A stretch of DNA of 58,797 nucleotides, filler included, from Basidiobolus ranarum (Eukaryota), in assembly GCA_040143965.1 (NCBI GenBank). It is 8 parts of 8 records of this genome, joined end to end, with 100 filler letters (N's around TTAATTAATTAA, not from the genome) between each part and the next. Parts side by side here need not be neighbours in the genome. Positions count along the whole stretch, not along the records: positions 44,191 to 51,444 come from JASJQH010008029.1; 7 more parts are not named here. The stretch is one strand, 5' to 3'. A program made the position numbers and the translations under genes. The number at the start of each line of letters is the position of its first letter. Position 1 is the stretch's first letter. A model generated the notes under the pieces. The model saw only the letters and a list, made by a program, of their open reading frames with translations, had not been told where the DNA came from and made no database searches. Shown here piece after piece: positions 1 to 58,797 of this stretch.

Positions 1-1276
1 ACCCCTCCCCAGAACGCCAGCATGGACACGTCTTCAGCGATATTACGAATGAATAACGCCCTACCAACGTTTTTGATGTACTCTTCATAGCTCCGCTCCA
101 TCCTAAAATATCGAACTAGAATCCGATGAAAGAACCTGGACATCCGGAATGGATAGTTGATCACCACCCACACCGACGATGATAATTGTATTAGAACAAA
201 TTGGTCGATAGATCGAAGACGAGCGAATAGGTTTCGGTTGAATATGAAGTAAATCATATAGAAATACAGTCGAAAGATATAACATAGCGCCCAAGACCGG
301 ATGCGAGTTTCTACTATATATTCTGTGATCCAATCCAAGGTGTATACTGTGATAACCCAAGAATATATGTATATGACCCCTGCCACTGAAGAACGCGAAT
401 GTGTATCAATAAACCAATGTGCGTAAGCCTCACCAAGTATAAAGCCTAATAGCGTAATAATTAAAGTGACGCAAAACCACAAATATCGTCGATAAGAAGA
501 AGGCATTCGTGAATCAATCTCGAGTAAAAACGTTTTTTGAGCAACAGTCAAGGATTTCCGAAACCGGTTTCGCTGTTGTAAACGCAATTGAACCAAGGCT
601 GTCACCATTGGAAAGGCCATAGTAACAAAAGTGAGCAAAACCCAAGTCATACGATATTGCTCTAATCCGGTAAAATAGTAAATAAAGGTTCCGGCACCCA
701 TGGAAAATAGCCAAGAAAATGTGTATGAAAGGACACCGCCTAAGGAACGTGGCCACCAGTTGAGAGAATACAAAATAAAAATTTGTGTAATGAATACAAG
801 GGCAATTGCGTTATAGAAGCCATAATAGAAGAACAAAAAGAACCAAAAGTTCATTTCACTTCCATCATCAGCTCTAGATGCTTCTCCTCCTATCTTTACC
901 ACAGGGAGAGGAGTAGCACACCATAAAAGGGTCTTTGGAAATCAACGATTAAGAGAGGCTGGGTTAGACTAAATCATCTAAACGTGAGTGAAGAAAGAGA
1001 GAAACTTACGACAGCAACCGGAAATATACATAATATAAGAAATCTTCTCCACATAGAGTTCGTCCATTCTGCTAGTTTTCGATAGAAGGTACGTTTGTCG
1101 CCGGTCAAGTTGATAGCTAGAAGAGGACTAGCTTCGCTGTAACCCCCAACAGAAGTGATGGATATTGAACGGTTTCTGGTGGTAGGGACGCTAGTTTGTC
1201 TGAAGGTAAGCATATCATCCCACCTGGGTAAATAGTCATTTTCAAGTTCGTCGATGGAATTCTGAGTGTAGTGCAT
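1..1276 (-). CDS. Multi-pass membrane protein of unknown function, 3'-truncated at the window edge
   Basis: Exon 1 1276-1010, GTAAG...AAG intron 1009-933, then an open frame to position 1 (TLLWCATPLP...NFWFFLFFYYGFYNAIAL...LYSLNWWP...YRRYLWFCVTL...RNLFARLRS) with many hydrophobic helices. The ORF track misses exon 2 because it has no stop in the window. Confidence 0.8.
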
Positions 1277-4200
1277 TTATTCCAAATATTACAGATTTAC
1301 ATAACTAACTGGAGTACGTTAGCTTAAGGTTACTGAAACCTGAATAGTAAGCAGCAGGTTTGTAAAATATAGAGTCGATTGAGGTAGACTGAGCTGCAAG
1401 GATAAGGGCAAGACAAGAGGTGAATAACACTGAAGAAAGATTTGTTGACTAAATGCGACTTCACAGCTATCAAAGATTTAATGGCTTTCCAGTTTCCAAG
1501 CTAGGTAGTACCTGTAATGTTCATATATATGTATATTATATATTATCACATTGCAGATGCTCGATGAGATTCAGATTAATTTTTATAATTGAATTTATAT
1601 TTGAGTTTGCGTGAAGGTATATTTAGTGTAAACAGTCGAAATAAGAGTAAAATAAAATTATTGGATGTTTGAAATTTGAGCATGGAGATCAGTCATAATC
1701 CTATTAAGGCCAAATACCCAATTTGGAAATGAGGAAATGAGATTCCTATGTGAGTATATGACTAGTACCCTGTGTGCAATATAGTTTGATTTTACTGAAT
1801 TCCAAATAGAGCAGGTGGTGAGGTAGAAGGTCAGTGATACCAAAGATGGTCGGGTAGAGGTTTCGATAACAAACGAGTTCTGAAGCACTCATGTAACATT
1901 TTGTTCATTCAATATAAACCTAAATTCGCTATCATTGTTACATTGCCATTGCCATTGCCGTTGCCTAGATAGTCTCAGGAGGCCGTCCATTGGTGGGTAG
2001 ATACATCAACAAACTGATTTGGGAAGTTGAGGCGAGGGATGGAGAAATTCCAGGGCACCACGTTATTGATATATTGGATTCGAATAACCCTAAGAAAATC
2101 AGCCGGATCGTGAACAGATTTGCATGCATAAAAGCAGTGAAACATTGGTAGCAAATGTAGTCGACTTCGGAATGGTTGACTTGAATCGCTTTGTATAATT
2201 ATTAGGGTTCAAACAACCCTTCTCCAAAGGCTGCTCAGGGATCCAACGTTTACAGAAGAGTGCTTATCTCGAATGCTGGTGCTTCATTTCACATGATTAA
2301 CTTATTTAGGCCTTACCCATTGTAAATATACACTAAATGAACAATGGATTGATGATTCTGATTAGCATGCAAGGAGTCATGAACGATGGGTATTCTGATT
2401 TCTCAACTGATGCCAATTTATCACCGTTCACTGCATTGATCTTCGACAGCGTCACCATGGCGATCACATGATATTCTCGCATGTGATGATGGCTTCGGAT
2501 AAGTTTCTGTTAAACAGGTCAATTTAAGTGGATCTATTAGTTGGGTCTGGGTGAGAGGCGATGACATCAATGCTCTGATTTCAAACACTTGAAGCAGGTT
2601 TCCCTAGTTTGTGTGGCACTCTACTTGATCAAATGCAGGATTAGCCTACAATTCTCTCCTTCATATCATTAAATCGACATCAGTTAGTGACATGGATATG
2701 TGATACCTCCTTTCATCGAGAAGTCTCTATGCTATTTGTGATTTGAAAGTACTTTCACTACTGGCAATGCTCTATCAAAGATTCAGTTCAAAAGTTGTTG
2801 TCATTGTTGTGGGAACCAAGCATTTCAGAAATAGACTATATATCTTAGTATACTCACACTTTGCATGTAAATCAATTGAACAGGTAATCTACCATCAAAA
2901 CTGGCTTGCCTTAGCCTGTACAATTTTTGTAAGGACATAAGGGCAATATGCCTTATCATCCAAATCAAAGAGGCACCAAAGATCTGTGACCATTTCCACA
3001 TATTAGTATACTTGACTAGTCAGTTGTGCTCGATTATACTGCTTGCTGAGTGCTGACAGGTGTCTTATTTTCAAAGGCTATATTGTAAAAGTTTGATCAC
3101 GAAAGCTCTGCCAATCTGTGGAATTATTTTGCCTTTAGAAGTTGGTACTGGTGGGTACTGTGTATCTCAGGGCCAAGTGGATATACAACACATTAGAGTG
3201 GGGAAATATTGGTTGCAAAGGCCCAAATGATTTGAGATTATGATTAATTCTTTTCAATGTATTGTGTATTCTTTATATTACCCAAGCCCAAGACTCATTC
3301 ATTTTGCTGAAAGGATGAACTTGCAACCCATTCATGAACTTGTTAATCAAAGAGAGAAAGCTTTAATAAATTGATCCTGTTTTCGTAACTAACAACCAAG
3401 ATCCTCCACTTTTTTCTCCACAGTGAAACAACAGCTTAGAAGTATGCATAGAATTTAGTAACTTTCGAATCAATAATAAACTAAATTTCTTTGTTTCCTC
3501 ACAGTTCGAGAATCAGGGGTGGAGAGACGCTTCCTCTGGATGAATTGATGTACGGAATAATATCCAGCAACACGGAGCAGGGAGATATTTCTATGCACTA
3601 GCTTACGATCATCAGCATACATTCATCGTCCTCTTCCGGTCCAATGATTGCGATTTATGAGGTTGATTAACGATGATTTGAACGTAGACAATCTCTTAGC
3701 CATGACAATATAGCCAGGTCATAATATAAAATACACCAATAGGATCGTGTACAAGTGAGGGTGCAAGCTAAAAGCAATCTATTAAAATAAATCACCAATA
3801 TATTATTGTGGCGAATATTCATTACAATAAGCCAGATCTGTACGTACCGTGCCGAAGTGAGGTGGTTTCATATCAATCGTCTTAGCCAGCTGGACCATGC
3901 CTACAACGCAGCCTCTCCTGTCTATATGTTATGATGGCCCCACGAAATTGGACGATCTAACCAAATGCCAATTTTAGCAGATCGAATTGAGCACTACTGC
4001 GAAATGTTCATTGTAGGTTATGATTCTCAACCCAAATGGCGTGATTAGTATGCAGATGCAAAGTGGGATTCAGGTCTACGCCATTTTGGATATCAATATG
4101 GATAGATGATACATCTGAAATCATTATATCGTCGCACTACTACAGTGGCCTTATCGCTAACTGATGGTCACTAAAGCTCATACATGTAATCATTGGCACA

Positions 4201-4749
4201 ATTGTTCATTTTGTTCAGAGAAAAGGCTCACATGGCCTGTCATTTAGAATGGTACATGTGGCAATATGGGCTACTGGAGGTTGATTCTAGCTATATGTGT
4301 GCTTATGCGCAGGCTTGCATAATATCAGAGATAATCTTTCAGACACATGCTATATCTCGGGAATGAGAGTAAAGGTATATGGGTCAACCATCGAGCCCCT
4401 TAGCTAACGATGAGGATTCCGTTTATTCATTGGAGCACTGTTTCTTAAGGTTTGGAGTAAATTTTATACAGAGAAGTAAAAGGGTTTGAAAATGGTATCC
4501 ATCCATGGCATACCTGGGTACATGCCATGAAGTAGATATTGTGATGCGGGAATAAGGCGATGATGAATGGTTAATGAGTGATAACAAGGTTAGAACCATC
4601 AATGGACCACGGATGTGATAGGGTTATTAAGCGCAAGTGATTGATGAGTTAGATGAGTAATAATAGTTAAGTGTCGAAAAGTAACTAGGATATGGGGCTA
4701 GACCAGGTATTTTACGATGATAATATCACATCGTTGCTGAGAAGTCATT

Positions 4750-6114
4750 TTACATGGAGTTACGGCGGATTCGACGACGACGACAAGAAACCGGTTCGGA
4801 TAATTCGGAGGCTTCTGATAAATATTCAATTTTTCCATCGTCTCTGTTCTCCAGTTCATTGCTTGAAAGCTCTGTTCGTCGTTCTGGGCATATGTGCTCC
4901 ATTATATTGCCTACCTGTCCACTGGCTAGGTCAATGAGATACCTATCCAGTAGTAACACTCCCAAAGCAAAAAGTAAGGTCCAATATATCATGGATACTA
5001 CCGCTCTACTATGTCCATATACACCGACCACTCCTTCCGACTCGGTACAGTTACTAGTCAAGGAATCTGATGAATCTATTGATCCAGTGGAGTCTCCTCG
5101 GTGCGGCAGCAAATTTGGTAACACTAGTTTGCGTGGGATTTGATAAGGCTCTTGTTCTTGGCCATCCATGACCACTTGACACCAGAACCTTATTTCTGTA
5201 GTATCCCTTTTTACTGAGCTGACTTCGGGCATAGGTGGTTGAAATTTCGCGGCCTCAGACAACTCATTTGTCACCTCAGCTCTGATCTCCTCTTTCAATT
5301 TTTGACGAATAGGTATGAGAAGAGCAGCCGATGATGCCAGTTCCTCATCCGTATCCTCAGAATAGTTAATTTCTAGAGGCGGTGGAGTGGCAATGGCTGT
5401 TTGAGCGTCGTTCAAGAGACCATCGAGCATATTGCACACTCGATTGTATCCAGTATCATCATCACAGGGTTCCTCCACAGTGGGTTCACAAAGTTCAGCA
5501 GAATCCGGCTGCAAAATGGATGTTTCCTGAGGTAGCTACATAAAATAAGGCTAAGTAAAATATTTTACCTAAAGAAATAGATAGCGAGAAATAATACCAG
5601 TTCATTTAGTTTTTGAGATATTTTAGGAGTTGGCTCCTGGCCATCCAAATGAATAATAGATTTACTGATTCTATTAGATTAATGAAATAATGTAAGTATT
5701 ACGTGTGATAAATGACCGATAGTGGGTAATAAAGAAATGGAAATTACTCTGAGAGATGGGTTTTTACGTCCTTGTAAGCTAAACTTTGGGATTCCAACAT
5801 AGTATGCATGGTGGAACATAGACTTTCCAAGTGAACCATCTAATTATGAAAAAAATAAAGTCATTTAACGTTATGGACAATATGAAAGCCAGGAAAGCAT
5901 GTCTAAAAGTGAAATAGTATACTTTTTCTATTATTGGATTTTCTATCACTGAAGTGTCCGGGTTATGTTTTTTTGGCATAACAACATTTAGAGAAATGGG
6001 TTCAACTTTCTCCAAGCTTGATTTATGCTCACCAATGATAGTTGAATACGCTGGTGGTAATTCAACATGAGGCTTGAGATCCTCCAGTATATTGTTTATT
6101 CTATCAACGTTCAT
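4750..6114 (-). CDS. Hypothetical multi-exon protein with acidic low-complexity region and a C-terminal transmembrane helix
   Basis: ORFs 6114-5779 and 5514-4750 are separated by AT-rich segments with GT/AG signals (e.g. TTTATGTAG acceptor near 5536). Hydrophobic VVSMIYWTLLFALGVLLL lies near the C-terminus. Internal exon boundaries were not fully resolved. Confidence 0.6.
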
Positions 6115-7278
6115 GTAGAAGAATATTCAACTTGAGGTGTTATGAGGGTGTTTTGAGGTATGTAAATAATAAAAGAAGAGGAAAGCGTAGTTTCTAAATG
6201 TCAATAGTGCTTGAGGGAAAATGTTAAGTAACAAGCGAGAGAAAGTTACTGATGAATTGAAATATCAAAAAGCTCACGTACCATTTTCCTAGAAATTGCC
6301 AAGACTTACTCTTAAATATATGTAGACGACTCGATAATTTTAATGGTTCCAACCTTCATTGTCATGCCCATGGTTGGATCAAACCATGATCCATTTGCTA
6401 CTTCGATATGCAGCGATTCATGTGAGATTCTCTATTGTTTTATTATCTATTTGATTTTTGATATTAGCTTGTGCAATTGAATTCACTGCTTAATTATTAA
6501 GGAGTGTAAGTAGTGAGTTGCATCTAGTACAAACCAAACTCTTAAATCCCAAAATCGAAGTGGAATCCCTTGATTGATTGAGACAATTCACCAGGATTCG
6601 CCTGATACCGGTATGGATACTTTCGAATCTTCACATAGTATGTAGTTATTAGAGTAGCAGCCAACAACCCATGTTCTGTTTAAGTGAATGTCAAGTGTGG
6701 TAACGTTGGGAGCCCTAGCCGAGTTTACACTAATGAGATGTTTTGGGCATTTTACATTGGTGCATGGATTCTACAAGTTCAATACAGGTGTGCAAATTCC
6801 CCTTGTGCTAGTCGTATTCTAAAATGAAATATCCGGTTTTCCAAGTTCACTCATTCGGCCAATAACTCCTGTTATTTACTAGAGCAATATCTCTGTGTTC
6901 TCCAGTAATATATGGTGCCAACTAGGATCCGTAACCGGAATAGAAACTGGTTGGTTTCTCATTGAGATACTTGTTAGCTTAGCAATGGACCTTAGGATAC
7001 AAATGACGTTGTGGCTTTTGGCACACTGCATAGCGATAGAGGAATGGCCGGAGCTAGTCTGAAAAGCTCCAAGTATAGCGAACATCCATGCTAGTCATGA
7101 GTTTGATGACAAGAATGAGATAAAGAAGCATCATTCCTGACGTAACAACTCAGTAGTGACATTCGACTGATCTGATGAATGATTCTTAACAGCAGTCACA
7201 GGATCAGCTTCGAATTATCCTAGCTTATTTCGTTTGATGTGGCAACACATAGCTCATCAATACCAAACAAGCATCTTC

Positions 7279-7378
7279 NNNNNNNNNNNNNNNNNNNNNN
7301 NNNNNNNNNNNNNNNNNNNNNNTTAATTAATTAANNNNNNNNNNNNNNNNNNNNNNNNNNNNNNNNNNNNNNNNNNNN
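7279..7378. other. Artificial contig linker
   Basis: 44 N + TTAATTAATTAA (stops in six frames) + 44 N. Confidence 0.99.
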
Positions 7379-8719
7379 CTAAAAAATGACGATGGAAAGA
7401 TGTTGCTTGTTATCAGTAGCAGAAGACATGATTTAAGGTGGTGCTTGGACGATAATTTGTCAAGAGACGAAGTGTCAATCTGTCACAGCTTCAGTATTTA
7501 AACAACATTTGACGTAAGCTTCGGTAAAAAAAAAATCATTACCTTTTTCCACACTGGGGTAATCCCGAAACCCCTGGACATTATTTTATCGCGGCTCCAC
7601 TGAATTCATTGGATTGGGGTTTTACCCAATAGATTGCTGCTTCCTTCTCACACCTATATTATCCATATTTGAAGTCTGGAATGAATATATAAAATATATT
7701 CAATATAAATATACAACTTTCCTATCGGATACTTCATTTTTTAGATATGAACAAACTAGAAAAATGGATAGTAATTTTGGGGTAATTTACTGTGGCAGTT
7801 GAACAAATAAGGATATTAACAGTTTTATCAAGCATTTTATTGGATGAAAGCGCATAAATTTGGCATTTTGAGCTCTATGTCCAAGCTATCAATGATCTTA
7901 TCAAGTTATGATTGTGCTTGCGTGGCTCAAAAACAATATGATTTCCAAATTGAAAATTTTAAGGTAACACTACACCATATGAAGGGTTTTCATTCGTTAC
8001 ATCATGTTTTACACAGAGCACAAGCTTAACCAATGTCTAGAACTTGAATCGCTTCGATATCCTAATGGAAATGTTTGTGGTGTGTAGACACTATGAAGGG
8101 GTGCCATGAAAAGAATTCAATTTATTGAAGTTCCACCGGATTATTATTAATCAGAAAAGCTATAATATTGGTATAATCCTCCATTATACCCATTTTATTT
8201 ATTCAGTTTACTTTAGAATTGTAGACAATAGATGTTCCAAAATACTTTTTCTGTCAATTCAAGTATAAATGAGAAGGGTTTAGATGGATAATGTAGTTGC
8301 CATTATCAGTGTTCCACCAATGTTAGCGAGTTTGAATCCCTCTTGAACCTAGAACACATACAACAGCGAGCAAGAGTAGAGCGATTTTTTAGATACAATC
8401 CATTTGTTTATTGTTGCCACCAATTAGTTATTTTGACATGGAGCATATTGCTGATGAAGCTAGCGAATATCGTATTGAATTCATAGAGTGGTCTCAGGAA
8501 GGCTCATTTCAGCTTATATTAAGAAGGGTTTTAGTTGTATTTCAGTTGTCTATCAGGTCGAATCCCCTATGTTTAGATAACTGCACATATGGTTGATCTT
8601 CAACGCTGTGATGAGATTATAGACATAGTGGTGAGGAACGGAAAATTCAAAGGTGGAAAGTACTCTCGACTGTTTCTATTTTATTAATTCACTACTTAAA
8701 ATACTAGGCTATGATATTG

Positions 8720-9370
8720 TTATAAAACATGGATAGTGATAAAGTTCGCAGCCACAACAGTAAATATCATCGCACAAATGGATAGGGAAGAGGCCTCACT
8801 GTTGAAATCGAGTTTATAACGATCCGGTAGTTGCGCCATTTTTGATGGTTGACTCCAAACCGATGGTTTCCCGATAACTGAAAGATGAACACTTCTAATG
8901 GAGCTGCTCGCTTTTGGAGATGGATTCTCTGAAATTTTAGATGTCCGTGAGCTACTATCGTCACTAGTGGTTGCAGCTGTTGTGATCGTAGGATAGGTAG
9001 TAGATACTTCCAGAGCTATGGTTTTACTTGTAACAATCTCACTTGATACCGGAGTTGGACTCATTATTTGCGTACTTGACACACTGGTGGTAAACCACCT
9101 TGAGGTAGTACTTTTACTACTACTGCTGCCGCTAAATGATGACTTTGAATTCCAATGAGCAGTCACTGTATCCTCATTCTGATTGAGATCCTCGTCTATC
9201 TCAGCTTCATTATCATCATCAGGTTCCGAGTCACCAAGTTTGAGAAAATTCTCATTACTGCGTATGTTGAGCGAATGGTATGGCGATATATTGTGAGACT
9301 CCGCCAGCTTGGAGGCACTCGAAGTTTCGATCAGAACCAATATAAAAAATAATACTATCCAATGTGACAT
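8720..9370 (-). CDS. Secreted Ser/Thr-rich cell-surface protein, probably GPI-anchored
   Basis: Signal peptide MSHWIVLFFILVLIETSSA, acidic patch, Ser/Thr-rich body, then small residues (NSEASS) followed by a hydrophobic tail LSICAMIFTVVAANFITIHVL. Confidence 0.75.
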   Translation of the reverse strand: MSHWIVLFFILVLIETSSASKLAESHNISPYHSLNIRSNENFLKLGDSEPDDDNEAEIDEDLNQNEDTVTAHWNSKSSFSGSSSSKSTTSRWFTTSVSSTQIMSPTPVSSEIVTSKTIALEVSTTYPTITTAATTSDDSSSRTSKISENPSPKASSSIRSVHLSVIGKPSVWSQPSKMAQLPDRYKLDFNSEASSLSICAMIFTVVAANFITIHVL

Positions 9371-10554
9371 CTTTAGGAAAATCAGAGTTTTCTTAAGAGA
9401 AATGAGCTAACGCCAAGGGTTGTATTTACTAGCTAGATGAATGATTACCTCAGTCTACTGGGTTAAATTGTCAGATACAGATATAAGCATAGCGGAACTC
9501 GAATGGCTGGGCTTTTTTATATCTAAGTCTACCTGCCACCAGATGCTGCAGTGGAATTTTTTAACGAAGGAATATTATTGCGCGTCAGCATGGCTTATGG
9601 TATCTACGCTTTAACTCTACACATCTGGGTATCGATCGGAACTTAATAAATACTAGTCAATACATAAATTTGCAAAAGGTAGATTCTACAAGCAAAATCA
9701 ACAGGATGTCTTTGTCGACCACACTGTTACAAAATGCGATCGTATCTGTGTAACAATTGGTTGTGGCTTGTACTCTTTATTTCTGTAGCATGCTTCCTCG
9801 TACAAGCGATGAAGACCGTTGTATAAAATCGATCAAACATGGCGCCTTGGTTTCAAGGATGTGAATGTTGTCGTCACCAAATTTCATCGTTTTGGGTACA
9901 TTGTAATATTCACCTGGACTACTTTTCTTGATAGATCAGATATTTCTGGGGTTTGCCAATCAGAATGAGCATGTGGTAGGCAACGCAGTTTTTCCTCATC
10001 ACAAATACTAATGACCATATTTGGCTTTCAGACCCTGGAAATATTAATACTTCAGCGAAGGTGGTTAGGCCCAACCTTGCAGATGACAGTTATAATTCGC
10101 CGCTATAAACAAGATAGAGTGATGGTTTGCTCCACAGATGGGGAAATGGAGATATGCATATTCGGAATACTATCTTACATAATGTATGCAATGCAAGGGT
10201 CTGCGGAACAAATAGAAATTATTCTTGTTCGCAAAGGTTTGGGTCAATGTGAGTATTAGATATTGCTATTATATCTTCATGTATAATATTGTCTTTAAGT
10301 TTTACCTTGTTCCTCTTCTATCTCTTTTTTTACGCTTCCAAACGCTTTTTACTACACAATGAATTTTTTCTCTAAACATTTATTTTATATTATATATATT
10401 ATAGGTAGTTATATTGCTAAAAAGTAAGAGAAAGTGAGGGAAGAATATAGGGAGATATGAAGATACACGGTAGACAGGAAAAAGCGTTTCAAAATATTTT
10501 TCAATTCTCCCCAATTTTTTTTAAAAATGTCCCAAACCCAACCTAAAATACTGT

Positions 10555-10647
10555 AGTAAGATCAGCGTATACCACTTCCGAACCAGTGTGCAGAGCTTAT
10601 AGGGCCTAACACGAGGATCCTCTTGACAATGAGAGTGCGGGGCTAGA
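10555..10647 (+). repeat. Diverged ~90-bp direct repeat, copy 1 (copy 2 at 12192-12277)
   Basis: Shared blocks AGTAAGATCAG, GTGCAGAG and TCTTGAC..GAGAGTGCGG.GC.AGA in the same order and with similar spacing. Confidence 0.7.
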
Positions 10648-10912
10648 TACGATAATATTCGCAAGATAATTCATATGCCACAATATGATCGTATTGAGCC
10701 AGTACACAGAATCACCGAATCCGAAATACATGCATTTACTAATTCTAAGACCATTGGTCCGTTTTACATCACGAGTTTGTACAAGAACATCAAGATTGAC
10801 TTGAATTAAAGCAATATTTATTCATCAATTTGAGGAGTTACGAAGCGGACAGCAACCGAGATTCAAATTCAAAATTTACAAATGAATTGGCCTGCTATGA
10901 CATTTTCACGAT

Positions 10913-11380
10913 TTAGGCAAGGCTGAGAACGTAATAGATGTTCGACGATTTGGATTTACCGCCATATCCGAAAACCATCCCTTCCTCGAGATGGGGCCCA
11001 GATTTGCCGACCTGTTCACCACCTTCGAAACGAGTTTTGGTAATATAGAGTTCCTGACCATCGGCTTCTCGGCCACCTTCTAGAGGCGTAAAGTTTTCGG
11101 CAATAGCTGGTCCACTATGTTCAACCCAACGGAGTTGATTGCCATCCCCGCAAAGAACGTAATAGTCAGGGAGGATAACTTCCTTATTTGCATAAGAGAT
11201 AGACAGTCCTTTAACATGCTCAGCAACTTTGCCAATCTGAAGGCCTCCCTCGTACTTCTGGCGACCAATATATAGGGGCTTTCCATCAGCTTCGACACCA
11301 CCTTGAACAGCATTGGGGGGGATTTGCCCATCCTTGGCATAAACCCATTGTACAGCTGGATGAGATTGAGCAGATGACAT
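10913..11380 (-). CDS. DM9-repeat (DUF3421) protein, lectin-like
   Basis: Two repeats of the DM9 pattern: WV...GQIPPNAVQGGVEADGKPLYIGR...IGKV...YYVL and WV...PLEGGREADGQELYITK...VGK...YYVL. Intronless, no signal peptide. Confidence 0.88.
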   Translation of the reverse strand: MSSAQSHPAVQWVYAKDGQIPPNAVQGGVEADGKPLYIGRQKYEGGLQIGKVAEHVKGLSISYANKEVILPDYYVLCGDGNQLRWVEHSGPAIAENFTPLEGGREADGQELYITKTRFEGGEQVGKSGPHLEEGMVFGYGGKSKSSNIYYVLSLA

Positions 11381-12191
11381 TACTATTGAGTATTAGGCTT
11401 ACAAACAAGAGGTAGTTTGACTGTCGATTCGTTATTTTCTTATCCTATTTATATTAGCATTTGGGACAACTATGAAGTGTCGTCACCAATAGACAGTTAT
11501 GATGGATTACCTTTGTGGTTTACTTAGTGATAAAGAAGGCACTCTATTGGGCCAAGAAAGCATAATCAGGTGGCTGAGCAGTCGGTATTGTATGGCTTAG
11601 TGTTAATTTCAAGTAAACTCGAATTGAAACTCGTCTACAAAAGCCGATATTTTAGTACAGTAGATTTGATATATTTGATGACGCAACAAAGCATCTATGC
11701 ACATTTTGCTTGGGTTCATAGAGTGCTGATTGATATTCCAAGTCCACGTAAACAATCCCCTATTAAACAGTATGACAACTTAATCCGATTCAGGAGATTC
11801 ACCAGATTTAGTCGCCAGAATTGTCATTTCAAGTTCACTTTGCCTGTTTTAAAAAGTTCGGGGTTTAGTTATTACTGGGTATTGCCGCATGCGTTATCTT
11901 CTCATCTACTGCATGGACTAAACAGTGTGAATATAAAGATGCAAACATAGCCTTGCTATCTCTACTTGATACCTAGTTACTTTTAAATTATCTATATGTT
12001 CTGACGTCAATCCAACCATCCAGAAGACTCAGTTTAGCGGGTGATGGTATATGATCATAGGCAATGAAGGGCAAATATATACTCTGAGTTCGTACTACAA
12101 TCCAGAGCTGCATGGTCTATGAAATGGACTCAAATTAATGATCTTGCTCTTTGCAATCGGATTAGATATTAATATTATTAAGCTCTGTGAG

Positions 12192-12277
12192 AGTAAGATC
12201 AGAGCTACCATAGCAACGTGCAGAGTTTAGAAGGCCAAACAAGGTGATTCTCTTGACGACGAGAGTGCGGAGCCAGA
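12192..12277 (+). repeat. Diverged ~90-bp direct repeat, copy 2
   Basis: Aligns by eye with 10555-10647. Confidence 0.7.
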
Positions 12278-12682
12278 AGGGAGTAGTCTGATGCCAAACT
12301 TAACGTTGTTTTAGGTTTTAGTTCACAAAAAACAATTTGGAGAACCTGGTTTTTTTTAAACAATGGAACTTATATCTTCATTATGGGATATTTTTTATTA
12401 TTGCTAAGCGGATCGATGGAGGCAATCATCGTTGCATAAAAGATAAAAACTAAGCATTGAGATATTTACCATTATTCTGCAGTCTCGGGCTGCTAATGCC
12501 CGATTCATCTGAAGCTGACTTTCGAAAAAATACCTTCAGTTATACTTCCAAAGGTTGAATCCTAATAGAAACATACTTTATTTTCAGTAATTAGCCAAGA
12601 GATTAGCTCGGATTTCTACATTATAGCAGCGTGAGGAGAATCGAAGGAATATGGTTGAGGATTACATATCAGAAAGTGAGAT

Positions 12683-14286
12683 TTAATAACTTCTGCCAAA
12701 AAGAGTCCATCGTTTAGCATCAGAGTCATAGACAGCACACTTGGATGCAAAGAGACTTGGCACCCATTGAAGGTGCTCTTTCGTCTTCCTCCTCTCCTTC
12801 CCGTTCATTACGTGAACTACTCTTTTTAATTTCTTCTTCACATCGAGTTTCCTCACACCAAGGTATCATAACAAAGCATTGAGAATTCAAAGCAGGAACA
12901 AAGTATTTCCATTCAGTGACATACTTGATGTGTGAGTCACGGACACTTTTGGCATTTTCGAACATTTCTTTTTGAATAGTTTGCAGAGGAATTGGAATAT
13001 CAACAGTAAGTGATGTTATTGCAATGGGGGCTTTCTTTCCATTGTCACGACGAACAGCTAGAGTGGATTTCTGGGCAAGATCCATGGGGCCAACTTCGAG
13101 ACGAAGAGGAGTACCTCGAAGTTCCCAGTGATTAAATTTGTATCCTGGGGTATAAGTTCTCTCAAGTCAGCTTTTGCTCTGATACCAGCGGTCTTGAGAA
13201 TTCTAACTACTTCTTTAGCGCCTTCCTCCACAGCAAGTCTATCTGCATCAGTACTCTGGACAGTAAGGCCACATGGAACAACGACGACTTGGGTAGAGGC
13301 TACCCTAGGTGGGATGATCAACCCCTTGTCATCACCGTGTACCATAACCATAACGCTAATAGTACGAGTAGTAAGACCCCAGGTGTTTTGCCAAACAAAC
13401 AGTTTCTTGACTTCGGATTTATCACTGGCATTAGCAGGCGCATTGGGATCTTCAACGGTGATATTGAACATCTTGTCGAAATTTTGACCCAAACAATGAC
13501 TAGTAGCACCTTGAATACCACGACCAGTAGTTGGGATAAAGCCTACAGTAGTCGTATAGAGACCACCAGTAAACTTCTCCTTCTCAGATTTAATATCTTT
13601 AATAACAGGAACAGCCAGTAGTTCTTCATAGACTTGATGGTAAAGGTTCAATATTTGGTAAACTTCCTCACTGGCAAGCTCTTTTGTTAAATGGGCAGTA
13701 TGACCCTCTTGCCAAAGGAATTCTCTGATACGAAGGAAAGGTTGAGGATGTTTAAATTCCCAACGTACAGCATTGTATCATTGATTAATTCTAAGAGGGA
13801 GATCTCGATGACTACGAATCCACTTTGCGAAGTAAGGATACATGACAGTTTCGGAAGCAGGACGAATAGCAATAGGTTCATCCAAGTTAGAAGAGCCAGC
13901 TCTAGTGACCCAAGCGACCTCTAAAGCAAGAAATTAAATGAAACGAACATAGGGAAGTAGGCGTTTTCCACTCCTAACTCTTGTATCTCAGCATCGAAAA
14001 AGTCGGAAATATACTTCCAAATACTATATGCTAAAGGTCTAATAATATAACATCCACTGACATCGTAATATTCTAACATTTCACTCTTGGTAATAACTTG
14101 TTGATACCATTTGGAGAAGGTAACATCTTTTTTATATTCGATACCAATCTTTACTGTGTCCTCATCAGGGTTAGTTTTTCGAATTTTAGCTGCAGGCTTG
14201 GATGTGTTGGATTGCTGGCGTTTAACAGCAAGCGACTTCACGGGCAAAGTTTCGAAGTCAATTTCAATGAATTTGATACCCAGGCC
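12683..14286 (-). pseudogene. Cytosolic prolyl-tRNA synthetase pseudogene
   Basis: Eukaryotic ProRS motifs ([59 protein letters not shown], terminal WTLFGRSY*) are split over several frames. In-frame TGA at the conserved NQW Trp (~13778), deletion after MFVS (~13930), frameshift near 13150 and a disrupted C-terminal region near 12745. Confidence 0.9.
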
Positions 14287-14652
14287 TGATACCCTGTCTA
14301 TTACTAATAACAATACTCCTATATACTTTAGAATAAACACACTCCTGATTGTTGAAATTGACATAGCCTAAACACCTCTACCAAATTCCAAGTCAATAAA
14401 AACAACTGCACTTCTTGATTCAGGTGCTTCCTCCTGTTTTATTGACTCTGCCTTTGTAAAATCCCACTCTATCCCAACAATCAAGAAATCTAGTCCCATC
14501 CTTGTAGAAGTAATTGATGGAAGGCTGCTATCATCAGGTGCTGTAACACATGAGACAACCTTTATGACACTCATGTCCACTGCTCATCAAGAAGAAATAG
14601 CCTTTAATATCATATCTTCACCTCACCACCCAGTCATCCTTGGTATCTCATG
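14287..14652 (+). mobile_element. Ty3/Gypsy retrotransposon fragment (aspartic protease)
   Basis: Plus-strand frame from ~14402 reads TTALLDSGASSCFIDSAFV...VEVIDGR...HQEEIAFNIISSPHHPVILGIS, containing the retropepsin LLDSGA and ILG motifs. CpG-depleted. Confidence 0.85.
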
Positions 14653-14752
14653 NNNNNNNNNNNNNNNNNNNNNNNNNNNNNNNNNNNNNNNNNNNNTTAA
14701 TTAATTAANNNNNNNNNNNNNNNNNNNNNNNNNNNNNNNNNNNNNNNNNNNN
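14653..14752. other. Artificial contig linker
   Basis: N-TTAATTAATTAA-N spacer. Confidence 0.99.
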
Positions 14753-14757
14753 CTCAT

Positions 14758-17013
14758 ATGGCATTAACATTTAGTTTTAGTATAGCTATTTTAATAGGAG
14801 TAACTATTTTAGGTCTACAAAGACATAAATCCCAGAGATCTTCAAGAAAAGCAACCTCCAGGAACCCATTAACTAGACGATCTACTCTCAACCCTATGCC
14901 CAGTCGTGATTTACTCAATGAATTGATTATGTTCGATAAACAACCAGAAATTGAAGTGGATGCAGAGAACATCGAGCATGATGACTCAAATAATGAAGTG
15001 TTGGAGAAAAAAAATCAAGAAACTCAAGTTTCATTTATAGAGGCTATGCCCAGTATTTGTCGTTTTTGTGGTTCCTCTGTTACTCCAACTTACATCAATA
15101 TATTTAAGGAGGTAGAAACAACCCCTACCGATAATAGTCTTCAAATCCACAAAGAAAATTCTGTCAAGAGCGAAGCAGTGCCTCATATCGTAGATAATGC
15201 AAGTGAAATTTTATCTAACAATGAAAAAAATTCCGCTTCCATTCAAGTGTCTGCATATCCCTCAGTATCTCTGACTGCTATCCAAGAATTCGAAGACGTA
15301 GAATCTAACACACAGAGGGCCTTGTTCATTGACAGGATTGAGCCAGAAGCTGATTCTTCTGCTACGTGTGGTGCTAAAATCTCACCTATTGATGAAGCAA
15401 CCTGTTCTGAGCTTATAGAGTCAGTGACGTCTATTGCCCAAGAGGCTCCAACAAGTGAACATGTTGACTCCAAAAAACTTCAAACTAGTACAGAAAATGT
15501 TATTGGTGATATAAATGTTCCCACTACTCTCGACTCCAAAAATGTATTGAATTTGAACAAGTCAGATTTTGAAATTAGCATACCCGAAGAACCTTCTGGT
15601 AATGTTGAATCTCGATCCTCCGAAGTTGCTGCTAGTGCTATCCTAGAAAATCATGAGCAGCCATTAAAAACTCTTGGAGGAGGGTATGAGGACTCAAGTG
15701 ACGATATCAGCACACACGTTCAATATTTAGATGTAGCAACCCAAGTTTCTGAAAGTTTATTGATACCATGGTCAAAAATAGATGCCGCTACTCAAACTAC
15801 TGACATCTCTACATCCCGAGTTCCATCTGAATCCGATAATAAGCTGTTCTCACCTCCAACTCGTCCTACTACTCAGCCTCCACCAGGATTAATGGCCCTT
15901 TCTCTTAGTCCAATCCGAGTTGACATGTCTTCACTAAGAATTGCCGATGAGATTGACTTTAGCAAGAACCCTAAAGCTCACCAGGCGGTCAGTCATAAAA
16001 GGCCACCTATCCCAGCAGCCATGCTTTTGCGAGCTACGCCATCCATGGAAATAGCGTCTGATGATAGCAAAATGGTGAATGACAGGTGTAATTCTGATAG
16101 AGAATCCATAGCTACGGAAAACAGTATCGGCCATGACCAAGTTGTTGCATCTTGTCCTAAACGAGATAGCTCTACTTGCACACCTACATCTATTGCGTCT
16201 ACAGGACCAAACTATCCAGCTTCGGCAAGCAGTGCTAGAGGAATGGATACGCTATCCACATATGTAACCGATTCTAGCCTTGTTTCAGCTGAAGAGAGTT
16301 GGCTAAATCGTCGTCGCACGTTCTCGGCAGATCCTGGTATAATCCACGCAATCACTCAAGCTATGATCGGCGACCTCATGTGGAAGTATACTCGTCGGGT
16401 CATTGGGACTGGTATTAGCGAGAAAAAGCATATGCGTTATTTCTGGATTCATCCCTATACTAATACCATCAACTGGAGTATAGAGCAACCAGGCCCTGAT
16501 AGAGTCATAGGTGACATAAACTCGAACTTTAAATCAGCCTGTGTAAGATCAATACAAGTGGTACAGGATCCCTCCACTGATGCGAATGCATCAGAGTTCA
16601 GTTTGATAATTCAAACCGCTACTAGAGAACTCAAAATCAAAGCACTAAGTAAAGAGAAACATGACATATGGCTCTTGGCTCTTACCTACTTGCAAAGTCG
16701 ACATGGTTTATCGACCCCAACTGCTCAAAGAAGTATCCATAATCTCAATGAAGCAGATCAAGAATCACCCTCACACAGACGTACACATCCATCTACCCCC
16801 TCCAAAACTCTGGATGGCCTTGCTCCAGTGCCTCGAAACGTTTCGAAAAAGCGTAGCCTCGTAAGATTATTCCACAAGCCTAGTAAATCTAGTCTCTCTT
16901 CTTCCACTGTCGATGCCAAAAACGCATCAAACGATATTGCGATCGATGAGGATATCCGAAAATGTTGTGATGGAAAGCACGACTTGCGAAAATTGGATAT
17001 GAAACACTCTTAG
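14758..17013 (+). CDS. Num1/Mcp5/ApsA-type PH-domain protein with N-terminal hydrophobic anchor
   Basis: C-terminal IIHAITQAMIGDLMWKYTRR...KHMRYFWIHPYT.TINWS...SLIIQTATRELKIKA...HDIWLLALTYL matches the Mcp5/Num1 PH domain, followed by a CCDGKHDL tail. Intronless 751-aa ORF. Confidence 0.85.
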   Translation: MALTFSFSIAILIGVTILGLQRHKSQRSSRKATSRNPLTRRSTLNPMPSRDLLNELIMFDKQPEIEVDAENIEHDDSNNEVLEKKNQETQVSFIEAMPSICRFCGSSVTPTYINIFKEVETTPTDNSLQIHKENSVKSEAVPHIVDNASEILSNNEKNSASIQVSAYPSVSLTAIQEFEDVESNTQRALFIDRIEPEADSSATCGAKISPIDEATCSELIESVTSIAQEAPTSEHVDSKKLQTSTENVIGDINVPTTLDSKNVLNLNKSDFEISIPEEPSGNVESRSSEVAASAILENHEQPLKTLGGGYEDSSDDISTHVQYLDVATQVSESLLIPWSKIDAATQTTDISTSRVPSESDNKLFSPPTRPTTQPPPGLMALSLSPIRVDMSSLRIADEIDFSKNPKAHQAVSHKRPPIPAAMLLRATPSMEIASDDSKMVNDRCNSDRESIATENSIGHDQVVASCPKRDSSTCTPTSIASTGPNYPASASSARGMDTLSTYVTDSSLVSAEESWLNRRRTFSADPGIIHAITQAMIGDLMWKYTRRVIGTGISEKKHMRYFWIHPYTNTINWSIEQPGPDRVIGDINSNFKSACVRSIQVVQDPSTDANASEFSLIIQTATRELKIKALSKEKHDIWLLALTYLQSRHGLSTPTAQRSIHNLNEADQESPSHRRTHPSTPSKTLDGLAPVPRNVSKKRSLVRLFHKPSKSSLSSSTVDAKNASNDIAIDEDIRKCCDGKHDLRKLDMKHS

Positions 17014-18215
17014 ATTTGTATTAGAGAACTATTAATACAGGCATTCTTGACGAGCGCAGCGTTGCAACTGTTGAGAATGCCTACACTAGCGTGAGGTTAT
17101 AACTTGCTATAATTCGTCTCATTTTAGATTAAAACACTGTACAATAAAATTATGAGGGGAATATGGAATCCATTCTTGAACCAACCCACTCAGTAGAAAA
17201 ATCCCACATATAAAAGGTTGCTTCAAGTGTCGTGGCAACGTGGTCATATACTGAACACTTAATTGGTGAGGTAACCTGCTGCGAAATGAGTAGAGTTGTA
17301 TTTTTCATTTCTACTTGAGTATTAGAGACAACAAGATTGAAAAAATCAAGTTAATATTACTCATTTCTGGAGTATCTAGAGATTTGTGGCTTTACTTGGG
17401 TATATCTATTATTTGCTGTTATCAACAGATTAATGAAAGAGGTCAAGTAAGTTGTTGTTTCGTTCCAAGAGGCCAATCTCGATTGTAAACTGCGACATTT
17501 CCTTTCTTCAACTTTACGTTGAGCATGGCTGCAATAGTTACAAACAAAGTGCACTTTGCTTTGTACTGAGGTAGAAGCCGTTCTGTACCATTTACTTCAA
17601 AGATTATGTAAACATGTATCAAAACATGTTAGCACATACACCCCTTTGGGATCACGTGTCATCTGAAACCACATAAATTAAATATAACATTTAACGTGAA
17701 GTTTCTGATATTTAAAATAGAGTGGTAATGTTATAAAATGTATCTTAAGCATATGCAGGAAAGAGCAGGACCCATTCACTTAGCCCCTTATCGATGAGAG
17801 AGTAATAAAATTTAGTTATTGTACCACTTTAAAAATTTCTGAAGCTAGATTGGGAAGCATTCTCGACAGCCGATTGTCAACTTGGCTATGTTGTGAATAA
17901 GCATACTTTTATCAATTTGCACAGGATTACGAATTATATTGCAACAGTAACCTGTGAATCATGGTTTTTTAGACTATACGCAGGACATGGGCTTTGGCTA
18001 CAATTAGAGTGTTAATTAAATATAATGAGGTGATTTAATTATTTTATGTCATGCCGTCATCATCCAGCATCCCTAAAACAAGCATCCAGTATTTTTACAC
18101 AAGATATTTTCTCCCAATTAGATAGAAAAATCTGGTATCCTTTTCTCTTTCTAAGAGTTACATTAGTTAGCCTGATTACATCTCTCAAACTTTTTAATTA
18201 ACGTAACGAACTACC

Positions 18216-19034
18216 ATGAAGATTTACGCAATTTCCCTTGTCCAAGTTGACTCGAAGCCTGTTCATGAGCTTGCTAGTGAGTATGAGCTATCTAGCTTTG
18301 GTTTCTTCCAACGTGGAAGGTGATTTGAATTTATTTTTTTGCTACAGGATGACAAATTTCTTACTGTTCGTTAATATCCCAAAGTGTTCAGGAGTTCATG
18401 AGCTTTTTTGCTAAAACCATCTCTGAGAGAACTAGCCCTGGTCAACGCCAAAGTGTAGAACAAGAAAGTATGTGGAAAATGTTCATATCAAGAACTATAG
18501 ATGCTTATTTGGAACTTTTTACTCTTTTCTAGATTATATCGGTCATGTGTACACCAAAGCCGAAGGTGTTGCTGGTGTTATTATTGTTGATCGGGAATAT
18601 CCCAGACGTGTTGCTTTTTCTTTATTAAGCAAGATTTTAGATGAGTTTGTCAGTAAATACACAAAGAATGATTGGAGTCAGCTCAAATCTCTTCCTGAAC
18701 TTAAGGAGTACCTTACTAAATACCAAGACCCCAAACAGGCTGACACCATCATGCGAGTTCAGCAAGATTTAGATGAGACTAAAGTCGTTTTGGTAATTTA
18801 GTTTTTACTTTATATTTCTCAGCTTGCCTTTATCGAAGAAACTGGCTTTACTATATTCCACGAAATCAGAGAATTCTAACGTTATTTTCAACACAGCACA
18901 AAACCATTGAATCAGTTCTTCAACGAGGTGAGAAGATTGACAGCTTGGTAGAGAGATCTGATGAGTTGTCTACTCAATCCAAAATGTTTTACAAGACTGC
19001 TCGTAAGACCAATTCTTGTTGCTCAGTTATGTAG
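18216..19034 (+). CDS. YKT6: Longin R-SNARE Ykt6
   Basis: Four exons (18216-18319, 18385-18467, 18533-18792, 18897-19034) give MKIYAI...[18 protein letters not shown]...[43 protein letters not shown]...NSCCSVM*, ending in a CCaaX lipidation motif. Confidence 0.96.
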
Positions 19035-22020
19035 AGATGCTATCTTGTCACAACATACTTTCTTTTCCCTAACAATGATACGATGACCTTAACAACCTTC
19101 GTTACTCTTCTCTTTTGAGTTAGTTGTACTAACATCGTTTCATACAGTGCTTTTGTTTGCATTTTTACTTACAGTTTGATAATAATAAATTCTACGGCTT
19201 TTCAATCCCTTACTATGTGCTCAAAAATAACCTCCTCAGATACAACGCCGAAGTCAAGACACATTGGCCCTTGAGCTGAATGTCATTTATGTTTCACTGT
19301 AGGCTAGTGGTTGATTATTTGTCTGTCATTACTGATACACACTTCAACGCAACACGAGTGGTAGTAAACTCTTGTGATCTCAAATTGATCAAACCGAATC
19401 TAAAGTTAAATAGAGCAAAGTGTCTTTTGCATAGCGTTGGTGTTTAGTTTATAATTTAATATGGATAAGATTAAGCATGAATGGAGATAGTGCGATGAAA
19501 TGGGTATAGTGCGGTGGAAATTCATTTGCTATCATGATAATGAATAAACAGCTTGAGAAAGAGATAGAAACGTCCATTGTACTGTGTTTAAGGGACATCT
19601 TGTCTCCTAACTTGACGTTTTAAATGGCTAGTAACATTATGCATACTGTTGGCATCTAGACTAAGAGGCAAGCTGTGTGCACTGACCTTAATTAGTCTAT
19701 CTAGAGGGTAAGTTAGTAAAATTAGTTTCTCTAACAAATAGAAAATCGAGGAGGTGGACTCATTCTTAGCTTAATAACAATACCACTGCTGCACGTTTTA
19801 CATTAAGGAATTCTGGGGTTTATGTTTCGAATCATCAAGTCTCTTCTACGCCCAAATAACCACCAATGAATCAATATACTCTAAATCTTTGCATTATCCG
19901 GCAAGGTGAACGGCAAAATCTTTTGCTGGAAAATCAAACCATTCAAAACACCCGTATTCACATCGAAGTTACAGAGCGATAAAGCAAGTAAACCATCGTA
20001 ACTTTCAGTTTGGCCCTTGGAATGACTCAACTCGATAAATCATAATTACTGCAATAAATGGCTTAGACAATTGTAACCAGGGCCTATATATGCCGGTTGA
20101 TCATCGCTAAGTGATATTTAAGGAATATTCCATGACCTTGCGATATTTGTTAATTGCGTAGGAAACATATTTCTGAACGATTTGTCACCGCTTATGGGAT
20201 TATTCGGATGCAACTATACACCTACTATCCTTTAAGCCATTAGGTACGTTGTAGGAATGTTTACTTGGCAGTTTCCTCGTGTCTTTGGTAGCTACTACTT
20301 GAATCAAATCTGAGATAATCGCTAATTCCTTTTAAGTTGTAACATGCTAAAGGTGTAGCTATATTTGTTCGGGTATTTCGCAATTGCTGTGCCAAAGAGC
20401 CTACTGGAACATTCCGCTGCTTCTACAGAGGGGGATATTGATTTGCCAGAGGCATCGATAGAATGAGTAGATTCAAGCCATTAGAGCCTTGCTCTGAATG
20501 ATCTCATTTATGCAGTTGAGCTATTACGAATGGGTTCAATTCGCTCTGTCTCTTTCCGTTCGCCTCATCTAGTCATTGTTAGGGAGTTGCTGACTTATAT
20601 TACCATCATAGCATCAATATGAATCGGAAACCTTATTCAGGGCAGCATTTAGTTTTGGTATTTCTTAATATCTGGGTATTAGAGCCATCGGAGATTCGAA
20701 TACTTTACAAGACGAGTCCTCCATCATGTTCCGAACGAATAAACAAACATTCGAGATGCTCATGAGTATGGTATAATTAAACGTATATAGAAAGAAGATG
20801 GAAGGAGCAGGTAATAAAGCATACATATATTGATATTTCGGTGGCTGTGTTTGGCGAATCAGCCAGTTGGCGTTGTTGGAACGCTTTACCTTGAGCTACA
20901 AATGGAAATATGTTCAGTGCATATAGCTTTGTTAAATTAGACCGCATGATTGGAGTAACATAAAGGAGGCCTGTCATTATAGTATGAAAATCATACAAAA
21001 ATAGCAAAGCAATTTATCAACATGACACATGGAATTAGGTCTGGGTTTCCCTTATTGATGACTTGGATGATACAATACCGATTTGTGCAATCCGTATTCG
21101 ATTCTAGTATTGGTGATTGATAATCCCCTTGGCCTATATAAATGTGTTGGCAATTGGAAAGCCAACGGGGAAATTTATGATTTGAAGTACTTCGCCAAGC
21201 CACATGTAGAAGAAGGCAGCTTGTTTATAACCAATATTGCTTTGCACAGATTATATTCAGCTCGACGTTTTCGTTTTGGTTACAATAATCTCATTTGCTT
21301 TCTTGTCTAGTCGAATTGACTCCCAAAGTAGAACTTTGAAGGAACGAACTGCTAACTTGTGCATGTAGGGAATGCTTCAAGCATTTCAGATACAAAAATC
21401 TCGCCTTCAACGCTCCCAGATATTGTTAATACTTGGTGTAATCTTGCCCATCGTTATCCTTACTTCGATAGCTCCACTGTTGAGTCCGCTACTACTGAAG
21501 CTTGATAGAAACTCAGAGAATGGCTCAAAGCCACACACATCCTTTACAGGTTATTTTCACTCCTACAACACACGGAGGTCTTTTTCTAATATCCATTTGT
21601 CCATTCAAAAGTTACCGTCTTGCTCGCCATTGGACTAGCTGGCAACGTGACTGCTAATGTGGCTTTGCACACACGTTTTTCCGAGAACTACATTGCTCTA
21701 TCAACTGCAGCTTCGATCTTGGGCACCACACTTAACGGTAATATAAGATTCAATGATACACATACATATTCCAAGAAATTATTTTAATGGCCCTATCGTG
21801 GCTCTTTAGTTGTTGTTTCCTTCATATCCCTCGGGCTAACCGTTCATAAGCGTAGTTCGGATACTCATCTAGTTTTCTCTGGAGAATTTATTGTCCTTTG
21901 TATAGTGATGTTTCTTGATTGCTTAATAGCCAGCTTACTCTGTTGGGACTGGTATCGTACAACCGATTTTGAAGTCCAAGGTAGGACATGTCTTTAGTTT
22001 GTCTACCGATTGCACGTACT

Positions 22021-22120
22021 NNNNNNNNNNNNNNNNNNNNNNNNNNNNNNNNNNNNNNNNNNNNTTAATTAATTAANNNNNNNNNNNNNNNNNNNNNNNN
22101 NNNNNNNNNNNNNNNNNNNN
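22021..22120. other. Artificial contig linker
   Basis: N-TTAATTAATTAA-N spacer. Confidence 0.99.
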
Positions 22121-22169
22121 TTGACAAAACTATAAATGTCAACTTTCTACTCAATAAATCAATAAGTGA

Positions 22170-22850
22170 AAACCACCAATTCCTCTAATTCTCCAAACCA
22201 CTTCCAACAGGCTCCCAAATACTTTAACATACAGTGTAGTTCTTTCCGAAAATATTTCTATTGTATATACTCCATTGAGGCGTTGATGTCCGAAACTTCA
22301 AGTTCTTCTGTCCCTGGTATGTGCCCCCAATCACTCGGAGAGGCCGCAAACTAAGTAGATCTAAATTATACCTCAGTAACATCCCAAGTGGAAAGAGAGC
22401 ACTTGGATTCACCTACATTGTAAGCTATTGATCTAATTTTCTCTGTTATTGAGTCCTATTGCTTCGGCCAGTCAAACATGTTCTTTGCTTGAGTAGACTA
22501 GATCACCAACTAGAAGTATTTTCTGAGATGCCATCCAAAATACAGTAGCACCCGTGACATCTCCTTGTAAGGGTTGCAAAAGTCTAATCAGCTCATTTTC
22601 ATTCTCTTTGAGAGTAATTTGGGCTAGTTGAATAACTGGAATACTAACGAGAAAATATGGGAAATGGAGATGTATCTTTTTCCTGAATGTGCTGCTTCAT
22701 TGTATTGACAACTGTTGGAGATGCAAGTAACAAAGCGTCTGGATAGACCTTTAACAATTCCGTAGCTCCGAAATAGTGATCAGAGTGATTGTGAGTAGTG
22801 AATATTTTGTTTGCAGCCCAAGTAAACGACACTAGTGTCAGTGATGGAAA
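22170..22850 (-). pseudogene. Metallo-beta-lactamase-fold hydrolase remnant
   Basis: IFTTHNHSDHYFG (HxHxDH metal motif), then after a frame break QGDVTGATVFWMASQKILLVGDLVYSSKEHV. Stops and frameshifts follow, and no N-terminus was found. Confidence 0.7.
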
Positions 22851-24043
22851 TTAAATACATATCTTGAAGATATAGCAACTACAAAAGAGATTGTATGCAT
22901 AGTAACCACATGGTAGCTTTCAGTACCAATATTTTTCTGAATTCTATATGGCATAAAGTTGTCTGAATAACATCTAAGCCCAATTTAGATTATAATCCAC
23001 TTGCATTTTATCGAAATCTTGAATGATCAATATTAAATGTGCATCACACCAAATTTCAATAGATTGCTAGTTTGAAGTATCACATATGGCTACAGACTTG
23101 CAGTAAACCTTTAGGATTTACTGGAAAAGCATACTATAACCAGTATTATGCAATAATATTATGGAAAAATAGCCAAGGGATAGAAAATATTTACAATTGA
23201 ATACATTAGCTGTATGTGACTTGTTCAAATAGAAGATACACTGATGGCGAATAATCGAACTCAGTAAGGAGAAATTGGAGCCAAATAGCTTGCTACTGAG
23301 TTTCATAATGGATGCAATTTGAACAAAGCCAATAGTGTAGACCTACTCTTCAAGAAGGCGAAAGCTGGACAGCTACGGGTAAAAGGTGTGCGCTCGAGCA
23401 CCAAGTCAACATTAGCTTGCAGATCTGGATATTCTGCTTTGATATTTTGGATGACTAAAAGTATCCTACACCGATGCTTGGAATGGAAAGAAGCACTTCT
23501 GTGGATGTATCCGAAGGATACTCAATAAGTTCGGAAAATTACATTATGTGGTTGGTAGGTCAGCACAGCTAGAGTTGAACATGCTATTTCTAATGGTTTT
23601 GACTTGGGTAATATTGCTGAGGATTACACCTATTTTACACCTCCAGTAATGAGGGAAATACTCGCTATACTAAACCCTCATACTCATTTGGCGTGATTGG
23701 CGCTGTTGTCCCACTTCACCCAATTGATGAAAATGAAATTTGGATTGTACACCATTCTGAACAACACCTAGTCCGACTGGTAGTGGTACATTTTTTCCAT
23801 ATTAGTAACCCTCTCCAATAATTCAGCTTTCCATATCAAAAAAGGAATTAACCAGCATGGCTCAGTATCTAATAATCTAACGACAATGCCGGATAAATGC
23901 GGATGAGACGGTTATCCATATATGTCTAATTCATCCTGCTTATAAAGGTCGTGGATAAATGTGCTGTATCAACATCGCAGCTAAACTATATAATACGTGC
24001 ACTCCGCGTTTTGTAGAAGTAATTGAAGCAAAGTAATCACATC

Positions 24044-24619
24044 ATGACTCAAGTATTCCGTATTGCTGGTATCTGTGGTGCTCTTCGCAAAGACTCTTGG
24101 AATATGAAGCTTCTTCTAGAGGCTAAAAGACTAGCTCCCGCAGGATCTGTAGTGGAAATAATTGATTGGTCCGAGCTTCCAATTTACAATGGTGAACTAG
24201 AAGAAGAACCACCAAAGTCAGTCATTGATTTCAAAAGCAAAATCGCCGCATGTGATGCAATTATCATTGCCACTCCTGAATATAATTTCTCGTACCCCGG
24301 TGCACTTAAGAATGCTATTGACTGGGCCAGTCGTCCACTTGGCACAACAAACTCTTTTTCTGGTAAAGCCATTGCTTTGATGAGTGCTGGACCAGGCGCA
24401 TATCCAGGAGCTAGCGGTGGTCACCGGGCTCAACTTCATCTTCAGCAAGTGCTTAGTATTCTTAACACACACCTTGTTAGCTTACCAATGATTTGTGTTA
24501 CGGGCTCTGCATCAGCTTTTGACGAGACAACTGGAAAGTTGGTAAGCGAGCATACTCAACAGAGCATAGCTCTTAAGCTAGAGAATCTTATCAACCTTTC
24601 GAAGAAAATTAAGGAATGA
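24044..24619 (+). CDS. NAD(P)H-dependent FMN reductase (ChrR/YieF/Lot6 flavodoxin-like family)
   Basis: GICGALRKDSWN, PEYNFSYPGALKNAIDWASRP and GGHRAQLHLQQV motifs. Intronless, ATG at 24044, TATAAAA at 23941. Confidence 0.92.
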   Translation: MTQVFRIAGICGALRKDSWNMKLLLEAKRLAPAGSVVEIIDWSELPIYNGELEEEPPKSVIDFKSKIAACDAIIIATPEYNFSYPGALKNAIDWASRPLGTTNSFSGKAIALMSAGPGAYPGASGGHRAQLHLQQVLSILNTHLVSLPMICVTGSASAFDETTGKLVSEHTQQSIALKLENLINLSKKIKE

Positions 24620-26393
24620 ACTAAGTGTGCGACTTGAAATTAGCACGCTCCCTCCATCTAAGATATCTCTTTCACATTAAATTGAAGTGTGCATGGTGTA
24701 ACGTGTAGAGCGCATAGATTTATAGTGGTTGCCAATAAATAAATAAAATAATCACCCTAACAGAAAAATATTAGTTTTAGAGCAAAGACAATTAAGCCTT
24801 TCTGGATATTGTCAGTTTGAGGCCTCCAAGTTCTCGAAATCAAGGACAAACTTGGAAAAATTCATTTATTAACCCATAGCGGTCTTCGAAATGTACCAGA
24901 TAAGGCTACAAAGAAATATATGAATAGGAATAGTCATGTCGCTAGAAGTCATACGTAGATTCGCCTGTTCTCTGGCTATCACCTATATCTAGTGAACACA
25001 GATGATTTTGTACTCAAGATTAATGTATCTATTTGTCACTTGCAAAATAATCGTAAATCATCGCGACAGTGAAAGCTCATTCCTGCACTTGGTTGCAGAA
25101 CTTTTTGGAACCATATATGTGCTTGTACAATATTGATGATATATTTGGATAACTCTGGTTGTGCCTAGTATAGTGGTTGGTAGAATCTTGGTAAATTGGA
25201 AGTAATTCAAACAATTTATCTGGCAGTACAATGCAATTTGAAATATTAAATGGTCGAAGATACTGATTTTTCAAAATTTTCACAAAGTCAATACTGTGTA
25301 CATAGATCACTCAATTTGATTGCTTTGCTCCCAGAATTCACATTCCATTAATCATACCACTCTTTCAGCTTTGACATTAGTCATTCTGGACGAGATTCCA
25401 CTTCATATATGGCGATATTGCACTCTGCCATTTACGGTAGTTGAATACACTGTCATTGATATAGCCAGTTTGCTATACACTACAATCCTTGCAGCCTAAC
25501 TGCCTATTCCTACCTTGATTGTTAAGTCTAGCCCCTAGGGTTATATTCATTTGACTCAACAACTCTGGAACACAACAATAAAAACAAGAAAGAGAGAACA
25601 TTGTTGATTGACTAGTTGTTTAGCTCACTAACATCCAGCAATGCAATGTGTTTTCTGCTGACAGTTGTAATTTTCCATCAGATCGGAAATTGACTAACCT
25701 TTGACACATGTCTTGTGCCACTGTTTGTTGAAGTATTTGGGGAGTTGTTGGAAGTGATTTGGAGTACTAGAAGAATTGGTGCTTTTCACTTAATGATTTA
25801 TTGGGTGTAAGTTGACATATATACTTTTGTAAAGAAGTAGGCAAACTAACGTGTAGAATATGTTCAGGAATGTCCCAGGAACATGTGTACAAAGTTTGGG
25901 GTGTCTTGGACAAGTTGGAGAAAATGATATAATCTTCGAACTTCCGAGTTGGTCTCAATATTCTAAGTAAATTCCGAGTGAAGATATTGAATAATAACAT
26001 AATGAAATTCAAGTAGCTAACTATATGACTATTTAGATGCTTAAGCTATGTCATTTTCAACAGCGCCAAACTTTGGAATTACACAGCAACTGAACATCAT
26101 CTTATGTACAGGCCAGAATTACAAATTACATACCCATTGAATGATATGCTTGAGAGCCCAGAGCTGTCAGCAATAGGATCAACCCTGACATGCATCATAA
26201 TCAGTTTATTCAAACGAAACAATTTATGTAGAAACGGAGTGCATTGCTCATGTAAGGACTTCAAAATTGGCATATAGTAACGAAAGCTACTTCCAACTCC
26301 TCCAATGTTACATTGGCCAATTCTTTACCAAAATCTTCCAATTATCATAGTTAGATAATTTTATCCATATGTAAACTATGATGTATAATAAAA

Positions 26394-26900
26394 TCAAAAA
26401 AAGTTACCCCCAGGCTTGTACCAGTAGGCGTCATTGCCATTGGTGGCACTCAGGTAAATAGCACTGGACTTAGTATAACCAATTATGTCCTCTAGAACGG
26501 CGCAATTGCCTTTCTTAAGATAGAATCGAGCAGCAGTCCCATTGATATATCCATGACGCTTTAACTGATCAAGATCAGTGGCGGTTCCTTGGAGCTTGTT
26601 GTTTGCTGAAACAAGTATTCCATACATTACTATTATGAACACTGTAATCAAATTAGCAAAAGATAAATACATACCACCTGCTGGTGATGAGGATGGAGGC
26701 AGTAGGATACTTGTTGAATACTGTGGTGTATTTACCATCAACTACTAGCGAGCGATCATCCCAACCTGCATAGGATTCCTTATAAGCGGTACCAGGTTTT
26801 CCTCCAGCTAAGATTGCCTCACTATTGAAGACAAGAAATGTGACAAATGCAAGTACTGAAATTGAGATCTTCGAAGATCTATTACGTACATAGGTCGTGC
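26394..26900 (-). pseudogene. Possible degraded small secreted protein gene
   Basis: A signal-peptide-like segment (KISISVLAFVTFLVFNSEAILA) lacks an in-frame ATG and is out of frame with ORF 26741-26394, which contains a GTATGT...TTTCAG intron-like stretch. Confidence 0.3.
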
Positions 26901-29021
26901 TTTATGTAAATGAAGTGAGAGATTTTTAGAACTACTAGTAATACAGAATTACAAGTCCTCCATATTTCTCTGAGGTTTTCGGAGTATTTTATACCGAGGA
27001 CAACAACATAGGTTCAAGTGTCAGAAAGAGTTTGAGAACTGTTGTCACACGACAATTCCGCCTACACTACCGGATCAACCGCGTTTCATCTCAATTATTG
27101 ATATTGATGAAGGCCATTAATCCTACTTTATTTAGATTCAGTGCCATTTAGTACATCCTCTACATGGCGATTTGGAGGATTGTGACCAGGAAATCTAAGT
27201 GTTTGAGCCAGGACTTCGGCGGTAATCACGTGTGGTATACTATAAATATACCGTCAAGGATTGGTCCGGTGCCATTATGATATATATGTTCTATGAACGC
27301 GTTGGCAACGCGAATGATGAAAGAGAAAGAGGCTTTCCACACGTCTAAGTTGAGTCATATCGAACACCCGAATACAACAATGCATTATTAACTGGCTTAC
27401 AAAAGGCTCCCATTCAGATTCATACTAATAGATTCAAAGTTAAGATGGAGGTGTACACTGAATTTTATCAGCATCAAGATCAATGCATTGTTGGTGAACA
27501 TCTTCCAAAATAGTTGCAGTTGGACTACAGAAGCCAAATTTGACTGGCCTGAATGTTATTTGCTGTTCCTGTTATCTTAGTAATGCCGTGGCTATATAGA
27601 GCATTCCAAAACTGACAATGACGCACTCTTATCTATTCTCGACATGGAAAGTACCTAATCTTATGCCAAGATGAGTCAATAGTGGCCATCGCTCTTAGTC
27701 CGAGCATTTCCAAATGCTGTTAGCAAAATGGTGTTCTCAGAGCTTGCAACATCAACAGCTCTTCTGAACTACTTAGAATCTCATACAAGTCAATGATGTG
27801 CATAGTTGTAAATTAACTATGGATTGTGTAAGTAGTTTTCATGATGCACAACTGGGCAATGGTTATGGCATGTGATTATTGTAGGATAAGTTCAAGACAG
27901 CTTTTGATCAAATAATCAGGCCAGATTTGGAGATGATTCTAGAACACTCTGTTACCCAATATGAGGGAATATTCTTTTGGATAGCAACGTTAGAACGAAA
28001 TCGAAATCATATGACAGCTTTCTCCGCGTAAGCTCCTAATTTTTACCATTTTAGCAACTGCTGTATGTTCCCAAGCGCAGTTACGTCAAGGGAAAGCGAG
28101 CCAAGCACTAAGGCATCTGATAAGTAATATTCTAGGTCTCAATATCTAACAGAACATCTCGTCCGGCAAATTTTCGGCTCATAATACCAGTTACGTACAT
28201 TTATATCACTTGATTTCACTATTTGCTCAGCTATGGCAGCTGCATACGGGGTTTAAAGTTGTTATCGCTTATTTAACTTTTCGAGAAGATGGCATAGCTC
28301 TCCAAATGCGTTAGGTACAAAAGAAATATGGTAAAGCTGAAAACAAAATGCCACATACAAAGATGGAGTCGCAGTCGTCACAGGGTTGACTCGCAGAGAA
28401 TTCACATGTGCTTGGATTTTTGGACTTAATGCCGGAGAGAGGAACTCTTATCATTCCAAATCAAATTAGATGACCTAATTGGAAATATTTCCCTTGGCTT
28501 ATTCAAGGGCATCCCTCGTACCCCTAATGGAGTCTTACTGGATGGCGATTACCCAATGGTGTTCGCTGAGACCAAAGTGAGCAACTAGATCGGTAATGGG
28601 CCAATAATGTCAATATTGATTAGACTAACCTGGGGATTGATGTGCATGCATAGCCGGTTTTTCCAGATACAAATGTTTGACATGTTGCTCCTGGTTGCAG
28701 TGCTAAGTGTTTAATCAGCTTATTTGATGGCTGTGGAGCAGGTACCAAACTGCGATTGTTTGTGTGACTCTGCCAATCCTCTTGAGGTAGCTAAATGAAG
28801 CGAATCTTTGGATTTCATTTCAGCAAGGCCCACTAGGCATGGCCGGATACTGAAATTAAGGTCTTTCAGAATCTAAAAGGATTTGATTGGCTACTCGCAC
28901 TTTCCAATTAGACTGATTATTCCAAAGAATAGGAATTTAGTTCCCACAAGTATTTTCATTTTTTGTTGAATCGTGTTTATTCCCAGACTCTTCTTTGTAC
29001 TTCGACCTGCCAAAAACTAGG

Positions 29022-29380
29022 ATGGCGAACCCAAAATCTGATATCGGCCATGAAGTTGACAGAATATGGGATGCTGAACAAGTGGACTATGAAACTGAGA
29101 AGATACCTTTAACTCCCTATGCGAAGCTTCTGACTCTCTTCGCAGGAATTGGCGGATTTCTCTTTGGTTATGACACAGGTATCATCTCGGGTGCCTTGTT
29201 GTCCATTCAAAAGGAATTCAACTTGTCGACTGTTGAAAAGGAATTAATTGTAGGAGGTACGGTTTGGCATATATTTATTTGTGTATGAAGTGAACTTTGC
29301 AACTGCCCCCTTTAGTTTAGGTCTCACTCTGGGTGCCATTATCGGTGGTTTGTTTGGTGGGCAATGCAGTGACATGGTTG
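29022..29380 (+). CDS. MFS sugar porter (myo-inositol transporter-like), 5' fragment
   Basis: AGIGGFLFGYDTGIISGAL motif. An intron at 29257-29320 joins to GLTLGAIIGGLFGGQCSDMV. Truncated by the contig end. Confidence 0.88.
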
Positions 29381-29480
29381 NNNNNNNNNNNNNNNNNNNN
29401 NNNNNNNNNNNNNNNNNNNNNNNNTTAATTAATTAANNNNNNNNNNNNNNNNNNNNNNNNNNNNNNNNNNNNNNNNNNNN
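29381..29480. other. Artificial contig linker
   Basis: N-TTAATTAATTAA-N spacer. Confidence 0.99.
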
Positions 29481-30152
29481 TAGAGTCCCTCAAGTGTTTC
29501 CCAAGCATTTCGGACAATTTTGGCTGGTTAAATGTGCCTATATGGAGAGTCTCTGAGATGAAGACAAAGTGTAGAGAGTGCTTTCCTCTGCTTCTAGTGA
29601 AAGACAAGGATAGCTTCTGGTGGTTTGTTTGGCTCAATTTCTTCTCCTGTAACAAATCCCCCAAGGTCCTTGTCTTCCATCACCATTTGCATCTTAAACT
29701 TCCAAAGGTGAAGGTCTTGACCATCAAACTTCTCTGTGGATGCAAAAACATTGGTAATAGTACTAGTAGACATTCTATAACAGCTAGCTTGGGGCTTGTA
29801 ACCTGATAAAAATGGTTATGAGATTTGGAAGTGCTTTAGACAAGATTTTGATTTGTGAATTAGACACTAATCTTTTATTGAATTTAATATGTCCTAAGTA
29901 TAGCTTACTATGAATTTAGACTATTAGACATGCTTAGATCATGACAAACATCCATGTTAAGTGTGGTTGAAAATTCAAGGTGATTTAGAGAAGCTTTGAA
30001 AAATAGTGGAAATTGGTAAAAGTGAACTTATTGTTATTTCTTTCAATTCAAGCAGTAGACACATATTTTGATGAAAGAATTGAGTGCTAAATAATCAGAA
30101 TATGAATAAATCAACTATTAAGTAATTAGTTGCTATTTACCAAATTTCAACA
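29481..30152 (-). mobile_element. Ty1/Copia element A, 5' end: LTR (30152-29804), primer-binding site, start of gag
   Basis: Minus-strand LTR runs TGTTG...TTATCA, is followed at once by GGTTACAAGCCCCAAGC (PBS-like), then by a Copia gag N-terminus EKFDGQDLHLWKFKMQMVMEDKDL (frameshifted downstream). Confidence 0.82.
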
Positions 30153-32749
30153 GTTTGTTCAGAGTTGCACTTCTATCTACAACATTTTGGTCTTATAACT
30201 TTAGTAACTGCATGGTATCTTAACTTTTGGTAGTGTTTTAAAAACTTTGAGGCAAAGCCCAGCTGGAGGACTCTGTGGGCAAAACAAAAGTCAGTTCTTT
30301 GCACTTGTTATTGTTGATATTCACCAAGCTTTGTGTAGCTGGTGGCTTTGTACAGTAACCATGCTTGTGATTATTTTTTCTATCAAGCCTCCAGCTCTCA
30401 TAGCACAAGAATTTGTGACAATGAGAGTAGGGCTTTTTTAAATGTCTGTGTGGCAGCATGAGAAGGATATTGTAGAAAAAAGAACACCTCCTATGTAATA
30501 GTGGTGATGTAGGTATAGCCCATCAAAATCATCAGCTGATTCTGAGTTAGTGTCACTTATGAGTCATCAGTGGAATTACATGATATTTCTGGTAATGGAT
30601 GGCAATTTTGGTTTATTATGAGCTGTTTCTAAGCAATTTCAGTGCACAAAGTTTGCTATCTGAAAATTTCAATGCCATTCAAAAAGCATTCAAATCTTAG
30701 TCTAAATCAGCTTCCAAGCAAAAGCTTGCTGGCACAAAAGGAATAACTAGTGAGAACAGTGGACTCAATTGATGAGCAGTCTAGCAATCCACTATCCACT
30801 TTGGAAGGCATTAGCATGCAGGAAACTAGCTCAAGTCATGATAAATCTTTGATCAGTTTACCCATAGTGTTCCTTTCTAGCAATAGTGCAATTGAAGAGA
30901 TTGTAATCCCTCAATTACATAGTAAATCAATAGTTGAACAAATTTCAACAGAAACACTGTCAAGACCATCCACTTCCAAAATAGTTACTTTGCCAACTAT
31001 TGAACTACTGTCCATAGAAAATTTGGATAGTCTTATTACAACAAGGGAATTGCAAACAGAACACCATAACAATTGGTATGCAATAACAAGTAAGAACTAC
31101 AAAGTTTTTATACAAGCCATGGCAACCAATAACACAGCAATCTTGCAATTAATGCAGCATTCTGAAGCAACTAGTCAACAGTTAGAGAGTCACTCAACAA
31201 TGATACAAGACCTTGAGAATGCTGTACTTGAGCTTCAGTAACATGCTGCTCCCTGTGTCCATTCTCAAGTGGGATTTCAATCAATCCCACACCTTACATG
31301 TGAATGTTGCCTCAACTATCTAGCAGATCAGAATATTTGTTTGACCATTAAGCTTACTATATGACCTGAAATTGCTAGGGCACATGAAAGTAGAAACCTT
31401 ATAGGAAACTGGCTAACCAAAACCCTCTGAATGTCAGAGCTGGCATCACTTGTTCTGATGATGAATCATATAACATTTTGGAAACTGTGCAGAATCTTGC
31501 CCAAAATCACCTTGATTTGAGTCAATCATGGAAAAACTACAAACCAGACATTACTCTGAAGGTTCTTGACTTATTTTATGTGGCTTAGCCTTGGTTTTTA
31601 CAAGCAATTGGCAATTAGGTAAGTATAAACCTATTCATAATACATCCACAAAATGTACACAATTACAAACTTGATAAAGAAAGAAAAGCAGCCAAAGAAG
31701 TATTCAAGGAGCAGGAAGTTAGTAAACCCAAGGGGAAAGCAAAAGATACTGGCAAAAATGGTTAATATCACCATGGAGCCTGGTACACCAGTTGTAGGAG
31801 TGCTAAATTTAGAAGTTTATCCAACACCTGGGACATCTCAATAAGCCAAAATACCAGCAAAGAAAACTCACAAATCTCCAGCATCAACTAATACTTTCAA
31901 TGTGTTGAAATTAGCCCCAAACATATAGGCAAGCAAAAAGCTGCACAAACACTGTAAAACACCCTCAGTAGTGTCACACTACAAGGAGGTATAAAAACAC
32001 CAAGAGTGCTTGAGGAGTATTTTCAAAAGTATGAAGGGATATAAGCAGTGCAAGTATGAAGAAAGTGGATTCAGAGCAAGAACTTTCAACTTGACATTCA
32101 GTCTAGCGTTCATCAGGCAATATCTAGGAAGAACTTAATACAGAGTTGGACAATATTGCAGGGTATCAGCTGGATAGCTGGAAGAATGTTGATACAGCAA
32201 CATCAATATAATGGTGGGCTTTGCTGGAGATAGTGATACAAACTTGAGTTGGTTATGAGTTAAACCTTTGGTATGAAGAACTCTTTAGAAATATTCTGGA
32301 GTGTGAATCCAAGAAACTTGGGACTTTGAAGGTTACGAATTAGTGTTCAAGTGGTAAACGTGTAAAGTTTGAGTTACATTTTTTGCACAAGTGTTGATAC
32401 ATAGCTCACTGAGATTGTAGCCAATCAGGTGTAACTATCTTACAAGATCTTGAAATTTCACTCTTGAAACTTTAAAAATTGATTAAAATCAAATCAAACA
32501 TGATAATTTTATGAAGGTGAGTATATGGTCAATCAAAAATGTATTAAAATTGTGATGGTTTTCCTACAATAATAGTCCTCAAAATTCTGTTAGGGAACAT
32601 ATTGTATACCTTAAGGTTCAGGTACAACTGTTATGGCTTTTTCAAGCTCAGTAAGAGCTTCACAAGAAGATATAAATTAGTTTAAAAAACAAGAGAATAT
32701 ATCTGAATCAACTTTAAAAAGTAAAAATTTGGATTAAAAAAAAAATTAT

Positions 32750-33200
32750 GAATAAACTTTTGTTAAGTGTGAATTAGGATTTAGAAATATTAAATTATAT
32801 AAGTAATAAATAAATGTTATATTTAGTCTGAATAAGAATTTAGAAAATCAAAATTGCAAAAATCATAAATGATTATTTTGTAAAGTCTGAGTTAGGATTT
32901 AGAAAATAAAAGCATAAAGGTCATTAATAAATATTTTGTTAAGTCTGATTTGGGATTTAAAAAATTAAAGCTATAAATATCATAAGTAAATATTCTGTTA
33001 TGTTTGCATTAGGATTAAAAAAATTAAAATTATAAAGATCATATACAAATATTTGTGAAGTCTGTATCAGGATTTAAAAAATTAAAATTATAAAGATCAT
33101 AAATAAATATTTCATTAAGTCCAAATTTAAATAAATGCTTAAGAATTAAACTTATAAGTTTCTAAATAAATATTTTGTAAAGGTTGAACTAAAGTTGCAA
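32750..33200. repeat. AT-rich tandem array, ~60-bp unit, about 7 diverged copies
   Basis: AAATATTTTGTTAAGTCTGA.TTAGGATTTAGAAAATTAAAATTATAAAGATCAT recurs at ~60-nt spacing. Confidence 0.85.
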
Positions 33201-34363
33201 TATCAAACAAAACTTTAAATGGACAAAATATGTTATTGGGCCTTAATATTAAATATTTATTTAGAAACATAATATGTGAAACCCAATATCATGTTGCTAT
33301 ATAATATCAACAATTTGATTGCAAACAAATAAATCCGATATAGATGTATTTCTAATATTAGAATGTATAGGAATTGCACTAATAATCATATTCCCAGTAA
33401 TATTATCAGCAACTAATATAATTATCACATCTATGATAACTTTGGATATTAATGGAATTATAACTCTTCCAAAAATTATTATAAGATGCTTATTATTTTG
33501 GCATGCAGAGGTAATAATATTGACATGCTGGCATAAAAATGGCTATTTCAATTTTGAAAAATCCAATAGAGAAAAAAAATGCATCCTATTCTTGTGAAAT
33601 CATCTTAATATATGTGATCAATGCATACATCATAGGTGGTATATCATATGGTTTATTGTAAAGAGGCAAGGTTTATTCAGATCTGGTCACTATAACACTA
33701 ATACTTCCAATTGGTATAATTATTGGGATTACAGCAAATTTTTAAGGCCAAAAATGCAATTATAATTCAACAAAATGTTGCACATTTATAAAGTATACTT
33801 ACAAAAAATATAAATGAGAAAGTATCAGGAACATTGCAAATGGTAAATTACAAGTGTTATTTGATTTTTAATCAAATTAGATCAAGTAGTAAAGCTTTTA
33901 GAATTAAACTTATTGGTCAAAAATGTGTTATAAAGGTTTTGTTTAGAATAAAACATGTGGGTTGAAAATGTTTTTTCCAAGAAAATATATCAATTACATC
34001 TATTATTATGGCACAGAAACATATCAAAGTAGGTATTTTATATCTAAAGTTCCTTCAGGTAAATTACATTCCTGATATACTGTTTTGAACTCTGCAACAG
34101 CAATCAGTAGCTGCTGCAAAGTCTCATAGAGTTGTAGTAGATATCTATTTAGAACATCTTTTGTCTCTAAGGTTAAGGCTGCAATGGTTGCTTCTAGTCC
34201 ATACATGTGAAAACACAATTGGAATTGTGACTTTGTGCACTAAAAATCAGAGTTCCTATTTTGTAATTCATGCTTATCTTTCCTCACAAGTCTGATTGTA
34301 GATTTTCTTGCAGGCTTCTGATGGCATGAAAATATAGTATTCTCTCCAAAGCAGATTTACCAG

Positions 34364-36736
34364 TGATAAAAGTGTTTAGGGGACTTGGAAGTGTTTTGAA
34401 CAAGATTGGCATTTGTGATTTAGGCACTTAGGTTTACTGATTTGAATATGGCCTACTTATTCCTTACTATGAAATAGGACTATTGGATGTGCTTATATTA
34501 TAACAAACATGCCTGTCAAGCAAGGTTGAAAATATGAGGTGATTTGGACAGGTTTTGAGAAAATAGTGAAAACTGATAAAAGTTATCTCATTGATATTTC
34601 TATCAATTAGAGCAATAAACACACATTTTTGAATGGCAGAATTGAGTGCTAAATAATCAGAATATGAATATACTAACTACTAAATAATGAGTTGCTATTT
34701 ACCTAATTTGAATATTCCCACTCAACTAATTATTTTGTATTTCTCTTAAACCTAACTTATATCTTAATAATTCAAAGTGTTGTTTAGCTAAAGGTTTGTT
34801 GAGATGTCAGCAATCATTTCTTCAGTTGGGCAAAAGTCAAGTTCAATTATATCATTCTCTATTGCTTCTCTAACATAATGATGCCTAATATCTATATGTT
34901 TTGTTCTAGCATGAAATGTAGTGATTTAAGCTAAGGAAATATAACTATGATCATCTTTAAATACAGTAATAGCACATCTTTGCATGTATCCTAAGTCTGT
35001 AAATAACTTCCTTAGCCATATAGCTTCTTGTGTAGTAGCAGAGGCAGCCATTTACTCTGTTTCTGTAGTGGAAAGTGCTATAGTTGGTTGCTTCTTACTA
35101 TATCAAGTTATGGCTGCATTACCATACAGAATAGTGTACCCAGTAGTTGATCTTCTATCACCAAGGTTTTTCCCCAGTCTGCATTACTGTAGCCTTCAAA
35201 ATATTGTGCATCTGGAGTGGCAGAGTATTCCAGAACTAGATCTACAGTTTCTCTCAAATATTTGAATAATTATTTTACTGCAGTTTTGTGCTCATATCTA
35301 GGATTTTTAAGATATTGGCTGACAGTTCCCAATGCCACAGTAATGTCTGGACATGTTCCAACCATTGTATACATTGAACTACCCACTGTTGATTGATAAG
35401 GGAAGTCCTGGCTTTGATATGAGTAATTTTGTGCCAAATTGGATGAAATTTTTATTAACTTCACATTGGGATCCTTTGGTATTGATGAAGGCTTGCTCTT
35501 CTCCATGTTGAAGTGATTTTAATTGTCCAGGATATATCTAGACTGATTCAGCATTGCTTTCTGATTGGGCTTATCTCTTTTGATTTGGATAGCAAGAAAA
35601 AAACCCAATAAACCAATATTGGGGATCTGAAATTGTTTTGATAAGCTGCTTTTGGTCTGATTAATTGCTTCTAGATCAATTGTGGCTATGATCAAGTCAT
35701 CTACTTATAATGCCACAATAAGGATTCTATTTTGGGTTGCTTTGATGTCAATATTACAATCTGCTGTACATTTTTTGGAATTCCTGTAGTTCCTAATACA
35801 TATTAATCTTGTTGTACCATGCCATGGGTACTTGCTTGAGCCATATAGAAATTCTTGCGGTTTACAGACCATATCAGGGTGTTTTAGGTCAACACATCCA
35901 TCTGGTTGCTCCATATAGGTCTCTTCTTCTAAATTTCCATTCATAAAGGCTGTCTTTACTTCCATTTGATTTACATCACGGTTATGGATGTTTGAGAGCA
36001 CCAGGATTGATCTTATGGAGCTGAGCTTAGCTACCAGGGCAAAGGTTACATTAAATGAACTGGAGTCTGGGAATCACCTTTAGCAACTAATCTTGCTTTG
36101 TACCTTTCTATGGTTCCATCAGCTTATTTTTGACTTTGCAGAACCATTTGCAACCCATTGGCTTTCCTCCCAATGGTAGAGGACTAATGACCCTCATTTC
36201 CTTGTCCTGAAGGGAAGAAAACTCATCAGACATTGCTTTTCCAATAATGTTGACAACTTTCTGGTTTAAGTGCTGTGATTCAAGGTGAAAAGGTTACTTT
36301 TTCATCAAAAATCATATCTCTGAAATCACATCTCAGCACATAATTAACTTCAGATGTTTGGAATCAAGCAGTCTGTGGGCCTTAGATCCATCACAGTAAC
36401 CAAAAAAATTGCATATTGAGCTTTTGAGTTCCAATCTTGAGCATTTTTCAGCTTCAGTTATGAAATATACTGTGCAATCAAAGATCCTGAGATGATGCAC
36501 ATGTGGTTTTGATCCATAAAGGGGTTCAAATGGAGTAGAATTTTGTTGCAATTTTGTTTGGCATGTGTTTTTGATGTAGACTGCAGTGGAGACAGATTCA
36601 GCCCAATATTGGTAATCTAACTTTTCATCATGTAACATTGATCTTGTCATCTCCACTATGACCCTATTAGCACATTCTGCAACTCCATTTTGCTGTGGAG
36701 TATAAGCAGTTTGCTACTTAATTCCATGTTTAGAAC
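34364..36736 (-). mobile_element. Ty1/Copia element B, 3' part: integrase, RT, RNase H, polypurine tract and 3' LTR (34714-34364); decayed
   Basis: Integrase YTPQQNGVAE and YWAESVSTAVYIKN; RT YKARLVAKG and QMEVKTAFMNGNLEEETYMEQPDG; RNase H LSTTETE and HARTKHIDIRHH; purine tract GAGTGGGAA next to an LTR that aligns with 29804-30152. Many stops and frameshifts. Confidence 0.93.
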
Positions 36737-36836
36737 NNNNNNNNNNNNNNNNNNNNNNNNNNNNNNNNNNNNNNNNNNNNTTAATTAATTAANNNNNNNN
36801 NNNNNNNNNNNNNNNNNNNNNNNNNNNNNNNNNNNN
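36737..36836. other. Artificial contig linker
   Basis: N-TTAATTAATTAA-N spacer. Confidence 0.99.
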
Positions 36837-36843
36837 CATTGAA

Positions 36844-37219
36844 TGTTGGAATATTGGTAATCTCCTTTTGGGAAGAAGACTCTAATTCACTTGCTGCTAC
36901 CAAGTTGGAGGATCTTGACATAATGGGGGTAGACCTTGGGGATTAGAAGCAACTTATGATAGTGTGTTATAGTTACTTTATTCTTAAGAGTATATGGTGA
37001 CATATATAGTAGAAAAGTAAATCAATTGTTTGAGATATTCAGGAGTTTGTGTAATAAGATATAATAGATAAGTGGGGGTAATAAGACATACTTGTTATAT
37101 AGGTATAGAGATATTCCTATTTAGAATACAGGGGCTGTAGGCAAATTGCTTTCTGTTTCTGATATATGTATCATAACTAAAGATAACTATGATGTTGAAT
37201 GAGGATTAATTATCCAACA
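36844..37219. repeat. LTR-like repeat, copy 1
   Basis: Bounded by TGTTGG...CCAACA; ~320 bp aligns with 37571-37885. Confidence 0.7.
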
Positions 37220-37518
37220 GTTTCTGTTATAATATGTATGATCACATGCATCAAAATCCAGAGTCCAAAAACCAGCATTTCTGAGAAGTGTAAGTTGTTC
37301 TGATCCCAGCCTCAAATATATTTCTGTAAATACTAATCTTTGTGTTTCCTTGAATGTTGCCCTGGCTTTGCTTCATGTTGACTTCTTTGTTTCAGTATCA
37401 AAATCTGTAGTTTCTTCCTCAGAAGTATCTTCTGCAACATCTGGTTTAACTAATTCTCCAACATATTTCTCTTCAAGCCCAATTTACATCCTGAATTTTG
37501 ATTTATGGAAATGCTCAC

Positions 37519-37935
37519 TGTTAAACAATAGACTATTGCTATTTCTACTGTTAGGAAGTGGACACTAATCCACTTGCTGTTACCATGTTGGAGGACCTGG
37601 TCATAATGAGAATAAATTTTTATTATTTAGAGATAACTTACAATACTAGTTTATTTGCACAATTCATAAGAGAAATAGGTGACTTTTATGGCAGAGAAGT
37701 AAATCAATTGGTTGGGATATTCAGAAGTTTGTGTAATAAGATATAAAAGATAAGTGGGGGTAATAAGATATACCAAGTATAAAGATATTTAAAATATTTT
37801 CAATTAGAATACAGGGATTATAGATATATTGCTTTCATATTTCTGAGATATGAATCATAACTAAAGTTAACCAAGATGGTGAATGGTTTTACACTTCAAA
37901 CCTTTTAGATTATATCATTATTGGACCTGGTAACA
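37519..37935. repeat. LTR-like repeat, copy 2
   Basis: Bounded by TGTTA...TAACA; shares e.g. GTTTGTGTAATAAGATATAA.AGATAAGTGGGGGTAATAAGA with copy 1. Confidence 0.65.
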
Positions 37936-38318
37936 GTGATACTCCTGCCTTCAAATGCACAAACACTTTAGCTATAATACACTGTCTCAACTTTCAGCTA
38001 TTCTAAGCCGCAACCCTATATATTTCAAGAAGCTAGAGTATATATCATATCAATTCAGAGTCAATTGGCTGCAAATCTGATTAAATGATTGCCAAGGCCT
38101 CGAAAATGGAATGGTAGAAAGGTTACACAACAATATCAGAGAGCTCTAAATCATGTACAAAACAAGAGTTTATTAATGAGATATGTATACAGAAGGTAGT
38201 GCACGTAATGAATTGAATCAGCCAAATAATCAACCAATCACCCTCCAAAGATGTGATATGAATGAGGGTAATAAAACAAACAATGCGGTGGACAAGCGAA
38301 AATCTTCATAAATCCCGG

Positions 38319-40894
38319 TTATGTTGACATAGATGCTAAACTACTGCTCGGATTATTTTCTTTTTTGACCATCACATCCACCTCTTTGCCAAAATCGAAC
38401 ACCTCAAACCACGTAGCACTCCTTCTCTGTACAGCAGCTACACATCGTCTTTCGTCGAATTGTACTTGCCAGACATGTTGCAATCCTACTAGCAAGTCCC
38501 GTACAAACTTCCCTGTTTTGATGTCCCACATCTTCAAGTTTGTTTCAGAGCCAGAGATGACCTTTTGATCATCGTGCTGAAAGCAAGTGATAGCACCGGT
38601 GTGTGTAGATAATACATTTCGACACGTACCAGTATCTGGATCCCAGACACGCAGTGTTGCATCGGCTGCAGCAGAAACCAGATGATTAGGTGTCAGACTA
38701 AGTAAACCTACTAGCGATGAATGGCCTACATAGGAATATATTTGATTAGCATTCGAACTAATGAGGTCAAAGCACACTATGGCTTACCTTCCAATGCGTA
38801 GATACATGTTCCATGTTCGAGACTCCAAATACGAACCGAGCAATCCATACTACCAGATATGCACCGGTTTCTATCCTTGTCAATAACCACACTGTATACC
38901 TTTTGCGTATGTCCCTCCAGCCTCCATTTACACTCTCCATTCATGACATTCCACACTCTAACTGTGCAATCGTAACTGCCACTCACTACGGTGTTTCCAT
39001 ATGCAGCGATGGCTCGGACGGAGTGTGCATGTCCCATCAAAGAACGCAAATAGAAAGGGTTCGGAGTGGTTTGTGCCTCACTAGACTCGTTACTTTCTGA
39101 AGGATATCTCGGATCATCGGAGGAAGGAAGTCTCCACACTCTTAAAGTAGAGTCGCGAGAACCAGTCACAATAATAGGATAGGGTGGCTCCATGATAGGT
39201 TCGCCCTCTTGGTCAGGGTTCACATTGGTAGGAATAAGGATTTGTAAGCATCGGACGGTGGACGAGTGTCCGCGAAAGGTGTGTGTGTTGATCCCTCGTT
39301 CAATATCCCAAATACGAACAGTACGATCAGTCGAGCCAGTCACCAATGTATTCCCATAGTATTGTAAGGCCCACACGCCACCATTATGGGCTTGCAGTTT
39401 CTTCCTTAAGCTACCCGTTTTCGTGTCATATATATGAATATCAAAGTCCTCAGTCCCGGAAACAATCTTGTCTGAATCAAATTGTAGACAGGTGACGACA
39501 CATTCACTATGTCCTTCAAATGAGATACTAGAGCATCGACCGCGCATCCAATTTCGGCGAATGATATGATGTCGTCGATACAAGTATTTATAGGTATGTT
39601 TGGCAACAACCTCCAAGCAATCACGGGGATCTGATGGGGCAGTGAGACCGGGGATAATCACTTCAAAATCATCTTCTGTATCACTTGCAACCAAGCCTCT
39701 AGATTCACCTGCTGCAAACTCATCTTCTCGTAATCTAGATTGGCCATCACTAATTCTTCTATTCTCGGATGCTATGGAAGGTGGATTCCTCAGAGGGTTC
39801 ATGCGCTTCTGCTTTTTTTCAAATGAATTCAAGACCATCATGTCTTCTTCGGTGAATTTGAATCCAGCAAGATTGAATAAACTTTTCCATATATTTACAT
39901 CAGAATCAACCAGCTTTCTCCAGCATTTACTTACTCTAGCTGAGCGACAGATACTTTGAATGTCCAAATATCTTACAATTTTTAGTCCAAGTTCATATGG
40001 CAATTTACCTAGAAAATCTATCTTTAAGTTGGGCAGTATGGTAGAAGCGATGAACTGAAGTGTTCCAGCATTGGATCTCTTGAGCATTTGAAAAAGCATA
40101 GCTTGTTGTATTTCAGCCGGCAAAGAATCAAATCGACTCAGTAGGCCAGGTAGATTTGGAAATGAGGTAGGTATCTTCGAAGAAGGTCCCACGAGTTCCT
40201 GATCCATCTCTTCTGTGTCCTTTCTATCCGTATCTTCTAGATCGAGTGGATTTTCTATCAATATTGGAGAAGAAGGAGAGCGGCAAGGTGAAGGCAAAGA
40301 AGCAGAATCTTCTCTAATTATCGGAATGCTTTCTGAAGTTCGTTCAAAATGAGCAAGAGATTGTGGAATAATTTGTGGGGAGATTTCGGGATTGGAACTT
40401 TGTGAAAATCGGGTTCGTTTGTATGGTGTTGGGGTAATATTTTCAGCTACTACTTCGGAATCGTCAGGAGAATCGGTGTTTCTTTTTAGTTTTGGAGGTG
40501 TTAAGGAGGTAAGAGTGGAAAGTACCTATATATGATAATACTATAAGATCAGTTTGTTAAAAAAGCACCAATTTTGAAAGATTACCTTGACGATATTCAA
40601 GTTGTGTGAAGAGGATATTTCATTATTATTTTCCAAACTACCAATCTTTAAAGCAGTTGGTGTGGGGAAATTTATGAGCGGATACTCTGTAGACGACCAC
40701 GGTAGCTTTGGAGAACCCGGAGGGTGCTTTAGCTTGCTGATATTAGTTTCCGTTGTAGTAGTAGTAGTAGTGTGGGTGGTAATGATAGGTGCAACTCTAT
40801 CTGAGAGTAAGAAGGGAGAGCGAGATATGGTTGAGGAATTGACGCTTGCTTCAGTTGGATTCTGTGATTCCGAAGGAGGATTTGAGTCATTCAT
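38319..40894 (-). CDS. CDC4: SCF F-box/WD40 substrate receptor, Cdc4/Fbw7 family
   Basis: Exons 40894-40586, 40525-38788 and 38725-38319. F-box (DFLGKLPYELGLKIVRYLD) and WD40 repeats with Cdc4-type segments VVTCLQFD, GGVWAL, GHSSTVRCL, IVTGSRDSTLRVW, GHSSLVGLL and GAITCFQHD. Confidence 0.9.
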
Positions 40895-41816
40895 GATCTA
40901 AGTTGTTTAGGTAGTAATTATTTAATAAGCAAGTGGCGTTGAAAAGAGTGAAGCGAAGGTTCTGTAATCACACAACAAAAGAAGGATTTTCTTAAATCTA
41001 TATGATGTATCTGATGAGCCCAAAAAAGTGACTTTTGGTGCAAATCATTAAATGAGTTAAATCAAAAAAGACTAGTAAATGGCGAAACATTGATATGATC
41101 ATGTGATTACTGTGTAGAAGTCAACATATCAAACCCTTAAAACAAATGATTTAATAACCATAACTACTCTCGCCACTCACCACAGTTATCACCGCTACTC
41201 CCACTACTACTCCAACTACAGCATCACATAATAGAGTCCTAAAGCACCGACAGATCTTTGATTAGTAAGTAGAAAATGTCTCACTCAACACAATGAGATC
41301 ACCTATGAGCATTCAGTTGAGTATTATATATCCAAGTTCACTGATGTGACTTAATATATGCTTGGCAAACAATCAGAAGTGCATACAGAATACCATAATA
41401 TAACACTACCGGAATTGTTGCTTTTTTCCGATTTACCCGAATCTTGATACTGAATTGAATTACATAATAAATCAATATATCAGTATGAGTATATATCGAA
41501 TGAATGGAATGTTCAGCGATCTTTGCTTTTCATTCGTCTTAGATTATATTGATTATTTGCTGTACTAGTACGAACGACTCGATTGATTTTCTATATGATT
41601 TGTTAATCCAAGCTCTTTACCTACTCACTCTCCCCTTATTACACGCATTCCAACACCAAAGACAACTCTATATCACCTTTAACTAACTAGCTAGCTTTTG
41701 TTTTTACTATACGCTTTTATTTCTGTCGCTTTTCCGTCGTAATTGTATAACTGTTTGTATAATAGTAACTCAGGGTTTTGCACTTTATCACACTCTTCCA
41801 ATTGAAGACATTCCAG

Positions 41817-43565
41817 ATGGCACACTTATTAAACACTGAAGCTGGTCCCGATTTGGACGAAGGCTATGATGAACAAAAGGTAGAGATTCCAGAATGGATG
41901 GATCTCTGGACCGATGAACAAAAGTCAGGTTGGCATTTATTTCACAATACTATATTTTCTGTTCAATATATTAACTTTTCGATGTCTTTTAAAGAGTTTG
42001 CCTACCAATTACTTTTATCAGTAAATCCACAATCTGTAGAAGGAGTCCTCTCTCGTCTAAATCCTTTATTGTACAAAGATTTCATCACACATTTACCTCA
42101 CGAGCTGGCTCTTCATATACTTAGCTATACAAATATCTCAACCTTAGGAAGAGTATCATCGGTATGTAAAAATTGGCAGCGAACGATAGACGACTCAGGC
42201 TTATGGAAAAAGATGTACTTCAATCAAGGTTGGGAGGTAAAAGAAACTGAGCTAAATAATATCGTAAGAGCCATTGAAGAAGACAGTATGAATGAATCCC
42301 AATATTCCGAATTGAGTGAGCAAAGCAATGAGTACGAAGAGGAAGATACAGAGCCCTTAGTTTCTCCATCTCAGATTGGTTTATCACCTGTCCACGTGAA
42401 TACCATTACTCGGCGTATTCCAGAGCTTTCTCTGAATGATGGATTTATACTGGTTCGTGCTCCTCAAGCACACCGTGAAAGGGTCTCGCACGACTCAAAT
42501 TCCAGCTCCTCGCGTCTTGGTTTAAACTCAAAAACAAGACGCCTGCACATCTCTCCTGCTTCTCCCAATCGAAAGACAAAAGGTCGAATACAAGGGGATC
42601 CTGTTTTTCTATACACGGAAGAAAACAAAGTCACAATCAACTGGAAATATCTGACCCAGCAACGAGCCAAGTTGAAGCATAATTGGGCTCATGTACACTA
42701 CCAGCTCAGACGATTGCCTGGTCATGCTGAAGGGATTTACTGTATCCAATTTGATGAAGCGAAGATAGTTTCGGGCTCCAGAGATCATACGATAAAGATT
42801 TGGGACATTCATAGTGGGTGCTGTATCTCTACTTTTCGTGGACATACGGCGTCTGTATTATGTTTGCAATATGACGATGAAATCATCGTGTCTGGCTCTA
42901 GCGATTCCAGTGTTATTGTTTGGGATGTCACATCAGGTGAAATTATTCGTGTTTTGACTGGTCACACCGAGCCGGTTCTAAACCTGAGCTTTGACAAGAA
43001 ACACATTGTCACTTGCTCCAAAGATCGATCTATTCGCGTTTGGGATCGTGCAACTGGTGCTCTATTACGTACCTTAACTGGACACAGAATAGCTGTGAAT
43101 GCTGTCCAGTTCAAAGATGGAATCATCGTTTCTGCTTCTGGCGACCGAACAATAATGATGTGGGATCTGGAGACTGGGATGTGTCTGAAGACACTTGTTG
43201 GCCACACACGAGGCATTGCGTGCGTACAATATGACGGAAAGGTGATTATATCCGGATCCAAGGATAGAACAATCAAAATATGGGATGCAATTACGGGTGA
43301 GTGCATTAGAACCTTAACTGGTCACACAGAGCTGGTCAGAACCCTACAATTTAACGACAAGGTGATTCTTTCCGGCTCTTACGATCGAACCATTAAAATA
43401 TGGGACCGCCAAACCGGAGAGCTGTTGGGTGATCTCAAGGATGGCCATGCCTGCCGAGTTTTTAAAGCCCAGTTTGATTACACTAAAGTCGTGTCGTGTT
43501 CTCAGGACCATCACGTACTGGTGTGGGATTTCGCCCATGATGTGGATGTCACTTATTTAGCTTAG
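41817..43565 (+). CDS. SCF F-box/WD40 protein, beta-TrCP/FWD-1-like
   Basis: Dimerisation-domain-like N-terminus (WTDEQKSEFAYQLL after removing intron 41929-41994), F-box DFITHLPHELALHILSY, seven WD40 repeats (IYCIQFDEAKIVSGSRDHTIKIWD, GHTRGIACVQY, GHTELVRTLQF, VVSCSQDHHVLVWDF). Confidence 0.88.
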   Translation: MAHLLNTEAGPDLDEGYDEQKVEIPEWMDLWTDEQKSGWHLFHNTIFSVQYINFSMSFKEFAYQLLLSVNPQSVEGVLSRLNPLLYKDFITHLPHELALHILSYTNISTLGRVSSVCKNWQRTIDDSGLWKKMYFNQGWEVKETELNNIVRAIEEDSMNESQYSELSEQSNEYEEEDTEPLVSPSQIGLSPVHVNTITRRIPELSLNDGFILVRAPQAHRERVSHDSNSSSSRLGLNSKTRRLHISPASPNRKTKGRIQGDPVFLYTEENKVTINWKYLTQQRAKLKHNWAHVHYQLRRLPGHAEGIYCIQFDEAKIVSGSRDHTIKIWDIHSGCCISTFRGHTASVLCLQYDDEIIVSGSSDSSVIVWDVTSGEIIRVLTGHTEPVLNLSFDKKHIVTCSKDRSIRVWDRATGALLRTLTGHRIAVNAVQFKDGIIVSASGDRTIMMWDLETGMCLKTLVGHTRGIACVQYDGKVIISGSKDRTIKIWDAITGECIRTLTGHTELVRTLQFNDKVILSGSYDRTIKIWDRQTGELLGDLKDGHACRVFKAQFDYTKVVSCSQDHHVLVWDFAHDVDVTYLA

Positions 43566-43866
43566 TTGGATTTAGTCATTTTTATTGCACCATTCATTTC
43601 TTCTAATCTATCATCTCCTTTTTGAAACCATGAGAGCTGTGCAATTTTCTTCTTGAAATACACACCATCCAATCAGTACTAATAATCTGAATAACATTTC
43701 TTTTTCATTCAATGTGCCGATTTTTACTTGGAGCGCTGCTCTACTTCACAGTATCTTCAAGTGGTATTGAAGAGTAAACTTAATTTTATTGATCTCTTGT
43801 ATAAATAAGGTTTGCCATTGTATCCTTTTTTCGACATAATAAAAGTATTCAACTCAGTTTGATGTC

Positions 43867-44090
43867 ATTAAGATTCGTGATATGGGGTTTTCCCTACATT
43901 GCTATAGGGTTGGGCCTCAGGATATTCAGGTTGAGGATGCCCTTCTGGCTTGTACTCTTCATCAGTCTTCGTGTGCGTGTTTTCACCTTTGTACTCGTCT
44001 GTAGGCTTGTCATCTCCCTTTGGCTTGTACTCCTCCTTACTCTTCTCGTTAGGCGCGTAGTCATCGGGCTGGCTTGGCTGATTTGGTTGC
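43867..44090 (-). CDS. C-terminal fragment of a low-complexity Pro/Glu/Lys/Tyr-rich protein
   Basis: Open minus frame from the contig edge: QPNQPSQPDDYAPNEKSKEEYKPKGDDKPTDEYKGE...EEYKPEGHPQPEYPEAQPYSNVGKTPYHES*, with repeated EYKP/EYKG units. Confidence 0.55.
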
Positions 44091-44190
44091 NNNNNNNNNN
44101 NNNNNNNNNNNNNNNNNNNNNNNNNNNNNNNNNNTTAATTAATTAANNNNNNNNNNNNNNNNNNNNNNNNNNNNNNNNNNNNNNNNNNNN
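44091..44190. other. Artificial contig linker
   Basis: N-TTAATTAATTAA-N spacer. Confidence 0.99.
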
Positions 44191-45041
44191 TTGTTGACCT
44201 GCCCTATTTTTACTTATAAACAAAAAAACAAATGAATATTTTGGTTGGTACAAGTACTTACATAAAAAGTAAAATCTATGAAGTCTTTTTCAATTGAGTA
44301 ATTTTGCTCCAGTAAGAAATCAATCAACTTCATTACACTGCATGCAATTCCAGCTAAGTGTATAACTATATTTTTTATAGAAATAATGCGTCAATAAGAA
44401 TCAAATCATATTGTGCCAAATCTCCAATAAATTGTAATTAATAGTGGTATGTGGCATAGTCACTAATGTATAGTAGTGCAGAAATGTATCATTAAAAGTC
44501 ATACTGACTTTCCACACTGGCAAAATATTTTCCCAGCTCTAGAAGTATAGTTCTTACAATATTGTATATATGACACCAGATCATTCGAGAGGAAAAAATT
44601 ATTCCTAACAAACAATTGCATAATAAAGTGGTCTAGAAGCGAGCAGGATAAGAACTTTTCTATGGGCTCAAAAGTTGTTGACTGGTTCAGTTAATTTGAC
44701 AAGACTATACAATTGCCACCAAATATAAAGGCACCATTTCTAAAGCCTCTGTGACCAAGTACTATCTGATATATAAGCAGATTTGTAGATCATTGTCCTA
44801 GGCTTACAGACTAAAATCTAAGTAGGACTATCACGACGAATTGAGAGGAATATAATTTAGTACTTTAGCAGATTGGGCTATCCTTGCAAGGGGTATTCAA
44901 AGGTACAAATGGTAAAAAGGTATAAATGGTAGAAAGGTATAAATGGTAGATTTGTGGATAACGTATCACTTGGCGAAATAGGGGTATCTGAAAAGCCCAA
45001 TACTATTATGTTTCTCCAACATGTTCGGCATTAAACTGAAT

Positions 45042-47162
45042 CTAGTCGACGATCTTAGTAAATAAAATGGACAAATTTTTTGGCTTGAATATCATCTCAG
45101 CTTCGAATTGCAGCTCGGTATCTGATTTAAGGAAGGATAAATTATATCTGCGAACTAAAAAACTATTAGAATGGAGCTGTATCTAGAGCAGAAATATACT
45201 AGTTAAACCTATCATAGCCAAATCAATCTTCAACTCAGTCATTGCGAACCCTTTGCCGATACCTTGATGGAATTTTCAACAACATCAGTTTAGGTCAGTG
45301 AAAATAACCTCGTCAATACTACTTACATATACGTGAACCATCCGCAAATGGACCCCAGGCAGAAGGGTTCAGTATGTTGCCGTCTTCGGAGATCCATCTT
45401 TGCGGTTGGAACATGTTTGGCGAATCCCAATACTCTTCGCTGCGGTGCATTGCATACATGTTCATATTGATGAGAGTGTCTTTGGGGATTGGTATGTTTC
45501 CTATGTATGTATCTTCTGCTGTGGTATGAGTAAGCAGCAGCGGGGTAGGTGGATAAAAACGCATGGTTTCCTTGATAACTGCCTCTAGGTAGCACAATGC
45601 TGAAAAAGTGGAGTGAACAAAACATCATTCTTACATATAGCTGAATTTACCTACATTTGATCTGAGAAGAGGTAGGAGCTTCCATTGTGGAAGTATGACC
45701 CTCAAATACACCGCTTATTTCCTCCCTTACTTTGGCCTGAATGTCTGGATGACGAGCTAGAAAGTAGATTGCACACGAGAGGGTACTTGCAGTGGTGTCT
45801 ATAAATACTCATTTAGTAAGTTGCACTGTTGGATTGTTATGGAGAATTATACCATGCCCCGCAATGATTAAAATTATCATCTCGTTCTACATGCAAGTTA
45901 TTAATTTCAGTTGCTGCATGTATAATGAGCCCAGATACTCACCACTACCTCCTCCAGCTCGAGACGTTTATCCAGCCACGACTTTGCCAGAACAGTTAGT
46001 AGATCGGAAGATATACTTTCCTGCCCAGGGGGCAACTTCTTTATTTCTTCGGCTCTGGCAATTGCAAGGTTACCCAATAATGTCCGAAATTCCTTCACCG
46101 CCATGTGGCCCTTTGCTCTGCTAGCTGATGGGAGTTTTTCAAGAATTGGAATGGCAATATATATCACGTTTAGGGCTGCCTTTACCGCATGAAAGTATGT
46201 GGAGATATGCTCGCCCTCTGGCTTACGAATGGCCTATTCATTACATGCAAATGAGTAAGAGTTCACTCAGGGGATTCTTAAAGTTACCTCAAAGTCAAAG
46301 CCAAACAAAACATTTCCGAGTGTATCCAGCGTCATTCTACGGGGTAGGAGGTTAGTTATCAGACCGAAAACTCACTATCGAAATGTTCTTACAATTCCAT
46401 AATGTGATACAAATCAGGCATGACCTCGACTGAATCGATATAGTTGAAGAAATCAAACACTGCTGTACAAAACTTCGCCGGTTCCCACCCAAGTCGAAAT
46501 TGCTGATTGATGATATCTCGGCGAAGTTTCCAATCCTGTTCATATGCGTAAGTTACCATCCTAGAGGACGCTCGTAAGATCAACTAACCTTGCCGTTACT
46601 ATTATATGATTAGTATTAGGATCTAGCAATATGCAAATAGATATGTTACCAGAAAACAATATTATTTCCCAGTAATTTGGTGATGAGAGCATTTGGATTT
46701 GTTGATATTGCCTCCTTAGGGAAGGTTTCTACAAGGAAGCTCAAATATCAAGTCGGATTGCCATCAAATGCATGAACTCTTACTTGTATTAGCCAGAACG
46801 GACTTGAAAAGCTCTGCATTGGAAATCTGATCAATGTGTTAGCCTTTAGGAGTAGTAGTCACTCGTAGAGAATTCCTATACCATCACTCCGGATCGTCCT
46901 TTGATACATGTCTGTTTTTGCAGATGCGTTAGTCTTAGATCAAGATGACTATTTGCGGCTCTACCTTTGCAATTCCTTCTTTGGGCATGGATTTCAAGTA
47001 GCATTTGTCTAGTACCTTTACTAGGTCTGTTCCAGTAAGCAGTAGGAAGGCAGCATACAAATCAGGCGTGGATGATAATCTTCTAAACTCCTTTGGCTCC
47101 TTTTGTTTATACCAGAGGAGGAGCCCCCCAAGAGCGACCAAGATCAATGAAAGAAACAACAT
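45042..47162 (-). CDS. Cytochrome P450 monooxygenase, 13 exons, apparently intact
   Basis: Manual GT-AG splicing gives an N-terminal membrane anchor, I-helix AGHDTT, ExxR (ETMR), PERF-like PQRW and heme motif FADGSRICIG, ending ...LFTKIVD* at 45042. Confidence 0.93.
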
Positions 47163-47812
47163 GTTTGACTAATTTCGTTGTCGCATTAACATGCTTTTTA
47201 TAGGTCTGGGTATGGATTCATCATCCAGCCTATGGTACGTGTCTGCAACGCATACCCCTGGTTATGTTTGCTTCCAATCAGGAGTGTCTTTGGAAACCCT
47301 GTCGGGAATGACCCAAATATAAAATACCTCCCCCTCACACGCGGCGGGGGGAAGTGCAATAGAATCGAGCCCCGCCAGGAAAGCGAAACGCATGGTTTCC
47401 ATGGCCTTGGCTAGGGGGCACGGTCCTTTTGGATTAGCCGGGGAGGGGGCTTTCCCATGCCTATTGGGTACTCTTCCCGACTTATTACGGGGGGAGGGGC
47501 CCCAAACAACCACCCCCTGATTCCTGCTGGGAGCCCGCCCCCAAGGTGGAGAGGGGAAGGGCCAAAGGGATCGGAAAGGGGCCACAGAATACTTCGCATA
47601 TTTCCTGGGGCAAATCTGTTTCGTATGGGACAATTGCTAGTCTTTTGCCTGCCAATCTTTACGAGAGTGTATTAAGTATGGTTATATCTCACAGCAGTGA
47701 ATGCCTTTATTTTTTATCTGCATGCGAACCATGTGGTGGCTTAAGAGTTTAAATTCTATAGCAACTAGCCATTACTTTTGTATCTTTTCTCAATACTCTT
47801 AAGATGATCGAG

Positions 47813-49846
47813 TCATTTCTGTGGAAATGTCTGATTAATGATGGATGTAAGCGGCCCAGACAAGTCAAGTATGAACAGCAAAATGGCCGCTTCACGTAAG
47901 GCTTCAAGTAGAATTATTTCACTATTTTTTTGCCGCCATTGCGTTGCTGCTTTGAAGGCCATATCAAGAATTTGTTGTTGGCAGTGCTGTGCGGCTATAT
48001 GATTTCTTTTGTGTATAGCTTCTGCACATGCCAACATCAGGTTAGCCACCAAAGCACATCCTCTCTCTGACATTTTGGATGCTATACGAGCATAGATATC
48101 TTGCCTTTCCAGACTCTTTGAGTTGAGTTCACCCTTTGTAAGTAGGCTTATACATCTATCTCTAGCTGTCTCAGTCATCCCCATAGTAGCTTCTCGGTCT
48201 ATTAGTGCTACAGCCCCCAAGACCCTGTGTCGTGCTGATGATATGGACCAGATAATGACGCCACCAAGCATTGCTCGGCCCGCAGAGCCTACCTTCAGGA
48301 GCTTAAGTACATGTTCACCAGTACTATCCTGGACACATGGGATTGATACTGGGCTTCCCTGCATGCAGACACTGTTCATTATCTCACCTTCAATCACGTC
48401 GGATACGAAATCCAACAAGTCGTGTACATAGGCCAAACTGCCACTCAAATCAGCCAACTCATCAACTGTGGCGCATACTTCTTTGTCCAATGCCACCACC
48501 CAGTAAGGCACCGTCCCAAAATCCCAAGCGCGTATCCTTCGTGCTTCTTCCGATCTGAGACATCCGGATTCTCTAATGATAGCCGCAACTCCTCTGGTCT
48601 TTGTAAAGGCCGGACCGGCGCCCATAATCATAGCAGTGCTACACATTGTCTGCCAGCATAATGCTCCTCGTGGTCCTAGGGATAGCAGTTGTCTGCCACC
48701 TATACTCACTCCTTGAATGCATTCATTAGCAACTTGCGGTGTGTAATAGACTGAATTCATTCCGTAATCAAGCAAGACTTCTATTGCTGCAGCACGGCAT
48801 AGGGCTTCCAATATTAAGCTGTTCGATGCAGTCGCAGTCATCAAAATTGCCGTGAGCGTGGTGCATTGGACTAGATTAACGTTTGCCTTCTCATTTGTTA
48901 TGGCAGCTACTTCGGCCATGTCGTTATCATTGGTGGCAACTGCTTGCTGTTTTCCTTTTGGGCCCTCTCCCAGTCGTTGCATTATACCCTCACAGAGTTT
49001 GGTCACGTCGTCTTCTTTTTTACCAGTAAGAGGAGATAAAACACTGACAACACTGCGTAACTGCCCTGCACCATAAATAACATCTCTATCACTTCCAGGT
49101 TGTCCAATTATGCAATCAAACTGACTTTCCAGTAGCCTTGACACCTCCAAGTCGATATCATAATGCTTTTGCTGTGTTGCTTCCAGAAGATGCGTAAGGC
49201 TACGGTACCGTTGAATTAGTTCCTCAATCTCGGGTTTAGCAGTGCTTAGTCTTTGCAATGTCTCTTGTAGTAGCTTACCACGGTTTCCAGTTATAGAACT
49301 TTCGTGCTCTGCATTTTTTACAGCCTCCAATATTGCGTGCTCCACTATTGGCCTTATTGTATCACTAGGCAAGAGTTCTTTCTCCACACACGAAGCAGAG
49401 TCGAAATCGATGTTTGTGCGCATTCTCAGGTCAAATTCACCCGCAAAACTATCAACAGTCTGCTCGGATGCCAATATCACAGGATAAGGCAAGCAAACTT
49501 TGTTTTCATTGCTTTCTGTCTTCATAGCCTCTGGTTGATTATACAAAGGAGTATTGGCTATTAACCATAGCCTTTGCTTGCTTTTATTACTAAATACAAT
49601 CTTTAGTGCTTCCACCGACACGCCCTTGATGTTCTTCTTGAGATACTTTTTGGAATTATTGCTCTCTTGGCAGCCTTGAGGATCGGCCTTATCCGCAGAT
49701 ACAAATAGCTCGTAGTTACTCCACCAGAAGTCAATAATCTCAACTGGATTCTCTCCGTTATAGTCCACCCTATTTCGCTTTGTCATGCAGTTGTTGGTTA
49801 GGAGTGGATTCTGCAAGCGGTCGATTACGTTAGCTGATCTCTTCAT
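47813..49846 (-). CDS. 677-aa intronless protein; putative non-canonical class I terpene cyclase with N-terminal extension
   Basis: The long ORF itself is secure. The function is inferred from ordered motifs E356-VLL-D360, R425-ESG, H475-DLLDFVSD-VIEGEIMN491 (NSE/DTE-like) and W533-SISSA-RH540 (WxxxxxRY-like). Confidence 0.6.
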   Translation of the reverse strand: MKRSANVIDRLQNPLLTNNCMTKRNRVDYNGENPVEIIDFWWSNYELFVSADKADPQGCQESNNSKKYLKKNIKGVSVEALKIVFSNKSKQRLWLIANTPLYNQPEAMKTESNENKVCLPYPVILASEQTVDSFAGEFDLRMRTNIDFDSASCVEKELLPSDTIRPIVEHAILEAVKNAEHESSITGNRGKLLQETLQRLSTAKPEIEELIQRYRSLTHLLEATQQKHYDIDLEVSRLLESQFDCIIGQPGSDRDVIYGAGQLRSVVSVLSPLTGKKEDDVTKLCEGIMQRLGEGPKGKQQAVATNDNDMAEVAAITNEKANVNLVQCTTLTAILMTATASNSLILEALCRAAAIEVLLDYGMNSVYYTPQVANECIQGVSIGGRQLLSLGPRGALCWQTMCSTAMIMGAGPAFTKTRGVAAIIRESGCLRSEEARRIRAWDFGTVPYWVVALDKEVCATVDELADLSGSLAYVHDLLDFVSDVIEGEIMNSVCMQGSPVSIPCVQDSTGEHVLKLLKVGSAGRAMLGGVIIWSISSARHRVLGAVALIDREATMGMTETARDRCISLLTKGELNSKSLERQDIYARIASKMSERGCALVANLMLACAEAIHKRNHIAAQHCQQQILDMAFKAATQWRQKNSEIILLEALREAAILLFILDLSGPLTSIINQTFPQK

Positions 49847-51444
49847 CTGGAGGTGTGTGCAGAGGTATAAAGAAAAATTTACGTTTAACTGACTTGCAAA
49901 TGTATATAGGCTTTTATATCAAAACTCAAGAACTTTGTGTACATAATGCACTAAATTCTTGTACATTATGACACAGCTGGTGCTATTGTCTGCAATTTAT
50001 GGGGCTAAATGTTTCTACGTAACAGGTACATGCTTGGTTCAGCTCCCTATCTTGCGTATGTATTGTTATAAAGACTGGATTTTGGATTTCCAATCAAAGG
50101 GGGAAATACTATGTGTTATGCACTCCTGAGCTTTCAGGATCTCCAATAGCACGATGTGGTACATTTCCCTTTTTGTGGTTTATTCTTTCCCAAACGCTAA
50201 CATTTTCTTACCTGCTGCGTAATGGCATAAGTGCATTGCTTGCTGTCACAAACTCAACCATCTGACAATAGTGATACCTTCCTATGCTCAATGGTATTGC
50301 AGCAATCCAAAATAAAAATAAAAAACCCTGACTGGTCTGAATCGCCTAACTCACCGTCAATCAAACCACTTACTGACTTGAATAATTTAACTTACCACAG
50401 AGATAATTGTGTGGTCCGATTACCACTGTGGTTTACTCTGCCACTTAAATCATGCTGCTCTTTTGGTAGGAGTGCAGAATCATAGCGATTTGATTGGTTA
50501 AAATCGCTTCAGTATTACGATATTTCCCGTAAGGTTAGGGGGGATGAAATCTTATGGGGGTGAAAAGCACCAAGTGATGTGGACTTTATCAAGCTTATGT
50601 ACTAATCCAAACAACGGTTGGGGGGAGACAGTCACCAATAGTTGAAATCTTTATTTCAAACAAAACAAAGAAGCCATAACTACTTTTGTAGTTTCTTCAT
50701 TAAACGGTTAAGTTTGGAAGTATTGAATCAAATGTTGCAAATGAGAAAAGTTAAGTTTGTAGAGTCTAAGACACTATTGAGTGGCCTGGGAGGGAATAAC
50801 AAAGGTAAAAATGGTTTCTCAACAATAGAAATTAGTGGAATAAGACTAGGATTAGCATAAAGCATACAGGGAGTGTGTTTCTGAAAATATTGCTGCCAAT
50901 GATCCACCAAGTATTCCTTGCAGGCAAGGGAGAACTTTTTGGCTTGTTCTATAAACAAAGCAAATTTTCTGACTTCAAGATCTCCTGGCAGTACTCTCTA
51001 CAATACTAGATCATATCCATACTTAACCTGATGACCAATATAATCAAGCTCAGAGGACATAAATATAGTGTTAAGGGGCAAAGGTGGTATGCAGAATGGA
51101 AGGTACTCAGTACAAACCAGATGGACAATAGGACAAAAACCTGGAATAATGGGAATTAAGAAAGGTGTCTTGGAGGCAAGGTATTGCTTCCAAAGGTCTA
51201 GCCGGAAGTCTATAGAACAATTTTAGGCTGTTTTGTTTCATGCAGCTGTAAAGCTAACTCAGAAACCAGAGGATTATCTTGTATCAATTTCCAGCTTGAT
51301 AGTGCATTTGAAGATGGTGTGGCTAGCCACTTCTTAATCAGTGGATTTCTTCAGTCACTTAGTTGGATTAGAAATCTTGCCCCAAGTAAAACTACTTTAA
51401 TACAATATGGGAAGAATCCAAAAGTTCCATTCAGAGCATGATCA

Positions 51445-51544
51445 NNNNNNNNNNNNNNNNNNNNNNNNNNNNNNNNNNNNNNNNNNNNTTAATTAATTAA
51501 NNNNNNNNNNNNNNNNNNNNNNNNNNNNNNNNNNNNNNNNNNNN
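51445..51544. other. Artificial contig linker
   Basis: N-TTAATTAATTAA-N spacer. Confidence 0.99.
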
Positions 51545-52847
51545 CAAATTTCTACGAGAGGGATTCGTGGCTACATATAGTGAGCATAGTTATTCTGGAT
51601 GCTACGTATTTAGGTTTGCAAATGAGTGGTCAAATGAGAAAGGGTTTCATGAAGCATTGTGGTCAGTATCGACAAAGATCGTATAAAGGTCTAAGCTTAG
51701 TTAGGTTCTTGAGATCCTTGTCTACCTCTTGGAGATACAAATGTTTGAGACATGCAGGTATGGTTTTCGTCTTCCAGATGATCATAAGGTACAAAAGCGA
51801 AGAGTACAGAGTTGATGTGATTTGAGCAGCTAGCTCTATTCCCTAATGGTTGGTAGAGCATGAGGTTTGCCACCTGACAAATGTTGGGATTTTAAGAGGA
51901 ACTATGCATCCTGAGCACCCAAAGTATGATCAATTCCCTTAGATATCTAGGAAGTAACCGGACAACTCGCCTATATTGGCTTCAAGTAAAAAGGCACTAT
52001 GCAGCATGGTGTTTGATCTTGCACTCTACCCATTTTTCCCATTCTTCATTTTCCCAACAGATCAATATTACCCCGCCTGCTGTGCATAGGAGTGTCAATC
52101 GAGTAGTTTATCATTTTCATGATGCAATCAATAAGAGTCACAATCGCTTGTTTTGATTTGTGTGGTAAATGAAGTGAACAAATTCAAATACGATTTTCTG
52201 CGGAAGCCAACCAACCTTCATTATTCACTTGACTGATACTTGATGTGACCATTTAATAACCGCCGAGGAACTTACAGGGTATAATTGTAAGGGTGCCGTT
52301 TCTACCATGGGATTTCTCCGCGTGGATAAGCAGATTTCACCTCATAATCGAGTTTCTTATATCCCATGTAACAATAATGTTGCAAAATCCCCAGTGAACA
52401 ATCGTATGCTTTCATTATTCTTTTTCACTTGAAAATATTCCCTTCCGTCGTATGACAATGATTTCATCCTGGTTGAGACAACCTGTTATTCTATGGTGCT
52501 ACCTATATAATGAAGGGATCGTCGTAGCTGCCATTTGGTGAGTCAGCTTTTCTTGTGTGTTCAGCTCCCCAACTCAAGAGTTTCCCACACTCCTGGCTAT
52601 TGCCTGGTCCATAGTTCATACTTATAAATACACGTATCCGTAAAACTCGAATAGCTAAAGATTGTAAATATATTCGTTCTAATATATATCACGAGAGTTA
52701 AAACCTCATCCCTCTCTATTCGCGTGAATTATCGCTCTCGCAGCTTGCTCCACAGGAGTCAGTCTTATCGGTAGAAGAGTCAGATCCCCGCCAAGCATTT
52801 TGCTTTTTTGAACACTTCTCAAGTATTTTAACGAGTGAGACGATTTC

Positions 52848-53633
52848 ATGATTGAATCTAATAATATAGTCTCCACAACACATAATGTATTGGGGAAGTA
52901 CTTTCGTAACGGTACCCTGAAAGAAGAGGTCACGATAGAGAGTGCAAGTGAGAAGCTTAAACATGAAGATAAGCCCTCGACAAAGCCTAGAACGAAGCCT
53001 TCGGGCCCACTCGCTCACAATTCCCAGCACACTGCTGGTACCGAGTCGCCCACCAGAGATTTAGATGGACAACTAAGACTTCATTTGATCAACATTTTGA
53101 GTAGAACTATTAATCACCTCTTCGAATGTGGTGATAATTCGCTAGTGGCCTCCAATAATCCTCTAAAATATCTGCCCAGGCTAGATGATTTCATCGGTAG
53201 ACTTTATAGACGGGGTAATCTTACTCTGGTTAATCTTCTCACTGCGCTACTTTATCTAATTCGGTTAAAAGAACTTCGACCAACTTGCAAAGGTAGTTAC
53301 GGCTCAGGGCATCGGCTATTCCTGGCATCACTAATACTGGCCAATAAATATCTACAAGATGGAGCTTACCACAACAAGACTTGGTACAAAGTGATAGAAG
53401 GGGTGTATTCCCTTCACGAGATCAACCAGATGGAGCGTGAGTTACTTGGCCTGTTGAATTATGAACTATGTGTTACCAAAGCTGATTGGTTAGAGTTTAC
53501 TGAAATTATGGATGGAAAGGTGACAAGGAGTTGGGCCCGACGTGGTATTGAGCTTGATCCAGGTTTCTTGACAGAGAAAGTTACATACAGGATTGATGAT
53601 CCGATGGGAAATCTACTGGAAACCAAGGAGTAG
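52848..53633 (+). CDS. Pho85-type (Pcl family) cyclin
   Basis: Cyclin box: LPRLDDFIGRLY...LLTALLYLIRLK...HRLFLASLILANKYLQDGAYHNKTW...EINQMERELLGLLNYEL. Confidence 0.9.
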   Translation: MIESNNIVSTTHNVLGKYFRNGTLKEEVTIESASEKLKHEDKPSTKPRTKPSGPLAHNSQHTAGTESPTRDLDGQLRLHLINILSRTINHLFECGDNSLVASNNPLKYLPRLDDFIGRLYRRGNLTLVNLLTALLYLIRLKELRPTCKGSYGSGHRLFLASLILANKYLQDGAYHNKTWYKVIEGVYSLHEINQMERELLGLLNYELCVTKADWLEFTEIMDGKVTRSWARRGIELDPGFLTEKVTYRIDDPMGNLLETKE

Positions 53634-54882
53634 TGGTCGGATTTTACGTATACTTTGAATTGCCTGATTACTCTACTGGTACAATATAGAGGCCCATAGA
53701 ACTATCACAATAAGTAGGTATTGGATGTAGTATTCACTTCTGTTTACATTTCAACCTCATATCAGCTATCAACATATGACTTACTAAAGGAACACATACC
53801 TTGAATAACGATAGATCGCCTTCGTTTGAAGGGCGAACACTCCATAGGGGAATTGGACCTTCCACATATATTTTCCGTTTCCAGTATAACTGTATAATTG
53901 TACAAAAACGCCCATTCGCGCATAGATCACTAATCCATCATTGCCATTCATTCTGTAAAATAAAGTTATTTTAAAGTGATTCTGATCTTCAACCACACTA
54001 TACCATATGCCGTGCTTCAGCCAATAGCAGTATATCATTTGTTTAGAGATTATCTAGCATTCTGAAATGAGCCTTCCAAGAGACTGACTCCCCATTGACT
54101 TTATTTAGGCGGCCCATTTGATTCACACCTTTAATGCTTTCTATACAGTACAGAGCTTGGAAGAGATATATATATATATACTTCTTGTTCAGAGAAGTTA
54201 GTGTATATACCCTTTTCATATTCGGTGCAAGTACTTGAAGCCTATCTACCTACCTATATGAGACATTGGATGATTTGACTACATTCTCTCTCAATGAGAC
54301 CATGCTGACTTCGCCTGATATTCTTCTTGCTGTTGGGCACAATGTTTCATATTAGTGATTAGAAAGAAATCACATGGCCCACGTGTATTCTTGTATCGTC
54401 ATTGGAGCTATCTAATATTAGCATCAGAATGGTAGGCACACTCACGTTATCATAGTCAAAATATCAAAGAATGACAACTCCGACAATGAACCCTGCAAGT
54501 CTCTATTACACAAGAGTCGACATCATCTGAGTTGGGGCTACTATGAAATGGAGTGAACATGAACATGTTGAGAAATATATAGTCTCAGAATAAATTCAAG
54601 TGATGTTGTTTTGCTTAGATCTCCACGTAGTACTAAGCATATCTGATTTATTCACTCACTTGAAAGCTTGATATGCATTAGACATATTGTTTGTTGGGAT
54701 GGCAAAAATGTATAGTGTTTATTGTGCGAGAACCGAACTAAGTTGAACTTATACCCACTCATAGTATACAAATATAATTCAAGATAACCATCATTCTGTG
54801 CTTGATTTTGAAGTGAAGCCTTAAAAATGGGAAACATTTCAAACAACTTGAAGATATCTTGCAGAATAACCGTAGGTGAACG

Positions 54883-55920
54883 TCATAACATTTCATTCCA
54901 AAACAAACAGCTAATCCAAATCCAAGCCCAAACCCAATTAAGGGAGACGGTGGGTGCGCTGAAAGAAATTTTCGGGGAACTGTTTTGTAATGGATCTCCA
55001 CTTGATAAGCTGGTATGCTGTGATATGAAATCCATGTAAGGGTACACATGTGTGTAGATTCCAAGTGTCCCTTGGCCACCACAAGTAAGCTTCGTACTGC
55101 TATTCCAACTTGCCGCATAGCTCGTGATGCCAACCAACTCATTTGGGTAGCCCATACTGACAAGAGGGCCACCTGAATCGCCATAACATGTGTCACTATC
55201 AGTAGATTCGGCGCATATTTGTAATCCATTATTATCTTGGTAATTTTCAAGATGGTTGCGACATTTTTCAACTCTTTTGGAGGAGTTGATTTTGGCTTCC
55301 TTCAGATATGTACTTTCTTTACCCTCTTCTGTTTCCCCCCAACCCAAGGCTATAAAGTCCTCGTCGACTTTAATCCTCTCTTGACTGATCTTGATCGAAT
55401 TTACTTGTGGATTGAATATCATCTTCGTCGATACCTTAAGCAGGGCTATGTCATTCTATATCAAAGAGGAAGGGTAGAGGTAAAGTGAAAGTTGATGTTA
55501 ACTTGATATTCTTCAATAAGTCAGGTCCTCCAATAACAAATCACATTCCCATAAGCTTACTTTCAAGAGAACATTGTCAAACTCAGGATGGATCACGAAG
55601 TAGCTCACGCTTAAAGGAAATAGAGCTGTGTTTGCTCTATTTCCAATGACCACTTTTATATCCTTAGATTCGTAGGTTGCTGAAAGAGATTGCTCTTGTT
55701 GAAATAGACAATGACCAGCGGTTAGTATCCAATTTTCATCGATTATACTTCCACCGCAAGTGGGATTATCTTTGATAAACAGGTGACAGATAAACGGGAA
55801 CTCCTCAATTCTTTTCACTTCTTTACCACCGATCACAAATGAGTAATTCACGATGGTTCTACCGCTCGTATTAATTGACCAGCCCAAAAACGTCAACCAT
55901 TGAATAAACAATCCTCTCAT
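54883..55920 (-). CDS. Secreted trypsin-like (S1A) serine protease with hydrophobic C-terminal tail
   Basis: Signal peptide, VIGG mature start, CGGSII...LTAGHC, intron 55560-55456, NDIALL and DTCYGDSGGPL give a complete His-Asp-Ser triad. Confidence 0.93.
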
Positions 55921-56557
55921 CTGTGTGATCTTGGTACCTAGAGGAAATGAAAAATCCGGTTACTCTTTGTGGTTGATGCTTTTATACTATTCTTCTTTGG
56001 GTGCATTGGTCAATGACCTATGAATGTTTATCCTTCGTGTTTAAACTTGAACCGAGAAGATGACTTCATCTCATTGTTTTCTAAGGATCAGAAAACGAAT
56101 GATTCGACTTGATGAACATATAAGCTTCCGAGCCTAACCTAGCTTAGTCAGAGGCTATAGGAAGGTTGAAGTCAATCACAAGTCTGGAAAGTCGGCGCCC
56201 TGATATAACCTTAGATTCCATATATGATTGTAAATCTTCAATCTCGAGATGAAATTCTTAGGGCTCTCGAGTATTCAATATGTCAGTGGTTGCTTGACAA
56301 TATCCAGTGCTACAATAATCTTAGTGCCGCTTGGATGTGCATAGAATATGAAACTTAAAGAATTGCTTTTAATTAACCTCAAACATATCAATACATCCAA
56401 GTCATTTACAAATTATACGCTGAACATCATATCCATCTGAATGTACCCATCTTATTAACAAAAGGTGATTTACTGTGAAACTTCATCAGGGGAAAATGAA
56501 AGATGACTAGTAAACACTTGTATATTGTAGAATTTTAACTTCCAACATCTAATTGCT

Positions 56558-58160
56558 TCATATGACTTTCACTTCCGGATATCTGTCGATATCCTCCAGG
56601 TCACCATCACATACGTGATTTGAAGCATCCAGCTGATGTACGAAATCCTCAAACTCTTCGTTCACTTGACCAACTTTCGGTAAATTTTCGGGACACGAGT
56701 CTTCTCGGAATAGATGGATGTACGTGTCTGTTCCGTACCCTTCCATGGACAACACAGACAAATCTCCTCCGAAATCTAGGTTTGAAAAGAGGGTCAATAA
56801 CTATAAAACTATCCAATAGACTCGTCAAACTTACATCTAGCAGTGAGTCTAGCAAATGGCAGGCCATGTCCGAAACCATACAATGGTAACTCCATGTAGT
56901 GGGAGATATCTTCCTTCAGTTGAACATCTGGGCAGGTGTGTGAGAAAGAGTGCACATAACTCCATATTCTAGGCATCTCTGAGGTAGGTATACCTCCACC
57001 TTGATCCGAGACTTTGAATGTAACATCCTCATCACCATCCGCCATGATCAACTTCACTGGAGGTAATTTTTCATTTCTTTTATGGTGAAACTCATAGGTG
57101 GCGCGTAGTGAGTTCTTCAAGACTTCAAAAATGGTTCGATGTAGATTTTCTTGCACATGCAGTGTGTGAACATTCTTCTTTCTTGACCATATCTTGATCT
57201 CAGGTGCCTCGTGGCCGTAATGCTTTTTAAATATATATTTGGCGTCTTGTGCTGCTTTCTCTGCCACGGCAAGTGGGGATACTCTCTGAACCAAATTATG
57301 GCCTTCATCGTGCAGACTTAGATGTTCACCTAGACATGGATTGAATGGATCAACAATTAGCGAGAATTCTTCCGTGTGGTGAACATGATCCATAGCTTAC
57401 CTATTAAAAGTCTAGTACTTAGGTTCATCGTATAAAACTTATCAAAGAAATTCTGAAACTCTTCGCCACAAAAGTCGGTGGATTTTTTCCCAGTTATATC
57501 CAGCAATTCCTTAAAGCCTTGTCCGACCGAGAGAATGTTATTTCTATGTCGTTGTAGTAGTATTCTAAGGCTAGCGGTGAATTCCTCTTCTTGGGTGACA
57601 GTGTCGGGTCTTTGCATTTGGGTCAGTACGCTGGAATAATGTGGATGAAAAAGGTTATTTTTATCACTTTGACAACCAGAGAGATGGTAAGTTTACCTAA
57701 TATCTTCCAAGATTCGATTAGTTATCCTTCGAAAAGAGGGCAACGATCCCATTCCACAAGGAATTTCATCAGAATTGATCATTTTAACACTTTGACTTAA
57801 ACGTATCGGTAATTCAGCGTGTAGAAATTGTGCAGGAATCAACAACGCCTTTCTATCCTTACATTCCAATACATGTCTAATGATGAGCAAAAGAGAAATG
57901 AGACATTAGTGTATGTTTTGTGGAGTGACTTTCTCTCTTCAAATTGAATGTAAAAAAACTAACCTTCCAATTGTGAACATTTGCTTTAACTGTCGAATAA
58001 TACAGGGGATCAAATAATAGGATTTAGTTGAGATACACTTGAATATCAAATCTCAGCAGTGCGTGGTGAGTCGACTTACCGATAGCGGAGTGGCCTTGGT
58101 GCATGCCAACTTCAATATGATGTCCTTGGGCAGCGCTTTGAGACTTGGAGTAGGGATCAT
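56558..58160 (-). CDS. Mitochondrial pyruvate dehydrogenase/branched-chain ketoacid dehydrogenase kinase family protein, about 6 exons
   Basis: AQFLHAELPIRL, FFDKFYTMNLSTRLLIGEHL, N-box FEVLKNSLRAT, G1 SDQGGGIP, G2 GFGHGLPFARL and EGYGTDTYIHL. GT-AG introns join the ORF pieces. Confidence 0.92.
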
Positions 58161-58797
58161 GATGTCAATGAAATGAATAAGCGATACAGTTTAAGTGGTG
58201 AGGGTAGTTTATCCGGTTTATTTTGTTGAGCAATCCTGAGAATAGAGAAGGAAAGGAATTCCGTCGAATGTAGGTGTCACAAGTGAGAGAATGTGGTCGG
58301 AATCAAGAGAAGTCTGGCTTGTAGATGCAAGGCTAAAATTATCAGTCGATTGACGGAACACTTACTTTGCCATTCAAGAAGATGGAAAAGTTAAAGCTAG
58401 CAGATTGTTACTGAAAAGAAAATGGTGGTTCGGCTGGACTTTCCTATAAGAAGGATTATTTAGTTAGGTTAAGAGATTTCAAGGGAAAGAAGATGGGATA
58501 TGACCGACGTTTTGCATCACTTATATAGAATATCGGGTGCGCCGATCACCGAAGAACAATAGCCTATTTCATATGATTATCTTACCATTTAAAACACATC
58601 GCAAATCACAAACCAAGGATGCCAAAATCATCCCTTTGCATTCCAAGGGCAAGGTGAGGGCTATATTTACTCAGCTAGAATGCTATTCGGCGACGTCCCT
58701 GACAGGATTAGTCTAACAATTAAGAATAGTAAAATACCTGCCTGCTAATTTTAACCGAAAGTGATTTGAGCAAAGCAACCTTTGAAATGTACGGGTT

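Follow-up and report, generated by a model that had tools for sequence, protein, structure and literature searches.

An orphan gene next to a cytochrome P450 gene in Basidiobolus ranarum as a possible non-canonical terpene cyclase

An intronless orphan gene of the gut fungus Basidiobolus ranarum, here called ORF677, and the cytochrome P450 gene next to it make a plausible pair of a non-canonical terpene cyclase and a P450, a reading that we hold tentatively and place somewhat below even chances. Three independent lead-level signals, namely language-model neighbours, a C-terminal motif block and a constellation of residues, suggest such a function from the sequence and somewhat strengthen this reading. 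The earlier note on this DNA had proposed that ORF677 makes a terpene scaffold; the three signals agree with that proposal, whereas no terpene-synthase HMM matches the protein.

Organization of the locus

The window, i.e., the whole stretch of DNA analysed (58,797 nucleotides), consists of eight B. ranarum contigs of ~7.25-7.28 kb each with spacers N44-TTAATTAATTAA-N44 between them. The seventh contig (positions 44191-51444, 7,254 bp) carries both genes head to tail on the same strand, with ORF677 upstream, and extends beyond the pair by 1.6 kb on the upstream side and 0.85 kb on the downstream side. The main features are as follows:

47813..49846, minus strand: ORF677, candidate non-canonical terpene cyclase, intronless, 677 aa, orphan (ORF listing; native-like GC and codon usage)
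47163..47812, minus strand: intergenic spacer, 650 bp, comprising the ORF677 3' end and the P450 promoter region
45042..47162, minus strand: cytochrome P450 gene, 12 exons, 491 aa, N-terminal membrane anchor (gene model, Pfam p450, alignments)

The layout described in the earlier note was borne out in its particulars. The intronless 677-aa frame runs from ATG to TGA, and the distance from its stop to the ATG of the P450 is exactly the 650 bp claimed. The same-strand P450, said to be complete, is confirmed as such by a 12-exon model and an end-to-end alignment. The contig was also said to hold no other recognisable genes, and eight flanking and four intergenic ORFs indeed lack a Pfam family at E<=0.1. 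No prenyl-diphosphate synthase was found on the contig, which is only 7.25 kb long. Inside the spacer lies a stretch of 56% GC (47262-47640), which was considered as a structured RNA and rejected: it matches nothing in Rfam, contains no tRNA and has a fold z of -0.31.

The P450 gene model was assembled by hand, from an ATG at 47162 to a TAG ending at 45042, with 11 introns of 53-89 nt, all GT-AG. Its spliced product contains AGHDTT of the I-helix, ETMR (the ExxR motif) and the haem loop FADGSRICIG, and two of its exons are matched by Pfam p450 (PF00067; E 2.7e-33 and 1.6e-11). Over exons 5-12 it coincides exactly with K7432_012763, the deposited B. ranarum model of 374 aa, which is short at the N-terminus. 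Residues 1-470 align with residues 5-474 of a 497-aa P450 (29% identity, E 1e-52), and the gene is complete, because the full model aligns nearly end to end with that protein. It shares the hallmark motifs, N-terminal anchor and full length of microsomal cytochrome P450s, differing by its low identity (just 29-32%) to the four other members retrieved. The downstream gene is thus an ordinary full-length membrane-anchored cytochrome P450. What links it to ORF677 is adjacency alone, and the two may function together.

ORF677 is a native orphan gene

The stop-free frame of ORF677 spans 701 codons, far more than chance would give at 45% GC. Its GC content is 0.45, compared with 0.43 for other coding sequences, and its codon-usage score of 0.112 bits per codon, positive in its own frame only and 0.06-0.16 along its length, falls inside the range of the nine recognisable genes of the window (0.092-0.225). 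The frame is free of frameshifts and internal stops, and its product is predicted to be mostly helical.

Searches of 5.8 billion and 1.8 billion proteins for homologues returned only ORF677 itself. They included a word-indexed search with the whole sequence and with residues 330-560 at E<=10, and an exhaustive phmmer run over 1.84 billion representatives, which found no other protein at E<=0.001. Scans of metagenome and viral contigs recovered no relative. When 401 actinomycete genomes were searched in six frames with residues 250-677, nothing rose above noise: the best per-genome E was 7.8e-4, and 16 genomes reached E<=0.05, about the chance expectation (the five genomes tried first had given a best E of 0.049). 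Since no homologue was found, no residue of ORF677 has conservation support. The gene is not described in the available text of PMC7466969, and the locus-tag prefix K7432 occurs in none of the papers listed for B. ranarum. ORF677 is a native, lineage-restricted orphan gene.

An orphan of this kind could have been carried in by a mobile element or virus or acquired recently by horizontal transfer, an origin that we rate as highly improbable. It would fit the lack of introns in ORF677, as opposed to 11 in the adjoining P450, and the compositionally odd GC-rich stretch directly downstream. However, codon usage and GC content fit host genes, long intronless ORFs also occur among other host genes in the window, neither terminal inverted nor long direct repeats were found flanking the gene, and the other seven contigs hold no copy of it. 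The absence of any PHROGs family match, and of relatives in the viral contigs, metagenome contigs and actinomycete genomes searched, points the same way.

Occurrence as one copy in one assembly among ~15 billion proteins is also compatible with a young or decaying inactive gene, whether left over from a non-canonical cyclase or newly arisen as an open frame. The replacement of would-be metal and diphosphate ligands (H475 and H540, see below) speaks for the same view, as do the Trichoderma cyclases TriDTC, for which inactive homologues and a proposed de novo origin of the family are reported in the accessible part of PMC12370890. Against this, the native codon bias is uniform over all 677 codons, which is unexpected for fresh non-coding sequence or a decaying gene, and the frame is intact throughout. 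We consider inactivity improbable, though less so than a foreign origin.

Sequence families and synthase motifs

Formal homology tests place ORF677 in no known family. Neither the whole protein nor six segments of it matched a synthase family (PF19086, PF06330 or PF03936) in Pfam at E<=10, where only noise was seen (Viral_DNA_Zn_bi at E 0.027-0.81, RPW8 at E 0.061 and others), and NCBIfam gave no match. Seven PDB sequence matches were all weak (E 0.21-1) and included an ankyrin-repeat domain. These uniformly negative tests and the ankyrin-repeat matches favour a different view of the gene, which we consider almost as probable as the cyclase reading: ORF677 could be a lineage-specific helical protein unrelated to terpenes, such as a scaffold or regulator, its motif likeness being due to chance and the P450 being a mere neighbour. 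Two neighbouring genes on a 7-kb contig do not make a cluster, which speaks for the same view. On the other hand, no internal repeats were found in ORF677, and no Pfam repeat family matches it.

The cyclase reading draws on four sites in the central part of the protein:

48758..48769, minus strand: D360-Y-G-M, possible counterpart of D260YGT in the cyclase VigB and substitute for the Asp-rich motif
48530..48532, minus strand: R439, possible diphosphate-sensor Arg 79 residues past D360 (weak)
48398..48424, minus strand: H475-DLLDFVSD483, an Asp triad of the form DxxDxxxD standing where synthases have NSE (top NSE block site, score not significant)
48227..48262, minus strand: G529xxxW533xxxS537xR539-H540, matching in register the C-terminal motif GxxxWxxxSxRY of class I synthases except for H in place of Y (hhalign, block score)

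For the C-terminal site, a WxxxSxRY block was derived in advance from 12 class I synthases of bacteria; its best site in ORF677, residues 524-543, scores 14.1, a value reached by 24 of 50,000 shuffles, and the next-best site scores -5.2. Thirteen other synthase domains, used as a second set, identified the same top site with a score of 4.5, reached by 644 of 50,000 shuffles. Among the controls, the highest score is 11.0 for 329 unrelated ORFs (76,272 residues) and 4.8 for the other ORFs of the window, and eight of 13 independent synthase domains score above ORF677 (16.4-25.6). Aligned by hhalign with the profile of the 12 synthases, ORF677 yields a single local match, which is this same stretch in register, with a probability of 0.17% and an E of 0.35, a WD40 control being no worse (E 0.26). 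A further independent set was sought in TRI5 (PF06330), which was found in 0 of 301 actinomycete genomes and likewise in none of the control genomes. That a block defined in advance outlies both the shuffles and 85,798 residues of real ORFs, and lies at the expected distance past the Asp triad, argues against a protein unrelated to terpenes.

Strict NSE/DTE and RY motifs were not found in ORF677, and scans with canonical DDxxD and Arg-sensor blocks gave no significant site. The canonical DDxxD, noted earlier as lacking, is indeed missing, there being no DDxx[DE] anywhere in the protein; the sole [DE][DE]xx[DE] is DELAD at 462, 13 residues before the second motif. The top NSE block site, H475DLLDFVSD, scores -1.6, which 19,573 of 50,000 shuffles attain as well. 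The DxxDxxxD triad is weak evidence by itself, because 6.9% of shuffles have the motif; DYG is present in 3.9%. R439 is weak evidence as well, since its position was picked after the fact. Loose versions of the whole constellation occur in 6 of 200,000 shuffles, with patterns chosen after the fact, and this late choice of the VigB-type patterns leaves room for chance likeness in a protein of another kind.

Structure prediction and language-model neighbours

Structure prediction was of low confidence throughout. AlphaFold2 without an alignment gave a pLDDT of 36.1 for the whole protein and 38.7 for residues 250-677; with the latter model, Foldseek returned no match at E<=0.001 and no terpene synthase among the 48 matches listed (ranks 1-50), an outcome that carries no meaning for a model of such low confidence. 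For the low-confidence Atlas model of ORF677 (pLDDT 0.45), the best structure match among those listed was a UbiA cluster (TM 0.39/0.52), and no synthase was among them. The listed matches also include TPR, Sel1 and HEAT clusters at TM 0.25-0.32, which favours the view of a helical protein unrelated to terpenes.

Language-model features tend towards the synthases. With the whole protein, terpene-synthase clusters (TRI5, Terpene_syn_C_2) rank 9, 14, 15 and 20 with scores of 0.86-0.88, and with residues 250-677 they rank 8, 11, 13 and 19 (0.88-0.89), constituting four of the six named sets among the matches listed. The top clusters for residues 250-677 are unnamed fungal and actinomycete ones (0.93-0.94, 189-202 shared features). 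All named-family scores stay under the tool's bar of 0.9, and one TPR family equals them at 0.89 with 173 shared features (residues 250-677), which keeps the non-terpene alternative in play.

Relation to canonical and non-canonical cyclases

With canonical class I synthases (PF19086 Terpene_syn_C_2, PF06330 TRI5) ORF677 shares the GxxxWxxxSxR(Y/H) block in register, a predicted mostly helical make-up and proximity in language-model feature space, in which they are the nearest. It differs from them in lacking an HMM match, DDxxD and NSE/DTE, in being about twice as long, and in spacing, the RY-like site following the second motif after 64 residues compared with ~86 in the bacterial reference.

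Further parallels are offered by two kinds of non-canonical cyclases; both comparisons were made after the publications were known, from published motifs rather than full sequences. VigB of Virgaria nigra is the non-canonical diterpene cyclase of vinigrol biosynthesis, and according to the available portion of PMC12703729 it is a 589-aa protein that falls into no synthase family, its cluster also containing a GGPP synthase and a P450. Its motifs are given there as D260YGT, the R339 sensor, N369DIQDYERD and an RY pair with Y436, and the four catalytic motifs (DYGT, R339, NDxxDYxxD, RY pair) are called strictly conserved. ORF677 keeps the order of this constellation, with spacings of 79/36/65 compared with 79/30/67 in VigB. 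In both proteins a single-Asp DYG replaces DDxxD, an Arg stands 79 residues past it, the second motif is of the DxxDxxxD type, and an Arg-aromatic/His pair follows 65-67 residues further on. Both are also oversized (589 and 677 aa), missed by synthase HMMs and neighboured by a P450. The two also differ: N369 and Y436, both reported as strictly conserved in the text available for VigB, correspond to H475 and H540 in ORF677; the VigB cluster includes a GGPP synthase, whereas none was seen on the short ORF677 contig; the host of VigB is a xylarialean ascomycete rather than a zoopagomycete; and VigB has homologues, whereas none were found for ORF677.

TriDTC (Tri4155), a group of non-canonical diterpene cyclases from Trichoderma, relies on the catalytic Asp triad D445VGDLCAD452, and 38 homologues of Tri4155 are reported from three genera (PMC12370890, as far as its accessible text goes). 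The DxxDxxxD triad is common to both, ORF677 having D476LLDFVSD483 (D476, D479, D483); judging by the same portion of that paper, both are also hypothetical proteins without a known domain or canonical motif and with a very narrow taxonomic distribution. In contrast, TriDTC has no RY pair according to that text, whereas in ORF677 an RY-like R-H stands in surroundings that resemble those of synthases; the text also describes no P450 linkage, whereas ORF677 adjoins a P450. Homology between TriDTC and ORF677 was not detected among the 1.84 billion representatives at E<=0.001.

Under the cyclase reading, which gives the likeliest specific function, ORF677 would be a non-canonical, metal-dependent, ionization-type (class I-like) terpene cyclase of the VigB/TriDTC kind. 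Its central part, approximately residues 340-545, would form the active site, in which D360 of DYG, D476/D479/D483 with H475, R439 and R539 may bind the divalent metals as well as the diphosphate group of FPP or GGPP. Cyclization would begin once the diphosphate is lost, and the hydrocarbon or alcohol product could then be oxidized by the neighbouring P450. It is tempting to go further and regard ORF677 as the founding and so far single member of a new non-canonical cyclase family, found in a gut fungus of the early-diverging zoopagomycetes. NSE and RY would be replaced in it by a His-plus-Asp-triad metal site (H475, D476, D479, D483) and an R-H pair, and together with the P450 it would be a minimal two-gene oxidized-terpenoid pathway invisible to cluster finders; this fuller proposal is doubtful.

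VigB and TriDTC are recent discoveries made by chemistry-first routes, because no sequence model recognizes cyclases of their type. If ORF677 turns out to be no cyclase, short motif likeness and an adjoining P450 are insufficient for calling a terpenoid cluster. If it is one, a cyclase without homologues widens the sequence space known for terpene scaffolds, in a phylum whose secondary metabolism is barely explored, and provides a test of whether a metal site that includes His is functional. With only two genes, ORF677 and the P450 make a compact unit that lends itself to expression.

The ORF677–P450 locus

ORF677, a 677-aa intronless open reading frame adjoining a cytochrome P450 gene, may encode a non-canonical, class I-like terpene cyclase that supplies the P450 with its substrate, a reading put forward in an earlier note and offered here tentatively. 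Should this reading hold, ORF677 would add a new variant to the non-canonical cyclases. The window consists of eight length-sorted contigs of 7,253–7,278 bases each, separated by N44-TTAATTAATTAA-N44 spacers, and because these contigs are joined without being contiguous, nothing is inferred across the spacer points. ORF677 and the P450 both lie entirely within the seventh contig (44191–51444).

Filler spacers: 7279–7378, 14653–14752, 22021–22120, 29381–29480, 36737–36836, 44091–44190, 51445–51544
45042–47162, minus strand: P450 gene, start codon ATG at 47162, stop codon TAG ending at 45042, 12 exons, 491 aa, model hand-assembled from sequence
46650–47162, minus strand: four upstream P450 exons absent from the deposited model K7432_012763, covering the membrane anchor and N-terminal region
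47813–49846, minus strand: ORF677, ATG to TGA, 677 codons within a stop-free frame of 701 codons

The arrangement described in the earlier note, with the ORF on the same strand and upstream of the P450, is exact in its coordinates and in its spacer of exactly 650 bp. The P450 is also complete, as had been claimed: all 11 introns of the model are GT-AG (53–89 nt), Pfam p450 matches two exons (E 2.7e-33 and 1.6e-11), and the protein carries a hydrophobic N-terminal anchor and the motifs AGHDTT, ETMR and FADGSRICIG. The deposited 374-aa Basidiobolus ranarum model K7432_012763 matches exons 5–12 exactly and starts at Met118 of the 491-aa model, while support for the added exons 1–4 comes from a 497-aa P450 that aligns end to end with the longer model (its residues 5–474 with model residues 1–470, 29% identity, E 1e-52). 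Taken together, the identity over exons 5–12 and the alignment of exons 1–4 indicate an intact P450 and an N-terminally truncated deposited model. No other recognisable gene accompanies the pair on the contig, in agreement with the earlier note, as the eight flanking and four spacer ORFs carry no Pfam family. ORF677 and the P450 are linked by adjacency only, and a cluster could not be seen on so short a contig.

Within the 650-bp spacer lies a GC-rich stretch (47262–47640, 379 bp, 56% GC) in which runs of G and of C are frequent, on a contig whose flanks have 33–38% GC. Searches of this stretch revealed neither an Rfam family nor a tRNA; its RNA folding is not in excess of expectation (z -0.31), and it recurs on none of the seven other contigs of the window.

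ORF677 as a protein-coding gene

ORF677 is a native protein-coding gene, neither an artefact nor recent foreign cargo. Its GC content of 0.45 (GC1 0.52, GC2 0.41, GC3 0.42) is similar to that of other coding sequence in the window (0.43 in both the P450 and an F-box/WD40 gene) and lies above that of introns (0.36) and flanks (0.33–0.38). Under a codon-usage log-odds model trained on nine recognisable genes of the window, it scores 0.112 bits per codon, positive in its own frame only, even along its length (0.06–0.16) and within the leave-one-out range of the training genes (0.092–0.225); non-coding pieces score negative in all frames. Intronless genes of this length are normal here, as the window also holds intronless WD40 genes of 582 aa and an intronless Mcp5_PH ORF of 752 aa. 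A mobile or foreign origin is highly improbable: neither flanking nor internal repeats were found, nor copies on other contigs of the window.

Homology searches and predicted fold

ORF677 has no canonical synthase motif and no family match. Neither the full-length protein nor any of six segments drew more than noise from Pfam at E<=10, NCBIfam and PHROGs gave no match, and PDB sequences yielded noise only (E 0.21–1). The protein retrieved itself alone in a word-indexed search of 5.8 billion clusters, in a region search with residues 330–560 at E<=10 and in an exhaustive phmmer search of 1.84 billion representatives; E-values scaled to such huge libraries would keep relatives under roughly 50 bits hidden. 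In 401 actinomycete genomes searched in six frames, with E-values per genome, matches did not rise above chance level, and scans of metagenome and viral contigs revealed no relative. That ORF677 is an orphan with an unrelated function is nearly as probable as the cyclase reading, to be weighed between this isolation and the synthase-like features described below.

In phmmer, residues 294–383 (48698–48967, minus strand) weakly match human CLPB in its ankyrin-repeat domain (E 0.21–1), and the ankyrin-like look of this segment (…ANVNL…LLDYGMN…) takes in the DYG that is counted below among the candidate cyclase sites. As Pfam detects no such repeat in ORF677, the CLPB match is probably noise, yet it offers an alternative reading of the DYG motif.

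Language-model neighbours lean towards synthases, with matches below 0.9 counting as leads only by the tool's own warning. For the whole protein, TRI5 or Terpene_syn_C_2 clusters stand among the named neighbours at ranks 9, 14, 15 and 20 (scores 0.86–0.88). For residues 250–677, synthase clusters occupy ranks 8, 11, 13 and 19 (0.88–0.89), or four of the six named sets among the matches listed, and three unnamed clusters of 481–532 aa, from fungi and actinomycetes, head the list (0.93–0.94). A TPR family scores 0.89 as well and has the largest number of shared features among the named rows listed (173).

For the whole protein, AlphaFold2 without an alignment gave a mean pLDDT of 36.1, rising to 38.7 when residues 250–677 were modelled, and Foldseek with the latter, low-confidence model found no match at E<=0.001. 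The ESM Atlas model (pLDDT 0.45) has nearest structures that are not terpene synthases; for residues 250–677 the best was a UbiA prenyltransferase cluster (TM 0.39/0.52), under the tool's bar. With models of such low confidence, the fold comparison is best regarded as uninformative rather than negative.

Comparison with non-canonical diterpene cyclases

VigB, the non-canonical diterpene cyclase of vinigrol biosynthesis in Virgaria nigra, has 589 aa, is clustered with a GGPP synthase and a P450, and likewise escapes recognition as a synthase in sequence searches (PMC12703729). ORF677 is longer (677 aa) and has a P450 as its neighbour. Candidate counterparts of the VigB sites occur in the same order, with inter-site spacings of 79, 36 and 65 against 79, 30 and 67 in VigB, and 137 against 153 residues past the last site.

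Candidate active-site positions of ORF677 beside the published sites of VigB (PMC12703729)
Site; ORF677; VigB
Asp-rich motif substitute; D360YGM; D260YGT
Arg sensor (candidate in ORF677); R439; R339
NSE substitute; H475DLLDFVSD; N369DIQDYERD
RY pair position; R539H540; RY pair including Y436

ORF677 also has a triad, D476xxD479xxxD483, resembling the DxxDxxxD triad (D445VGDLCAD452) of TriDTC, Trichoderma diterpene cyclases described as a family without known motifs (PMC12370890). DYG by itself turned up in 3.9% of 200,000 shuffles and DxxDxxxD by itself in 6.9%; a loose ordered constellation occurred six times and a tighter one never, but the patterns were picked after both sequences had been seen, which makes their real significance far lower than the counts imply. 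The N to H and Y to H changes of ORF677 fall at positions that the VigB authors call strictly conserved; an active enzyme would need an unusual metal site. That ORF677 is an inactive or young gene is unlikely, a reading to be set between these changes and the even coding signal.

Motif blocks of class I synthases

Four blocks (DDxxD, Arg sensor, NSE and RY) were cut beforehand from A1, an alignment of 12 single-domain synthases among PF19086 genes from five actinomycete genomes. The first three have no significant site in ORF677, the top NSE site being H475 with a score that 19,573 of 50,000 shuffles reach. For RY, the best score is 14.1 at residues 524–543 (RAMLGGVIIWSISSARHRVL), against -5.2 at the next site; 24 of 50,000 shuffles reach this value, a chance of about 2 in 1,000 when corrected for the four blocks tried. 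The sole local hhalign match falls on this stretch too, without a shift in register (E 0.35, equal to a WD40 control at E 0.26), and the site again ranks first with 13 further PF19086 domains (4.5; 644 of 50,000 shuffles), a set which, coming from the same Pfam family, is not fully independent of A1. Applied to that set, the A1 block scores 16.4–25.6 in 8 of the 13 domains and -1.3 to 3.2 in the other five; across the 76,272 residues of 329 unrelated six-frame ORFs the maximum is 11.0, and among all other ORFs of the window it is 4.8. The score of ORF677 thus lies above the negatives but short of the clear positives.

Other genes of the window

10913–11392, minus strand: DM9-repeat protein
14755–17013, plus strand: Mcp5-type PH-domain protein (the Mcp5_PH ORF)
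24023–24619, plus strand: NADPH-dependent FMN reductase
38777–40525, minus strand, and 41817–43565, plus strand: pair of F-box plus WD40 genes on one contig, each a 582-aa intronless ORF
54883–55455, minus strand: trypsin-like protease fragment

The DM9, protease, Mcp5 and FMN reductase genes, all on other contigs, form a mix typical for an early-diverging fungus. The two F-box plus WD40 genes are divergently oriented and look like tandem-inverted paralogues.

Follow-up and report, generated by a model that had tools for sequence, protein, structure and literature searches.

A candidate non-canonical class I terpene cyclase beside a cytochrome P450 gene in Basidiobolus ranarum

The DNA analysed here (the window, 58,797 nucleotides) consists of eight fungal contigs of Basidiobolus ranarum with N runs between them. 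One of these, a contig of 7,254 bases (G000:C8029), carries the uninterrupted open reading frame P0001, a 2,034-base frame without an internal stop that is present once in its own genome (Table 1). Its product has an orphan N-terminal region of ∼290 aa, a predicted cyclase core (residues ∼300–600) and a helical C-terminus. No RNA run was listed as holding the frame. One DNA run, which may derive from the window's own sample, covers the frame with two letter differences: a silent change at P447 and I645M. Near the C-terminus, an L-D-L-S-G stretch (47849–47863) resembles L-[DN]-L-S-[GN] of the fungal TriDTC enzymes and V-E-L-S-G of the bacterial proteins described below, a likeness noted by eye that may be chance.

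A multi-exon cytochrome P450 gene begins (47162) 651 bases downstream of the P0001 stop. Its exon chain was placed from open segments rather than from RNA. Both the ExxR and heme-Cys motifs are intact; a GT..AG intron interrupts the codon for the heme Cys, and the joined exons read F-A-D-G-S-R-I-C-I-G. This P450 is a likely tailoring partner of P0001. No prenyltransferase gene was found on the contig, and PF00348 matches lie on five other contigs. Between the P0001 gene and the P450 start is a G+C-rich segment with long G and C runs (47337–47600). Read depth there is 137 versus 13, which suggests a small repeated element in the P450 upstream region. Upstream of P0001, positions 50483–51444 form a very high-copy repeat with a summed depth of 2,000–72,000.

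Table 1. Features of P0001, its P450 neighbour and its paralogues (window positions, except where a separate locus is named)
Feature	Position	Strand	Basis or remark
Uninterrupted ORF P0001, 677 aa	47813..49846	(-)	Translation
E356-V-L-L-D360-Y-G, likely DDxxD equivalent	48761..48781	(-)	E356 at the conserved Asp of relatives
R425, proposed earlier as effector	48572..48574	(-)	Not conserved
R439-A-W-D442-F-G444, likely pyrophosphate-sensor/effector motif	48515..48532	(-)	Invariant in 6/6 fungal sequences
H475-D-x-x-D479-x-x-x-D483-x-x-x-G-E-x-x-N491, NSE/DTE-site variant with aspartate triad	48374..48424	(-)	Spacing as in TriDTC and VigB
W533-x5-R539-H540, WxxxxxRY variant	48227..48250	(-)	W and R invariant in 6/6 fungal sequences
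Multi-exon cytochrome P450 gene	45042..47162	(-), same strand as P0001	PF00067, E 2.7e-33 for one exon
Five orphan paralogues, intron-free, 500-800 aa	C1560 (L081 1452-3872 -), C9841 (L082), C1715 (L063), C6902 (L062), C2198 (L060)		

The initial annotation of this DNA read a class I cyclase motif set from E356, D360, R425, H475–D483 followed by GExxN491, and W533xxxxxRH540. Each of these residues stands where it was placed in the minus-strand translation, with the E356 codon at 48779–48781 and R425 50 residues ahead of H475. The motifs also follow one another with plausible spacing, as had been claimed: the ordered set of four arose in 0 of 200,000 shuffles of P0001, a significance that is overstated because the pattern was post hoc. 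Taken singly, ExxxD occurred in 183,232 of 200,000 shuffles and is meaningless alone, W-x5-R-[HY] in 3,082 and HDxxDxxxD in 215.

P0001 shares with canonical class I enzymes (PF06330 TRI5, PF19086; trichodiene synthase) the order of the four motifs, a G-x3-W-x5-R stretch and G-E-x-x-N after the NSE site. It differs in being twice their size, in having E356-x3-D360 rather than DDxxD, and in lacking the NSE Ser and Glu (HDxxDxxxD). Further departures from the canon are His at the NSE Asn, His at the RY Tyr and Ser at the NSE Lys. In the canonical (N/D)DxxSxxxE, the ligands occupy positions 1, 5 and 9, which in P0001 correspond to H475, D479 and D483. At the first motif, E356, D360 or both are likely metal ligands, judging by the sequence.

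The Basidiobolus genome encodes five paralogues of P0001. A motif-blind search of the genome with the P0001 core (E ≤10) matched the long ORFs C1715 and C6902 at E 0.35. C1560, C9841 and C2198 were first chosen by motif patterns, C2198 being reached also through one of C1715 and C6902. From 10, 7 and 7 own-genome pattern matches, only long ORFs with the remaining motifs were kept; the others were either short frames or an acidic protein with no relation to P0001, and were dropped. Neither the Arg motif nor W-x5-R was part of the search patterns. All five paralogues have the same motif order, namely an Asp motif (LDT or VDY), Arg, HDxxDxxxD and W-x5-R-Y, with RY where P0001 has RH. The first acid precedes the Arg by 81–83 residues (in P0001, R439 lies 83 from E356 and 79 from D360), the Arg precedes the His by 36–40, and the His precedes the second Arg by 64–74. 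P0001 is 13–23% identical to every relative.

When P0001 and the paralogues were aligned, H475, D476, D479, D483, N491, W533 and R539 of the initial annotation proved invariant in all six fungal sequences, and so did R439. The effector and second Arg (R439 and R539, both 6/6) are in canonical order. R425, to which the effector role had been given, is conserved neither in this alignment nor in the 12-sequence alignment described below. Because R439 is invariant in the six fungal sequences and matches bacterial R-[WC]-W-[DE] and TriDTC R406-S-W408, it is most likely the effector Arg. The earlier proposal that P0001 is a class I cyclase, divergent and with changed metal ligands, is supported, while its choice of effector is replaced.

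A profile of the paralogues only gave P0001 12.2 bits versus 11.6 for the best of 5,000 shuffles, a marginal result. The six-sequence fungal profile retrieved trichodiene synthase first from the PDB, weakly (E 0.22–0.76) and on G-x3-W-x5-RY. Four of the five paralogues were scanned against Pfam and gave no match; three of the five contain 30–38 Cys. The genome's canonical cyclase genes are three ordinary PF19086 members. A search of the six paralogue stretches with a single P450 exon found no P450. A broken copy of C1715, with stops and frameshifts, lies at C116:4190–4769 (L057–L059), its pieces 63–89% identical.

When 401 genomes from a single actinomycete family were searched with the same fungal profile, two gave a match (per-genome E 1.3e-5 and 2.3e-5). 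The matching protein, 637 aa long, contains V-D-Y-P-G, R-W-W-D-G, N-D-x-x-D-x-x-x-D and W-x5-R-Y. Its gene directly follows genes for a polyprenyl synthase and the mevalonate pathway, and nothing in the query had specified such surroundings. With the 637-aa protein as the next query, matches appeared at seven places in 6 of 401 genomes and in three Streptomyces and Kitasatospora plasmid records. Since a single protein is encoded by both one of the genome loci and one of the plasmid records, nine distinct loci remain. A P450 or polyprenyl synthase neighbour was seen at six of the nine, or ∼4 of 7 lineages once two close-kin pairs are allowed for. At the remaining three, one P450 and one prenyltransferase query found neither gene. 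Members of this Streptomycetaceae protein family (for example WP_331729983.1, WP_138968307.1 and WP_326682905.1, ‘hypothetical protein’) resemble P0001 in length (∼580–660 aa), in motif order and in their frequent P450 or polyprenyl synthase neighbours. Their motifs run D-[YF]-x-[GD] / R-[WC]-W-[DE] / [ND]-[DE]-x-x-[DG]-x-x-x-D-x4-E-x2-N / [WF]-Y-x3-4-R-[YW], and R-[WC]-W-[DE] is found in 8/8 full-length relatives. They differ from P0001 in Arg-to-NSE spacing (49–50 versus 36), and identity to it is 15–19%.

In an alignment of 12 sequences (P0001, its five paralogues and bacterial relatives), D483, N491 and R539 are invariant (12/12), and E356 falls in the column where the 11 other sequences carry their conserved first-motif Asp. 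L101, a partial match, stayed outside the alignments, and L103 and L104 were used in a local bacterial profile only. A profile of the 11 relatives without P0001 gave P0001 17.1 bits versus 8.7 for the best of 10,000 shuffles; this leave-one-out score is inflated because motif patterns had brought in three of the members, C1560, C9841 and C2198. By hhalign, the 11-relative profile met P0001 with a probability of 74% (E 2.8e-5; 0 of 60 shuffles as high). The bacterial profile alone misses P0001, at 0.5 bits and rank 291 of ∼10,000 targets, and with an hhalign probability of 0.9% that 6 of 60 shuffles equalled. The link between P0001 and the bacteria thus runs through the paralogues and is weak and indirect. 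Searched against the PDB, the 12-sequence profile placed an unrelated coiled coil, SIR4, first (E 0.04), with SydA at E 1.2. The bacterial family could fall in class IE or IF, whose enzymes are 68 and 75 kDa in the available text of PMC11234867. This family or the Basidiobolus proteins may already be listed in the homologue table of PMC12703729.

The surroundings of some bacterial relatives are of separate interest. An 821-aa ‘cytochrome P450’ upstream of a relative (L102:4516–6981; L105 9978–7762) has a C-terminal part that matches polyprenyl synthase (E 2e-12) and is likely a P450–prenyltransferase fusion ahead of the cyclase-like gene. At L093:92–9234, what looks like a complete mevalonate cassette (kinases, a type 2 isomerase-like gene, HMG-CoA reductase and HMG-CoA synthase), a polyprenyl synthase and the cyclase-like gene all run in one direction, and the stretch is a candidate undescribed terpenoid cluster. 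The plasmid relative at L103:5652–14410 has a polyprenyl synthase flank, with squalene/phytoene synthase and squalene-cyclase-type genes beyond a transposase.

In direct searches, P0001 retrieved no other protein, TriDTCs included. It had no significant match in Pfam, NCBIfam or the PDB (the only Pfam match was a viral Zn domain at a non-significant E of 0.27) and none to the PF19086, PF06330 and PF03936 HMMs. Word-index searches (8,000 candidates; 2,176 candidates at E ≤10) and phmmer over 1.84 billion representatives returned the query itself only. Among sampled genomes, matches numbered 0 of 401 for P0001, 0 of 401 for alignment A2 and 0 of 301 for alignment A5; one of four genomes searched singly gave a weak stretch (E 0.01). 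Against plasmids, tblastn with P0001 gave four weak matches. Two of these were inspected and judged chance, one being a GntR regulator and the other a stretch without annotation; queries with two of the paralogues yielded 2 weak matches and none, respectively. Motif pattern scans produced 13 viral, 22 GTDB and one metagenome match. None was relative-like once translated, and the strict H/W/G/N pattern thus does not fit the bacterial members.

A single-sequence AlphaFold model of P0001 had a pLDDT of 38 and no Foldseek match at E ≤0.001; its helices 343–360 and 472–488 cover both acidic motifs, a weak observation at that pLDDT. Against 11 canonical cyclase domains, 2 of 60 shuffles scored at least as high as P0001. 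This result, the uninformative model and the lack of a significant direct match to any characterised enzyme would suit an unrelated helical protein that carries short cyclase-like motifs by chance. Such a coincidence is nonetheless highly improbable, given the rarity of the ordered motif set among shuffles, a leave-one-out profile score double that of the top shuffle among 10,000, the P450 neighbour, and learned features that point toward terpene synthases. In the ESM Atlas, whole P0001 fell first with unnamed Ascomycota and Actinomycetota clusters (0.93–0.94) and then with TRI5/Terpene_syn_C_2 clusters (0.87–0.89), and residues 335–560 fell with a TRI5 cluster (0.90, 173 shared features). A class I cyclase fold, active or otherwise, is very likely.

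Among characterised enzymes, AsR6 and BcABA3 had been offered as comparators, and neither holds up. The ABA3 family, as described in the available text of PMC11695735, has a single Glu as metal ligand and Tyr, Arg or His in place of acids at the NSE site, where P0001 keeps three Asp; the ABA3 chain gave no match at E ≤10 in the P0001 search of the PDB. The solved chains of AsR6 (class IC) were matched at E ≤10 neither by P0001 nor by the profiles. Class ID was also set aside: of its motifs as given in the available text of PMC11234867 (PeuTPS; D(N/D), ND, RxxKD), RxxKD does not occur in the P0001 translation. Two large non-canonical diterpene cyclases described recently, TriDTC and VigB, fit better.

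The TriDTCs (Tri4155, Tcie612) are Trichoderma enzymes that cyclise GGPP to the diterpenes harzianol I / wickerol A. The available text of PMC12370890 places them in three Hypocreales genera only, at 47–97% identity, and proposes a de novo origin in Trichoderma. Like P0001, they are large (∼650 aa) and without a Pfam domain. In a comparison made by eye and from residue numbering, TriDTC H444/D445/D448/D452/G456/N460 has the spacing of P0001 H475/D476/D479/D483/G487/N491, with 16 residues from His to Asn in both. R406/W408/Y410 similarly resembles R439/W441/F443 (R-[AS]-W with an aromatic at +4; Arg to His 38 versus 36), and a V-L-L-[HD]-Y stretch lies upstream in both. Alanine at D445, D448 or D452 abolished the TriDTC product, and N460A lowered it to ∼0.4 mg/L from 3.0–4.5 (PMC12370890). 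The RY pair is absent from Tri4155 as reported there, whereas P0001 has W-x5-R-H and its paralogues W-x5-R-Y.

VigB, the 589-aa vinigrol diterpene cyclase of Virgaria nigra, also acts on GGPP, and the available text of PMC12703729 describes NDxxDYxxD, an R-G effector and an RY pair as its strictly conserved beacons, along with a rewired connectivity of its helices. Like P0001, it is a large cyclase with a central catalytic region and is clustered with a P450. In both proteins, 79 residues separate D-Y-G from the effector Arg (D260/R339 in VigB, D360/R439 in P0001), and D260-Y-G-T and D360-Y-G-M agree in three of four letters according to the published residue positions. VigB N369-D-x-x-D-Y-x-x-D corresponds to H-D-x-x-D-F-x-x-D, both having Asp for the NSE Ser and Glu, with N369 replaced by His. 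P0001 has Ala at G340 and His at Y436, and thus R-A and R-H for R-G and RY; in VigB, G340A changes the product, and natural homologues carry Ala at that position (PMC12703729). Spacing from the Arg to the NSE site is 30 in VigB versus 36 in P0001, and from the NSE site to the Arg of the RY pair 66 versus 64. The VigB cluster holds a GGPP synthase and a P450, whereas the short contig of P0001 holds a P450 and no GGPP synthase. P0001 would be a new variant among non-canonical class I cyclases, outside TriDTC and VigB by some motif letters and, for TriDTC, by overall similarity.

Our favoured reading is that P0001 is probably an active, non-canonical, Mg-dependent class I terpene cyclase paired with the adjacent P450. 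Because both of the closest characterised enzymes use GGPP, this substrate is somewhat favoured over FPP by analogy. In the proposed reaction, Mg2+ ions would be held by E356, perhaps together with D360, and by the H475/D476/D479/D483 site. R439 and R539 would grip the diphosphate, which would then leave as the prenyl diphosphate is ionised. W441/F443 and W533 may line the pocket in which the allylic cation cyclises and may steer that cation, and the P450 would oxidise the product.

P0001 could instead be a decaying or non-catalytic relative of such cyclases, right in ancestry and fold but without activity. No P0001 orthologue was found in the databases searched, which included other Basidiobolus proteins, whereas paralogue C2198 has one (P0003). 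The RY-to-RH change is unique to P0001, the same genome holds the broken copy of another paralogue at C116, and 6 of 13 assayed TriDTC homologues were inactive (PMC12370890). Decay is nevertheless unlikely: the long frame is free of stops, all predicted catalytic positions are retained at only ∼15–20% overall identity, and the heme motif of the adjoining P450 is intact. Nor is the Tyr strictly needed, as VigB Y436A kept trace activity (PMC12703729).

The ionisation motifs are silent on the cascade that follows, and the same fold might ionise its substrate without closing a ring, releasing a linear terpene or alcohol or transferring the prenyl group. A UbiA-type prenyltransferase cluster came first in the ESM Atlas structure search (TM 0.34/0.44), although all rows there were below the Atlas's bar. 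P0001 has neither the second DDxxD of chain-elongating prenyltransferases nor a PF00348 match, its closest characterised enzymes are cyclases, and separate polyprenyl synthases adjoin the bacterial relatives. On these grounds, an acyclic outcome is rather improbable, and cyclisation remains the preferred role.

A broader proposal is held tentatively, at somewhat less than even confidence: that TriDTC, VigB, the six Basidiobolus paralogues and the Streptomycetaceae family belong to a single ancient superfamily of large cyclases that Pfam does not recognise and whose second metal site is all aspartate. P0001 would be its most altered member, having His where the NSE Asn and the RY Tyr would stand and Ala where a substitution switches the VigB product; together with its P450 it might make a new diterpene skeleton. 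If true, this would overturn the proposed de novo origin of TriDTCs in Trichoderma and would provide a search motif for many hidden cyclases. The shared motif skeleton offers a test of one origin for TriDTC and VigB, each described as isolated in the available texts, and for the bacterial genes.

Standard mining misses non-canonical terpene cyclases, and the two closest to P0001 build unusual drug-like scaffolds (vinigrol, harzianes). By antiSMASH, Basidiobolus has 4–10 cyclases per genome (PMC7466969), and such counts would miss the P0001 gene and its five paralogues. Among the titles listed in a literature search, none concerned non-canonical cyclases of Basidiobolus. Being compact, the putative cyclase and P450 pair could be tested directly in yeast or Aspergillus oryzae.

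Elsewhere in the window, positions 24044–24619 hold an intron-free 191-aa ORF, presumably a bacterial-type NADPH-dependent FMN reductase by its appearance. Finally, a single contig carries two divergently arranged F-box/WD40 genes (38777–43565), which we take to be Cdc4-like and beta-TrCP-like.
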